DNA of 64,000 nt from Eledone cirrhosa (lineage: Eukaryota): contig OZ024750.1 of assembly GCA_964016885.1 (NCBI GenBank), positions 3,038,001 through 3,102,000 of the forward strand, read 5' to 3'. The notes beneath the pieces are model-generated. The model saw nothing but the letters and a program-made list of their open reading frames with translations. It was not told where the DNA came from and ran no database searches. The translations under genes and the position numbers were made by a program. This document shows, one piece after another, positions 1 through 64,000 of the stretch (positions are counted from its first letter, which is position 1; every line of letters starts with the position of its first letter).

Positions 1-867
1 TTTGCCAAACTACTAAGCAATAAAGACATTATTTATGCATGACATAAACAAGTCACAGCTTGCATTTAATATGGAGAGGCATGCAGCTTATCATACCCAT
101 ATACATACATACAAACACACACACACAGGTGTGTGTGTGTGTGTGTGTGATTTATGGGAATGAGACATGGGTGATGAACATGGAGGAGTTGTAAAGATTA
201 GAAAGAACAGAAAGAAGAATGGTCTGACAGATGAATGGAGAGAGAGAGAGAGAGAGAGAGATGAGAAATGATTGTTTCTCCATTAGGCAAACAGCCAACA
301 ATTTGAGAGGAATGGGTAAGTAGATAAAATCGACCCCAGTGGTACTTAATTTTATCGACCCTGTAAAAAGAAACATTTCTAATTTTCCAAAAGAAAAAAA
401 AGTCAACCAAGCAAAAACCTTGATTTCGGAAACTCTGAAAATTTTTATTCTTGGTTTATAGAGAATATTTTAATGTCTTTATTAATTATAAAATATGAAA
501 TCAATTTAGTACTGTTTTACAAGTAAACCCTCATAAGGCTTTCGCAATTAAAGCTAAGCTCAATTAATTATATAAGTAAAAAGAATATGTAATATTAATG
601 AATTAATAAATAAAAGTTATTCTTATTCAAAGAAATGGTGGAAAATAAAATCAAACAGTTTATTCATCATTAATTATATAATTTATTTAATTAATTGCAT
701 TAAAGCCCATGTCACTGCTGATACACTATCTTTAATTATATAATTTATTTATATAATTTATAATATATGATCTTTTAATAATATGATCATGTGTAAAAAT
801 GTAATGAAAAAATTGGTGAATTCAAATGAATTAGATTTCAGTTTTTCCTTAAAGATGGATCAAATAA

Positions 868-1080
868 TGGTTTCAGATTATGATACAAGACCAACAATTT
901 TGGGGGAGGGGAAAGTCGATTAAATTGACCCCAGTTCGTTACTGGTACTTTATTTTATCAACCCTGTAAGGATGAAAGGCGAAGTTAACCTCGGTGGGAT
1001 TTGAACACAGAATGTAAAGGGACTTGACTCCATGTCACAAAGCATGTTCGACACTCTGCTGATTCTGCCAATCCACCGCC
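868..1080 (-). mobile_element. tRNA-derived SINE (main family in window), near full length
   Basis: Reverse strand reads a GGCGGTGGATTGGCAG A-box-like head, GTTCAAATCC B-box, body GAGGTTAACTTCGCCTTTCATCCTTAC-GG-TGATAAAATAAAGTACCAG and the shared tail; more than 15 copies in the window. Confidence 0.85.
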
Positions 1081-1445
1081 ATTTGGAGAAATAATGAATA
1101 TTGTTACAATAATGTAAAAATGTCAGGAAAATGAACAGTACGAGTCATGATATAGACACAGACACATGCATGCGTGTGTATAGAGGGGGAGTATCAGGTG
1201 TAGTGTTGGTGAATTTCAGGAAGCATCAAAGTTTTGAAAGATGCAGTGTGCCAACAGTTTAATAACTGCATTGTTTCTATCCAGGGACTATGTTGAAAAA
1301 TAAACCTCATTTGGTCATTCCATGAGAGTATCTTGGTCAGCCTATGAGATTTTCAGTCGACCCTCATATGCTTTATAAGTTAGGCTACGAGGTATTTTTG
1401 GTACAGAGGTGCAAAATATAAAAGATAGAACATTATCTTTCTTTC

Positions 1446-1647
1446 TTAACTATTTAGCAATTAAACCAGCCATATCCGGCTAGAATTCTCTCGCCTGGCT
1501 GTAACTAGCCACTCATGCCAACATTAAGGTATTATTCTCAAACTAAATAATATCAAAATCTCATATATTTGATATTATGTGAGGTAAAGCCTTTACTGCA
1601 CAAATAGAATAGTATATATAAAGTAAAGTAAAATGCTAAAGGGTTAA
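1446..1647 (+). mobile_element. piggyBac-type MITE family A, degenerate left end
   Basis: Ends in TGCTAAAGGG-TTAA; body matches the copy at 11731-11964. Confidence 0.8.
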
Positions 1648-1723
1648 TCATAGACTTCTTTTTATCTTTAATCCTCTCAAAATATGAATTGTAAAAAATC
1701 ACACATTTCTGATTTAATTCCCA

Positions 1724-1763
<40 letters not shown>

Positions 1764-2639
1764 AAAGGAAATATAGTGTCAAATGAAAAATGTTTAAGAT
1801 GCTTTGAGCAATTGATGTATATTGTAAGAACATCACAAGAAAGATAAAAGTTTAACCCAATAGCATTAGTTATTGAAATATATTGAATTATGAGAGACAT
1901 AAAGGGAACATAAATACATTTCTCTAGATTTTCTGATCAAAATTAACTACAAAATTTCTTAGTTACTAAATACTTATATGTGTATACCAATATTATCAAA
2001 GTGCAGAAATATAATCATATTAACTTCAAAACTTAAATTTGAAAAAAAAAGAAAAGAAATACTGCAAATAATGTCAGGAATATAGGATTGGTTTAGTAAG
2101 ACAATGAGAAAAGAATACTCTACCCCTGCCTAAAAAAATAAAATTAAAAAGAAAGAAAAGAAAAGAAGAAAAAAGAAAAATATAGAAGGAAAAAAAATTA
2201 AAAACCAATCGAAAGGTTTTGTCTAGAATCAGATCAATAACCATATTTCCATTTTGCCCGAACTGACTAATACACATTTCAGAAAATTAAAATTTCTTGG
2301 AAGTTACAAATCAAATAAATGAAGTTATTTTGTACTTTTTCAAATGATTTTATGATCTGAAATATACAAATGAAATAATGAAAAAATACTTGAGTATATT
2401 TCAAATTAATTATTGGTAGAAATAGATGGCAATGAAGCAGATACAACTGTGAAAACAGTTGATAAGTTTGATTAGAATATTGGTGACTGAAGATGGTGTT
2501 TGGTTGATGTTTGTCAACCAGTGAGAAGATGATCTGGGAGAGACAGAATTAATGGAATAATTATAATTAAATTCTCTTATTTATTTTAATATTTTGTTAT
2601 TTTCATGGGATTACTCAGAGGAAAACTTAATAAATTTAC

Positions 2640-2830
2640 AAAGCTTCAGATAATCAAAATCAAGATACTCTCATGGAATGACCAAATGAGGTTTATCTTT
2701 CTACATAGTCCCTGGAAAGAAACAATGTAGTTATTAATAAGAAGAGTTGAAATTAATGCATGTAAGATTTCACAGCACTAGCATCACTCCTTCATAGTCA
2801 GTCTATGAACTTTTCAGCCTATCCTCGTAT
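2640..2830 (+). mobile_element. mariner-type MITE, left end degraded
   Basis: Body matches 16008-16211; right TIR AACTTTTCAGCCTATCCTCG-TA. Confidence 0.7.
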
Positions 2831-3101
2831 AAACATATTTTTCCAAGTACTGTTTCAGCTTTTCTTGACACAACTAACAGTTCATCATGTCTGAACATTT
2901 ATATAACAACCCCCTCTCAATTTCTATAAGGCCCAGATGAGGGACTCAGTTTCAGTCCTTTTAGGAAATATTTGGCTTCAAGCTTTAAGATTTTTTTTGC
3001 TTCATTAAAAGAAAAGTCTGTATGTTTTGATGATTTACATTCCTTAGTTTGACAAACATAAAATATAAAAACAAAAATTCAATCTTTAAGCAATAATCTT
3101 C

Positions 3102-3213
3102 CTTTACGGCCATATCACATTGAAAGCATCGATTCTTGTCCCATCACCATAGTTAAGCAATGTCGAGTCTAGTCAGATGACCATTTGAGATCCCTAGGTG
3201 CTGCTGTAAGCAT
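3102..3213 (+). pseudogene. 5S rRNA pseudogene
   Basis: TTACGGCCATATCACATTGAAAGCATCGATTCTTGTCCCATCACC-AGTTAAGCAATGTCGAG...TGACC...GGTGCTG-TAAGC follows the metazoan 5S consensus; the TACTTGGATGG (C-box) segment is deleted and CpG decay is visible. Confidence 0.85.
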
Positions 3214-3623
3214 CTCCTACCAAGGGAAGTACCCCAGCATGGCCTCAGCCGGAAGGCTGGAACGAGTAAAAGAGTAGACATGCTAAATTATCCAAATTAT
3301 GAATTAACAATAACTGAGTTCTCTGAATTATGAATGGAGAGTTTCAGTTTTATCTATTATTTCTAATGTCCTACAACTATTGACCACCCAATATATCAGA
3401 CACATTGTGTCATAATAAATAATACATAAACTTCTTAAAAATGCAGAAACAAAATTCAAATATAGGAAATGTTGGCAATACATCAGTAAAATGTTTAACG
3501 AAATGCATTTAATGCCTTTCGTATAAACTGAAATATGCCATTGGCAGATTCCATTTTAAGTGAAGACTTTTAGCTCACTTAGATAATGTAAGCATTTTAA
3601 TGTTTCAAATCAACACGAAAGCA

Positions 3624-4110
<487 letters not shown>

Positions 4111-4513
4111 AACTTTTTTCGGTTAAGTGCTTAAAATGATTTCTGGTCAGGTGGGGCTAGTTAGAGATATTTCTGCAAAGTTCTCTCAAAATCACAGGAT
4201 GCAATATTTACAATTTTAGTATGAGCAGCAGGCATATATATTATATCTTCAGTGATCTAAACAGAATTATTTTGCAGAGCAACCACGGGACACAGGCAAT
4301 GGTTGCAGCATTGCTACAGAATATCTTCCACTCTGTTGCTGACTCATTCACCTATGGTACTACCAACTTTGACTTTCATATCTCTTTTGGTAATTATACT
4401 AATCATATCTTTCCTATGTTGTCTGAAGCCTAAAAAGTAGCCGGTGTTGTACACCAGGCTATTTTTTAGCACCCTACCCTGTTCAAGTTTGGGTGTAAAG
4501 AAGTTACACATAA

Positions 4514-4807
4514 TTAACCCTTTAGCATTTAAACTGGTCGTATCCGGCCAGAAGTCTCTCACCTCTTTCTGTTCAAATTGGCTGTAACCAGCCACTCATA
4601 CTAATGTTAAAATATTGTGCCCAAAATAAATAATATCAAAATCTCATAGATTCGATATTATGTGAGATATTATGTGAGGTAAAGCCTTTACTGTGAAAAT
4701 ACAATAGTATATATAGAGTAATGTAAATGTTATGTGAGATATTATGTGAGGTAAAGCCTTTACTGTGAAAATACAATAGTATATATAGAGTAATGTAAAC
4801 GGGTTAA
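4514..4807 (+). mobile_element. piggyBac-type MITE family A with an internal ~70-bp tandem duplication
   Basis: TTAA-CCCTTTAGCATTT start and GGG-TTAA end; the TTATGTGAGATATTATGTGAGG...GTAATGTAAA block occurs twice. Confidence 0.8.
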
Positions 4808-6939
4808 GCATGAAACAAAACTTTAAAATTACAAATAAAGCAGCTGATTTTATCAGAAGGCTATAAAGTCAAAAAATATATAAAAAATAAATAAATAATA
4901 AAAACACTATAAAAAGAAAATTAGAAATATCTTTGATTACTATTTAAAAAACCTGAAGTACATTGAAGTTAAAACTATCATCTATATTCAAATATAAGCC
5001 GACCCCACTACTTTATGGCTGAGGAATGGGCAAAAATTTAAAGCTAATTTCTACAGAATTTGAAATTGTTGAAAATTGTCTAAATAGTGATCCTAAGTGA
5101 AGAATAACAACAACATCATATTTACAGGATAAAGGATAAATTAAAACAAAATCCAAATAAAAAATTTACTATCATCAAGTTATTAGAACCAATTGTTTCT
5201 ACCTAATCCTCCTTCATAAAAGCCCTTAATTTATTTGATAGCAACTCACCAAAAATCACCTCTGGTTCTACGAAACACAGTCACCCATATTAAATAAATT
5301 CCTATTTAAATCAAAACCTTCCAACATAATTTGTTAAGTTAATGTTACAAACAACATCTTAATGTTTTCTTTATTATTATTATTTTAATTAAACAAAACA
5401 CCATTTTAATAAATCCTTCCAAATTCCTCATAAATATATTGAAATACAGTTTATTTCATTAGAAACAGGGTCGTGGCAGGGTTAAGCTTCATTTGATTAT
5501 CTTCTGTGCAGGAAACAGTGAAATTACTGTCTGTGAAATTGGAGTTTTACTATTACAGCTATAAAGATGAACATAATGAAATTATAGAAATAATTTAGTG
5601 AACTCTGGAACTGAATGAAAATTATTCACTTTGTTTATTTCTAACACCATATAGGGATTTATAATTATGATAATTCCATGTAACTAACTTTTCTGTTGAC
5701 CTACAGTCTATAGTATAGAGATGACCCATTTATTGACAAAAGAAAGAGTAAACGAAAAAATGCTGTAGGCTAAAATGGCTTTCACTAAGAAGTGATTTAA
5801 TAGTGAATAAATATTTCCAAATTTAGACATTTTCTTAGAATAATTAGTCAAATATTTAAGAAAAATGTAAAGCAAATTTACCCTCAGCAGGATTTAAACT
5901 CAGAGAACCAGGACAAATACTGCAAAGCATTCTGTCTGATACTCTAATGATTGCCTATTCATGGCCTTAATTTATACACAAAACAAAAATCAATACAAAT
6001 TATTAATTTATTAATACTCTCCTACTTTGTAATAAAAAAAAAATTCCTGATAAATATAGTGAAGTGTTATTACGGCAGATATATGACAATGAGAAAATGG
6101 CTGGAGTGATGCATAACTTATGTATTCTGAATCAGACAATATAGTTGACAATGTACAGATTACCTGTGGAATTATTTACCTGTGGAATTATTTACTAAAT
6201 TTACCAAGTATTATTTATCTTCTCTTCAATATATTTTCGACTCTATTCAAAATGACTCAAAATGACAGAAAATACAAAAGATAAACACAAAAATATTTAT
6301 TAATTGCTTTCATTTTACAAAGGACAGGTAATGAATATGCAAAATTTGCTGCACAATACTGGTCAGTATTGATTTAGTAGGAAGGAACTGAAAAGTAAAA
6401 TTGTCCATCTAAATATGATTTTAGTTCAGATTAATATAGTAACAAATTGAATTTGTTTCATGAAATATGTGTTCAAACCAAAAAGTTTCAAAGATAGAAC
6501 AATGGCTGAAGGAAAGAAAATAGAAATAGATAATTTGTATTGACAGAAACAGCAGCAATTTGTGGAAAGGCTAAAAGTTCTGAAAATAAGTATTTCTATA
6601 TGTACTTTGTAATCCATATCACCATAACAACATTTCTGACAAATTAATTGCTGACCATGAAATTATCTACAAAATATTATATTAACCCCTTTGATTCCAA
6701 ACTGCCAACAAACCATTCTGGATTAGTGTTACAAAAACTGTACATTTTAAAATGTTTATACTTATATTAAAACCTTTCATCATAATTTTATTTTAGCAAT
6801 TTTTTTATTAAGTAATATTCTAAATATCAGCTTACTAATGAAAAGGTTATTTCATTAAATTCCTCTAAAGGTTTGATTATTTTCAAAACTAATTGAAATA
6901 CATTGGTAAAGTATTTGATACAAAGTATATATTACTAAA

Positions 6940-7235
6940 GATGGTGAATTGGTAGTCGTTAAAATGTCGGATAGAATGCTTTATGGAATTCATTTCGGCT
7001 TTTTGTTCTCTGAGTTCAAATCCCAATGAGGTCAACTTTGCCTTTCATCCATTCGAGGTTGATAAAAAAAAATACCAGTCTAGTACTGGGGTGGATTCTT
7101 GCTCTATATCTCTTTCTCACTCTCTCTGTCCTTCTCTGGAAGAAATCTACTGTATTCAGACATGGAGAGGAGGTAGGGCTATGCCAGAATTAATGCCCTG
7201 GGGATGCTGTATGTCACTGGGACAGCACACTACAT
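6940..7235 (+). mobile_element. SINE variant with (TC)n linker and extended tail
   Basis: SINE head and body (GAGTTCAAATCC...GCCTTTCATCC) followed by a TC-rich linker and TGGAAGAAATCTACTGTATTCAGACATGGAGAGG, shared with the copies at 20320, 24545 and 45845. Confidence 0.65.
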
Positions 7236-7709
7236 ACAACAAAACCAGTTAAAATTTAACTAAATATGCTAATTACCTCCTTTGCATACTAATGAATGGT
7301 AAGGGGTAACAGTCTGATTTTTTGCAAGCATTACCATCCTCCAGTGTCCCTCAAATTACTAATACTACCCATTTTCTGGCAGATAATTATGCTGAAAATA
7401 ACTAACTTGGATCGTTAAAATCATTATCCTCCGTGTCAACCATCCACTTATAAAACTCATAGAAATCTCTAAAAACTAATACAAAATAAAACAAAACCTT
7501 GACAGGAATCTTTCATAAGCAATGTCTGCTAACCATATGATGTGATTCACAGCATTATTTAGTTTGTTTAGAGGCTGCTAGCTTATCATGAAGAGTGCTA
7601 CATTTATAGGTCAATGTATCAGCCATGTTGTACCTTTTGCTGTTATCAAGGCTGATAAGTTGACCTCACAGTGTAAAAGAGTTCCAGACTGTTTCATTGT
7701 TATCAAATA

Positions 7710-7897
7710 CATTGTCGGAGTTTCAGGAGTCTGTTAAGCATTATATGTTCTGAGTTCAAATCCCGCCAAGATTAACTTTGCCTTTCGTCCTTACGGAGTC
7801 GATAAAATAAAATACCAGTAATGCACTGGGGGGGGGGGGGGGGGGGGTTAATCACCCCCCCCCCTATTGCTGGCCTTGTGCCTATGGTAGAAATCAT
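7710..7897 (+). mobile_element. tRNA-derived SINE with internal poly-G/poly-C tracts
   Basis: B-box GAGTTCAAATCC, body and GCTGGCCTTGTGCC tail. Confidence 0.8.
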
Positions 7898-7959
7898 TAT
7901 TAGATGTCTTTGATCAATAATACATTATTAGACAGAAATCATTATCATTTAAGTACTGT

Positions 7960-8392
7960 CATCATCATCATCATCATCACCACTATTTAACCTCCATTTT
8001 TCCACACTAGCATGGGTTAGACAAGTTGTCCTGTTGTGAAACAAGTCAGATTAAATGACCATGTCTTGCTTATACAGAACTATTTCTGGCTTAGTTTCTA
8101 TAGCTGGATACCCTTCCTAACACTAACCACATTTATAGTGTGGACTAGGTGCTTTTTATTGTGGCACCAACACAACTACTTTACAGGGTGGACTGGGTGC
8201 TTATTGTCATGTCACCAACACAACTACTTTACAGGGTGGACTGGGTGCTTATTGTCATGTCACCAACACAACTACTTTACAGGGTGAACTGGGTGCTTAT
8301 TGTCATGTCACCAACACAACCACTTTACAGGGTGGACTGGGTGCTTTTTTATTGTGGAACCAACACGACCTCTTTACAGAGTGGACTGGGTG
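7960..8392 (-). mobile_element. RTE-tail non-autonomous element with a derived 48-bp minisatellite
   Basis: (CAT)n followed by ...TTCCACACTAGCATGGGTTAGAC...TTTCTATAGCTGGATACCCTTCCTAAC, then about 5 tandem 48-bp units. Confidence 0.8.
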
Positions 8393-8626
8393 TTTATATA
8401 TATAATCATATTAAAAATGAAATTATTTCAAGATCTATAACAGGTTCATTTACATACATTGGCATAAATAACTGTATTCTGAGTCAAAAGAAAAGATAAA
8501 CAAGGAAAGAATATTTGGAAGACTCGACTAGCCACAGTAATGGCAGCCATTTCCAACAAGTTTTGTAAAAATGAACATTTAGAAATTATGTAACATGCAC
8601 CAACATGTAACACAACACTGACCATT

Positions 8627-9165
8627 TTGGTGATGATGGTGATGGTAGGGTGGTGGTGGTGGTGGTAGGGGTAGTGGTGGTGGTGGTGGTGGTAGGGTGG
8701 TTGTGGTGATGGTAGGGTGGTGGTGGTGGTGATGGTAGTGGTGGTGGTGGTGATGGTAGGGTGGTGGTGGTGATGGTAGGGTGGTGGTGGTGATGGTAGG
8801 GTGGTGGTGGTGAGGGTGGTGGTGGTGATGATGGTAGGGGTAGTGGCGGTGGTGGTGATGGTAGGGTCGTGGTGGTGATGGTGATGGTAGGAGTAGTGGT
8901 GGTGGTGGTGATGGTAGGGTGGTGGTGGTGAGGATGGTAGGGGTAGTGGTGGTGGTGAGGGTGGTGGTGGTGATGATGGTAGGGGTGGTGGTGGTGGTGG
9001 TGATGGTAGAGATGGTGGTGATGATGGTGGTGATGGCAGTCATGGTGGCAGTGGTAGTGATGATGGTGGTGGTGACGATGGTGGTGGTGATGGTAGAGAT
9101 GGTGGTGGTGATGGTAGTGGTGGTGGTGATGATGGTGGCTGTGGTGGTGGTGATGGTGATGGTGG

Positions 9166-9199
<34 letters not shown>

Positions 9200-9210
9200 G
9201 GTGGTGGTGG

Positions 9211-9252
<42 letters not shown>

Positions 9253-9265
9253 GTGCAATGATGAT
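8627..9265. repeat. (GGT)n/(GAT)n compound trinucleotide repeat
   Basis: Direct; explains the poly-H/T/V ORFs. Confidence 0.95.
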
Positions 9266-9859
9266 ACTGAAACATGGCTCAAATATCATCTATTTGCAGT
9301 CATCCTGACCAACTTCACATAGTGAATAATTGCAACTCTTCTCAGATTTAAGAGTCTGAAATGATCAGAGAAACTGTGTGCATTTACCAAATGCCATGTA
9401 ATACACACAACATCATACGACAAATATATATATTTCATGTGTACACTTACGACTGCACACTATCAACCAGGGACTCCCTATACATTACTGAAAGAGGCTC
9501 TGACATTGATCCAATGAAACTTTATTATTGAAAGATGACGTGAACTGAGATAAAATATTCTATAGAGGAGGAGTGGGGTACACCTTCTTCCACCGTATCA
9601 AGTTTTGAACATCGCAGGAAGTCCCATATCTTGTGTAGGTTTATAAAGAGAATATTTTTTACATATGAGCACTTAACCTCACCAATGTTTTAAAGAGAGC
9701 TGTAAATGTTGTGATAGGCTGCTGAATGTGGAGAATATGTGGAAGGAAGAGGGACGACCCCCAGTGAACTCAAGAGAATATGTGGAAGGAAGAGGGACCA
9801 CTCCCAGTGAACTCAACAGGGGAACCAGTTATACCACGTTGACATATTATGGTTAAAGT

Positions 9860-10695
9860 CACCATAGATGATATCGAGGAGAAAGTGGGTAAACCATCAG
9901 CAAAAGTGATTTGAAATGCTGAAAATATCAATCAAAATAGAGCTCAAGTTAGTCAGATCATCAACCAGGTAGCATGTATGTAACGGTGTCATACCTAATG
10001 ACTGGTATAGCAGTATAATTCTTATTTGCTACAAGAGTAAAAGTGGTACTCTAGGAAAGAGAAAATACAGAGGAATCAAACTAATAGATCAAGTTACCAA
10101 AGAAATAGGAAGAGTTTTAGCACTACTAATAAGGAAAATAATTACTGTATATATTCGAAAATAAGCCAATACAAATAAAAGTCAACTCCAATGTTTGAGA
10201 AATGGACCAAAATCCAAACCTTATTTATGTAGAATTTGAGGTTGATGAAAACCATCAATTTTTTTGGTCAGCTATTCCTTAGCTTATATTCGAGTATATA
10301 CGGTAGTTTAGATTAGATGCAGTTTGAATGTGGGCAAGGATTTGTAAAGGCAAGAAAGGAATAAAGCAAATATGCTTCAATGAATATATAACGCTTGTGT
10401 GAATAAACAATAAGACTTAGATGAGGCGAGGAATGAATGTAAAAGGAATTAGATGAAGTGTGCAAGAGAGAAGATTGTATTGGTATGGACATGTAATAAA
10501 TATGGATGATGACAATTGATTGAAAAGATATAGTAGAAGTAGGTTGAAGAAGGGTTGGGTAGAGGTGGTGAAAGTTGATCTTAGAATGCTGAACCTCACA
10601 AATAAGATGACAAAAGAAGATGACACTTGCCTAGAGAAGATTCACCTAACTCATGCAAGCATGGAAAAACAGACATAAAAGTGATGACGATGATA
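9860..10695 (+). mobile_element. Decayed RTE LINE: RT N-terminal part plus 3' end, internally deleted
   Basis: Translates GVIPNDWYSSIILICYKSKSGTLGKRKYRGIKLIDQVTKEIGRV (LINE RT P.DW...YRGI.L motif), later ERRLYWYGHV, and ends in the CATGCAAGCATGGAAAA...GATGACGATGAT tail. Confidence 0.8.
10143..10305. mobile_element. Tc1/mariner (Tc2-like) MITE nested in the RTE relic
   Basis: TA-CTGTATATATTCGAAAATAAGC ... GCTTATATTCGAGTATATACGG-TA TIRs with TA duplication; partial relatives near 4980 and 27240-27271. Confidence 0.75.
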
Positions 10696-10839
10696 TTAGA
10701 ATTATTATTAACTTTTATATGTTTTAGTTAGAAAAGCAAGAATAGGACCTTAGATATTTCTCAAGGTCTCCGACACTATTAAGGAGACGTTATACTAAGT
10801 ATAAAGTATGTACATAACTAATGTGCTAAAAATCATCAG

Positions 10840-11210
10840 TTAGATGCCCTCCCTAATGAATCTCTTTACAGAGTGTACAGGGTGCATTTTATTGTGGCAC
10901 AAGCACAATCACTTTACAGAGTGTACTGGGTGAATTTTATTGGGGCACCGTCATAACCCCTTTACAGAGTATACTGGATACATTTTATCATGGTACCAGC
11001 ACTGTCACTTAATGAGTGCATTTTATCATGGCACCAGCACTACCATTTACAGAGTGTACTGGATGCATTTTATTGTGGCACCAGCACATCCACTTTACAG
11101 CGTGTACTGGGTGCATTTTATTGCAGCACCAGCACTATCACTTTACAGAATGTACTGGGTGAATTTTTACATGACGTCAGCACTACTACTTACTTTACAG
11201 AGTGTACTGA
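10840..11210. repeat. ~45-48-bp minisatellite derived from the RTE-tail element
   Basis: About 8 diverged units of TTTACAGAGTGTACTGGGTGCATTTTATTGTGGCACCAGCAC. Confidence 0.85.
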
Positions 11211-11730
11211 ACATACATATAAAAAGAACATATTGTTTTAGCAGCTACAGCAAAGTATAAAATATATTTAGTACTTATAGTTCTACTGATGTGTACTGTA
11301 GATAAATTCATTCAAAACTTGTACAACTATTATTAAACTTTCCATGTTTAGATTTCTGAAACTAACACTGGAAAGAATTCATGTTGCAAGCCTCTATGAA
11401 GCCTGTCTAATCTGCACTTTTATTATCATAGGAAAGGTTGTTGTTTTTTAATGTTATTCACATAATTTTATTTCATTGCTGCAATGTTGGTATTCAGGTT
11501 TTGTTGTGCTAACTCAATTATTTTAGTGAATTAACACAACAAAAGTCTTTATTGATTTTTAAATGGAACGCATCAAATTAATTATTAACTTGATAGAAAT
11601 AATAGTTGAAAAGTAACCAATATACAGCTCTGAACTTTCACAAGCTTAAATTCCCCATTTTTAACTGGGTTTAGTATTATTCCTGTCTAAAGAGTTTGAT
11701 ATTTAATATTATATCTCTCTAAACAGATAT

Positions 11731-11909
11731 TTAACCCTTTAGCATTTAAACTGACCATATTCGGCCAGAATTCTCTCGCCTCTTTCTCTTAAAACCTGCT
11801 GTAACCAGCTGCTCATACTGATGTTAAGGTATTGTTATCAAAATAGATAATATCAAAATCTCATTGATTCGATATTATGTGAGGTAATGCCTTTACGATG
11901 AAAATACAA

Positions 11910-11941
<32 letters not shown>

Positions 11942-11964
11942 TAATGTAAATGCTAAAGGGTTAA
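11731..11964 (+). mobile_element. piggyBac-type MITE family A, complete
   Basis: Perfect 14-bp TIR CCCTTTAGCATTTA / TAAATGCTAAAGGG flanked by TTAA on both sides; internal (GA)n. Confidence 0.9.
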
Positions 11965-12376
11965 AACTTTGATATAAAAGTGAATCTAATACTTTTCTCT
12001 CTTGTAATTAATAAAAACAACAAAAAATATCAAAAATTGTATTGTCTATTTTAAGAAATCTACATTCTAAAAGTAGGGAAATCTTGAATGAAATCGTATA
12101 CGATACAATGTATAAATATCCACTATTAACCTGAAGAAGATTTGTGTATACATGAAAACTATCTGAGAAGAGAGATATTTTACATGGGTGGAGATTCTGC
12201 TTCACTGACATAGTATCAGTTGTCTTTCATCTGGTGTAAAATACTGTTAGTCCCTCACCTATTTTCAATTGATCTACTTAACATGATAGGGCTCTTCATT
12301 CCACTCTCTTTCCAAACCTTACATACAAAAGATTGTCTATTCCAACAAAGCAACCAATATATTACATATTCACTTG

Positions 12377-12408
<32 letters not shown>

Positions 12409-12884
12409 TTATAAAAAGTTATTTAAAGAAACACAAGTTTCGATTATTATAAGGTTAACTTTGCCTTTCATCCTTACGGGGTCGATAAAATAAAGTACCA
12501 GTAATGAACTGGGTAATTGCTGGCCTTGTGCCTAAAGTAGAAACAATTATTATTTATGTATTGGTCATGAAATAAATACTTTCTATAAATAAAATCAAAT
12601 AGATCACATATTTAGCCTAGTCTTTCAGGGATAAGAGATTTGCACATGTACATGGTAACTTTTTCCTTCTGTTACACCACATATATATATCATCATCATC
12701 ATCATCATTTTATGTCCGCTTTTCCCTGCTTGCAAGGGTGGGACGGGAACTGATTCTGGCTTGGTTTCTACAGCTGGATGCCCTTCCTAACACCAACCTC
12801 ATTTACAGTGAGTGCTGGGTGCTTTTTGCCGTGGCACCTCCACGACCACTTTGCAGTGGAATGATAGGGACCCCAGTCCCTATC

Positions 12885-13010
12885 ATCTCATTTCTACAGC
12901 TGAGTAAACTAGAGCAATGTGAAATAAAGTGTCTTGCTCAAGGAAACAACACATCACCCGGTCTGAGAATTGAACTCATAACCTTTCGATTGCAAGGCCA
13001 ATGCTCTACC
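12885..13010 (-). mobile_element. tRNA-derived SINE with CORE-like central domain (second SINE family)
   Basis: Reverse strand TGGTAGAGCATTGGCC...GAGTTCAATTC then CCTTGAGCAAGACACTTTATTTCAC...CAGCTGTAGAAATG. Confidence 0.65.
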
Positions 13011-13012
13011 AT

Positions 13013-14297
13013 ATATCATCATCATCATCATCATCATCAACGTTTAACGTCCGTGTTCCACGCTTGCATGGGTTTGGACGGGGGTTTTCCCACTTGAGGC
13101 AAGAGTGATTGTCTTGCTCGCATAGGACTGTCTGGCAGGTTTTCTACAGTTGGATGCCCTTCCTAACACCAACCACATTTACAGTGTGGGTCTGGGAGGT
13201 TTTTACCGTGTTGCCTAACTGGTCACATTACAGTGTGGACTGTGTGTTTTTTTGTCGTGACACCTACACGATCTCATTTGTTTCGGCCTGGATGGTGTGG
13301 CACCAACATAACTTTACATAGAAGGGGGCGGTGTGGATGTGGTGGGGATGGTGGGACGGGGGTGTATTTTGTTAGAGATGCTTACTGACTGTAGTAGGTT
13401 TTACTTTGTATTTAGGTAAGGCGGGTCTTCTCTATTACTGAGTACCGCCAAAGGTCTCGGTCCAGTGACATTGTCTTGGTGAGGTGTAAGTGTGTGAGGT
13501 CGGAGTTTATCAGCTCGTCCCAGATTTTTCTGGGTCTGCCTATTCCGTGGCTACCGTCTATCTTTATTGCCCTGCACTTTGTTATACAGCTATCGTCCTT
13601 CATGCGCATCACGTGACCATACCAACATAGCCTTCTCTCGAGTAAACAACATCTGATCCCTCTTATTTCTAATTTTTTCCTTAGTTCGTTTATGCTTTGT
13701 CGTTCACGTATATTACTATTACACATCCAGCGGAGCATGCAAGCTTCATTTCTCTCTAGTCTGCGTATATTCTCTGCACACAATGCCCAGGTCTCACTGC
13801 CATGCAACATTGCTGTTCGTATGCAGGCATCGTACAACCTGCCTTTCATTTTTAGGGAGAACCCTTTAGTGGCTAATAGTGGTATAAGCTCTCTGAACTT
13901 TTTCCACCCAGTTCTGACTCTAGCTACTGTACTTTCAGAGCACCCTCCCCCACTGCTGATTTTGTCACCCAGATAACGGAAGCTGTCCACTATTTCTATA
14001 GAACCCTCTGCGCAGTTGAAAGAGCTAGTATTTTGTGGGCACTTGCTGCTACTTATTGCCCCAGAACACTGGCCACATGTAAAATCTATGTTCTTAGTTA
14101 GCTTACCTGTGATCCCACTACATCTTTTATGCACCCAAACTTTGCATTTGGGACACAAAATGGAATTTCTACCTACGCCTTTCCTACACTCTGCGCATGG
14201 CCACTTCCCGGAGGGGACCACCGCCTTATTTTCTTTCTTACAAACTAGAATTTTAGTCTTAGCCAGGTTAATTTTAAGGCTTTTTGATTCTAGGCCG
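13013..14297 (-). mobile_element. 5'-truncated RTE-clade LINE with intact 3' ORF, 3' UTR and (GAT)n tail
   Basis: Uninterrupted ORF with LINE RT C-terminal motifs; 3' UTR ends CATGCAAGCGTGGAACACGGACGTTAAACG(TTG)(ATG)n. Confidence 0.92.
13412..14296 (-). CDS. RTE reverse transcriptase C-terminal fragment with an embedded PHD-like finger (TE-encoded, truncated)
   Basis: LKINLAKTK, FRYLG, AMLHGSETW, RLCWYGHVMRM and GRPRKIW motifs, plus a C4HC3 cluster; the first ~10 aa of the listed ORF come from flanking DNA. Confidence 0.85.
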   Translation of the reverse strand, partial: GLESKSLKINLAKTKILVCKKENKAVVPSGKWPCAECRKGVGRNSILCPKCKVWVHKRCSGITGKLTKNIDFTCGQCSGAISSSKCPQNTSSFNCAEGSIEIVDSFRYLGDKISSGGGCSESTVARVRTGWKKFRELIPLLATKGFSLKMKGRLYDACIRTAMLHGSETWALCAENIRRLERNEACMLRWMCNSNIRERQSINELRKKLEIRGIRCCLLERRLCWYGHVMRMKDDSCITKCRAIKIDGSHGIGRPRKIWDELINSDLTHLHLTKTMSLDRDLWRYSVIEKTRLT

Positions 14298-14326
14298 TAT
14301 ATATATCTCAAGGCCAATGCCACCAT

Positions 14327-14872
14327 ATCATCATCACATCATCATCACCGTTTTACGTCTGTTCTTCCACGCTAGCATGGGTTAGACGGGTTGTCCTGTT
14401 GTGTGCAGTGTCTGGTCGGCTGACCATGCCTTGCTCATACAGGAACTGATTTGGCTTGGTTTCTACAGCTGGATGCCCTGCCTAACACCAACCTCATTTA
14501 CAGTGTGGGCTGGGTGCTTTTTTTCCGTGGCACCTCCACGACCACCTTGCAGTGGGGGGGGGGGCATATTGTTTATATGCTTCAGCTTGTACCCATGGGA
14601 GGTCGGGTACTCTGTATTACTGCGTGACGCCAGAAGTCACGGTCGTGTGTCATTGTCTTTGAGAGGTGTAATTGGGTAAGGTCGGCTTTTATCACCTCAT
14701 CCCAGGTCATCTTGGGTCTCCCCACTCCGCGGTTTCCATCAACTTCTAGTGCTCTGCACCTTTTTATGCAGCTATCATCCTTCATACGCATCACATGTCC
14801 ATACCAGCGCAACCGCCTCTCCTGCACACAGCATTTGATTCCTCTTATGCTCAGTCTCTCTCTCAATTCATT
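14327..14872 (-). mobile_element. Second 5'-truncated RTE copy
   Basis: INELRERLSIRGIKCCVQERRLRWYGHVMRMKDD...GRPKMTWDEVIKADL, followed by 3' UTR and (GAT)n. Confidence 0.9.
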
Positions 14873-14974
14873 TATATATATATGTATGTAAAAGGTAAAC
14901 AGAAATAACAACACAATCAGTACAGTATATGGAAGGGATATATTAGGTTAACACTTGATATAGCAGGAAGAGGG

Positions 14975-15010
14975 TCTTAACATTTCGGACGCTAGTCTTT
15001 CATCAGAAGA
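14975..15010 (-). ncRNA. Degenerate minimal hammerhead ribozyme motif
   Basis: TCTT-CTGATGA-AAGAC TAGC GTCC-GAAA-TG-TT-AAGA: core motifs present, 4-bp stem I, 3-bp stem II. Confidence 0.5.
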
Positions 15011-15039
15011 AAGAATGAGAAATAAGATAGATTGAGGGA

Positions 15040-15082
<43 letters not shown>

Positions 15083-15444
15083 TACACACATATACATATA
15101 TATACATAAATATATATATTATACAAACTTTCTTTGTTACACTGATAGCATACAATTATTTTGTTTCACTTAATTCCAATGATTAAGTTACAGAAGGAAA
15201 TATATATCCCATCTAACCCATGCTAGCGTGGAAGAACGAACGTAAAACGGTGATGATGATGATGATGATGATGATTAAACTACTATTTTCACAGAAATAT
15301 CTAATCTTTTATATTGGAATGACCTTATAAATCAATGGACTCAAACTATCACAGAAATATAATACAAAACAAATTAAACTCTACAAATGATCTGTGTACC
15401 ACAGTTTAGCTGTATGTTTTATCATTTATTATTTCTTTACCAAG

Positions 15445-15630
15445 GGCGGTGGATTGACAGTATCGGTAGAGGGTCGGACGCCATGCTTTGATGCAAAGAG
15501 TTACGGCCCTTTATGGTCTGAGTTCAAATCCCGCCGAGGTTAACTTTGCCTTTCATCCTTACAGGGTCGATAAAATAAAGTACCAGTAATGTACTGGTTA
15601 ATTGCTGGCCTTGTGCCAAAAGTAGAAACA
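15445..15630 (+). mobile_element. Full-length tRNA-derived SINE with a 17-bp TSD
   Basis: A/B boxes, body and tail; flanked by ATTATTTCTTTACCAAG (15428-15444) and ATTATTTCTTTACTAAG (15631-15647). Confidence 0.92.
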
Positions 15631-15871
15631 ATTATTTCTTTACTAAGTCTTATCAGTTTATATACACTTCAATACTGACCAGAACCTAATAAAAGCTCCA
15701 CTCCTCTTCTACCTGATACAACCTCAAACAATCCCTTCATTCACTGCAGTAATTCTGCTATTTTCACTTAAACATCCAAAATAGAGCATTTTCATATTAC
15801 AACATGCTATTATACAACACAGCCATAGAAATGGAGATTTTGGTTTCAACACCTCCCCCCTCTCTCTTACA

Positions 15872-16211
15872 CATGAGGGTCAGTTGAAAAAACCAAATGA
15901 GGTTTATATTTTTCAACATAGTCCCTGGAAAGAAGCAATGCAGTTATTAATAAGAAGAGTTAGAATTAATGCATGTAAGATTTCACAGCACTAGTGTCAC
16001 TAGAATATACGAGGGTCACCTGATAAGTTGAGAAGTTAACGAAGATACTCTCATGGAATGACCAAATGAGGTTTATATTTTACAACATAGTCCCTGGAAA
16101 GAAGCAATGCAGTTATTAATAAGAAGAGTTAGAATTAATGCATGTAAGATTTCACAGCTCTAGCATCACTCCTTTACAGTCAACTTATGAACTTTTCAGT
16201 CGACCCTTGTA
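15872..16211 (+). mobile_element. mariner-type MITE: complete copy 16008-16211 plus an adjacent partial copy
   Basis: TA-CGAGGGTCACCTGATAAGTT ... AACTTTTCAGTCGACCCTTG-TA; about 110 bp of the body is repeated immediately upstream. Confidence 0.8.
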
Positions 16212-16514
16212 GTAGGTAGAGAAGATAATTTTAATAGTTTAAAAAAATACCTTCTCTACAACATTCACAAGTAAGCAGGGAAGGTTTTGTTTAGATAGAA
16301 CATTTTATAGTTATACAAATCCAACATTAGAATACACACAACCCATCCATCCACCCACCCATCCAGTAACCCAGCCACCCAGCTACCCTCAACAACGAAC
16401 TCAATACTGATGACACATCAACAAATAATTAGCTTAGAAAAGAGTAGACAGAGAGCTTTCTAAGTGAACAGTTAGTGCATGGCATAACCCTTAACTGCTT
16501 CATAACTGCAAATG

Positions 16515-16628
16515 AGCAGCAACAGCAGCAGCATTAGCTGCAGCAACAGTAGCAGCATTAGCTGCAGCAACAGTAGCAGCATTAGCTGCAGCAACAGTAG
16601 CAGCATTAGCTGCAGCTGCAGCAGCAAC
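16515..16628. repeat. 24-bp CAG-rich minisatellite
   Basis: About 4 units of GCAGCATTAGCTGCAGCAACAGTA. Confidence 0.9.
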
Positions 16629-16696
16629 CAAATGGAAATGGATTGATAAAATGTGAGAAGTAAGAAAGATTCTAAATATGCAGCTTGTTAAAATAA

Positions 16697-16920
16697 TAAA
16701 ACAACTACTACTACTACTACTAAAATAACTACTACTACTACTACTAAAACAACTACTACTACTACTACTAAAACAACTACTACTACTACTACTAAAACAA
16801 CTACTACTACTACTACTAAAACAACAACTACTACTACTACTAAAACAACTACTACTACTACTACTAAAACAACTACTACTACTACTAAAACAACTACTAC
16901 TACTACTAAAACAACTAAAA
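16697..16920. repeat. Compound (AAAACAA(CTA)n) repeat
   Basis: About 10 units of 21-24 bp. Confidence 0.9.
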
Positions 16921-17005
16921 AGTAAAAGTAAAACTATTTTAACTTTTTAACAATAGAGTAATAATGAGGTACGACCATACTACTACAACTTACTGTTGGC
17001 AATAG

Positions 17006-17320
17006 TATATATATATATATATATACACGCACATATATATACACATACACACACACACATATATATATACACACACATATATATATACACACACACACAC
17101 ACATATATATACACACACACACACATATATATATATACACACACACATATATATATATACACACACACACATATATATACACACACACACACACACATAT
17201 ATATACACACACACACACATATATACACATACACACACACATATATATATATACACACACACACATATATATACACACACACACATATATATACACACAC
17301 ACACACATATATACACACAC

Positions 17321-17367
<47 letters not shown>

Positions 17368-17470
17368 TATATACACACACACATATACACACACACATAT
17401 TTATATATATACATACACACACACACATATACACACACACACATACACACACACACATATACACACACAC

Positions 17471-17503
<33 letters not shown>

Positions 17504-17625
17504 TATTTATATACATATACACAAAATATGAGGTGAAGAAGAATCAGAATAATTTTCTGTAATAGCTTCAATCTTGTTTCTTTGCCAAATATTTAACATA
17601 TGATAGATAGCAGGTGGGCTTTGTT

Positions 17626-17656
<31 letters not shown>

Positions 17657-18205
17657 GGTGGTGGTGGTGGTGGTGGTGGTGGTGGTGGTGGTGGTGGTAT
17701 TAATGATGATGTCGATGGTGATGTTGGTGGTGATGATGATAGTGATGGTAATGGCGATGATGATGGTGATGATCATTTTGTTGTTGATCATGATGATGAT
17801 GATGTTAATGGTGATGGTGATGATGGTGGTGGTGGTGGCGGCGGTGGTGGTGGTAATCAACAAGATATCATACCATAAATATTACTTTTATTCTGACCGC
17901 ATGAATGTGACAGAAGGACGGAAGGGGTCGTCAGGAATCTTGTGGGAGAACATTGATAATTATGTCACGGTAGAAAGCAAAACAAATATCAAAACACATA
18001 CACACATAAACAAACACACGCATACATACATACACACACACAAACAACACACACATACATGCATGCATGCATACGTACACACACACACACACACACATGT
18101 ACATACATACGTACATACATACATATGCACACGCATACATATGCACACATACATACACACACACATGCACACACAAACATACATACACACACACACACAT
18201 ACCAG
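17006..18205. repeat. (TA/CA)n and (GAT/GGT)n microsatellite cluster
   Basis: Direct tracts at about 17006-17522, 17626-17855 and 17993-18205. Confidence 0.95.
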
Positions 18206-18566
18206 TATACATAGATAACTAGCAATACTTTAATTAGCAACAGTTCATCTCTATTATAAGGAAAGTCAAAACATATCAAACCTAATATTCATTCAATTAT
18301 TTCAGAAATACAAGATGAGTAGAATTTCATTTTCTGCAAGCCACAGTTCAGAAATGCTATTGTTTCACCTTAATCTAAATGGAAATAAAACGGTAAAAGG
18401 ATAACAAAATAGTTATTTCTCTGTCTTCTTACTATAGCTTCAAGCCAGCCATAGTCTTGTGACTGTATTTGGTAGATGAAAATGTATATATGTGTGTATG
18501 TGTATATATGTGTGAATGTGCATGCATTAGTTTACTGCATGCGTCTTTATATTGACAATGCAATGC

Positions 18567-18778
18567 TTAACCCTTTAGCATTTAAACCGGCTGTATCCAG
18601 CTAGAATTCTCTCACCTCTTTCTGTTCAAACTGGCTGTAACTAGCCACTCATACTGATGTTAAGGTATTGTTTTCAAAATAAATAATATCAAAATCTCAT
18701 AGATTCAATATTATTTGAGATAAAGCTGTTACCAATAGTTTATATAGAGTAATGTAAATGTAATTACTAAAGGGTTAA
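18567..18778 (+). mobile_element. piggyBac-type MITE family A
   Basis: TTAA-CCCTTTAG ... CTAAAGGG-TTAA. Confidence 0.88.
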
Positions 18779-19452
18779 GGTAGCTTGTGACATGTTTTTA
18801 AGTTAACAATATGTCTCACATCAAAGTGGTTGATGAAGATGAACAGTATATACTATAATTATAAAACAAAATAAGGAGTTGGTATCAAGAAAAGGGTCCA
18901 GTTAGAGAAATGCTGTCTCAAAGTCTCAGCCAAATCCATGCCTCCATGGAAAAGCTGATGATAGTGTTTAGGGTAGAAATGAAACTATTTTATAACATAA
19001 GAAAGAAATATAAATAAGCTTTAGGTTCTGTTTTCCCCTTCTCCTTTTTTCCTTAAGGTATTGTTCTCAAAATAAATAATATTAAAATCTCATAGATTCG
19101 ATATTATGTGAGATATTATATGAGATAAATACTTTATCTTTACCGAGAAAATACAATAGTATATATAGAGTAATGTAAATGGTAAAGAGTTAACTGTCTC
19201 TGCTGGTTATTGACCAAACTTTAGCAGTTCTACAAGACACTGAGTCAGTCCAAACTTTAGCATTTCTACAAGACCTTATCATTTCCTTCACACACAGAGT
19301 GATGTTGACAAAAGAAAATATGTTGAATATACGGCCAGTATAAACCAACTCAAGCAAGTATGGTAAAATGGACATTGAAGAATAACGATAATGTACAAAT
19401 CCAAAGAATGGCAGACCGAGTAAAGTGATGACAATAAATAAATTACATACTT

Positions 19453-19681
19453 TTAACCCTTTAGTATATACATCACACTATATTTACTATTGTATGTTCA
19501 TGGTAAAGGCTTTATCACACATAATTATCTCACATAATACCGAATCTGCAAGATTTTGATTTTATTTATTTTGAGAACAATACCTTAACATCAGTATGAG
19601 TGGCTGGTTATGGTTAGTTTGAACTGAAAGAAGTGAGAAAATTCTGGTGGGATACGGCTGGTTTAAATACTAAAGGGTTAA
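19453..19681 (-). mobile_element. piggyBac-type MITE family A, inverted
   Basis: TTAA-CCCTTTAG ... CTAAAGGG-TTAA with reverse-complement body. Confidence 0.88.
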
Positions 19682-20319
19682 ATATAAATTTGGTTTCATA
19701 AAGATGAATGAGGGATCAAAATTCTTTTTACCAAAGTGTTTCATGAGAACAATTCTATTGGTTACTATAATATAGAGCCTCAGTGTGGTGGGGGTGTGGA
19801 GCTGGGCGGGGTGGGAGTGCGGTGGGTGGGTGGAGCTGGGTGGGGTGGGTTGTGGTGTGGTAGGTGTGTGGAGCTGGGTGGGGTGGGTTGTGGTGTGGTA
19901 GGTGTGGATGGATGTGGGTTGTGGTGGGGGCGTGTGATTTTAAATGACACTGCTGACTTGAAGAAATAAACATTCTGAAATAAGTGTCAAGTAATATTTA
20001 AAGTGGAAATATTTTTGCCTGAAAATGTTTTTGTTTCAAATTTATGTTACATCAATATTTATACCACCCTGTCACCCTCTCCCCTTTCTTCCTTTGTCTA
20101 GAAGTCCTTCCTCTTCCACTTCTTTTCCTGTCATTTATGGCATTTATAGTTCTTTCCAAATGTTTGTTTATACCGTAGAAACAATAAACATCATACAATA
20201 TGAATCACGGCATTGAAATAAACTGAAAGATCAAACGGGTATTATTGTTAAGTAGAAAAGGCCTTTGGTATCCATAACAAAAATATTAAAAATTGAAGTT
20301 AATTAATTATGTGCGGAGT

Positions 20320-20715
20320 TGTAACTCCTGGTGGAGCTGTAGGGAAACTGTTGTCACATGCAACCATTATACAAGCATTGTGGGCATTCTTAAAACCTGA
20401 CAGAGTCCAAGCCTTTCTCCAGGTGCGAATACAGCTGATTGCTGAGAGAGAGAAGGAGAGAGAGAGAAGGAAACAGAGAGAGAGAGAAAGGGAAGGAAGA
20501 GAGAGAAGGAAAGAGAGAGAGAGAGAGAAAGGGAAGGAAGAGAGAGAAGGAAAGAGAGAGAGAGAGAGAAGGAAAGAGAGAGAGAGAGAAAGGGAAGGAA
20601 GAGAGAGAAGGAAAGAGAGAGAGAGAGAAGGAAAGAGAGAGAGAGAGAGGGGAAGTAAAAAAAAAAAAGCTACAGAGGAAGAATCAACCGTTGGTAGGAT
20701 TTGAACTCCAACGTA
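20320..20715 (-). mobile_element. SINE variant with an expanded (GA)-rich linker
   Basis: Tail homologous to 7140-7230; compound GA repeat at 20443-20650; GAAGAATCAACC...GGATTTGAACTC. Confidence 0.6.
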
Positions 20716-20938
20716 AAGCCAGAACAATGGTTGCAGTTACCAGAGACAAGTAAGTACCTTTTATCCTCATAAAAGGAAGAAAAAAAAAACTAAGATTTAA
20801 TTTTAAAGTATGATCATTAATTCTAATTGTTTGATTACATTATAATGGTGTATAGAAGAAGAATTATAATAATGTATAAACCATGTTAACTTCCATCAAC
20901 AACCGACTAGATTAGATATACTTTATATATATATATAT

Positions 20939-21200
20939 AGTTAATTATACACTCAACACTACAACACAATACACACACATGTATATATGGGTATTTACAG
21001 TTAATTATACACACAACACAACACAATACACACACATGTATATATGGGTATTTACAGTTAATTATACACACAACACAACAACACAATACACACACATGTA
21101 TATATGGGTATTTACAGTTAATTATACACACAACACAACAACACAATACACACACATGTATATATGGGTATTTACAGTTAATTATACACACAACACAACA
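20939..21200. repeat. 57-60-bp minisatellite
   Basis: About 4.5 units of AGTTAATTATACACACAACACAACAACACAATACACACACATGTATATATGGGTATTTAC. Confidence 0.92.
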
Positions 21201-21466
21201 TATACATATATATATATATATTATATAAAATATATTCATGTTTCCAGAATATTGTTTCTAACATAATTTATATTTCAAGATAATAAATTATAAAAATGGA
21301 GGTGAATAGTTCTGATTTAAATATTTAAAATCTTAGTGACAATTTAACATTTAGGAATTGGGAGATAACTGTAAATAAGATTACATTACAGTAATATATA
21401 TTTAAACATAGATCTATAATTGTGTATATATATATATATATATATATATAAAGGTGTGTGAGTATG

Positions 21467-21502
<36 letters not shown>

Positions 21503-22285
21503 ATGATATATATATATATATGTACACATACAATAAATTGCATGATTCAACAGATGAAAGAAAATCTCTGTTTATAGATAGAAATATATTTATTTCTAAA
21601 AATGTTACTCTTAAATTTAACTTTCAGCTTGCATTATTAACAATGCAGTATTTGCAATATCAAAGAATGGAAGTAGAATCACAATTCTCCCATTTAACAA
21701 AATCATTTAATAACTAAATAAAACAAAATAAATTTCATATTTTCAAAACACTTTTCTATTGTTTCTCTAAACATTGATGAAGTTTAGTAAAATGAGAACA
21801 ATAAGTAAACTTCAGTTATGAAGAATGTAGGTGAAAAAAAAAAAGAAAATGAGACAATATTGGAAATTAAAATGTTATTTTTGAAAATAGACAGGAAATA
21901 TATATTTTAATAAAATCTGAATAAAGTTAAATCAAATAGAAAATTTGGTTTGGAAAACAGAACAATTAATCTAAGCAGAATAGTTTAATATTTTGAGTTT
22001 ATAAACTGAAATCTAATAGACAGAGTTACTGAAGAATTTCAATCTTTTGCTTTAAAAAATTATATTTTCTTTAAGAAATAAAATATAATAATGTTCAGTA
22101 AATATTTGTAATTTGGTAATTTAAGTAATTTAAAGATATTTTGTTGGATTTTTTCTTCTGATTTAAAAAAAAAACAAAACAAATTACTTTATGCTTAAAA
22201 TTGCTTTTGCTGTTAAAGAATAAAAAGTAAACTTATGAAATATTTTAAAAAGAAATGATAGTAAAGAACTATTTACATTTTTCAG

Positions 22286-22464
22286 TAGCCACATGCCAAA
22301 AACAAGTGCAGCAGCAATGAAGCAGAGGATGGCTAGGGATATGAGGACGGTGAGGGCAGCCACCAGTGATACCAAATCATCAGCCATGACGGAGAGGAAC
22401 ACTAGCACTGCTGCAGAAGTTTCAATCAGTGGGAACATCCAAAAGTTTTAAGTTTTCAAACTTG
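22286..22464 (+). other. Exon-like segment on the plus strand (function unknown)
   Basis: TTTACATTTTTCAG acceptor, TTG|GTAAGT donor, GC-elevated interior; stops in all three frames. Confidence 0.3.
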
Positions 22465-24544
22465 GTAAGTGAGAAAGCTGGTTTGGTGGTTGTGGAAAGT
22501 TAATCCAACAGAATTTGGTGGTTCCATTCAAATGTGCAAAGAATATATAGCAGTATCTTGTGGAAAACATATTGTACGGTCAAATTCTTTACAAACAGAA
22601 TAATAGCTGGACTGAAGCAACAAATAAAAAAAATATCCTCAATTCAAAATGGACACTGAACCAAAGTTATAATCTGACAATAAGAATGACCAGTCAAGTG
22701 CAAAAGCAAATTGAGTAAATCTTATTCACAATGGATGAAATATTTAAAATAATGGTATTCCGTTTTAAGTTCAGCAAGAAATTACTGATTTTATTTCTTT
22801 TCAAGTTATAAAAATATCTTCAAGGAATTATCCTTTTTGAATAAGATATCGAAAGATGTTGGAGTCAACATATGATGACTGGTGCTATGATACGAAAGAG
22901 TTTTCAAAATTTCCACCCTAACAAAGTAGGAGATTTCTTGAAGAATAAATATATCCAATGAAATTCTTGGCTCTCTTGGTTATCTTCATTAGACGAATAA
23001 ACTTTGTGCTTGTTTTGTAATGTCATACAGTAAATCCATAAAGAAAGTTTGTTGTTTTATATTTAAACAAAATTTGGACAAATCAAAAGTATCATTGAGG
23101 ATTACAGAATGCGGTGTTTTATGATGAATGTTTTCCTTCAAATACAAACTAAAACTTCAGCAAGAAATACACACTGCAATTGGTGACAATAATATAAACA
23201 GAGGAGAAGCGAAAAGTAGAAATACTGCCTCGGTGTCATACATTCACCTTATTTTTAAAAAGCTATTTGAAATAAGCATTTTTGTTGTATGCAACAGCAG
23301 ACGCGGATGAGGATATGCAGCAGGGCTATTTAAGTGGACATTTTCATAATCCATTATAACAATATCCATAATGTACCATCTGTTAGATGGTTGGACATAT
23401 TTTACAGCAGGTAAAAGACAACGCCATGTTGACAGCTACACATGGCTATAGCAGACAGAGGTAGATCTTTGGTTGGAGAGGTAGAAAATAGAAAGCTGAT
23501 AATGACATAAGTAGCAACCAAACCCCCACCCCACCAACTGTATTACCCAACTTTCCCCAAACTTCAACTAAAGCTAGTAGTGTGCCAGCTTCACTCTCTC
23601 TCTCTCTTTCATTTGCTTTTTGAGTGGGCCCTCCTTCAAGGAAAACTGCAACTGTTACTAAACTCTTCCTGCCACCCTCCAGATACCTGATACTGCACAC
23701 AAACAGCTGAACAACACACCTTCAGAACTTTCTCCATCATTCACCAACTTACATAGACTCTCTTATGTTTTTACAACTTCTAGCAGCTGACAACAGTGAG
23801 GCAAGAGAGAGAGAGAGAGAGAGATAGATAGACATAGAGAGAGAGAGAGAGAGAGAGAGAGAAGGGAAGGAGAGAGAGATGTGAGAGAGATAATGTAATG
23901 TGAGAGAAAGAAAGAGTTAGATAGAGAGAGAGAGATGTGTGAGAGAGATAATGTAATGTGAGAGAGAGAGAGAGATGTGAAAGAAAGAACAGCGTGAAGG
24001 AAGGAGGGCAGAGAAATTATGATCACAAGGAAGTTATTTAAGAGTTATAAACTGTAAATACAGTAAACATACAAGCTACAACAATTATTGAGAGGTAAAG
24101 AATTAGTGACTTAAGCAATACCAGAAAAAGGCAAGTGATAATATTGATGATCCATAACATTATTAGTGTTGGGAAGAACAAGTTCAAACACAACTTTCAC
24201 CTGTCTTATGCAAGAGGAGGAAAACAATAATTAGACAGCACAATTCCATAGAGAAAAAGAAAACCACCAACAATAACAAAAAAAAAACAACAAAAATATT
24301 TTGTTAATATGTTAGCTTTCCAACTTTTGGGTAAGTATACAGGTATAGCATTTAACTCTTTTGATACCAACCCACCTGAAACTGTCAAGGATTTATAATA
24401 CAAAACTGCTTATTTTAAAATGTTTAGCCATATATTAAATCCTTTCATCAAAATTTTATTTTAGCAAATTTTATAAAAGTTCTGCTCTAAATATTAGTTT
24501 GTTAATGAAAAAATTATTTTATTAAATTCCTCTAAATGTTCCAG

Positions 24545-24633
24545 TAACTCCTAATGTAGCTTACAGTGTTTCCTGCGCATTTTAAGCCTGGTGGAGCCCA
24601 TCTCGCTTCAGTTCTGAACAGTAGATTCTTTCC

Positions 24634-24665
<32 letters not shown>

Positions 24666-24870
24666 ATAAAAGTGAGAAGAGATATGGAGGAAGAATCGAC
24701 CCTGGTACTGGACTGGTACTTTTTTTTATTTATTTTTTTTTTATTTATTGAGCTTGAAAGAATGAAAAGCTAAGTTGATCACGGCAGGATTTGAACTCAA
24801 ACAGCAAAGAACTGGAATGAATACTGCAAACCATTCTACCTGGCGTTCTAACAACTCTGTAACTAGCTAT
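24545..24870 (-). mobile_element. SINE variant with GA linker
   Basis: Same tail, linker and SINE body as 6940-7235, in reverse. Confidence 0.6.
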
Positions 24871-25115
24871 TAATGGCTCCACTAAAAATAGTGGAACTCA
24901 TCTGCTTTAGTGGAACTAAACTCACATGTAGAGTGGACTGCACAGGTTTCCATTCCATGCAGTACTTGGCATCAAACTGTGCATGTCAGATATCACCTTT
25001 CTGACAATATAAGTAGTACCATGTCACCTGCAAATTCCAGCCAACTGATCCGACACCCTGCAGTCTTGAAACCATTTCCAACCTGGCTACACATCTCAAT
25101 CCTGTTCATAAAGAT

Positions 25116-25627
25116 TGGTTTCTGATTTAAGCACAAGGCTGACAATTTTGGGGAAGGGGAAAGTCGATTAAATCGACCCCAGTGCATTACTGGTACTTTA
25201 TTTTATCGACCCCGTAAGGATGAAAGGCAAAGTCAACCGTGGCAAGATTTGAACTCAAATTGTAAAGGGCCGTAACTCTTCGATAAAGCAGGTTATCCGA
25301 CATTCCACCAACACTGCCAATCTACCTCCCTCATGAATATTAGGAACAGGTGAGAAGAAGGAGGAGGAAGAAGAAGAAAGATAGGTTCATTTTTACAATT
25401 CTAGTTAAAAGTTTAAAATTTCCACAAGAATTAGAATTATAATTGTTTCTACTTTTGGCACAAGGCCGGCAATTACTCAGTACATTACTAGTACTGTATT
25501 TTATCAACCCCGTAAGGATAAAAGGCAAAGTTAACCCCGGCGGGATTTGAACTCAGATCATAAAGGGACGTAACTCTATGCTGCAAAGCATGGCGTCCGA
25601 CCCTCTACCGATACTGCCAATCCACCA
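25116..25627 (-). mobile_element. Two adjacent tRNA-derived SINEs (25116-25330 and 25441-25627)
   Basis: Both show GCACAAGGC..., TTTATCGACCCCGTAAGGATGAAAGGCAAAG, GATTTGAACTC and CTGCCAATC. Confidence 0.88.
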
Positions 25628-25834
25628 ATTATAATGAAATATAGTTTTAGGATAGAAATGTCCTGATTACAGGAAATGACAAAAATAATATAGGAAATAT
25701 AAAATAGATAAATTCTATAAAAAGATCTTGTTGAGAGACTGCCAGCGGAATCAGTTCAACATTTTACTTCTTCCTAAACATCTGTTAAACCTATAAAAAA
25801 TACAGTTGTGGTCGTTTTGGTATCACAACAAAAG

Positions 25835-26133
25835 TGTCCAGTCTACCTTGTAAAGTGGTTGTGTTGGTGTGTCATGACAAAAAGCACCCAGTCCACCCTG
25901 TGAAGTAGATCATTTTGATGCCAAGACAAAAAGCACAGTCCACACTGTAAATGTGGTTGGCATTAGGAAGGGCATCCAGCTGTAGAAACCAACCAGAAAC
26001 AGTTCGGTATGAGCAAGACATGGTCATCTGATCTGATTTGTCTCGCAATGGGACAATCCATCTAACCCATCATAACGTGGAAAAATGGAAGTTAAATGGT
26101 GGTGATGATGATGATGATAATGATGATGATGAT
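25835..26133 (+). mobile_element. RTE-tail non-autonomous element
   Basis: GGTTGGCATTAGGAAGGGCATCCAGCTGTAGAAACC...AACCCATC...GTGGAAAAATGGAAGTTAAA(TGA)n, preceded by two diverged ~48-bp units. Confidence 0.8.
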
Positions 26134-26874
26134 TTGTGATATGAAAATATAATTTTCCAAGTAATAGTCATCACCAAAAGGTAACTAAAGTTAATTCCAT
26201 ATCAGTCTTAACAATATAAATATGCTGAATAGATAGATATGAAAGTATATGAAAATGATGTTTAGCTGAGCTGAAAAACTACTAGAGATGCTGCAGTAAT
26301 TAATGAAGCTCTTAATATAACCTGTTAAATATCTCCAAGAAATGTAAAATATAGGCTATGAGAATCTCGTGAAATCACAAGTTTTTCTAAGTGGGCAGCA
26401 AATAAAAGAACTGTATGCATTGCAAAGACGTAATCTTCAGCTATAAAAATAATTCAATACTTTCCATTCTTTCATATCAGACAAACTAGGAGATAATTGA
26501 ATAACGATTTTCTTCTAAAAATTGATTGCAAGCAATGGTTATAGGAAAAACTGCTTGGAAAATAATGGTCCAAAAATATTGAATGCTCTATCAGTAGATT
26601 TCATAAAGTTTTGATCTACTTGAGACACCAACAACAAAAAATATCGTTTCGTTTCTCTTCAAGGATGTTATTTTCTTGAATCAAAAATAATTTGCTTTCT
26701 CCTTATGGAACTAAACCTCATTCTGGAACTACTAATTGGTTAAAATATAAGTCGTACACTGCAAATGTTTTTTCTTTAATGTCACAAATGAACATCAACC
26801 AAATAACTTAGACAAGTGTGGTGACTTTAGAAACTTTGTTACAGTTGAAACAACAAATTGTCTACACCACCTTT

Positions 26875-27120
26875 ACACTGTAAAGTTACGTTGGTTTCAC
26901 GATAAAAACCATCCAGCCCACACTGTAAAGTGGTTGTGTAGGTGTCACAACAAAAAGCACCCAGACCACACTGTAAAGTGGTCATGCAGGTGTCACAACA
27001 AAAAGCATCCAGTCCACACTGTAAAGTGGTCATGTAGGTGTCACAACAAAAAGCATCCAGTCCACACTGTAAAGTGGTCATGTAGGTGTCACAACAAAGA
27101 GCACCTAGACCACACTGTAA
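26875..27120. repeat. 48-bp minisatellite
   Basis: About 5 units of CACTGTAAAGTGGTCATGTAGGTGTCACAACAAAAAGCATCCAGTCCA. Confidence 0.9.
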
Positions 27121-27915
27121 GCCACACGGTAAATTTTAACTAGTTATCACATTTATAATATTTATGCCAAAGTTAGTCATGTTAAAATTACTAATCTTGC
27201 GTCAACCAAACACTTTAGTTTCTTTCTTTACATATATAAGGAGGTTGACTTACATTTGAGTATATACGGTAGTTCCTACAACAAATACCAATACTAACAA
27301 CAATAAAAATCATCTTAAGACCATTTTCTATAGCAGGGGCTATTTGTTTTGTGAACTACATGGCAGAGCTTGTTCATTTTTACCGGTTTGTTTGCATCTC
27401 CTTTCATTAACCCCCTGGCTTTCATTTAATCCTGCATCTTTTGCCATGACTTTCTTGGTCTTTCCCTTCTACTTCCTTTCCTTCCAATATTTATTTTTTC
27501 TCACCCCTCTCACCCATCTTCAACATACGACCCAACCAATTCTTTCCATTTCTTGTTGCCTCAAAAATTATTCCAACAAATATTAATATTGAAAATAATA
27601 AAAGAGGACTTGATGATAATTCAGAGAAAAATTGGAAAATGTTCTGGTCATCATTTTAGGAGTTTTATTCCCAAATATTTATATGATAAGGAGAATGGCC
27701 ACCAGTCTTTGAGGATGTAAACATTTTCAGAGAATCTGTCTTTGTAAAACTTGGCCAGTACTAGACCATCAAAAGATGCAGTTAAACTGTATTCCTGATC
27801 AAGTTGTAGAAGTGAGTCATATTTGTTTGACATTTCACAGTAGATAATAATATTAAAAAAATAAACCAAATTACTCTTCTATGATGTATACATACACATG
27901 CCTGTATACACACAT

Positions 27916-27950
<35 letters not shown>

Positions 27951-28117
27951 AAATAAGGGTTTAGATCAAAATCCAGTGATTCTGATCTTGTTTACAATTT
28001 GCTCAACAAATTCGTTTGGAACATATACAAAGGAGTAATTTTAATACATCCCAGCCAAAATCTATATATATATATATATAATATAAGATCAAAAGATGGT
28101 TAAAGGAGTTCCATATA

Positions 28118-28184
28118 TTTTATTATGCGCATTTCAAAAACAAACATCATCAAGCAATAATATTTGTGTTTTCATCAGATAAAA
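28118..28184 (-). ncRNA. Minimal type I hammerhead ribozyme motif (minus copy)
   Basis: Mirror of the plus copy, with one mismatch in stem II. Confidence 0.7.
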
Positions 28185-28245
28185 CAGGAGATTTAAAACT
28201 GAACTATCCACAAGTGTTTTTTAGCCTTCATATCATGTTCTCCTG

Positions 28246-28312
28246 TTTTATCTGATGAAAAGACAAATATTATTGCTTGATGATGTTTGTTTTTGAAATG
28301 CGCATAATAAAA
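28246..28312 (+). ncRNA. Minimal type I hammerhead ribozyme motif (Penelope/retrozyme type)
   Basis: TTTTAT-CTGATGA-[AAAGACAAATAT...ATGTTTGTTTTT stem II]-GAAA-TGCGCA-TA-ATAAAA: complete core, 6-bp stem I, palindromic stem III. Confidence 0.78.
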
Positions 28313-28434
28313 TATATGGAACTCCTTTAACCATCTTTTGATCTTATATTATGCATACTCCAGTCCCACAAACTGTAGAGTGCTTCTTATCCGATATCTG
28401 CATTGCTTTATTGTACTACAATAAAACTCACCTC

Positions 28435-28467
<33 letters not shown>

Positions 28468-30131
28468 ATATAGAAAAGGATTCTACAGGACTAGAACTAT
28501 TTCATTCGGGAGAAATCACCAGGAAGCCGACTGTCCAAGTAATATGGTGGTAGGAGAGGGTGTGGATTGGGATGGGGGGAGGTCATTGGTTGATGGGTTT
28601 AAAGAAAAGGGAATTCTTTAAAAGCTATATTTAGAGTAACAAAGGCAGAAAGAATTCTTAGAGTTTGATTGACAAGATCCCAGGCTTTATTTGCCAAATC
28701 AGAACAAGCAAATAACGTTTCCATTGGTCTTTCCATTGCTGATATTATTTGCCACAGTCGCAAGTCCTGAATAAAATATGGCAGCTGCATATATGTTTAG
28801 CTTTGCTGGCTCAGTCACAGTTTTATATGAGAAAATGTTTTAATAACTATCTAACATTACTCCACATATGTTAGATGGGCTTACATAGTTTCTGTTTATC
28901 ATGTTAGAAGACACTTGCTTAAGAAGCTGAATAGTGGGATTGAACCTAAAAACACACATTTGTACCACACAGCCAACAACAATTCATTTTGGTCATTTGT
29001 AAAGAATCTAATATTGCCAAAAGATATGTTGATACATTTTTTTTTCTTTTCTCAAATCAAATTTCTAAAACTATTTCTAAATTATCCAAAACAGAAATTT
29101 GCCTGGAGATCAATTTTCAAATTCATGCAATTATGGGTTCAGCTAAAGTAAAAACAAATAAAATAAATTAAACCCCACTATAAAAAAATATATATATATA
29201 GAAAATATTGTATTTTGAAATCTCTAAGTTGAACATTTCCTTAAAATTTTGTTTTGGTAAGTACTGGTAAAAATTTAACAAAATAAGACTGTCCTATTAT
29301 ATTGTCTGTATTTTGAACTTTTCATAAATATTTCCAATATAAGCAGTGTATATTAAAGAAAAAAAATAACAGATAGGAGATTGTTTAATCCTGATGAAAT
29401 CTATATTTTTACTTGAAATTAATAAAAATTGATTCACAGTATGTATGTCCGATTATATTCTATGTCTTTTGAAGAGTAAAGAGCTATTATAAGCAGAAAA
29501 TGCCATTCCTTTGCTAAAATAAAATCTCATATGGGGGGTTTTTTTTTGGTGTGCATAAATGTGTCAGATTATTAAAGTCTACAATAAGCCAAAATTGTTG
29601 ATAGAAAACATGAATAAGTAATGATTTTAAGAACAATGTTTCCTGAGGGACATAACAGAATTTCTATAACTGTCATTCCTAAGTTGCTAATTTTGTTTTC
29701 TATTAATAGCTTTTACATACAATATGAATCGATTTTATTAATTTTAAGTAAAAATATAGATTTCATTGGAGCTAAACCTTTTAGCATCTCTTATTTTTTC
29801 CTTTAAATATAAATTGCTTATATTTGAAATCATCACAGTCATCATCATCACAGTTTAATGTCCATTTTCCTTGCTAGCATGGGTTAGACAAGTCAGATCA
29901 GATGACAGTCCATTGCTCACACAGAACCGTTTCCGGCTTGGTTTCTACAGTTGGATGCCCCTCCTAACACCAACCATATTTACAGTGTGGACTGGGAACC
30001 TTTTGAAATATTTATGAAAAAGTAAGGTTTTAGATCAGAAAAATGGGAAATTGTTGAGTAAGGTAGAAAATTATTTTAATGGAGCAGAAACTTTGCAGGA
30101 CACCAACAGGTAGAACAATGCTACTAAGGAA

Positions 30132-30315
30132 TGGATTGGTAGTATCGGTAGAGGGTTGGACGCCATCCTTTGATGCATAGAGTTACGGCCCTTGCCATTC
30201 TGAGTTCAAATCCCGCCGAGGTTAACTCCTTTCATCCTTATGGGGGTCGATAAAATAAAGTACCAGTAATGCACTGGGTAATTGCTGGCCTTGTGCCAAA
30301 AGTAGAAACAATTAT
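30132..30315 (+). mobile_element. tRNA-derived SINE
   Basis: Matches the 15445 copy; further copies at about 12451, 33692, 35028(-), 39164, 54119, 58515(-), 59220(-), 60382 and 62690(-). Confidence 0.88.
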
Positions 30316-30459
30316 TAATTCCATTGGCAGAATTGGTAGAGTATAGGATTTCCATACCATTTCTTCCTAACATGTTTCTCATATTATTTACTTAATTGTT
30401 TCTTCTGAAATCAAAGGTTTTCAATGTTTGGTTTTGATCTTCACATGTTTAACACACAT

Positions 30460-30520
<61 letters not shown>

Positions 30521-30619
30521 GCTTGTAATGAAAAAAAGATAAAGTCCTCAGTACATAGTTTACATCCTTATAGTACATCAAACAACTATCTGAATGAGCA
30601 GGTCATCTCTCTCTCTTCT

Positions 30620-30880
30620 TTTTCTCACTTATTCCTGGGAGGGTGATGGAAGCCCTCAGCCATGCCTTCCAGGGGTTCCTATGAGAAGTGACACCAACAG
30701 ACCTCATGAAATATACCCAAACATCGTGATCTACTTCTAAGTCTCTTGCCAGTAAAATCTGTCCACATGTCTGTAACACTGGAACTGTGATCTCTTTATT
30801 TGGAGAAGTAGCTCTGATCTCCGAGCTATACACTCTACCGAGTAATGTTACTCCAAAGATCCTTCTCATTCTTTCAATCA
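30620..30880 (-). mobile_element. Decayed RTE-clade (Rex3/Expander-like) LINE 3' fragment
   Basis: RRIFGVTLLGRVYSSEIR motif; 3' part homologous to 47710-47950. Confidence 0.6.
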
Positions 30881-31181
30881 TTACCTATAGGTAAAGGTAG
30901 GCAGGAAGACTGGTTTGAAGATAGCAAGTTTGGCCTTTACACCTCCCTCCCTTCTTCTGGTGACTGAGTGCTGAAGCTCTCTGCTAAGGTTAAATGATTA
31001 ATATCAAATTTGAACCTCAGAATGTTTTCTCAACAAAATATAGACAAGTAGTTTCAGAAGAAAGAACGATATGCCAAGCACTTAGCATCGTGTTTATATA
31101 TAGTTATAGATACAATTTAAAACACTGCAGTGAATGAAACTGGCTTCTTTCAAGGATACATGTCTATAATGTGTTGTAGGT

Positions 31182-31501
31182 CAGGGCCGGATTTAATGGG
31201 AGGGGCAAAACGGGCAATTGCCCTGGGCCTCCCTCTAGTGCTCCCACCACTTCCACTACCAGTGATGGTCGTAGCAATAGATTTGTGCCATCAGCTGGGT
31301 TTTTTAGTTTTAGGATGGTTAAGATTTGTTTAATTTAATACCTCCATGTATAACTTTTCAATTCCAATTATTTTGATACGCCAAGCTGACTTTGATATGT
31401 AAAATTGGGGAGGGGGCTGTGTATTCTAATTTGTTTGTGTATGAGGGGTCCTCCACCAAACCTGAAGTGCCCTGGGACCCCATGGTCTAAATCCAACCCC
31501 G
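31182..31501. mobile_element. hAT-type MITE
   Basis: TIR CAGGGCCGGATTTA / TAAATCCAACCCCG; imperfect 8-bp TSD TTGTAGGT / TTACAGGT. Confidence 0.7.
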
Positions 31502-32399
31502 TTACAGGTGCACTGACTGTCACAGATGTGTTAGTAGTACTCAACTATAGTGCCTCCATGTGCTACGAAATAAAAGGGGACACAGCTAACGGTTCAAAAT
31601 GGAGACATTTTCTGTCCCTGTAAAAGAATCCTAGCTTTTGTGGAGTAGTTTTTTTTTGTTTTTTTGTTTTTTTTGCAATGTTATAAATTTACAGGAGAGG
31701 CCATTAGTGATTGCAACGAGCTAGCTTTTATTTTATTTTTATTAAGGGAGTGATGGTAAGCTAATGTGAGATGATGATGTTATTAATGAGAGGTGAAGAA
31801 AATTGTTAACGATTCACGTAGGGACTAATTAAAAAAAAAATACCATACTAATGTTGCACAGATTTACACAAATTAGTTTGATTAATGTACAGCGATGATA
31901 TGGAAGATACAGCGAGAAGATAAAATTACTTTTCTGAGGCAAAATCAGCTTAATAACAACAACATTATTATTATTATTATCATTTTTTTCTTTAGTTTTC
32001 AATGGTTGACTTGGAAGGCATAATAGATTAATGTTTCTGATTCTGAGAATCTTTAGCACCTCTTACGTAAAGTTTGTTAACAGACAACTCATCATAAAAA
32101 AAAAAAAAAAAAAAAAACCACACAGCCCTGACAAAAACCATATGGAAACTATCAAAATAGTATTATATAAACAAATTAATACTTCAAAAAGAACTAATGT
32201 AACTTACAACAAAGCAAAACAAAAACTGAGAGGTTCAAAAGGAAGTCAGAAAGGTGCGTTGCCTATAAGTTGCTGAATATAGGACCAAGAAACTGCTAGT
32301 ATGTTACACCATAGAGGAAAATAACAACCAGATTTTAAAAGCACCCCTAAGTATGAAAAGAGATAAAACACTAGAATAGATATTCAATAAAATAGATTG

Positions 32400-32503
32400 A
32401 TGCAAGACATTGGTGCAAAATATTGGTGCAAGATATTGGTGCAAGATATTGGTGCAAGATATTGGTGCAAAATATTGGTGCAAAATATTGGTGCAAAATA
32501 TTG
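32400..32503. repeat. 13-bp minisatellite
   Basis: About 8 units of TATTGGTGCAA(G/A)A. Confidence 0.92.
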
Positions 32504-33467
32504 TTTTAAAATATTAGTAGCCTTCGAAATATTAAATGTCAAATTATTTCACCATATTGGGCAGAGCAATATTTATCAAGGTGGTGCTCCAGCATGACTG
32601 CAATCTAAAGACTGAAACCAGTAAAAGACAATAAAAGAAAAGACAAAATAGTAATGTACTAAAATATTTAAATGATAAATGAAATATAGATGATGAGGCA
32701 GCGAATATTAATAAAATGAATATCAGAGATTTCCAAATTAAATTCATGTTGAATTATTTTATTTCAAAATACTCAGATATATTTCTAGGATAAAATTACA
32801 TAAAAATAATAAAGAATTTAATATTTAGTAAAACAGAGAAGAAGAAAGTAGCATTGGAAAGGACTATAAATGTTATGAGAGGTAAAGGGAAAAGACTATT
32901 AGGCAATGAAAGAAAGGAGGAAGAGGAGAGGGTGACAGACTCTACACCTAAGACAGAGCGGTGTTTAAGCTGCACCCTGCAGACAAAATGGCAAAGGGAT
33001 TTCTGCAGACAATGGCCAGCAACACCCACTGGAACATCCCCCACCCCCCTGGCAGGGCTCCTTCCTCAGACAGTCTGCTGTCATTCCAATTAAATTCAAG
33101 TAAAATAAAAAGACAATTTACTGAGAATAAAGTGTGCCAAAACAAGCTGCTAGGAGTGAAGAGTGAGAAGACAAGTTAGATGTTTATGAGATGAAAATAG
33201 ATGAAGTATACTAAGGATAAAAAACAAAATGCATATGTGTAATGTAAGGATTACCTCTACCCAAAATAGAGGAAAGCAAAGATCTAGAAGATAGAGATGA
33301 TTTACATATTAGGGTTAACAAAAAAAAAATAATAATAACTACAAATAGATACAGGTTTATTTAATGCAAGTACCAAAAGGTAGAATATGTGGGTTATAAT
33401 CTGCTATATAGTATATGCAGTATGAAGTCAGTTTCTATTGGATTTGAACATATTTTGTTAATAGAAT

Positions 33468-33685
33468 TTAACCTGTTTGATACCAACCTACCCGAGACTG
33501 CTCTTGTTTCTAGGATTTAAAAAAAAATCCTCTCATTTTAAAGTGTACCTATTTAAATTTAAAATCTCCCATAATTTTATTTAGAACTTTTTTTGAAGTT
33601 ATGTTCCAAGTACAACCTTAATAAGAAAATTATTTTAGTAAATCCTTTGAAATTCTTGTTAGAAATATAATCAGAGAAAGGTTAA
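33468..33685 (+). mobile_element. piggyBac-type MITE family B
   Basis: TTAA-CCTGTTTGATACCAAC ... GAAAGG-TTAA; related copies near 5226, 6682, 24351 and 60650-61014. Confidence 0.7.
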
Positions 33686-34772
33686 ACTTTATGGCAGTAT
33701 CGGTAGAGTGTCAGACACCATGCTTTACAGCATACAGTTATGGCCCTTTACGTTCTGAGTTCAAATCCAGCTGAGGTTAACTTTGCCTTTCATCCTTATG
33801 GGGTCGATAAAATAAAGTACCAGTAATGTACTGGGATAATTGCTGGCCTTGTGCCAAAAGCAGAAACAATTATTTTTAAAATTATAATTTAAAGCAGAAA
33901 ATACCCACGAATTGATATAAATTTTAATGAAATATCATCACCATCATTGCAATGATACACACATGATTAACGCACAGACACACACACATGATATACACAC
34001 ACACATGCATGGTATTCAAATTGCTTATTTATATAGTACAATCCAACCAAGGTTATTATTCTGAATAAATATTATCTATTGGTTAATTAACAATAAAAAC
34101 ATAATTACATAATTATATGTTAGATGAAACTTATTAAATTTGTTACATTAGTCATTCTTAATGTTTTCTTTACCAATAACCATTTCTGTCAATATTATTT
34201 AGATAATATAGTCAAGAATGAAATACATTGGAGTGGGTGTACTAAAAGAACATTTATTTTATGAAAGAAACCATAAAAAACAACAACAAAACAATGGTTG
34301 GTAGGAAAATATTTCAATGTAATTAAAATTATATATGCAAATGTTTAATATTTCTCTTAAATGGTTTAATGGAAATAAGTCATCACAAAAATTGTAAATT
34401 TACTTTTCTAAATATTTTGTTAAATTCAATTGATTTTGTTTGGAAGATGCCTTCAAGATAGAATATATTTTAAAAAATTTAATTTTTCTACATTCAGTAA
34501 AAATGTTAATTTTCAGTATAACAAAGAATTATGAAGTTAGTTTAATTTCAACTGCAGATAAAATGATACCAAATATCTAGGTTTTAAAAACGGTGCAGAA
34601 TATAGTGGCACTCCACAATGACGAGTGTTCCAGTTGATCCAAATCAATGGAATAGTGGCTGAGCATTCCACAGTCACAAATACTCATACACCATTCTTCT
34701 AAAGACAACTCGGTTAAATGAACAGAACACCTTTTCCACACCAAAAAACTGCTGCTATGTAAATCAGTTACA

Positions 34773-34999
34773 TTAACCCAGTAACATTTAAACCGGCCGT
34801 ATCTGGCCAGAATTTTCTCCCCTTTTCCAGTTCAAATCAGCAGTAACCAGCTGCTCATACTGACGTTAAAGTATTGTTCTCAAAATAAATAATATCAAAA
34901 TTTCATAGATTCGATATTATGTGAGATAATTGTCAGGTAAAGCATTTACTGTGAAAATACAATAGTAAATATAGAGTAATGTAAGTACTAAAGGGTTAA
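34773..34999 (+). mobile_element. piggyBac-type MITE family A
   Basis: TTAA-CCC ... AAAGGG-TTAA with family body; another copy at 38020-38239. Confidence 0.85.
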
Positions 35000-35669
35000 T
35001 AATTATCTGGTGTTGAACTGAAGAAAATAATTGTTTCTACTTTTGGCACAAGGCCAGCAATTACCCAGTTCATTACTGATACTTTATTTTATCGACCCCA
35101 TAAGGATGAAAGGCAAAGTTAACCTCGACAGGATTTGAACTCAGACCGTAAAGGGGTGTAACTATGCTAGAAAGCATGGCGTCCAATAATTCTCTCAAGA
35201 AATATATAATAAATTGAAGACTTGTACCATAGAAGCTACTACCAAATATCTAATAAAGGAAAAAGAAAAATGGAGCTGACATAATATTTTTCAACAGAAG
35301 GCAAATGATAGCTTGTTGATAAGTAGGGGAAAATGGGCCAAAATAAACAATGTTTTATCATGATGAGGAAGCTTCGTGTTTAAATAATTCTAACTCTCGC
35401 CTGTAAACTTAAAGGTTTCTAAAAGATAGAAAGATAGAAAAGAAAATGAGAGAAACAGATGAGTGAAGAACAAATTAGTCTACTACTATCTTTCTTTCTT
35501 TCTTTGTTATGACAGCTTAATTAGGAGCGAAATAATTAAAATATGAGTCGAACTGTTTTGAAATAGTTTACTTCTGTTTTTTAATATTTTATAGAGAATA
35601 AATGGTGAAGGATTGCAACAAAAAAAAAAAAATAACTGAAAAGAGAAATAGACAAAGATACAAAGATTG

Positions 35670-36027
35670 TCATCATCATTTCCAGCACCACCCACCACCT
35701 CCTCCTGCACCAGCACCAGCACCACCACCACCACCAGCACTACTGCCACCTCCCCCACCACCACCACCTCCACTGCCACCTCCCCCCCACCACCAGCACT
35801 ACCTCCTCCACCACCACCACCACTACCAGCACTACCACCACCTCCACCTCTACCACCAGCACTACTGCCACCTCCCCCACCACCAACACTACCACCACCT
35901 CCACCAGCACCACCACCACCTCCACCAGCATCAGCACTACCACCACCTCTACCAGCACACCCACCACCTCCACCACCACTGCCACCACCAACTCAACCCA
36001 CAACATCATCATCATCATCATCACCAT
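35670..36027. repeat. (CCA)n-derived low-complexity repeat ending in a (CAT)n RTE tail
   Basis: Direct. Confidence 0.92.
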
Positions 36028-38821
36028 TTTAACATCTATTTTTCCATGCTGGTATAGGTTGGATGGTTTGGAATGAGATGGTTTGAAACACTAGAACTCT
36101 CCAATTATTGGAGAAGTTAAGTTTAGTCTGGTGGACATTTGATATTACTTTACAGAAGATATTTAGCACACATCATCAGAAAAATTGTATAAGTGTGACA
36201 AAGACAAGAAAGTCCTATCTTGGTGCAGCCATTTTAGCATGCTACTTTAAACCAGCCGTATCTGGCCAGAATTCTCTCACCCTTTTCTTTTAAGATGAAC
36301 CATAACTGGCTACTCATACTTATATTAAGGTGTTGGTCAATGTAGTAAAGACAACTACGAGGGTCAAGGTTATGTCAATGGATGAGAGATGCTAGAGTTG
36401 ACGGTAAAAAATACATCAGATGTTTAACAAGAAACTACCAGGAAGTGATAGCCATACTAGGGAAGCTTTCAGTTGTTAAATATGAGACAATGCAGAACTA
36501 AGATGCATACAGATATGCTGTGTTGCCAACCAACTCAACCCATGCCAACATGGAGATATGATGATGATGATGACAATCTTGTCATGAAAATGAGGAAAAG
36601 AATCAGATAGGCTTATATAAACATAACCAGGAGTGCTATCTATTTCAAAAATAGACGGCCTTTTTTTTATGATTCAGGGGTGGTAGATCTTACTAGGTTT
36701 TAAGAGAAGGCCCTCACTGTTGACAAGGTAATACTGTCTTCAATTGTTTCTGTATATATTTTGAGAAAAATTAATAGGCATTTAAACAAGTTTTCATTAA
36801 ATGATCAAAACTTAGTGAGTTATTAGTAAGATGTGATGTTATTTTCTAAGTATTTTTTTTTTAAATCATTTTTTTTTGGTCGAATCAAATTACAAAACTT
36901 CTCGATAGTTGTCTGTGATGTAAATGATATTTTTCTGTTCAACAGACAAAGGCAATGATGTGTAATGAAAATGTAAAAGCTTAACTAATGTGGGACACCT
37001 GGAGTAGTAGTTGCACATACTTCACATATAAACTAAGAAGGAACTAAGAAATAGATTTGCTAAAAACAAAAATACCATATTTAAAAAAAAAGAACAAAAA
37101 CGAAAAAAGGAAGAAAAAAATCTGTGTCAAAATGACCCCACACACACATACAGAGAGAAGAATTAGTAACGAAAAGCAGGCAAGAAGTTTCAATCTGTTG
37201 GCAGTTACAAATCTAATATTGTTGATGTGTTTGAAGAGTTGAAAGAAACTATAGTGAGACTAGAATCGATAGCTAATTAATATAAAGTGATTGTCTACAA
37301 ATAGATACACAACTGAACATTAACTTCAATGTATGAAGTTGTTTCCCCAAGTAGAAAGTTGCTAGAAAGCTACATTTCCAAAAGGAAAAATAAGTACAAA
37401 GTAAATAAATGAATAGATAATGCTAATAAAAGCATTAATGTGATTGTTTGATAAATATACTAACGACATTGTCCAAGAGGTCTACGACTCCCTTGTTGTG
37501 AACTGTAAGGTTACATCATTAGTTTGTGAAAATGTTAATATCCAGTGAATGTTTGGCAGTATAATGCAGATATCTGCAGCAGCTTCACAAGAGCAGATTA
37601 ACAACTGAAATGAAACAAATCAACTGCTGCTGCACCACTGAGAAACAAAACTAGGGAACAACACCAGTCTATTTCATACAAACAACTAAACAGAATGATA
37701 AAAGGCGGCGGGTAATCCCCTGATATATCGGGAATGTTGGATCTAACTGTTGCTCACAAATATCGTAATGGCTGCTTTTATATCAAAGGTTTACTTAAAA
37801 CAAATTTCCTTCATGTTTTTCACATCATAATACTCTATCAAAGAAATGAACATTTTTGAAATATGTGTTATATGTGTGTGCAGGTGTGTGTGTATTGGTG
37901 TGTGCAGGTGTGTGTGTATTGGTGTGTGCAGGTGTGTGTGTGTATTGGTGTGTGCAGGTGTGTGTGCAGGTGTGTGCGGGTGTGTGCATGGGCAGAAAGT
38001 TCTATTTCGGTGCAGCCAGTTTAGCATGATACTTTAAACCAGCTGTATCTGGCCAGAATTCTCTCACCACTTTCTGTTAAAACCAGCCACAACCGGCCAC
38101 TTATACTTATGTTAAGGTATTGTCCTCAAAATAAATAACATCAAAATCTTGTAGATACAATGTTATGTGATATAATTATATGAGGTAAAGCCTTTACCAC
38201 AGAGGTATATATAGAGTAATGTAAACGGTAAAGGGTTAAAGAGATGTGTGAGTGCAATAGAGCCGTCATTAACCTGGATTTCAGCAGATATATTACAACT
38301 AATTACAACATACAACAGATAGAGTAAAGTCATTAATTGTGAGCAAACAAACAGTTCAGTACATGAACAATTCTAAAATATTACTCTGGAATGAAACTAA
38401 TAAGAAACAAACAGACTGATTAGTACATTTACAGAAATAACACTTTGGACTTCGTTATGTTTGGATTAATAAGAAATTAATTATGTTGAGATGAAGCCAC
38501 AAAGTGCTGAGAAGAAAGTTTTCAGATTTATAAGAATAGAGGAAAATATGACTCAAAAATAGTAAATGGTTATTTTGTAAATAAAATTGTTGTCATGTTG
38601 ATGACTTGGAAGTCCTGGAATTAGCTGTTGAAACGGCAAGAGTTCACCTGTCGGGGTCCTGACTCATTATAATATAACCATACTCTACTACTCAAAGTAT
38701 TGAGTACTCTGGAGAGTAATGATCTAACCAGTTTCAAACTGAATCAATCCAGATTTATATATATATATATATATATAAATATGGATGGTTGTTTTTTCTG
38801 TTCCGTATAACCATTACCAGT

Positions 38822-38862
38822 CTGAGCTGAAGATCTGCATAAGGTGAAACAATTGATCTCAG
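38822..38862 (+). ncRNA. Degenerate hammerhead motif
   Basis: CTGAG-CTGAAGA-(12 nt)-GAAA-CAATTG-AT-CTCAG; 5-bp stem I and palindromic stem III, but the UH site is mutated and stem II is weak. Confidence 0.5.
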
Positions 38863-39010
38863 TATGGTGAACTAACTGTTGTGTTACTACTTCTATATAT
38901 ATATATATATAGTGGTAGAACACTGGAGGGTAATATCCCCAGTAGTAGAGCACTCAGTCCATGGAGGGAGTTTGGTAGAAGTAGTTCCACAACAGTTAAT
39001 ATACCATTTC

Positions 39011-39050
39011 CGAGAACAATTTGTTTCACCCCAAACGAATCATCAGCTCA
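39011..39050 (-). ncRNA. Hammerhead motif with weak stem II
   Basis: TGAG-CTGATGA-(12 nt)-GAAA-CAAATTG-TT-CTCG. Confidence 0.55.
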
Positions 39051-40504
39051 GTTAAAAAGCCCTCAACTGACTATAGATAGGTATAAATAGGTATATGAGG
39101 CTAGTTAGAGAATCAACGCAGCCTTGGTCAGTTTCTTACTCACTCAATGATATAATTAAGTTTGTGGATTGGCAGTATCGGTAGAGGGTCTGATGCCATG
39201 CTTTGCAGCATAGAGTTATGGCACTTTATGGTCTGAGTTCAAATCCCACCGAGGTTAACTTTGCCTTTCATTCTTACGGGGTTGATAAAATAAAGTACCA
39301 GTAATACACTGGGATAATTGCTGACCTTGTGCCAAATGTAGAAACAATTATTAAAATACAAACCATCAATATATGTAGATATGAGGGTGTATGTGAGTGT
39401 GACATAAGAGTAAAATAGTTAGATACCCCAAATCTCATAGAAACACATATACATGCTCTCTCTCTCTCCTAAATCTACTTTATAAAGAAATACGAGGGGA
39501 AAGAGAAAGGAAATGAAGAAAGATTAAGTAAATAACAAAGAGGAACTAGACATTTTCCAAGCAGCAGAATCAGATGATGGTACAAGAGGAAGCAACCAGT
39601 TAAGTGATGTTATTCAATTAAGGTTGTTACATAAATGAGAAAACACAATCTATATTTATAAAAGAATGCAATCACTGTAGCATAAATCAATGTATTAGTT
39701 TATTAACATCTGTTTACTCTTACTGTAGCAGAAATTTATCTACAATACAGAGAAATTCTTGGAAGACATCAGTGACAAAACAATTAATTTGTTTTAGAAA
39801 CATGAGAAAGATACAAACAATATTTTAGGATGATATACAGTCAAAATGTTAAAGTTTCTTTTCATATCACCTATTCTAGTAACAAAATAAAGAGAGGAAA
39901 TATATTATAATATAAAAAAAAAGTAACTTTGTGGCTGAATCAACGATGCACTACTTCTTACTTGCAGACATATGATATGAGAAGAGAGAAGCTATTTTTA
40001 GCTAAAAGTGCCCATTGATAGATCTCTAGAGTAAATTCTACTAATACTTTCTATCATTCGGCTTTAGCTTGTTTTTCTAGCTAAGATAGTTGCAGTTGGT
40101 TTCTTATTTAACAAGATGATGATATAAGAATAAAGAAATCTTTTCAGCCACACATGACTAACTCATTATAGTGAGGAGGAGGTGGATATTGTTATTTATA
40201 AAAACAATACTAATAACATTAAAACAATTATTATTTCATTTATTCAAACAGTTTATTTTATAGGCTTACACTCTATTTCATTTTAGGATAATCTTTGTAC
40301 GAATCGCAAGAAATGATAGGACTGATGATTAACCCTTTAACATTTAAACTGGCCGTATCTGACCAGAATTCTCTCACCTCTTTCAGTCAAGAGCAATTTT
40401 TAAGCTCATGTTAGAACAGTAACCTTTTCAATGACTAAACTAAATTTGATAACGTAGATAACATTGATAAACTATATATAAGGATCTAAATGGAAATAAA
40501 TTTC

Positions 40505-40700
40505 TTCTTCTCCTGTCAAAAGCAACCATCTCCAACTGATCTGGCTGGATCCCCAAGTGAGACCAGCCAAGCTCATGGATGTTATCCAACCATCTTGCTC
40601 AGGGTCTACCCCTGGGTCTCCTGCTGGTTGGTTTTGCCTGTAAAATCTGTCCAGCGATTCTTTCCTGAGACATTCTAACCACATGTCCATAGTATCGGAG
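40505..40700 (-). mobile_element. Rex3/Expander-like RTE 3' fragment
   Basis: Reverse-complement homolog of 47710-47890. Confidence 0.7.
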
Positions 40701-41957
40701 CTGTGATCAATGAGTAAATAATAAAATCCTAATAAATGCTTAAATTGCAAATAAAAGTAGACACTTAACTAATAAAAATTATAAATTATTAAATGACTGC
40801 CAAGGATAAAGAATCTACTTTTTGTATGTCATCAATAATGGTATGAAGAGGTTGGTTTCATAAATTACTGAAACACAGCTTCCATAGAAATATTAGAGAA
40901 AAATTAACAAAAATTAGCAATAGATATAAACCAAAAATGTACATGAAAATGCATTGGTGTACTTAAAAAAAAAAAAAAGAATGTTTTAATTTAGTAATGT
41001 CAGCTATCACAAAACTCATTATCAAATTCCATATAATCAAATAATTTAAAAAAAAAGGTGCTTTGGACTTTTTTTTTTCCTTCATATAAGTACACATTTA
41101 AGCAGTTAAAAAAATGGTAAAGAAACTTCTTAAAGAAAAAAAAGAAAAAAAAAGATAATTTCTTCATTAAATAAAGAATAAAAGCAATGTACGAGCACAC
41201 ACATTCACACAGAAATTCAATATCTCATAGCATTATCAAGGTTACAATAGAAACACACCCAAAGCTGATGGAAAACCCAATATATACAGAAATATAATGG
41301 AAGCAAAAACAGAAACAAAAAAGAACCAACGAAGCAGTATGTAATTGTTTCAAACTTATCAGATCTGATAAAACTACTTGTTAACATTATTGATTCTACT
41401 ATATCAGGTGTTTAAATGACAATTACTTTTTGGATGGAAAAAAGACTAATGAAATTACTAATGGTATGAATTTATCAATTCTCTTTTCTTTAGCAAGCAA
41501 TTCATACTCTTAATTCACAATTAATACTGATAAACTAAGAAGAAAACAAAGAAAAAAGAACATGTTGTTAACAAAAATGGAACATTCCATGCATTGGCCT
41601 CGTCTGAGGTAAAAAGAAAAAAGAGAAAAAAAATGTGTTAATTAATTATGTAAAGAATATTTTGCCATTTCTAATCAAGATTGTAGAATAAAACAAGAGG
41701 TAAAATAAAGCTTTGAGAAAGAAAGTATTTATAGGTAATTACAAAAGCCATCAGAAGTAAAACTCTGCAAGTCATCTGATTGTTGAAAGGAAATTACATT
41801 AAAGGCTATCTAATCAGTATACTTTGCTTGTATTAAAGAATGTATTGCAGGGTTCTGTCTTTCTAATGAACTATAATTCTTAGTTAGTTACAAATGTAAC
41901 AGCAGGTATCAGTTGACCCAAAAATAAAACATCTTCCAATTCTTTCTCTCTCTCTCT

Positions 41958-42026
<69 letters not shown>

Positions 42027-45000
42027 ACCACTTAAAGGAATTCTTAGTCCATTAAGCTTTTTATTATTTCTCATAGCTCAGAATGTCCTGACCAACAGCA
42101 ATGGCTGGTCAAATACTTCTAAGGTCATAGTAAAATTTATCTTATCAAATGTATTACAATTAAAAAGAATAAGGATTAACAACTAAAAATTAAAGATTTA
42201 AAATAAATAATTGACTGATAAAATGACAAGTCAGTCAATCATATTGGTGGCCTCCCCACAGCCCCGGTGGACAGAATGGAGAAGGCATTTCCCCAGAGGA
42301 CGGCAAGGGAGTCGCACTGGAAGAGCCACGAGGCTCACACATGTGGCTGGTCAGCTCAGCGCCTAGGACATTAAGTCAATATATGACTTAAGATTTCCTT
42401 GAACTATGGTTTTCCTCAAAGAATCTGGATTATCATTTAAAATCCTTAATCTCTACATACATTACATAACATTTCCCCTATTGTATCATCATTTAACACC
42501 CATTTTTCCATGCCTGCATGGATTTAGACGAATTATGTTATGAAACAAATTAGGTCTGGAGACCACATGCTCATCTGGATCTGCATTCTGGCTTGGTTTC
42601 TACAGAGTAAAACCTCTGACTTTAATTTCTTTTGTAACTATTCTATCTTCTCTTTTCTCAAGATGTCTTTGAGCCTCCAATATAATATACCCACCTGCCT
42701 GTGGCTTATGTTTTTTTCTTCTGTAGTCAATAAAATCATTAAGCATAGGTCATTATTTTAAGATATATTTTGGATGGAGAGATACTGTGCTGAGAAGAAC
42801 CCATCCAACCCAGGCGAGTATGGTAAAACAGACATAAAATCGATGATGATAATGATGATGATTAGATATTTTCAGCAAATTTTAATTGAATTATATATCA
42901 ATTACATTGATCTAACAGATAAAGTTTATATGTCACACTTTTACTCATATTTTGTAGGAAAAGCTCACAAAACTTAAAATTACTTCAGTAAACTTTTCAA
43001 ACGAATTTTCTTCAAACTTATTCACAAATAGATAAAACGTCTCTAAGATCTTTTTTCGTTTTCCTCTCTAAATTCTATCACAGAAATAGCAACTAATATT
43101 AAACATAAGTTTGAATTAGGAATCCTATAAAGAGGTGATAGGAGAGAGAGAACAACAGATAGATAAAGCATCCTAAGATAACTATGCTGCAATATAACAA
43201 AAAATTTTTACATTATAATTTCCTTTTTCTCTAAGACTAATTAAGATTCAACAAGAATCTTTGTAAAGTTGAACAAAATTTTGCTGACTTGCTTCTAAAA
43301 TAGAACTGACAATGATTGGATCATTGGAAGCTTAACATTTTAGAAAAAACAAAGAACTACCAGACCATGTTAAGTCGTATGATATATTCTATATTCCTAT
43401 TTGTTTCATGACAGGATTATCAAATAAACCCAATCAAACCGATGCCCCTTCCCCATCAAAGCAGTATATATATGTGTGTGTGTGTGCGTATGTATGTGTG
43501 TGTGTATGTACATATATATATATAAATATTCACACACACAACTAGAAATCAACATGCAGCAATGTTTCTATGTTCTAGAGCTATATAATAATTCATGTAA
43601 ATATTTTAAGTCGGGATCATTTCTCATTCACTCTCACTAGTGAAACAATGTTTTCTCCTGTCCTCAGATATTTTGCTGCAAACGTTTTAAAAGTAAAAAT
43701 ATGTTTTTTCCTTAATCCATCATTATTTAGCAATCTCTCTCTTAAATCTTTTGATGAATACAAGAATATATATAGAAGGAGTTTGTAGTTTTCTTGAAGC
43801 ATTGTATATGGTATAAAGAATTAGAAGTTTGAAAGCCATGACAATGCAGGTTTGGACAGAGAATAATCATCATAAGAAACAAGGCTTGTTTTTGTCATGG
43901 CTTTCAAACTTTGAATTCTTTAAGAATATATATATTCTTTTTTCTATCTAACTTCTATTCTCTGCTAAGATTACATATTCATAGCATAATGTTTCTAGTA
44001 TACACCAAAGAAATGCCTTAATATATCTTTTCCAGCAACCCACTTATCTAAAGTCTGTCTTAAGCCATTTAAGGTTCGTTAGGACAGTGCTTATTCCAGT
44101 TTCATGCCGTGAAGTGACTGAGAGTACAAGACTCCCCCCTGGACAGGACGCCAGTCTATCCCTCCAACAATGCCAACCACATTGATAACTCCAGGGAATA
44201 TTTAAGTTTTATTATCCACTCTTTTTTTAAGACTTATGGTTAGGAATCTTGGGTAATAACTCAAAGAATACGATTGTATTGAATACAGAAGAAAGGAAGA
44301 TAAAGAAATACTGGGGATTGTCCAGCCACTTCCTCTTCAGACTGCAGGCCGCAGTACCAGGGTTTATAAATTAGATTCTATACATATTACATTGATAGTT
44401 TAATAGTTGGTATATTTTCCATGAAGCTAATCAAGACATGTAACTACTTAGACAAATTCCTGTCTAGAGAAGTGCAATATATTATTCTATTGTTCTTCAG
44501 AAAAATGGTATTATATTTTCAGTTGATAAATCTATATTTATCTTGTGTAATAGCGCAACACTTTATACATTCCATATATATTAATATCATAAAATAAAAT
44601 CTTTGGAATATATTCTGAGAGAATAATGGATAGTGAAATGGTGCCTATTTATATTTTGAAAAGTCAAGATGAAAATTTCACCTATTGTAATTAAAATATG
44701 TATTCTATTTAAATCATTGATTTTGTGACAAGAAGTTTGTTAGTTCTATTTATTTTAATTACAATTACCATATATTTCATCAAGGACATCTTTTACAAAT
44801 CAACTTATTTACAGTAAACAAAAGACAGCTTCTTTAGCTAACTTGCTTCAATTACAAAACAATGGACAGCTGTTGTTACTATTTATATTTTACTGTTCAG
44901 ATCTAATAACAAAATATTGTTTTATTACACACAACTGTTTGAAGGAAACAAGAGGATTGGCAACATTTCAAATAGGTTAAATGAGTACAACTTTTTAGCT

Positions 45001-45525
45001 AGAAGTTAAATATTAGTAAAAGCCACCGACAGAAACAGTACATTTAATAACAAAAATAAATAGACTTTCTTCATTGATACAGAATTCAATTAACTCAGAA
45101 AGTGTCAATGATTCCAACATTAGCGTATGAACAATATTCAACTGTAAAGTTTAGTTGTTTCTGAGTGTTAATCTTTTTGTTAACATATTTCTAATAAAAG
45201 ATATTCTATATAGTTTTCAAATAATCCAGAATTTGAAGGGGCTTTAGTAATATAACTAACTTTCTCATTATTGATCTAGTGTTTGGAACATAACTTAACA
45301 AAAGTTCTCACATCGAATTATGCTGGAAGGTTTTCAGATAGATATAAACACTTTGAAAGAGACAGTTCTGCATTGTAGAGCAAAGAACAGCTTCAGATAG
45401 TTTAGTGTGAAACAGTGATGCTGCTTTATAGCAAGTTTAATCTTGCATCTAATTATTAACAAACAAAGTGATTGAGATTCCATTCAGTTCTATTGTCTTC
45501 GTAGAATGAGACAAGCAATGAAAGT

Positions 45526-45753
45526 TTAACCCTTTAACATTTACATTACTCTATATTTACTATTATATTTTCATTGTAAAGGTTTTATCTTACATAATTA
45601 TCTCACATAATATCGAATTTAGAGATTTTGATGCTATTTATTTTTAGAACAATACTATAATGTTAGTATGAGTGGCCAGTTATGGCCAGTTTGAACAGGA
45701 AGAGGTGAGAGAATCCTGGTTGGATATGGTCGGTTTAAATGCTAAAGGGTTAA
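45526..45753 (-). mobile_element. piggyBac-type MITE family A, inverted
   Basis: TTAA-CCCTTTAACATTTA ... TAAATGCTAAAGGG-TTAA. Confidence 0.88.
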
Positions 45754-46355
45754 GAAATACTTAGATACTGCATCTCTGCAACTGATACTCCTCTATTAAC
45801 TTTGGATTAACAAATCTGTTTTTAGATCTTTTCTATTAACCCATAACTCCCGAGGGAGTCATAAAGGTGTGACATTGACATATGGCATATCTAGGACACC
45901 TTTAAAAACCTGGCAGAGACCTTATCCTCTCCAGGTCTGAATACAGCAGATTTCTTCCAGAGAAGGATAAAGAGAGAGAGAGAAAGAGAGAGAATACAAG
46001 AGATAGAGAGAGAAGAGGATACAAGCGAGAAAGAGATATAGAGGATACAAGCGAGAAAGAGATATAGAAGAAGAATCGACTCCAGTGGGTGATACTGGTA
46101 TTTAAAGTTACAGAGAAGCAAATCCAACAGGCAAAGTGTTGAATATAAGATAGACAAAATATTTGGCTTGGATATATTTTGAGAATTTATGGTGTATATA
46201 AAAAACAGTTGGTGGAGGTGTTGGTAACAGAGCACCAACACGTGTTGACAAGACAAACAAGATATTTGCTAAAGACATAATTAGAAAGATATAGACCATG
46301 TGAATGTGAATATATACATACATACAAACACATGTGAATATATACATACATACAA

Positions 46356-46402
<47 letters not shown>

Positions 46403-46422
46403 TCATTTTATATACACATACA

Positions 46423-46464
<42 letters not shown>

Positions 46465-46679
46465 CAATTTCAAACTAATGAATGAAAAGCAGATACCTCA
46501 TTCTCATGTCACTTTGTGTTGCTTAGACTTAAGCATAACTATATGAACCAATATATATACATATGAACCAATGAGAAAACCTCTACATGGTTTCTTGATC
46601 TGCAAGAAAAAGCAGCTAAATACTGTCACATCTTACTCTGCTATTTTAGAAAAGAAGGACACAACAGACAGACCAACCA

Positions 46680-46748
46680 GTCCAGGAATTGAATCCCCTA
46701 CATTATGATCATAAGACCAACACCCTCACCACGAGGCCATGCACCTCC
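46680..46748 (-). mobile_element. tRNA-like SINE head (not a functional tRNA)
   Basis: GGAGGTGCATGGCCTCGTGGTGAGG...GGATTCAATTCC; sister copy on plus at 58398-58462; no acceptor stem. Confidence 0.55.
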
Positions 46749-47311
46749 ACAGTGTGGATGAGAAAAGTAAATTACAAAATGTACTAATTAATTAATATAA
46801 TTCAAGGGTTCTCAGCTCCCATTCAGTTCATATTAGCAAAAACTCTAGATTTCTTATTCCCCCCCCCCCCCCCCCCCCATATACACACACTTTGAAAGTT
46901 AATTTTGTAAAATAAAAATAATAAAAACATTTTCTTTTTCCAGCTACAATAGACATATGTGTATATAAGAAAGATGGAGTCTAAAAGCTGTTCTTTGTAA
47001 TCTTCAATAGCCGAATGATTTATAGATATCATGAAAATAGACAATGATTATCAATGTAATTCATATTTTTATTTTATTTTATTTTATTTTTTTAGCAACT
47101 GAACTGAAAATCACATAATTCCTGTCTCATTACAGTTGAAGCTAACTAAACTTCTAAAAACTTTGGGGCAATTTCTCACAGTTAACATCTATTATTGCAG
47201 AACAAAAAAGATCTCATGGCATCAAATTAATCTGTCCAATAATAACACATAATTCCAAACCAGACAGTTATTTAGTCATACTTTCTTTAATTTCAAAAAC
47301 TATGAAAATCT

Positions 47312-47548
47312 TTAACCCTTTTGATACCAGCCCAGTCAAAACCGGCCCTGGTTCTATGAAAGAAAGCCATCCATTTCAAACAATTCCTATATAAATTTAT
47401 ATCTTCCAACATGATATTATACAAGAACCATATATGAAGTTATTATATTAGAAATGAAATAATTAATCATTTGAGTAAATACTTCAAAATTCTGTATTAA
47501 TTAATTGAAGGAGTATATTTCATTACAAATATGGTCATGAAGGGTTAA
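47312..47548 (+). mobile_element. piggyBac-type MITE family B
   Basis: TTAA-CCCTT ... AAGGG-TTAA. Confidence 0.8.
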
Positions 47549-47709
47549 AAATATGACAAGACAATCTACTTGTAAGACAGTTCAATTCTAAATTATAACT
47601 GATATTTTTTATTAATTCATTTAATGACTTTGTGTAATAAATGGCTAGTGATTATTGATACTAAACTTCCTGATAAACACTCCTGATTTTATTGTTTATC
47701 TCTTATGGT

Positions 47710-47950
47710 TAGAATGTCTTAGGAAAGAATCACTGGACAGATTTCATGGGTAAAACCAACTGGCAGCAGGAGACCCAGGAGTAGACCCCGAGCAAGATGG
47801 TTAGATAACATCTATGAGGTCAACTGGTCTCACTTAGGGATCCAGCTGGATCAAATAGAGATGATTGCTTCTGACAGGATGCACTGGAAGGAGTGTTTGA
47901 GGGCTCTGCCTTCACGATCCTCTCAGGAATATGTGGGTGAGAAGACAACC
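47710..47950 (+). mobile_element. Rex3/Expander-like RTE 3' fragment
   Basis: Translates ...KPTGSRRPRSRPRARWLDNIYEVNWSHLGIQLDQIEMIASDRMHWKECLRALPSR, the RTE C-terminal RPR.RW ... DR..W pattern. Confidence 0.75.
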
Positions 47951-48862
47951 TTTATTAATTTATGGTCAAAATAGCTACTTGTAATAGTGGGAAGCTTATT
48001 TCTCTTGCTACACACCTTCAAATCTTTTATTGTTTTCAAAATGAACCAAAAATCACAGGCAGTGTCTTTTATTAGAAATATAGTAAAAAAGGGGTTTCAG
48101 TGAACAGTAAAAGTAGACAGGGGTTCAGTGAACAGTAAAAGTAAAGACATGTGCAAACACCAATAAGGACTGAAGAGTAACACAGAAAATGTTGAAGCTA
48201 AATAAATGATATAAGTCTGCACTAAAGGAAAGATGGAGTGAGCCACAGACAATATGTCTATAGTCCTAACTGAAGAGTAGATGGTATCAATAATAAAAGA
48301 TTGAATCATTAAATTAAATGGAAGAATTTTGAACAAATTAGTGAATTACATTTATCTACTGATGTAAGGAAAGAACTTGTTACAACTTTTTCTTTTCATT
48401 CAGAAAAAAAAAGAATCATTTAATGACTCATCACTATTAATAATATTAAAATGTTTCTGCCATTATCCACACACAATTAGATATGATAAAATGTTCATTG
48501 TGTTCTCTCAAGTATGTCATATGGGCAATATAGCAAAAATACGGGCAAATTTTGAGATGCTATGTTTAAAGTGGCACTATCCTGCACTGCATGAAACCAC
48601 ATTATCAAAATATTCTTGGAAAGAATAAAACAACATCACATTAAAAATTAAAGTCTTTACTCAAATACTGAAAAATATTCACAATGATCTGTCTACTAGT
48701 TACGATACTATAAACATTTGAATTAACAAACCTGTTTCTAGATACTTTCTGAAATTATTGCTGGATGTTAAGAGCTAATTTCTTACAATTAGAAACTTGA
48801 TGCCTAAAATACATCCATGGTAAAGACTCTGTGATTAAATCAAAGTTGATGGGAAACAAACT

Positions 48863-49186
48863 TTAACCCTTTTGATACCAACTCACCCATGATCTAGGAA
48901 ACAAAACATCCCACTTTGAAATGTACTTATTTAAATTAAAACTTCCCAACATAAATTTTATATAAGAAACCTTCAGGTTAGGTTACAAATACCCTCTTAA
49001 TAATGAAATAATAATTTTAGTCAATGCCTCAAAATTCTTTATTAATTAATTGTGAATAAAGTCACGCAGTGGGGTCGATTTAATCGACTTTCCCCTCCCT
49101 CAAAATTGCCTTGTGTCTCAATCCGAAAACGTTAATTAATTAAAATAGGGTGTTTGTCATTAGAAATGTGTTCTTGAAAAGGTTAA
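48863..49186 (+). mobile_element. piggyBac-type MITE family B with a nested SINE 3' fragment
   Basis: TTAA-CCCTTTT ... AAAAGG-TTAA; insert 49052-49131 flanked by TTAATTAATT repeats. Confidence 0.8.
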
Positions 49187-49790
49187 GCAGTACAACTCTT
49201 GTGAAGATGATTTCAAGGTAAATTATACTTTACGAGATGTTGCTATAGTAAATGATTAAATTTTCAACACATTCAATTTTAAATAGAAGGAAATTACAAC
49301 CAAGTGAGATGGCATGACTGTCAAAATAGAGATAGAGGTTGAAACGTTTCCATCATCAAACAACACAAAACTGAACGCTTCATGTCAACAAAGTGTATCC
49401 GAGATAAAAGAGATTTGATCATACGATGCCCTTTCTTTACAGACTAAAATTATGCACTTTCTAACATATATTTTCAGTATCAAAAAATATTCTAACTATC
49501 AGAAAATGTTTAAATTTGATTAACAATGAGAAAAATAAAATCTCAAACCATTCATAAGTCATTCAACAGCTACATACTTGTGTACAAAATATTTCAAGAT
49601 ACGAAAAACCACTTTACAAGATACAAAAAAAAAATAAAGGTATTGATATTTTTTTTAAATTCTAAATTTCATTAGTAAAGAAATAAACACGCACAAAAAA
49701 AGACAAAAAACTACAGATATTCTAGAAAAATATTGTCTGTTATCTTATAAGGATTAAACATCTAAAACATGCTGCATTATAAATACTTAC

Positions 49791-49946
49791 ATCTCTTTGG
49801 CTAGTTTCTTTCAAAACAAGTTCTAATCCATCTAGAGCAATGTGAAATTCTTCAACTCGACGTCGAAACTGGAACCATAGGGGGACAGTCATGGATAAAT
49901 TTGCTTTCCTTGTCTCTGCATTAGCTTTGATGTTATCCAACTGGAG
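49791..49946 (-). CDS. Internal coding exon of a spectrin-repeat protein (dystrophin/utrophin/nesprin-like)
   Basis: Strong acceptor TTTTACTTTTTCAG and donor GAT|GTAAGT; 156 nt, phase 0-0; LQLDNIKANAETRKANLSMTVPLWFQFRRRVEEFHIALDGLELVLKETSQRD shows the helical R...L....W.QF spectrin-repeat junction pattern. Confidence 0.75.
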
Positions 49947-50674
49947 CTGAAAAAGTAAAAATATATAATTAGGAATATGAGGCACAATAGTTGAGATATA
50001 GAGGCAATGGGCTGCAGATGACATTTTTCCACAAAATCACGAGAAACTCTTGGGTACCTAATAATAGGGGGTGGTTGGAAAAAGCAGAGGTGGGGACTGG
50101 AACATTGGTACTTTTCCTAGATTGTCGCCATTGATTTAAAAAAAAAAAAAAGAATTAGTCGTTTAGTTTACATATTGAGATGTAATCCTATTTATTTTAT
50201 AACAAATGCGATTTCTCGTAATGACCTTTTTTTGTCATGTATAATGTTTTTTTTTTGTTTTGTTATTTTAATGTCTAAAGAGAATTTATTGTCGAAGGAA
50301 TGCTACCACTTAAAATAAAATTTCTTCAGAGATAGATTAGCAAAATTTAATAAGCGTGTGTGGTGGTGTTGGAAAGAATCTGTAAATTTAATATGTGAGT
50401 GGGGACAATTATTTGAGACCCAAGGGTAAGCAAACGAGGCACCCAAAGACAGTAAGAGAATAAAATGAAAAAGAAAAAAAGATACAAACAAAAGATAGAC
50501 TAAAAGATCTTTCTATCAATTCTTCTAAATTGGAATATATCATACCAATTTTATATCATACCAATTTAGGGGCAACAAATTATAAGTAAATGTCACATTG
50601 AAAAACTCTCTAATATTGTGCCAACAAAGAAACACTGACCACAGTACTTTGACTATTTTATTTTCTATCTAGAC

Positions 50675-50920
50675 TATATGTGTGTGTGTGTGTATATACA
50701 TATGTGTCTGTGTATATATATATATATATACACAGACACATATGTATATATGTTATTGAAACACGTGTGAATAAATTCCTTTTACTGAACTGTATCCATT
50801 TAAATCCTTCTATTTTCTCCGGATTACTTTTGAAACTACAACTGGAACCGTGGAGCAAATCCTACGTGAGCTGTCCATCTACTGTGTGTAATATTCATAT
50901 TACAACACTACGGAAAATAC

Positions 50921-50991
<71 letters not shown>

Positions 50992-51137
50992 CTGTTTGTG
51001 TGTGTATATATATATATATATATCTGTGTGTGTGTGTATATATATATGTGTATGTATATATATATATGTGTGTGTGTATATATATGTGCGTGTGTGTGTA
51101 TATATATATATACGTGTGTGTGTATATATATATATAC

Positions 51138-51168
<31 letters not shown>

Positions 51169-51342
51169 CGTGTGTATATATATATATACACACACACATA
51201 TATAAATGTATGTACACATACACACATATATATACATATACACACATATATGCATATATATATACACATACACATATATATATACACATATACATATATA
51301 TATATATGCATATATATGTGTGTGTGTGTGTGTGTGAGTGAG
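50675..51342. repeat. (TA/TG/CA)n microsatellite field
   Basis: Direct; explains the YI/CV ORFs. Confidence 0.95.
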
Positions 51343-51986
51343 TATAAAAAACAGCTTGAAAAATCTCATTTATTCAATGGTAACATTAAAAATTCTATCG
51401 ATGGTAATTCACAACACTTTTCTTTCCAATTCAATAGTCATTAAAATCAGAAAACTAGAAATGTCTGTTGAACGTTCTAGTGCACTAGATTTAATTGTTG
51501 CTTCAAGTTGTATCTATAACGTGGGACTTTCTCTGATGAGAACTATATTGTAAACACTACAGTTTAATTGATTAGTTATACATTCAATTACTTTGACTAA
51601 GTAAATTAAAAAAAAAAAAATACTAATTTTCTTAATTAGTATGATTTAGTAGTACAATTGTAACTACAGAAAACTTAGATGAAAAAGAAACTAATGTAAT
51701 ATGAAATTTTAGATAAAACAAACTCTTCATTAATACTTGGCACCCACAACAAATAAATGTATAAATCAAATGGAAAAAAGAAAACAAAATAAAAATGAGA
51801 ATGGGTTTTTTAAACCAGAAAAATTTGAGATAAATAAATTTGCTAAGGTAAAATTCTATCATTCTCACTCTTTCCTCTATAACTCCCATTACCTTAGCAC
51901 TTTTAAAAAAGAAAACATTGATTTGGAGAATAATGAGAAAAATATTAATACAGAAAATAGAATAAAATTGAGCTGAAAATGCTTAC

Positions 51987-52055
51987 TAAAAGATTTCTGA
52001 GACATTCATCTTCAGATTCTGTAATTTGTAGAAAGTCCATAGCTGATATAAAGAT
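51987..52055 (-). CDS. Candidate small exon (alternative first or cassette)
   Basis: CTGAC branch-like motif, TTTATAG acceptor, 69-nt open frame IFISAMDFLQITESEDECLRNLL, donor TTA|GTAAGC in phase 0 matching the next exon. Confidence 0.3.
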
Positions 52056-53072
52056 CTATAAATTGTGTGGTCAGAAAGATGAAGATTGAAGCAAATTCAA
52101 ACATAAAGTGGAAGTACAGAAACTTCAGAATTTCAAGACATTAAACCATAAAAAAGAAATTTCCTGAGTGTTGACCTTTTAACCTTCAGTAAATATGACA
52201 CAAAGGAAACTTGTTCCTTTTGTTTTCCATTGGAAAAAAAAAACAAAACAAAACAAAACAAAATTCCAACCAAAAAGTTGATAAAACTTTACACCAGAAT
52301 CGTTAGAGCAAAACAGCAACTTAATTTCACTGATGGAATATATAAGGTTAAAAATAATTAGAGCTAAAGATTGACTGACATAATGGAAAGATCAGGAAGT
52401 CGGTAAAAATGGTGTTTAAGAAGAAGTAATTATATTTGGCTTCACACATGAGACTAAACAACAGAAAAAATATACAAGAAATGTGTATAAAGTAAACTTA
52501 CAAGATAAAGCTTCTTATGAGAAAATAGGTTTTATTCTTAAATGTGTAAGATTTAAAACAAAAATAATTATTATATGGAATCAAGAGATGATAATGACTA
52601 ATAAGGCACAGTGGCTGGATGGTTAAATCTGATGTACTAACGATATGGTTTTAAATTTAGATTTTACAACAACTGTTGTTGTCATTTATCTCTGAGAAGT
52701 GGAGAGATGCTGTGCTGAATAAGAACCATCCCACCCTTGCAAGCAGGGAAAAGCAGACATAAAATGATGATGATGATGATGAAAGGCACGTAACTAGAGA
52801 CATTACAAGAGAGAAGAGTTGCCCATGATGCAACATTTCTTCTAGCCTTTCACACCTGTTAACATACGGTAATAATTTGGCAGAGAATATCTAAAAACTG
52901 GTTTGTTAATTCAAATGTTTATAGTTTCTTCATTAAAGTATAATGACTTGTGAAGATTTGCAGCAAACTAAAGAGTTTAATTCTTAATGTAATGTAGTCA
53001 AAGTGATGTTTTGTATTTTTTAACAATGTCTTGCTAATATGGTTTCATGTTGTATAGTATGAAAAGAGTTAA

Positions 53073-53505
53073 TTAACCATTTCATGACCACATTTCTAAT
53101 GAAATATACTCTATTTTAATTAATTATTGAAGAGTTTTGAGGGATTTACTAAAATTATCAATTATTTCATTACTAAGATAGTAACTTAACGTAAGATTCT
53201 TATATAAAATTATGTTGGTAGATTTTAATTTAAATTGGAAACCTTTGAAATGGGTGGTTTTATTTCATAGAACCAGAGGCGGTTTTGGCTGTTTATACCG
53301 GCTGTATCTGGCCAGAATTCTCTCACATCTTTCTGTTCAAACTGGCCGTAACTGGCTGCTCATACTGAGGTTAAGGTATTGTTCTCAAAATAAATAACAT
53401 CTAAATCAGTAGATTCCATATTATGTGAGATAATTATGTAAGATAAAGCCTTTACCACAAAAATATGATAATAAATATAGAGTAATGTAAATGCTAAAGG
53501 GTTAA
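53073..53505. mobile_element. Fused MITEs: inverted family B plus family A
   Basis: 53073-53291 is the reverse complement of family B lacking its left TIR; 53292-53505 is family A lacking its left TIR; both outer ends are TTAA. Confidence 0.75.
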
Positions 53506-54565
53506 GGCAGGATGCCAAAATAGTATTTGTACTTGGATGCTGAGAAACCTTTCTAGGCCACTGCATGTAACTTTGAATCCTTTAGGAAAATTGGCACGAA
53601 CATAAGAAAAATATATAATCAACAGGTAAGGATTATTATTTAAGAACAAAATTGTAATACTTTACAAATAAATAAGAACTTACGAGATTATTTCATAAAC
53701 ATATATTCTTACTAGAAAGTAAAGCCAACCAAGTTACTCATAATCCTTATCATTAGTAGATTTTCTAATTATTTCATTACTGTTGTTTGAAGTACTTACA
53801 ATCTTTAGAATACATTAAGAAATGACAGATAGTTGAAAACTAACCAATTCCATATGTAGATGTAACATTAACCATAATTGGTAAGATTAGAGTTAATTCC
53901 ATAGACATATAAGCAGAATTAACCATAACTGGAAAGATAAGGGATTGTAAAGTTCCACAATATTTGAAGTAATTTCACATGCCAATGCACTTTTTAAAGC
54001 CATTTATGAAGAAAGAAGTATTTATACTTTGATAATTTTAATGCATTTACGTTGTTTAATAAACAGTACAGCACAGCAGAGTGGTAAAGTAAAAAATAAT
54101 ATAACCTAGCTATTGCCAGTGGATTGGCAGAATCGGTAGAGCATTGGACGCCATGCTTAGTGGCATAGAGTTATGGCCATTTACGTTCCGAGTTCATATC
54201 TCGCCGAGGTTAACTTTGCCTTTCATCTTTACGGGGTTGATAAAATAAAGTACCAGTAATACACTGGGGTAATTGCTGACCTTGTTCCAAAAGTAGACAC
54301 AATTATTTAAATGGTCCCCTAATACATAACATGGTATTTGGGGACATTAAGAAGAGTTCTCTTTCTTGCAAATTAGGTTTTTAAAAATAATGTTTTGATT
54401 CTTTTAAACAAAATAAATTGATATTTACGCAACAGAATTTTCTTGGGATATGTAAATGAGATCTATTAAATCTATCACACTTAGAGGTCAACATCAGATG
54501 GTTTTAAATATACCCAATCGTTTATTAGAAACCAACACTATTAATGACAGTTATTAGAATGTCTT

Positions 54566-54855
54566 TTAAAATGTATACACCAAAAGCTGAGAGAATAACT
54601 TTTAAAATGTATACACCAAAAGCTGAGAGAATAACTTTTAAAATGTATACACCAAAAGCTGAGAGAATGACTTAAATGTATACACCAAAAGCTGAGAGAA
54701 TAACTTAAATGTATACACCAAAAGCTGAGAGAATGACTTAAATGTATACACCAAAAGCTGAGAGAATAACTTAAATGTATACACCAAAAGCTGAGAGAAT
54801 AACTTAAATGTATACACCAAAAGCTGAGAGAATAACTTAAATGTATACACCAAAA
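54566..54855. repeat. 33-bp (36-bp variant) minisatellite
   Basis: About 8.5 units of AAATGTATACACCAAAAGCTGAGAGAAT(A/G)ACTT. Confidence 0.95.
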
Positions 54856-55379
54856 CACTAATTCAAAAATAAATTGTAAATTTCTCTTTCACAACTAAAA
54901 CTTTTGAGAAGAGAATGAAGTGAAAAGTGTTTATTTGATACAAAAAGGATTAAGAAAAGATTTAATATTTCAAGGGGTTAAGAATGAATTGTAAGCTGGT
55001 TTATATATTGAAGAAAGGTCATGTATTTATCTTAAATAAAAAGAAAACTTCATTTCCTGATATATACAGATGCCAGGAAGACAGTTGGTTACTGTGTGTG
55101 TGTGCGTGTGTGTGTGTGTGAATATATATAAAATAAATATTTTAGAAGAAAATCATATTTTCCCAGCTTTCTGTCTCACTAGAATCTGGTTTGTGACAGT
55201 CCTTTTTAACAGATGTTTTAAATACTGGCTGGCAAATCAAATTATGAATTGTTTCTTTTTGTTTTGAATGAGATGAGAAATGCTTTAGGACTTGATGATT
55301 ATTAGATTAATCATATAAAGTAAAACTTTTCAACCGACATATACAGTGAAATTCTGCTTATAAGAAAAAATTTAGTGAA

Positions 55380-55512
55380 TACAGCGAAATTCCATTATAA
55401 CGAAATTTAAAATAATATTTGTAACGAAAAATTCTTTATAACAAGATCGACCGAAACACAGCGTATAGCCAGGGATTGGAAATAATGTTGTTATAATGGA
55501 ATTTTACCTGTA
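55380..55512. mobile_element. pogo/Tigger-type MITE
   Basis: TA-CAGCGAAATTCCATTATAAC ... GTTATAATGGAATTTTACCTG-TA; an extra left-TIR-like copy at 55342. Confidence 0.65.
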
Positions 55513-55552
55513 TTTGCAAATATAAGACTGGGCAGTAAAATTATGAAATATT

Positions 55553-56457
55553 TTAGTCTTAGGACATATATCAGTCATAAGGCATAGATCAATCTTAGCA
55601 CATATATTAGTCATAGCGCATATATTAGTCAGAGGACATATATTAGTCATAGCGCATATATTAGTCATAGCGCATATATTAGTCAGAGGACATATATTGG
55701 TCTTAGGGCATAGATTGGTCTTAGGGCACAGATTGGTCTTAGGGCACAGATTGGTCTTAGGGCACAGATTGGTCTTAGGGCACAGATTGGTCTTAGGGCA
55801 CAGATTGGTCTTAGGGCACAGATTGGTCTTAGGGCACAGATTGGTCTTAGGGCACAGATTGGTCTTAGGGCACAGATTGGTCTTAGGGCACAGATTGGTC
55901 TTAGGGCACAGATTGGTCTTAGGGCACAGATTGGTCTTAGGGCACAGATTGGTCTTAGGGCACAGATTGGTCTTAGGGCACAGATTGGTCTTAGGGCACA
56001 GATTGGTCTTAGGGCACAGATTGGTCTTAGGGCACAGATTGGTCTTAGGGCACAGATTGGTCTTAGGGCACAGATTGGTCTTAGGGCACAGATTGGTCTT
56101 AGGGCACAGATTGGTCTTAGGGCACAGATTGGTCTTAGGGCACAGATTGGTCTTAGGGCACAGATTGGTCTTAGGGCACAGATTGGTCTTAGGGCACAGA
56201 TTGGTCTTAGGGCACAGATTGGTCTTAGGGCACAGATTGGTCTTAGGGCACAGATTGGTCTTAGGGCATAGATTGGTCTTAGGGCATAGATTGGTCTTAG
56301 GGCATAGATTGGTCTTAGGGCATAGATTGGTCTTAGGGCATAGATTGGTCTTAGGGCACAGATTGGTCTTAGGGCATAGATTGGTCTTAGGGCATAGATT
56401 GGTCTTAGGGCATAGATTGGTCTTAGGACATAGATTAGTCATAGGACATAGATTAAT
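55553..56457. repeat. 18-bp minisatellite, about 50 copies
   Basis: Unit TTGGTCTTAGGGCACAGA; homogeneous centre and diverged edges. Confidence 0.97.
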
Positions 56458-57239
56458 AATAGTATCTGATAGAATTTCATTAAAAATATTCAGAAAAGTT
56501 GACCTCACTCTGCAAATATTTCTGATAACCAGATAATCTAAGGATCCACTTTATGAAATGCAACAGAATATATACACTCTACTGTATATATCTGCTGTAT
56601 ACTTGTATATACATGGCAATGGTAGATAAGTCACACCTTCTATGTGTTTATAATATCTTGGCTTCAGGCTTTGACCCACACATAAGGTACATATTGCTTT
56701 TTTATAAATACTGTTTGCAAATTTACTAGCAGTTGTGTTTAAATATAAATAAAACATTTAGCTAAAGTAATCAGAATCAATGCCAGTAGAGTCTAGTCAA
56801 GTTTCCCAACCATAGATATTATTATAGCAATGTGTTTTTATACCTGAAATGAAAAGATTGGCTGGTGCTTTTAAATTGCCACAATTGACAAGCAATACAG
56901 TTGGCTGATAGAAAACTAATGCAAATATGTTTCACACATATGGAAGTCATATTTGGTTTTGTGCGATACCACCAATGTATTTGTTTACAATTCTGATATT
57001 AATATAAAGTGAACATTGACATGAGCAACTAACCCAGCCTACATCCTCAATCATGTGCCATTGGGTGTCAGTTGAGTGCTGCCAAAGTTGAGTCTAGTGT
57101 AAATACCTGGAGATACAGTACATGAGTGACTCATCTATGGGTATATACCAAGTTTAAACTAATCACATCAGTTATCAAGTCAAGAGTATTTACAACTGTA
57201 TAATCATATCAAAAGATAAACTTGTGGTATAAATAAGTT

Positions 57240-57335
57240 ATGCCTAGAAGGAAAGTTAACCGGTAAGAGAAGCAAGGGTTGACAGCCAAACAGCTGGCTT
57301 GATAATGTCAACTCATGGACTGGACTTGACTTGAC
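57240..57335 (+). mobile_element. Short decayed RTE C-terminal fragment
   Basis: LEGKLTGKRSKG*QPNSWLDNVNSWTGLD resembles the RTE EG...GKR.RGR...WLD.I..WTG motif. Confidence 0.55.
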
Positions 57336-60300
57336 CTTTGCTCTTTAAACTCTGCTGTTGGTGATCGAACTTTGTGGAGAAGAATATTTCATGTTTATGT
57401 GCAGTCTGCAACAAGCAAAGTGTCTAGGTATATACAATATAGATTCAACGACAATGAATACAAGTAGAAATCACCATCAGAGTTACATATTATTGAACAG
57501 ACAGAACAAACAGTACAACTGTGATTACATTTGCTTCCTGATTATTTTGTGGAAGGACAAAGTAAAAAACAAATCAAGACATTGGTTATAAAATATCGCC
57601 AGAATTTCAGATATTGGAATCACTAACATTCCTAATTCTAAGTATTTTATTTCTCTTTTTGGTTATTACTTTGCGACAAATCAAGCTGCTCTTAATTTGA
57701 GATATATTCCCAGAGATATGGGATTATACACCAATAAATTAATTTACAGACTGTGTACAACTGATGATTATGAATTAACTGTCAAACCCAAGTATAGTTG
57801 GTTGAGAGGGCTATCTTGATTAACAAAAAATACTGTATGTAGCTAATAAACTGAAGCTAATAAAACCATCTCATTTGTATGTAATAAAAAAACAAACTAA
57901 CTATGAGCTGACATTTAGATATGAAACTAAAGTGAATAATCTTATAAATAAAGCAAAAATAAATAAACTCGTTTATATATTAAGTTGCGGAAGAAATAAA
58001 GAAATAAAATAATCAGTATTTTATATTAATGAAGTAATCAAATAACTCTAGTAGCCACGAAGGAAAAATTACTTCTTCACAACTATAAAATATCACAATA
58101 AATTTAACTCTACATGTTTGTCGAAAATACTGTTTTCCATTACATATGTATATTGATGTTTATATAAAAGAAAATATAAAAGACTTGCAAATTCATTGAG
58201 CATGTATGTATATGGCTTTCTCTTTCTTTTGTCAGAAGTTACTCTAGAAAACTCTAGAACACAAAACAGTCCTCGAATTGTAATTGAAGTGTGTGTGTGT
58301 GTGTGTGTGTATATTGTTTATACATTGAAATGTTTTCTTTTGCCTTGCTTTTGTCCACATTGTCACAGTATTATGGCTATAATATATGCCTTTTGAGGAG
58401 GCATAAAGCCTAGTGGTAAGGGTGTCAAACTTACGATCATAATGTCATGGGTTCGATTCCAAAGCTCTACCAATACAGCCAATTCACTGCCTTTTGGTGC
58501 AATATATGGTATAATGGTTTAAGATTTAGGCACAAGGCCTGCAATTTTGGGGGAGGGGAAAGTCGATTAAATAGACTCCAGTTTGTTACTGGTACATTAT
58601 TTTATCAACTCTGTAAAGTATAATAAGGTACAATCATGAGATAGAACAACCCTAGGACAGCCATCAAGAACAGCTTAAGTAAAGCCTATCATATATTTGA
58701 GAAGGCAACCTATATGGTAGGATGAGGCTTCCACAGAATTTTGAACTAAAAACCTTAAGATTGATTTGTTTGTCCAGTTGACTTGTGTGCCACAGTTTAC
58801 AGAATATAGTTGTAAAACTTTAAGATTATACAGACACTGGTGCACACTAAGCCGCAGCTGCATAGATTAAGCATCTAATGTCATGATAGCTACAGTCATG
58901 AAAAGCTGTTTGAAATGAAACGATGATGAGGAAGATAATAATGTCAATGGTGATAATGTTTTTGTTGTTGTTGTTGTTGTTGTTGTTGAGGATATCGATG
59001 TTTAAAGTATCATGTGAAGTGAATTTAACTTTGCTTTTGAAGCAAATATAAAAATTATGCATTTTTCAAAGAATTTGAAAATGAAAAACCAATATCTATC
59101 GTATATGCTTTCATATACACACCTATGGTGAACATCACATCTCTGTGGTAGTGACACTTCTAGTATAGAAGGCAAAAATTGATGTTGAATATAAACGCAA
59201 AACCTTGAATATTTTAGGATGATTGGGGGGAGAGGCAGAGTTAGTTGATTAAATCGACCTCAGGAATTGACTGGTATTTACTTTATTGACCTCTACAGAA
59301 AGATGAAAGGTTAGGTTGACCAGAGCCAGATTTGAACTTAGAAAGGTAAGCATTAAAAGTTTTAATTAGCTAGAAACTAAAGTATTCTATGTATGTGTAC
59401 AAATGTGATTAGGTAAAGAGAAAACAGCATAGTGGAATGTGTACTATACACATATACACATGGATGTGTGTGTGTGTATACATACATATATACATATTAC
59501 ATATATATGTGTGTGTGTATTACTATATTACATATATACGTGTGTATATATACTATATTACATCATCTTCGTTTAATGTCCATTCTCCACGCTAGCATAT
59601 ATATATGTGTGTGTGTGTATGTATATATATATATATATTATATTACATACATATATATGTATGTGTGTGTGTGTGCATGTATTAATAATAAAAATCCAAG
59701 AAAATGTGAAGATAGTTGACTAAACTTAATTAGAATTAGTGATTGTAAAGTTCTACTTTAGTTTAATTGGCTATCATCTGAGAGCCAGCAATATTTGAAT
59801 GGGATGGATTATTCCATATTAATGAAAAGATGCAAGAATACGAAAGATCTACCATATTTCCTAATTAAAGCTAAGTTGAAGGCTTTACAAGCTCTGATAA
59901 CTTCAGTGAAATATATTGTCATTAAAAATATGATTGGGTAGCTAGATAAACCTTTTCACCTTTTTTTTTAATGTTCTCTACGTCTCTTTCTATGATTCTT
60001 CCTACTTTTCTCTTTCCTCATACTGCCACCCGATCTTGTTACCCGTCTGCATTGTAGGGGCTTCCAAAATGACTATTTCTAATATTTCATGTTCCACAAT
60101 GCTTCAAGCAAACTTTAACACTCTCTTAAATATTCTTTCATTTTTGGGGTCTAAATCTTAGCAAAACAGTTTTTTAGGTATAGTTATTTGCCTGTTTGTT
60201 TGCTTTAATGTTTTTATTACTTTCAATTGATTAATATCTAAAGATTCTGAGACATAAAAAAAAGTGCAACAGAGCGTTACATAAACACAATGTACTTTAC

Positions 60301-62689
60301 AGATATGAATTAAAAATCATTAGATGCATTTGAAAGACATACAGCAATGGCATACCGTAGAAACGACATTATTATAAAGGGACGGCCCTTTATGATCCGA
60401 GTTCAAATCTCACCGAGGTTAACTTTGCCTTTCATCGTTACGGGGTCGATAAAATAAAGTACCAGTAATACACTGGGATAATTGCTGGCCTTGTGCCAAA
60501 AGTAGAAACAATTATATTTGTAATGTTATTCAGAACGAATTGCGAACAATTTATTATAATATTTATGTATATTTTAAAAACATATTTATAATGTTATTTA
60601 TACAACTGTGAATAAAACATGTCACATTACTATGGAAGTTACCATATTCACTCTGTGGTTCTGTTTACCCACCTTTATGTGATCTTCAATTAAATAGATT
60701 ATCTCTCTCTATTTTTATCTTTAACTATGTTCTACATTCTTCTTTGATCATCATTTTATCTAAGAACCTTTGTTAAGTTATGTTCGAAACACCAGCTTAA
60801 TAATGAGAAAGTGTTCATATTTATCTAAAAACCTTCAATCATAATCTTATGTAAAAGACTTTATTATATTCCAAACACAGACTTAATAATGAGAAAGTTT
60901 GTTATTTTACTAAAGTTTTTACTAAATCCTTCCAAATTCTTGATTATTTTCAAAACTTATTTGAAAATCATAGATAATGTCTTTCATTATAAATATGGTT
61001 AATGAAAGGGTTAATGGAGAAATCATTTAAATTAAAAAAGAAAGAAAAAGACAAGATTAACACAAAAAACTCAAGTCTTATAATAGTAAACTGCAATCTA
61101 TATTTAACAGGAAATAATTTATACTGCTAGTTCTTATCAGTGGGTCTTTGATTTTATATATATGGTGGTGCCTCATATTTTTAAAAGCTAAAATTAGCTC
61201 AGTTCTGTTGTGTTGTATATACTTAAAAAAAAAAGTAATAAAAAACCTGTTAGAAGAGGTTGTTACTGACATCTAATTCAAGTAGTAACAATAAATGAAC
61301 TTTGTTTGGAACAAACCAACCACAGTCTTAAGTTTATTTTGAAAAATATATAAAATAAAGGTAGCAAGAATATAGGTGTGTAGGCCTAGTATTGAGAAGC
61401 TGCGACTATCTGGTTGCAATCATCATTGTCATTTTTTGTTACTTAATGTTTGTTTTATTTTTTATTTTTTTAGGAATAGGAAAAGTCTTAAAAACTGCAG
61501 ACAATTGTAAAAATGCAAACATTTGATACGACTGAGTTGTAAGGTTAGAAGATAAAGAAATTTGTAGATTAATATTGCTAAGCAACAATCTTACATGTCA
61601 TCTCAACAAACATTGCTTATCGAAAAGTAGTGTGAATATACTCTTATGGTACTTGAATTTACTACTTGTGTGTGAGAAGAAACAAATTATTGTCTGATAA
61701 CCAACACTATCAATACAGAATGGATAACAGAGGTTGTGGGAGGATCTTACTAACAAGGATATCATGCAAAAACACAAGCAATGAAGTTGAAAAAAGCCTA
61801 CTAAACAAAGCTTCTTTTACTATGGTAGGCCATAAAGCTTTTAAAAGAAATTATTCAGTCAGTTTAAAAAGATTTATAGCAGCCCCCCCCCCCCCCCCCC
61901 TCTCTCTAACGATGATGAAATAAAAGATAAGAGGCTGAGGGTTGATAACTTTCACTTGCAATGCCTCCTTCATATGTTAGTAAAATAACTTCAGTGTTTC
62001 CTGAAAAAAGAATGATTTGTGTGTGTGTGAGAGAGAGCATGGATATCAGTTAATTATATTATACTATCACTACTAAATTGATATATGACTGGACAATGAG
62101 GGAGTACACTCCCTGACATCATTCAGAACTCTAGATACATGCTGGCTACTTCATGGTCCCAGAAGTGGACATATTAAAGAATAGGTTACCCCCAGAAGAT
62201 AGCAAGGGAGATATACTGAAATAGCCATTCCATCAACTTCTGTTGCAACTAAAGAAAACCTAGAGAGGAATTCATAGAATTCATCTGTTGCTAAAGATGT
62301 AGGAATGGGAAGAAAGCAAATGGAAACATCAAGTCTTTGGGAATGTGACAAAGCTAACAAAACAATAACAAATACCATATCATCTGTGAGGTGATATGTG
62401 AGATGCAGGAATGAGTTACATAGGTGTTGGATATTTTGTAAATTATAAAACGGGTGCATAAATGAAGAGGTAAGAGGATTACTTAGAAGATAGAGACAGT
62501 TATCTGCGTGCAGTCATTTCAAGTGAATAAAATGCAGAGTAGCGCTAATGATAAGATAGTATCAAAAGTTCACAGAAGCAGAAATTCTTTCTAGGTATGT
62601 TCCATAATTAATAACAAATGGTTTCTTTGTTCATAAAACATACAGAACTGTATGATGTTTCTATTAGAAATGGTACTGTGCTAGTAATA

Positions 62690-62880
62690 ATGGTTTCTGA
62701 TTTAGGCACAAGGCCAGCAATTAATTACCCCAGTTCATTACTGGTACCTTATTTTATCAACTCCGTAAGGATGAAAGGCAAATCTAACCTCGGGAGGATT
62801 TGAACTCAGAATATAAAGGGCCATAACTCTATGCTGCAAAGCACGGCGTCTGATGCTCTACCGATATTGCTAATCCACCT
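62690..62880 (-). mobile_element. tRNA-derived SINE
   Basis: Full reverse-complement match to the main family. Confidence 0.88.
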
Positions 62881-63245
62881 GGTTTCTGGTTTAGGCACAA
62901 GGCCACAGACTTTATGATTTCTAATAAAAACATTTGCTTCATACAGTTAATATTATGTAGAGAGAAAATGTTTAGTTGTGAACAGAAGTGACAGCTCCTG
63001 GTATTTATTTCCCCCATTTCTTAAACTAGCAAAAATTGTCTCACCACAATCTTCTCCAGCACTAATTAAATTCCAATCCAATCCCTTTTCAGGCCTGTTG
63101 GTGGAGCCCCTCCTCCTGCTTTTGGTTATATCTTAAAGAGTGTAGCTGATGGCAACTTCTTTTGCCGTCTTTTAAGGGTTTTCATCCTAGTTTATAAGCG
63201 ATCTTTATAGCATTTTTGTGCTTTCTTTATACTCCTATCCTCTCC

Positions 63246-63296
<51 letters not shown>

Positions 63297-64000
63297 TATA
63301 TTTATTAGAGAAAATATCAATAAATAAGTAGCTAGGATAGAGAAATGCAGCCCCACCTGCCAGCTAAAAGTATCTTCCACTACTTAGTCTACTATGTACG
63401 CTGGGAGGATATTCTTAGTAAAAATGCTAAACTACAATGGAATCATTATGAGGCAACACAGACTAATCAATGTTGGAGATTATTAAATGGAACTTTAAAG
63501 ATCTGATCGTCTTTAGATGAGTTCAGTTATTCTGATTGCGATTCTATGAATGTAATGAAATCTACTAACTATACACACAAAGAAAAAGAAGAGATATCTC
63601 TTACAATTGAGTGTGAAATATAGGAAATGGAATTTAGACAAAAATCTGAACAAGACTCACATGAATCTAGTAGCAAAGAACCACAGAAAGAAGAACCTAT
63701 TATAATTGACAAGCAGCTGTTGAGGTGCATTTAATAAAAAAACAAACCTTTCTTTTATGCTTTTTAGATACATCAATATGAAAACAGGTGTGTGCTGTTC
63801 ATATCACATAACAGAATTCAAAAGAAATATATTTCTTCATTATAACTCAAAGAAGAAACCTCTAATGAATTATTAAGCTTAATATCAAATAGTCCTGGCA
63901 CAATTACCACAAGACATTCAAAGATACTTTTCCCACAAAAAGAACTATTGCAAATGTTTAAAAATATTTCTGAATTCACAAAAATAGATATACCATATAT

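Follow-up and report, generated by a model that had tools for sequence, protein, structure and literature searches.

How does a short stretch of the Eledone cirrhosa genome come to carry a complete hammerhead ribozyme motif on each strand, packed into a long inverted repeat between TA microsatellites? We addressed this question in a window of 64,000 nucleotides (assembly GCA_964016885.1, contig OZ024750.1, positions 3,038,001 to 3,102,000 of the forward strand), in which the module occupies positions 28063-28464 (Table 1). An initial annotation based on the letters alone had proposed arms of 114 bp with one mismatch, a 47-nt spacer and flanking (TA)n, and this anatomy was recovered in full, with the arms at 28078-28191 and 28239-28352. 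The sole mismatch is C at 28168 versus G at 28262; the G is a variant of the right arm, and C was present at this site in all 104 sampled family arms under a sampling pattern that allowed C or G. The locus is very probably a short, ORF-less head-to-head insertion of a hammerhead-bearing pseudo-LTR (pLTR) from an autonomous Penelope-like family with Hydra-clade motifs. Numbered along this pLTR (position 1 = 28189, position 252 = 28440), the spacer is ordinary pLTR sequence, which is unpaired only because the inverted arm ends at position 51, and a ribozyme motif is found on each strand because both arms cover positions 58-124.

Table 1. Features of the insertion in window coordinates, with pLTR positions in the remarks.
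Feature	Positions	Strand	Remark
(TA)9 microsatellite, left target	28063..28080	.	final bases overlap the end of the inverted arm
Inverted arm	28078..28191	-	pLTR 164 back to 51; started at the inner fixed start site, 5'-truncated at 51
Type I hammerhead motif, family-typical form with C-U mismatch in stem II	28118..28184	-	predicted cut after 28124
Head-to-head junction	28189..28191	.	microhomology of 2-3 nt; the fixed 5' stop of the family (position -5) lies 6-7 nt beyond
Direct arm	28190..28440	+	pLTR 2-252; started at the outer fixed start site
47-nt "spacer"	28192..28238	+	pLTR 4-50
Type I hammerhead motif	28246..28312	+	palindromic stem III 28298-28305, predicted cut after 28306
88-nt "tail"	28353..28440	+	bounded by the two fixed start sites; leads into 5' UTR and ORF in full-length copies
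(TA)12 microsatellite, right target	28440..28464	.	

The plus-strand motif consists of a stem I of six A-U pairs (28246-28251 with 28307-28312), the core segments CUGAUGA (28252-28258) and GAAA (28295-28298), a stem II of 16 pairs including G-U (28259-28294) and the stem III palindrome AUGCGCAU, which is the same on each strand. With CUGANGA, GAAA, NUH and three helices, all elements of a type I hammerhead are present, and the complete core and its predicted cleavage site are located as first described. The counterpart encoded by the left arm, which had also been postulated, carries its C-U mismatch at pair 4 of stem II. A motif pattern matched these two sites in the window versus none in 100 shuffles, and an Rfam scan of 26000-31000 returned no hammerhead family match. 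Another hammerhead-like match at 29391-29430 was discarded as weak, with a stem II of just two pairs. Conservation was followed in 87 distinct rows from 256 of 298 loci, which had been picked by ribozyme patterns. Recurrent changes in these rows preserve pairing at stem II pairs 1, 5, 10, 11, 13 and 16 and at stem I pair 7, and the commonest core change affects the free N7 position. All recurrent stem changes are one-sided transitions, which are easily tolerated by a purine-versus-U helix, and the preserved pairing is therefore modest evidence that the ribozyme is conserved across copies. A diverged subfamily (L102, L189, L191, L227, L235) has a stronger stem II, with C-G in place of two U-G pairs; its first stem II position is G.

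In folding predictions, the best fold is about 6 kcal/mol more stable than the active monomer fold, and an intermolecular stem III of 8 bp (-10.5 kcal/mol) is favoured on cofolding. In the parent element, the ribozyme would likely function as a dimer held together by the palindromic stem III. The window copy itself is most likely inert, as the window offers no second ribozyme on the same strand and the hairpin would bury the motif. In this respect the proposed masking by the antisense arm holds up as a prediction, since in read-through transcripts of either strand the core is predicted to be unpaired with a probability of at most 0.001.

A 28-nt ribozyme pattern gave 10,022 exact matches (5,033 + 4,989) in the 3.0-Gb genome and 0 for the reversed control, and a repeat unit of 3,692 nt (3.69 kb) was found by following copies upstream. 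Locus L051 comprises a partial upstream pLTR, the tail leading into a 5' UTR, an open frame of 821 codons and a 3' pLTR, so that an ORF of the Penelope RT/GIY-YIG type, for which the initial annotation had suggested a search, lies between two pLTRs. Its protein contains RWT (58), DKT (144), YRDD (378), CxCx5C (680), a GIY-YIG-like motif (699), CxxC (780) and CxH (808); there is no CCHH, and a single CxxC follows the GIY-YIG motif. Pfam gave nothing significant and no RT family match on the whole ORF, with GIY-YIG remaining below threshold (18.1 bits versus a cut-off of 22.6, E 0.0034). A PDB sequence search returned nothing under E 0.69 and no solved relative, and Atlas neighbours at 0.96-0.98 carry GIY-YIG and RVT_1 in a minority of their members. 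Pseudo-LTRs in partial tandem, inverted 5'-truncated copies and a one-ended tail all occur in the family, whose insertions sit in (TA)n, and 213 exact tail-to-5' UTR junctions genome-wide mark copies exceeding one unit. We therefore regard the family as a probable autonomous Penelope-like retrotransposon with Hydra-clade motifs, placed in this clade by motifs and not by a tree; it would add a new family to an established clade, with a layout that has been described before. A reading of the ORF as Neptune-like was considered and dropped, as the motifs fit Hydra.

In several side observations, the parent 3' UTR extends for about 0.95 kb ahead of the pLTR start (L051:7154-8107 and L020:1032-1462) and contains an internal duplication of about 220 bp (about 80% identity), stretches rich in C and, some 50 nt before the putative start, an AATAAA. 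The L051 frame (L051:4688-7150) has an Asn/Ser/Thr-rich stretch between RT and linker (about residues 590-680), which resembles the N-rich inserts described for rotifer Penelope elements in the accessible part of PMC3846280.

The family search bore out the assignment of a minimal type I hammerhead with palindromic stem III to a Penelope-like pLTR. The postulated inverted partial pLTR corresponds to the left arm (pLTR 164 to 51), insertion into (TA)n agrees with the suggested microsatellite targeting, and the element is indeed young, with 104 sampled family arms differing on average by 2% from the commonest letter. No support was obtained for a non-autonomous retroelement or retrozyme in its own right: long body-bearing copies contain this pLTR subfamily too, the family has an intact 821-codon ORF and thereby coding capacity, and a head-to-tail tandem of the short unit was not seen. 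In detail, both window arms carry the same subfamily letters at positions 89 and 127, and these letters recur in the long copies L094, L104, L106, L124 and L133. The direct arm is identical at 246-247 of 251 nt to the pLTRs of L124, which spans a full unit and has a longest frame of 639 codons. A separate subfamily with A at position 1 was considered for the window copy and dropped, because the left arm can supply that A. The joint of the window is also present at three loci on other contigs (L002, L005, L006), and at L003, L007, L008 and L011 the left arm stops as in the window with smaller trimming; all of these loci were chosen for their likeness to the window and give no estimate of frequency. 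The left flank (27952-28048) is a dispersed repeat in its own right, with other copies about 85-90% identical.

To what extent inversion is a general property of the family can be read from the first 100 of the 10,022 matches, which lie on contig C1 between 0.5 and 56.6 Mb and in which pairs were counted by hand. Sixty-eight of these matches form 34 divergent pairs up to about 5 kb apart, which argues that the hairpin is a by-product of integration and that inversion is the normal integration product of the family. Fifteen pairs are less than 300 bp apart, and projected onto all 10,022 matches the genome is estimated to hold about 1,500 short double-ribozyme hairpins. Arm lengths range from about 100 bp to more than 3 kb, the arms are not terminal and the junctions vary from copy to copy. 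A regional sample of 61 regions, covering all of the first 100 matches, contained 113 arms and 46 divergent pairs. Fifty-nine arms end near position 164 and 52 near 252, with only two elsewhere, and 40 of the 46 pairs combine one arm of each start site; of the six exceptions, at least three include a pLTR from a second pass. The two arms of a pair carry the same letter at 425 of 430 subfamily sites, whereas random arms disagree at 36%. We infer that a protein dimer copies a single RNA into both arms. At L142 and L017, separate family insertions were noticed 0.3-4 kb apart in (TA)n-rich ground.

The 5' ends of the arms are similarly restricted. The main start motif occurs in 12,419 arms genome-wide, of which only 5,314 continue with the element's own upstream letters, a count depressed by point variants, and 2,329 have G in place of the element's C. 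A small subfamily that was listed in full has 84 arms that continue, 28 with G, 21 with T, 3 with A and 21 with C followed by foreign upstream letters. The regional sample included 82 motif arms, 31 of which stop at position -5. Among non-C bases, 9 of 21 are G at the -5 stop; where arms are truncated elsewhere, the ratio is 5 of 46 (p = 0.007). Thirty G-starts were inspected by eye, including two pairs that share an insertion: in 15 the G is templated by neither the element nor the partner arm, six could come from a partner ending one base further, six from partner microhomology and three from a duplicated start. An untemplated 5' G marks a copied cap, as in LINE-1 and LTR elements, and thousands of arms stopping at one base, often with an extra G, are expected if a cap is copied. 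We therefore assume a capped RNA start at position -5, a site that presumably is Inr-like. The transcript of D. virilis Penelope begins in the upstream pLTR, and an internal promoter is present in the pLTR of that element (accessible part of PMC2377424). In a search of titles and abstracts, with open literature and supplements partly covered, no paper on a copied cap G or a strong-stop product in Penelope-like elements (PLEs) was found. At L162, L166, L167 and L131 the first 8-20 nt are re-copied in short tandem at the 5' stop, as if the RT had jumped back to the RNA start.

The ribozyme cut was also considered as a hot spot of insertion ends and rejected, because ends are rare there. Within the C-at-127 subfamilies that the patterns cover (81 of 104 sampled arms), only 40 arms carry C, G or T directly ahead of position 119, and about 12 of 30 inspected were point variants or a small deletion with an otherwise intact ribozyme; a further 56 arms differ at position 115. 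Only one of 90 second-pass arms ends at 119. The scarcity of such ends agrees with uncleaved RNA as the main substrate (PMC11167929, accessible sections).

Arms that stop at -5 and arms that pass it do not mix. Among pairs with both arms reaching -5 we counted 20 long/long, 11 stopped/stopped and 0/31 mixed (p ~1e-8), with L113, L115 and the first pair of L142 re-classed from the junction text due to aligner overshoot and 15 other pairs omitted in which at least one arm is cut short of -5. A second-pass sample covered 90 of the 213 tail-to-5' UTR junctions. Here the upstream pLTR passes -5 in 52 cases (up to -1115 in the 30 mapped fully) and stops at -5 in 0/52, for which the nominal p of 2e-11 is too strong, as some loci are two arms of one insertion or possible duplicates; the remaining 38 arms end scattered between positions 12 and 240. 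On a capped linear RNA, cDNA could extend beyond -5 only by jumping. Long arms therefore call for a circle, for a jump in which the RT passes efficiently from the cap onto the 3' pLTR, or for RNAs whose transcription started upstream of -5. Tandem dimers in the genome are improbable templates, because none of the first 100 listed junctions lie one unit apart on the same strand, although the assembly may collapse such dimers.

We consider it rather probable that two classes of RNA template exist. The stubs likely stem from capped linear RNA and the gene-bearing copies from a template without an end at -5, for example a ribozyme-made circle, as circular RNA templates have been proposed for PLEs (PMC4209133, accessible part). 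For a circle, the dimeric hammerheads of both pLTRs would excise a unit-length RNA that is then ligated; for a jump, the RT would always have to move from the cap to the 3' pLTR on terminally redundant RNA. That the endless template is specifically a circle appears possible but doubtful. As a joint reading we tentatively suggest, as something that may well prove right or wrong, that capped RNA starting at -5 and primed at 164 and 252 yields strong-stop-like stubs with a cap G, and that copies with an ORF derive from circular or redundant RNA.

Applied to the window, the protein of the element would likely have cut a (TA)n tract, and reverse transcription would likely have been primed twice on a single RNA. 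One cDNA would have started at pLTR 252 and the other at 164, leaving the 88-nt tail on one side only, and both would have been extended toward the RNA 5' end, the putative capped start at -5. After loss of 6-7 nt and about 55 nt of cDNA, respectively, the ends would have been joined head to head via 2-3 nt of microhomology. As neither window arm reaches -5, the template class of this copy is deduced from related junctions.

Several other explanations have to be weighed against this scenario. The hot spot at -5 might not be an RNA end at all if the CATATG palindrome at -6 to -1 anneals the growing cDNAs, in which case one kind of template would suffice. This is a real rival for part of the pattern: the joint is an overlapped palindrome in 10 of 31 stopped arms, and if the cDNAs anneal to each other, both the shared stopping of paired arms and the lack of stops on the second pass would be accounted for as well. 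However, arms stop at -5 despite a partner ending elsewhere (7 of 13 such pairs) or while abutting flanking DNA, and neither these pairs nor the untemplated G is explained, the latter being found also at joints with an extra base on both arms and enriched precisely at -5. We regard the palindrome as an improbable sole cause. A SINE-like offshoot, i.e., ORF-less loci whose transcripts begin at the pLTR start and serve in trans as templates of the family protein, is unlikely but a more serious contender for the short copies, and it would be compatible with twin priming as the source of the short RNA class. The finding that short and long arms never occur in one insertion is expected with RNAs having nothing upstream of -5, the internal promoter of the D. 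virilis Penelope pLTR (PMC2377424, accessible part) would permit such transcription, and one haplotype is found in four stopped arms (two insertions) and in no long arm. Common haplotypes, that of the window included, are nevertheless shared by both classes. The inferred start base is gone from the window copy, joints differ between copies, so that the inverted unit is rebuilt each time and not copied whole, and head-to-tail arrays of the short unit were not seen.

A long near-perfect inverted repeat beside TA is also what a MITE or a microRNA hairpin would look like, and the region matches Rfam MIR869; moreover, no short-read contig among the contigs of four runs spans the stretch, as might be the case for a misassembly. 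The probability of any of these is practically negligible. The non-terminal arms of non-uniform length are not those of a MITE, the MIR869 match (95.8 bits versus a cut-off of 330) reflects the hairpin just as the other Rfam matches do, the same joint recurs on other contigs, and copies are linked to an RT-endonuclease ORF. Slightly less remote, though still very improbable, is a host-adapted switch, with the ribozyme of a host pre-mRNA hidden by the antisense arm and its cleavage governed by ADAR or Dicer. Masking is predicted for both strands, but a number of hairpins as high as the estimated one is expected from integration alone, the active fold is disfavoured and a second same-strand copy is lacking in the window. 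No host gene was established over the site, and with inversion as the normal integration product the suggested protection of host pre-mRNA finds no footing. As for ADAR editing, a weak hint exists at the level of the family that says nothing about this locus. Contigs of X4, a run of unrecorded kind, show A>G or T>C at 28125, 28156, 28321 and 28328, all four element positions that depart in this way from X1, another run of the same organism, at 5-17% of depth versus 0-0.4% in X1; this signal from another sample is pooled over the whole family, cannot be placed at the locus and may be allelic. If X4 is RNA, the changes possibly represent A-to-I editing of family hairpins. Editing sufficient to open the 114-bp helix would likely also hit catalytic A residues.

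The remaining window offers some further context. A possible host exon at 49743-49940 (minus strand) has one relative of 121 aa with 67-72% identity and no gene model. LINE-like retrotransposon 3' fragments with a PHD-like finger (weak Pfam match), which we take to be RTE-type, lie at 13412-14338 and 14582-14947 (minus strand). An 18-bp minisatellite of about 50 copies (96%) occupies 55556-56454, and three arrays of a related 48-bp repeat are found at 8119-8397, 10859-11167 and 26875-27120.

In summary, the locus, probably a twin-primed stub, is an ordinary one. The family, however, is useful, as it is young and uniform and its roughly 10,000 arms make the integration mechanism legible from the genome. 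Stop and G, the pairing of arm classes and the second pass predict a capped start at one base and either a 3.7-kb circle or a cap-to-pLTR jump, and a capped stop together with a second, endless template renders the open question of Penelope replication testable. If it holds true, the circle or the jump would account for the regeneration of pseudo-LTRs in Penelope-like elements, and in the case of a circle the hammerhead, whose function in these elements is called unclear (PMC8557442, accessible text), would gain its job. In addition, a single family supplies this genome with about 1,500 short inverted repeats and several thousand long ones, a likely source of dsRNA for editing.

The family was compared with known systems as far as the accessible sections of the respective papers reach. 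Hydra-clade elements are marked by DKG changed to DKT, RWK, a CxCX5C linker, CxxC and CxH around conserved E and N, lack of CCHH and insertion into (TA)n (Craig et al., 2021; PMC8557442). The family shares the C-terminal GIY-YIG, DKT, CxCx5C, CxxC/CxH, the missing CCHH, the (TA)n target and a type I hammerhead with palindromic stem III near the 3' end. The layout has been published: the legend of Figure 2 in the same paper describes an inverted truncated copy and a one-sided tail, and its supplement lists for Penelope-13_HM of Hydra a 5'-truncated inverted copy with a hammerhead on each strand. In contrast to the clade, which generally, as a tendency, stays below 3 kb, the unit measures 3.69 kb with about 0.95 kb of 3' UTR ahead of the pLTR, RWT replaces RWK, stem II has 16 AU/GU-rich pairs instead of the 3-7 listed for Hydra families, and about 10,000 ribozyme copies are present. 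The ribozyme sequence also differs from the one listed for Hydra-1_Obim, the octopus family of this clade (PMC8557442).

Dual motifs on opposite strands, 100-700 bp apart, have been described for the minimal hammerheads of metazoan PLEs (Cervera and de la Pena, 2014; PMC4209133). Our family resembles these in the type I motif within pLTRs, the long helix II, the palindromic helix III and the dual arrangement, and shares the proposed dimeric cleavage and circular RNA templates. It deviates by the missing G10.1-C11.1 pair, which is A-U or, in the diverged subfamily, G-U, and by its uniformity, as the hammerheads of PMC4209133 are highly variable. Non-LTR retrozymes (PMC7229834; bioRxiv 10.64898/2026.07.22.740005) likewise have a short type I hammerhead unit related to PLE pLTRs, but they form head-to-tail tandems without an ORF, whereas the family forms head-to-head pairs with variable junctions and is tied to an ORF.

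For the mechanism, a comparison is offered by the Anolis Poseidon element PAc, for which, in vitro, two internal sites of RT initiation delimit the tail and both strands are extended (Frangieh et al., 2024; PMC11167929). Two start sites within the RNA that set the tail, extension of both target strands and an AT-rich target are common to both systems, and we also count uncleaved RNA as main substrate and a predicted protein dimer as shared. The sites of our family are 88 nt apart, upstream of the ORF and each at a TA-rich, target-like word, whereas PAc starts without homology, and the accessible text of PMC11167929 contains no report of a fixed 5' stop or an extra G as seen here. In PMC3846280, as far as its accessible part goes, head-to-head junctions are explained by self-priming on an antisense template; the one-of-each use of the start sites and the extra G suggest that twin priming on sense RNA fits better.
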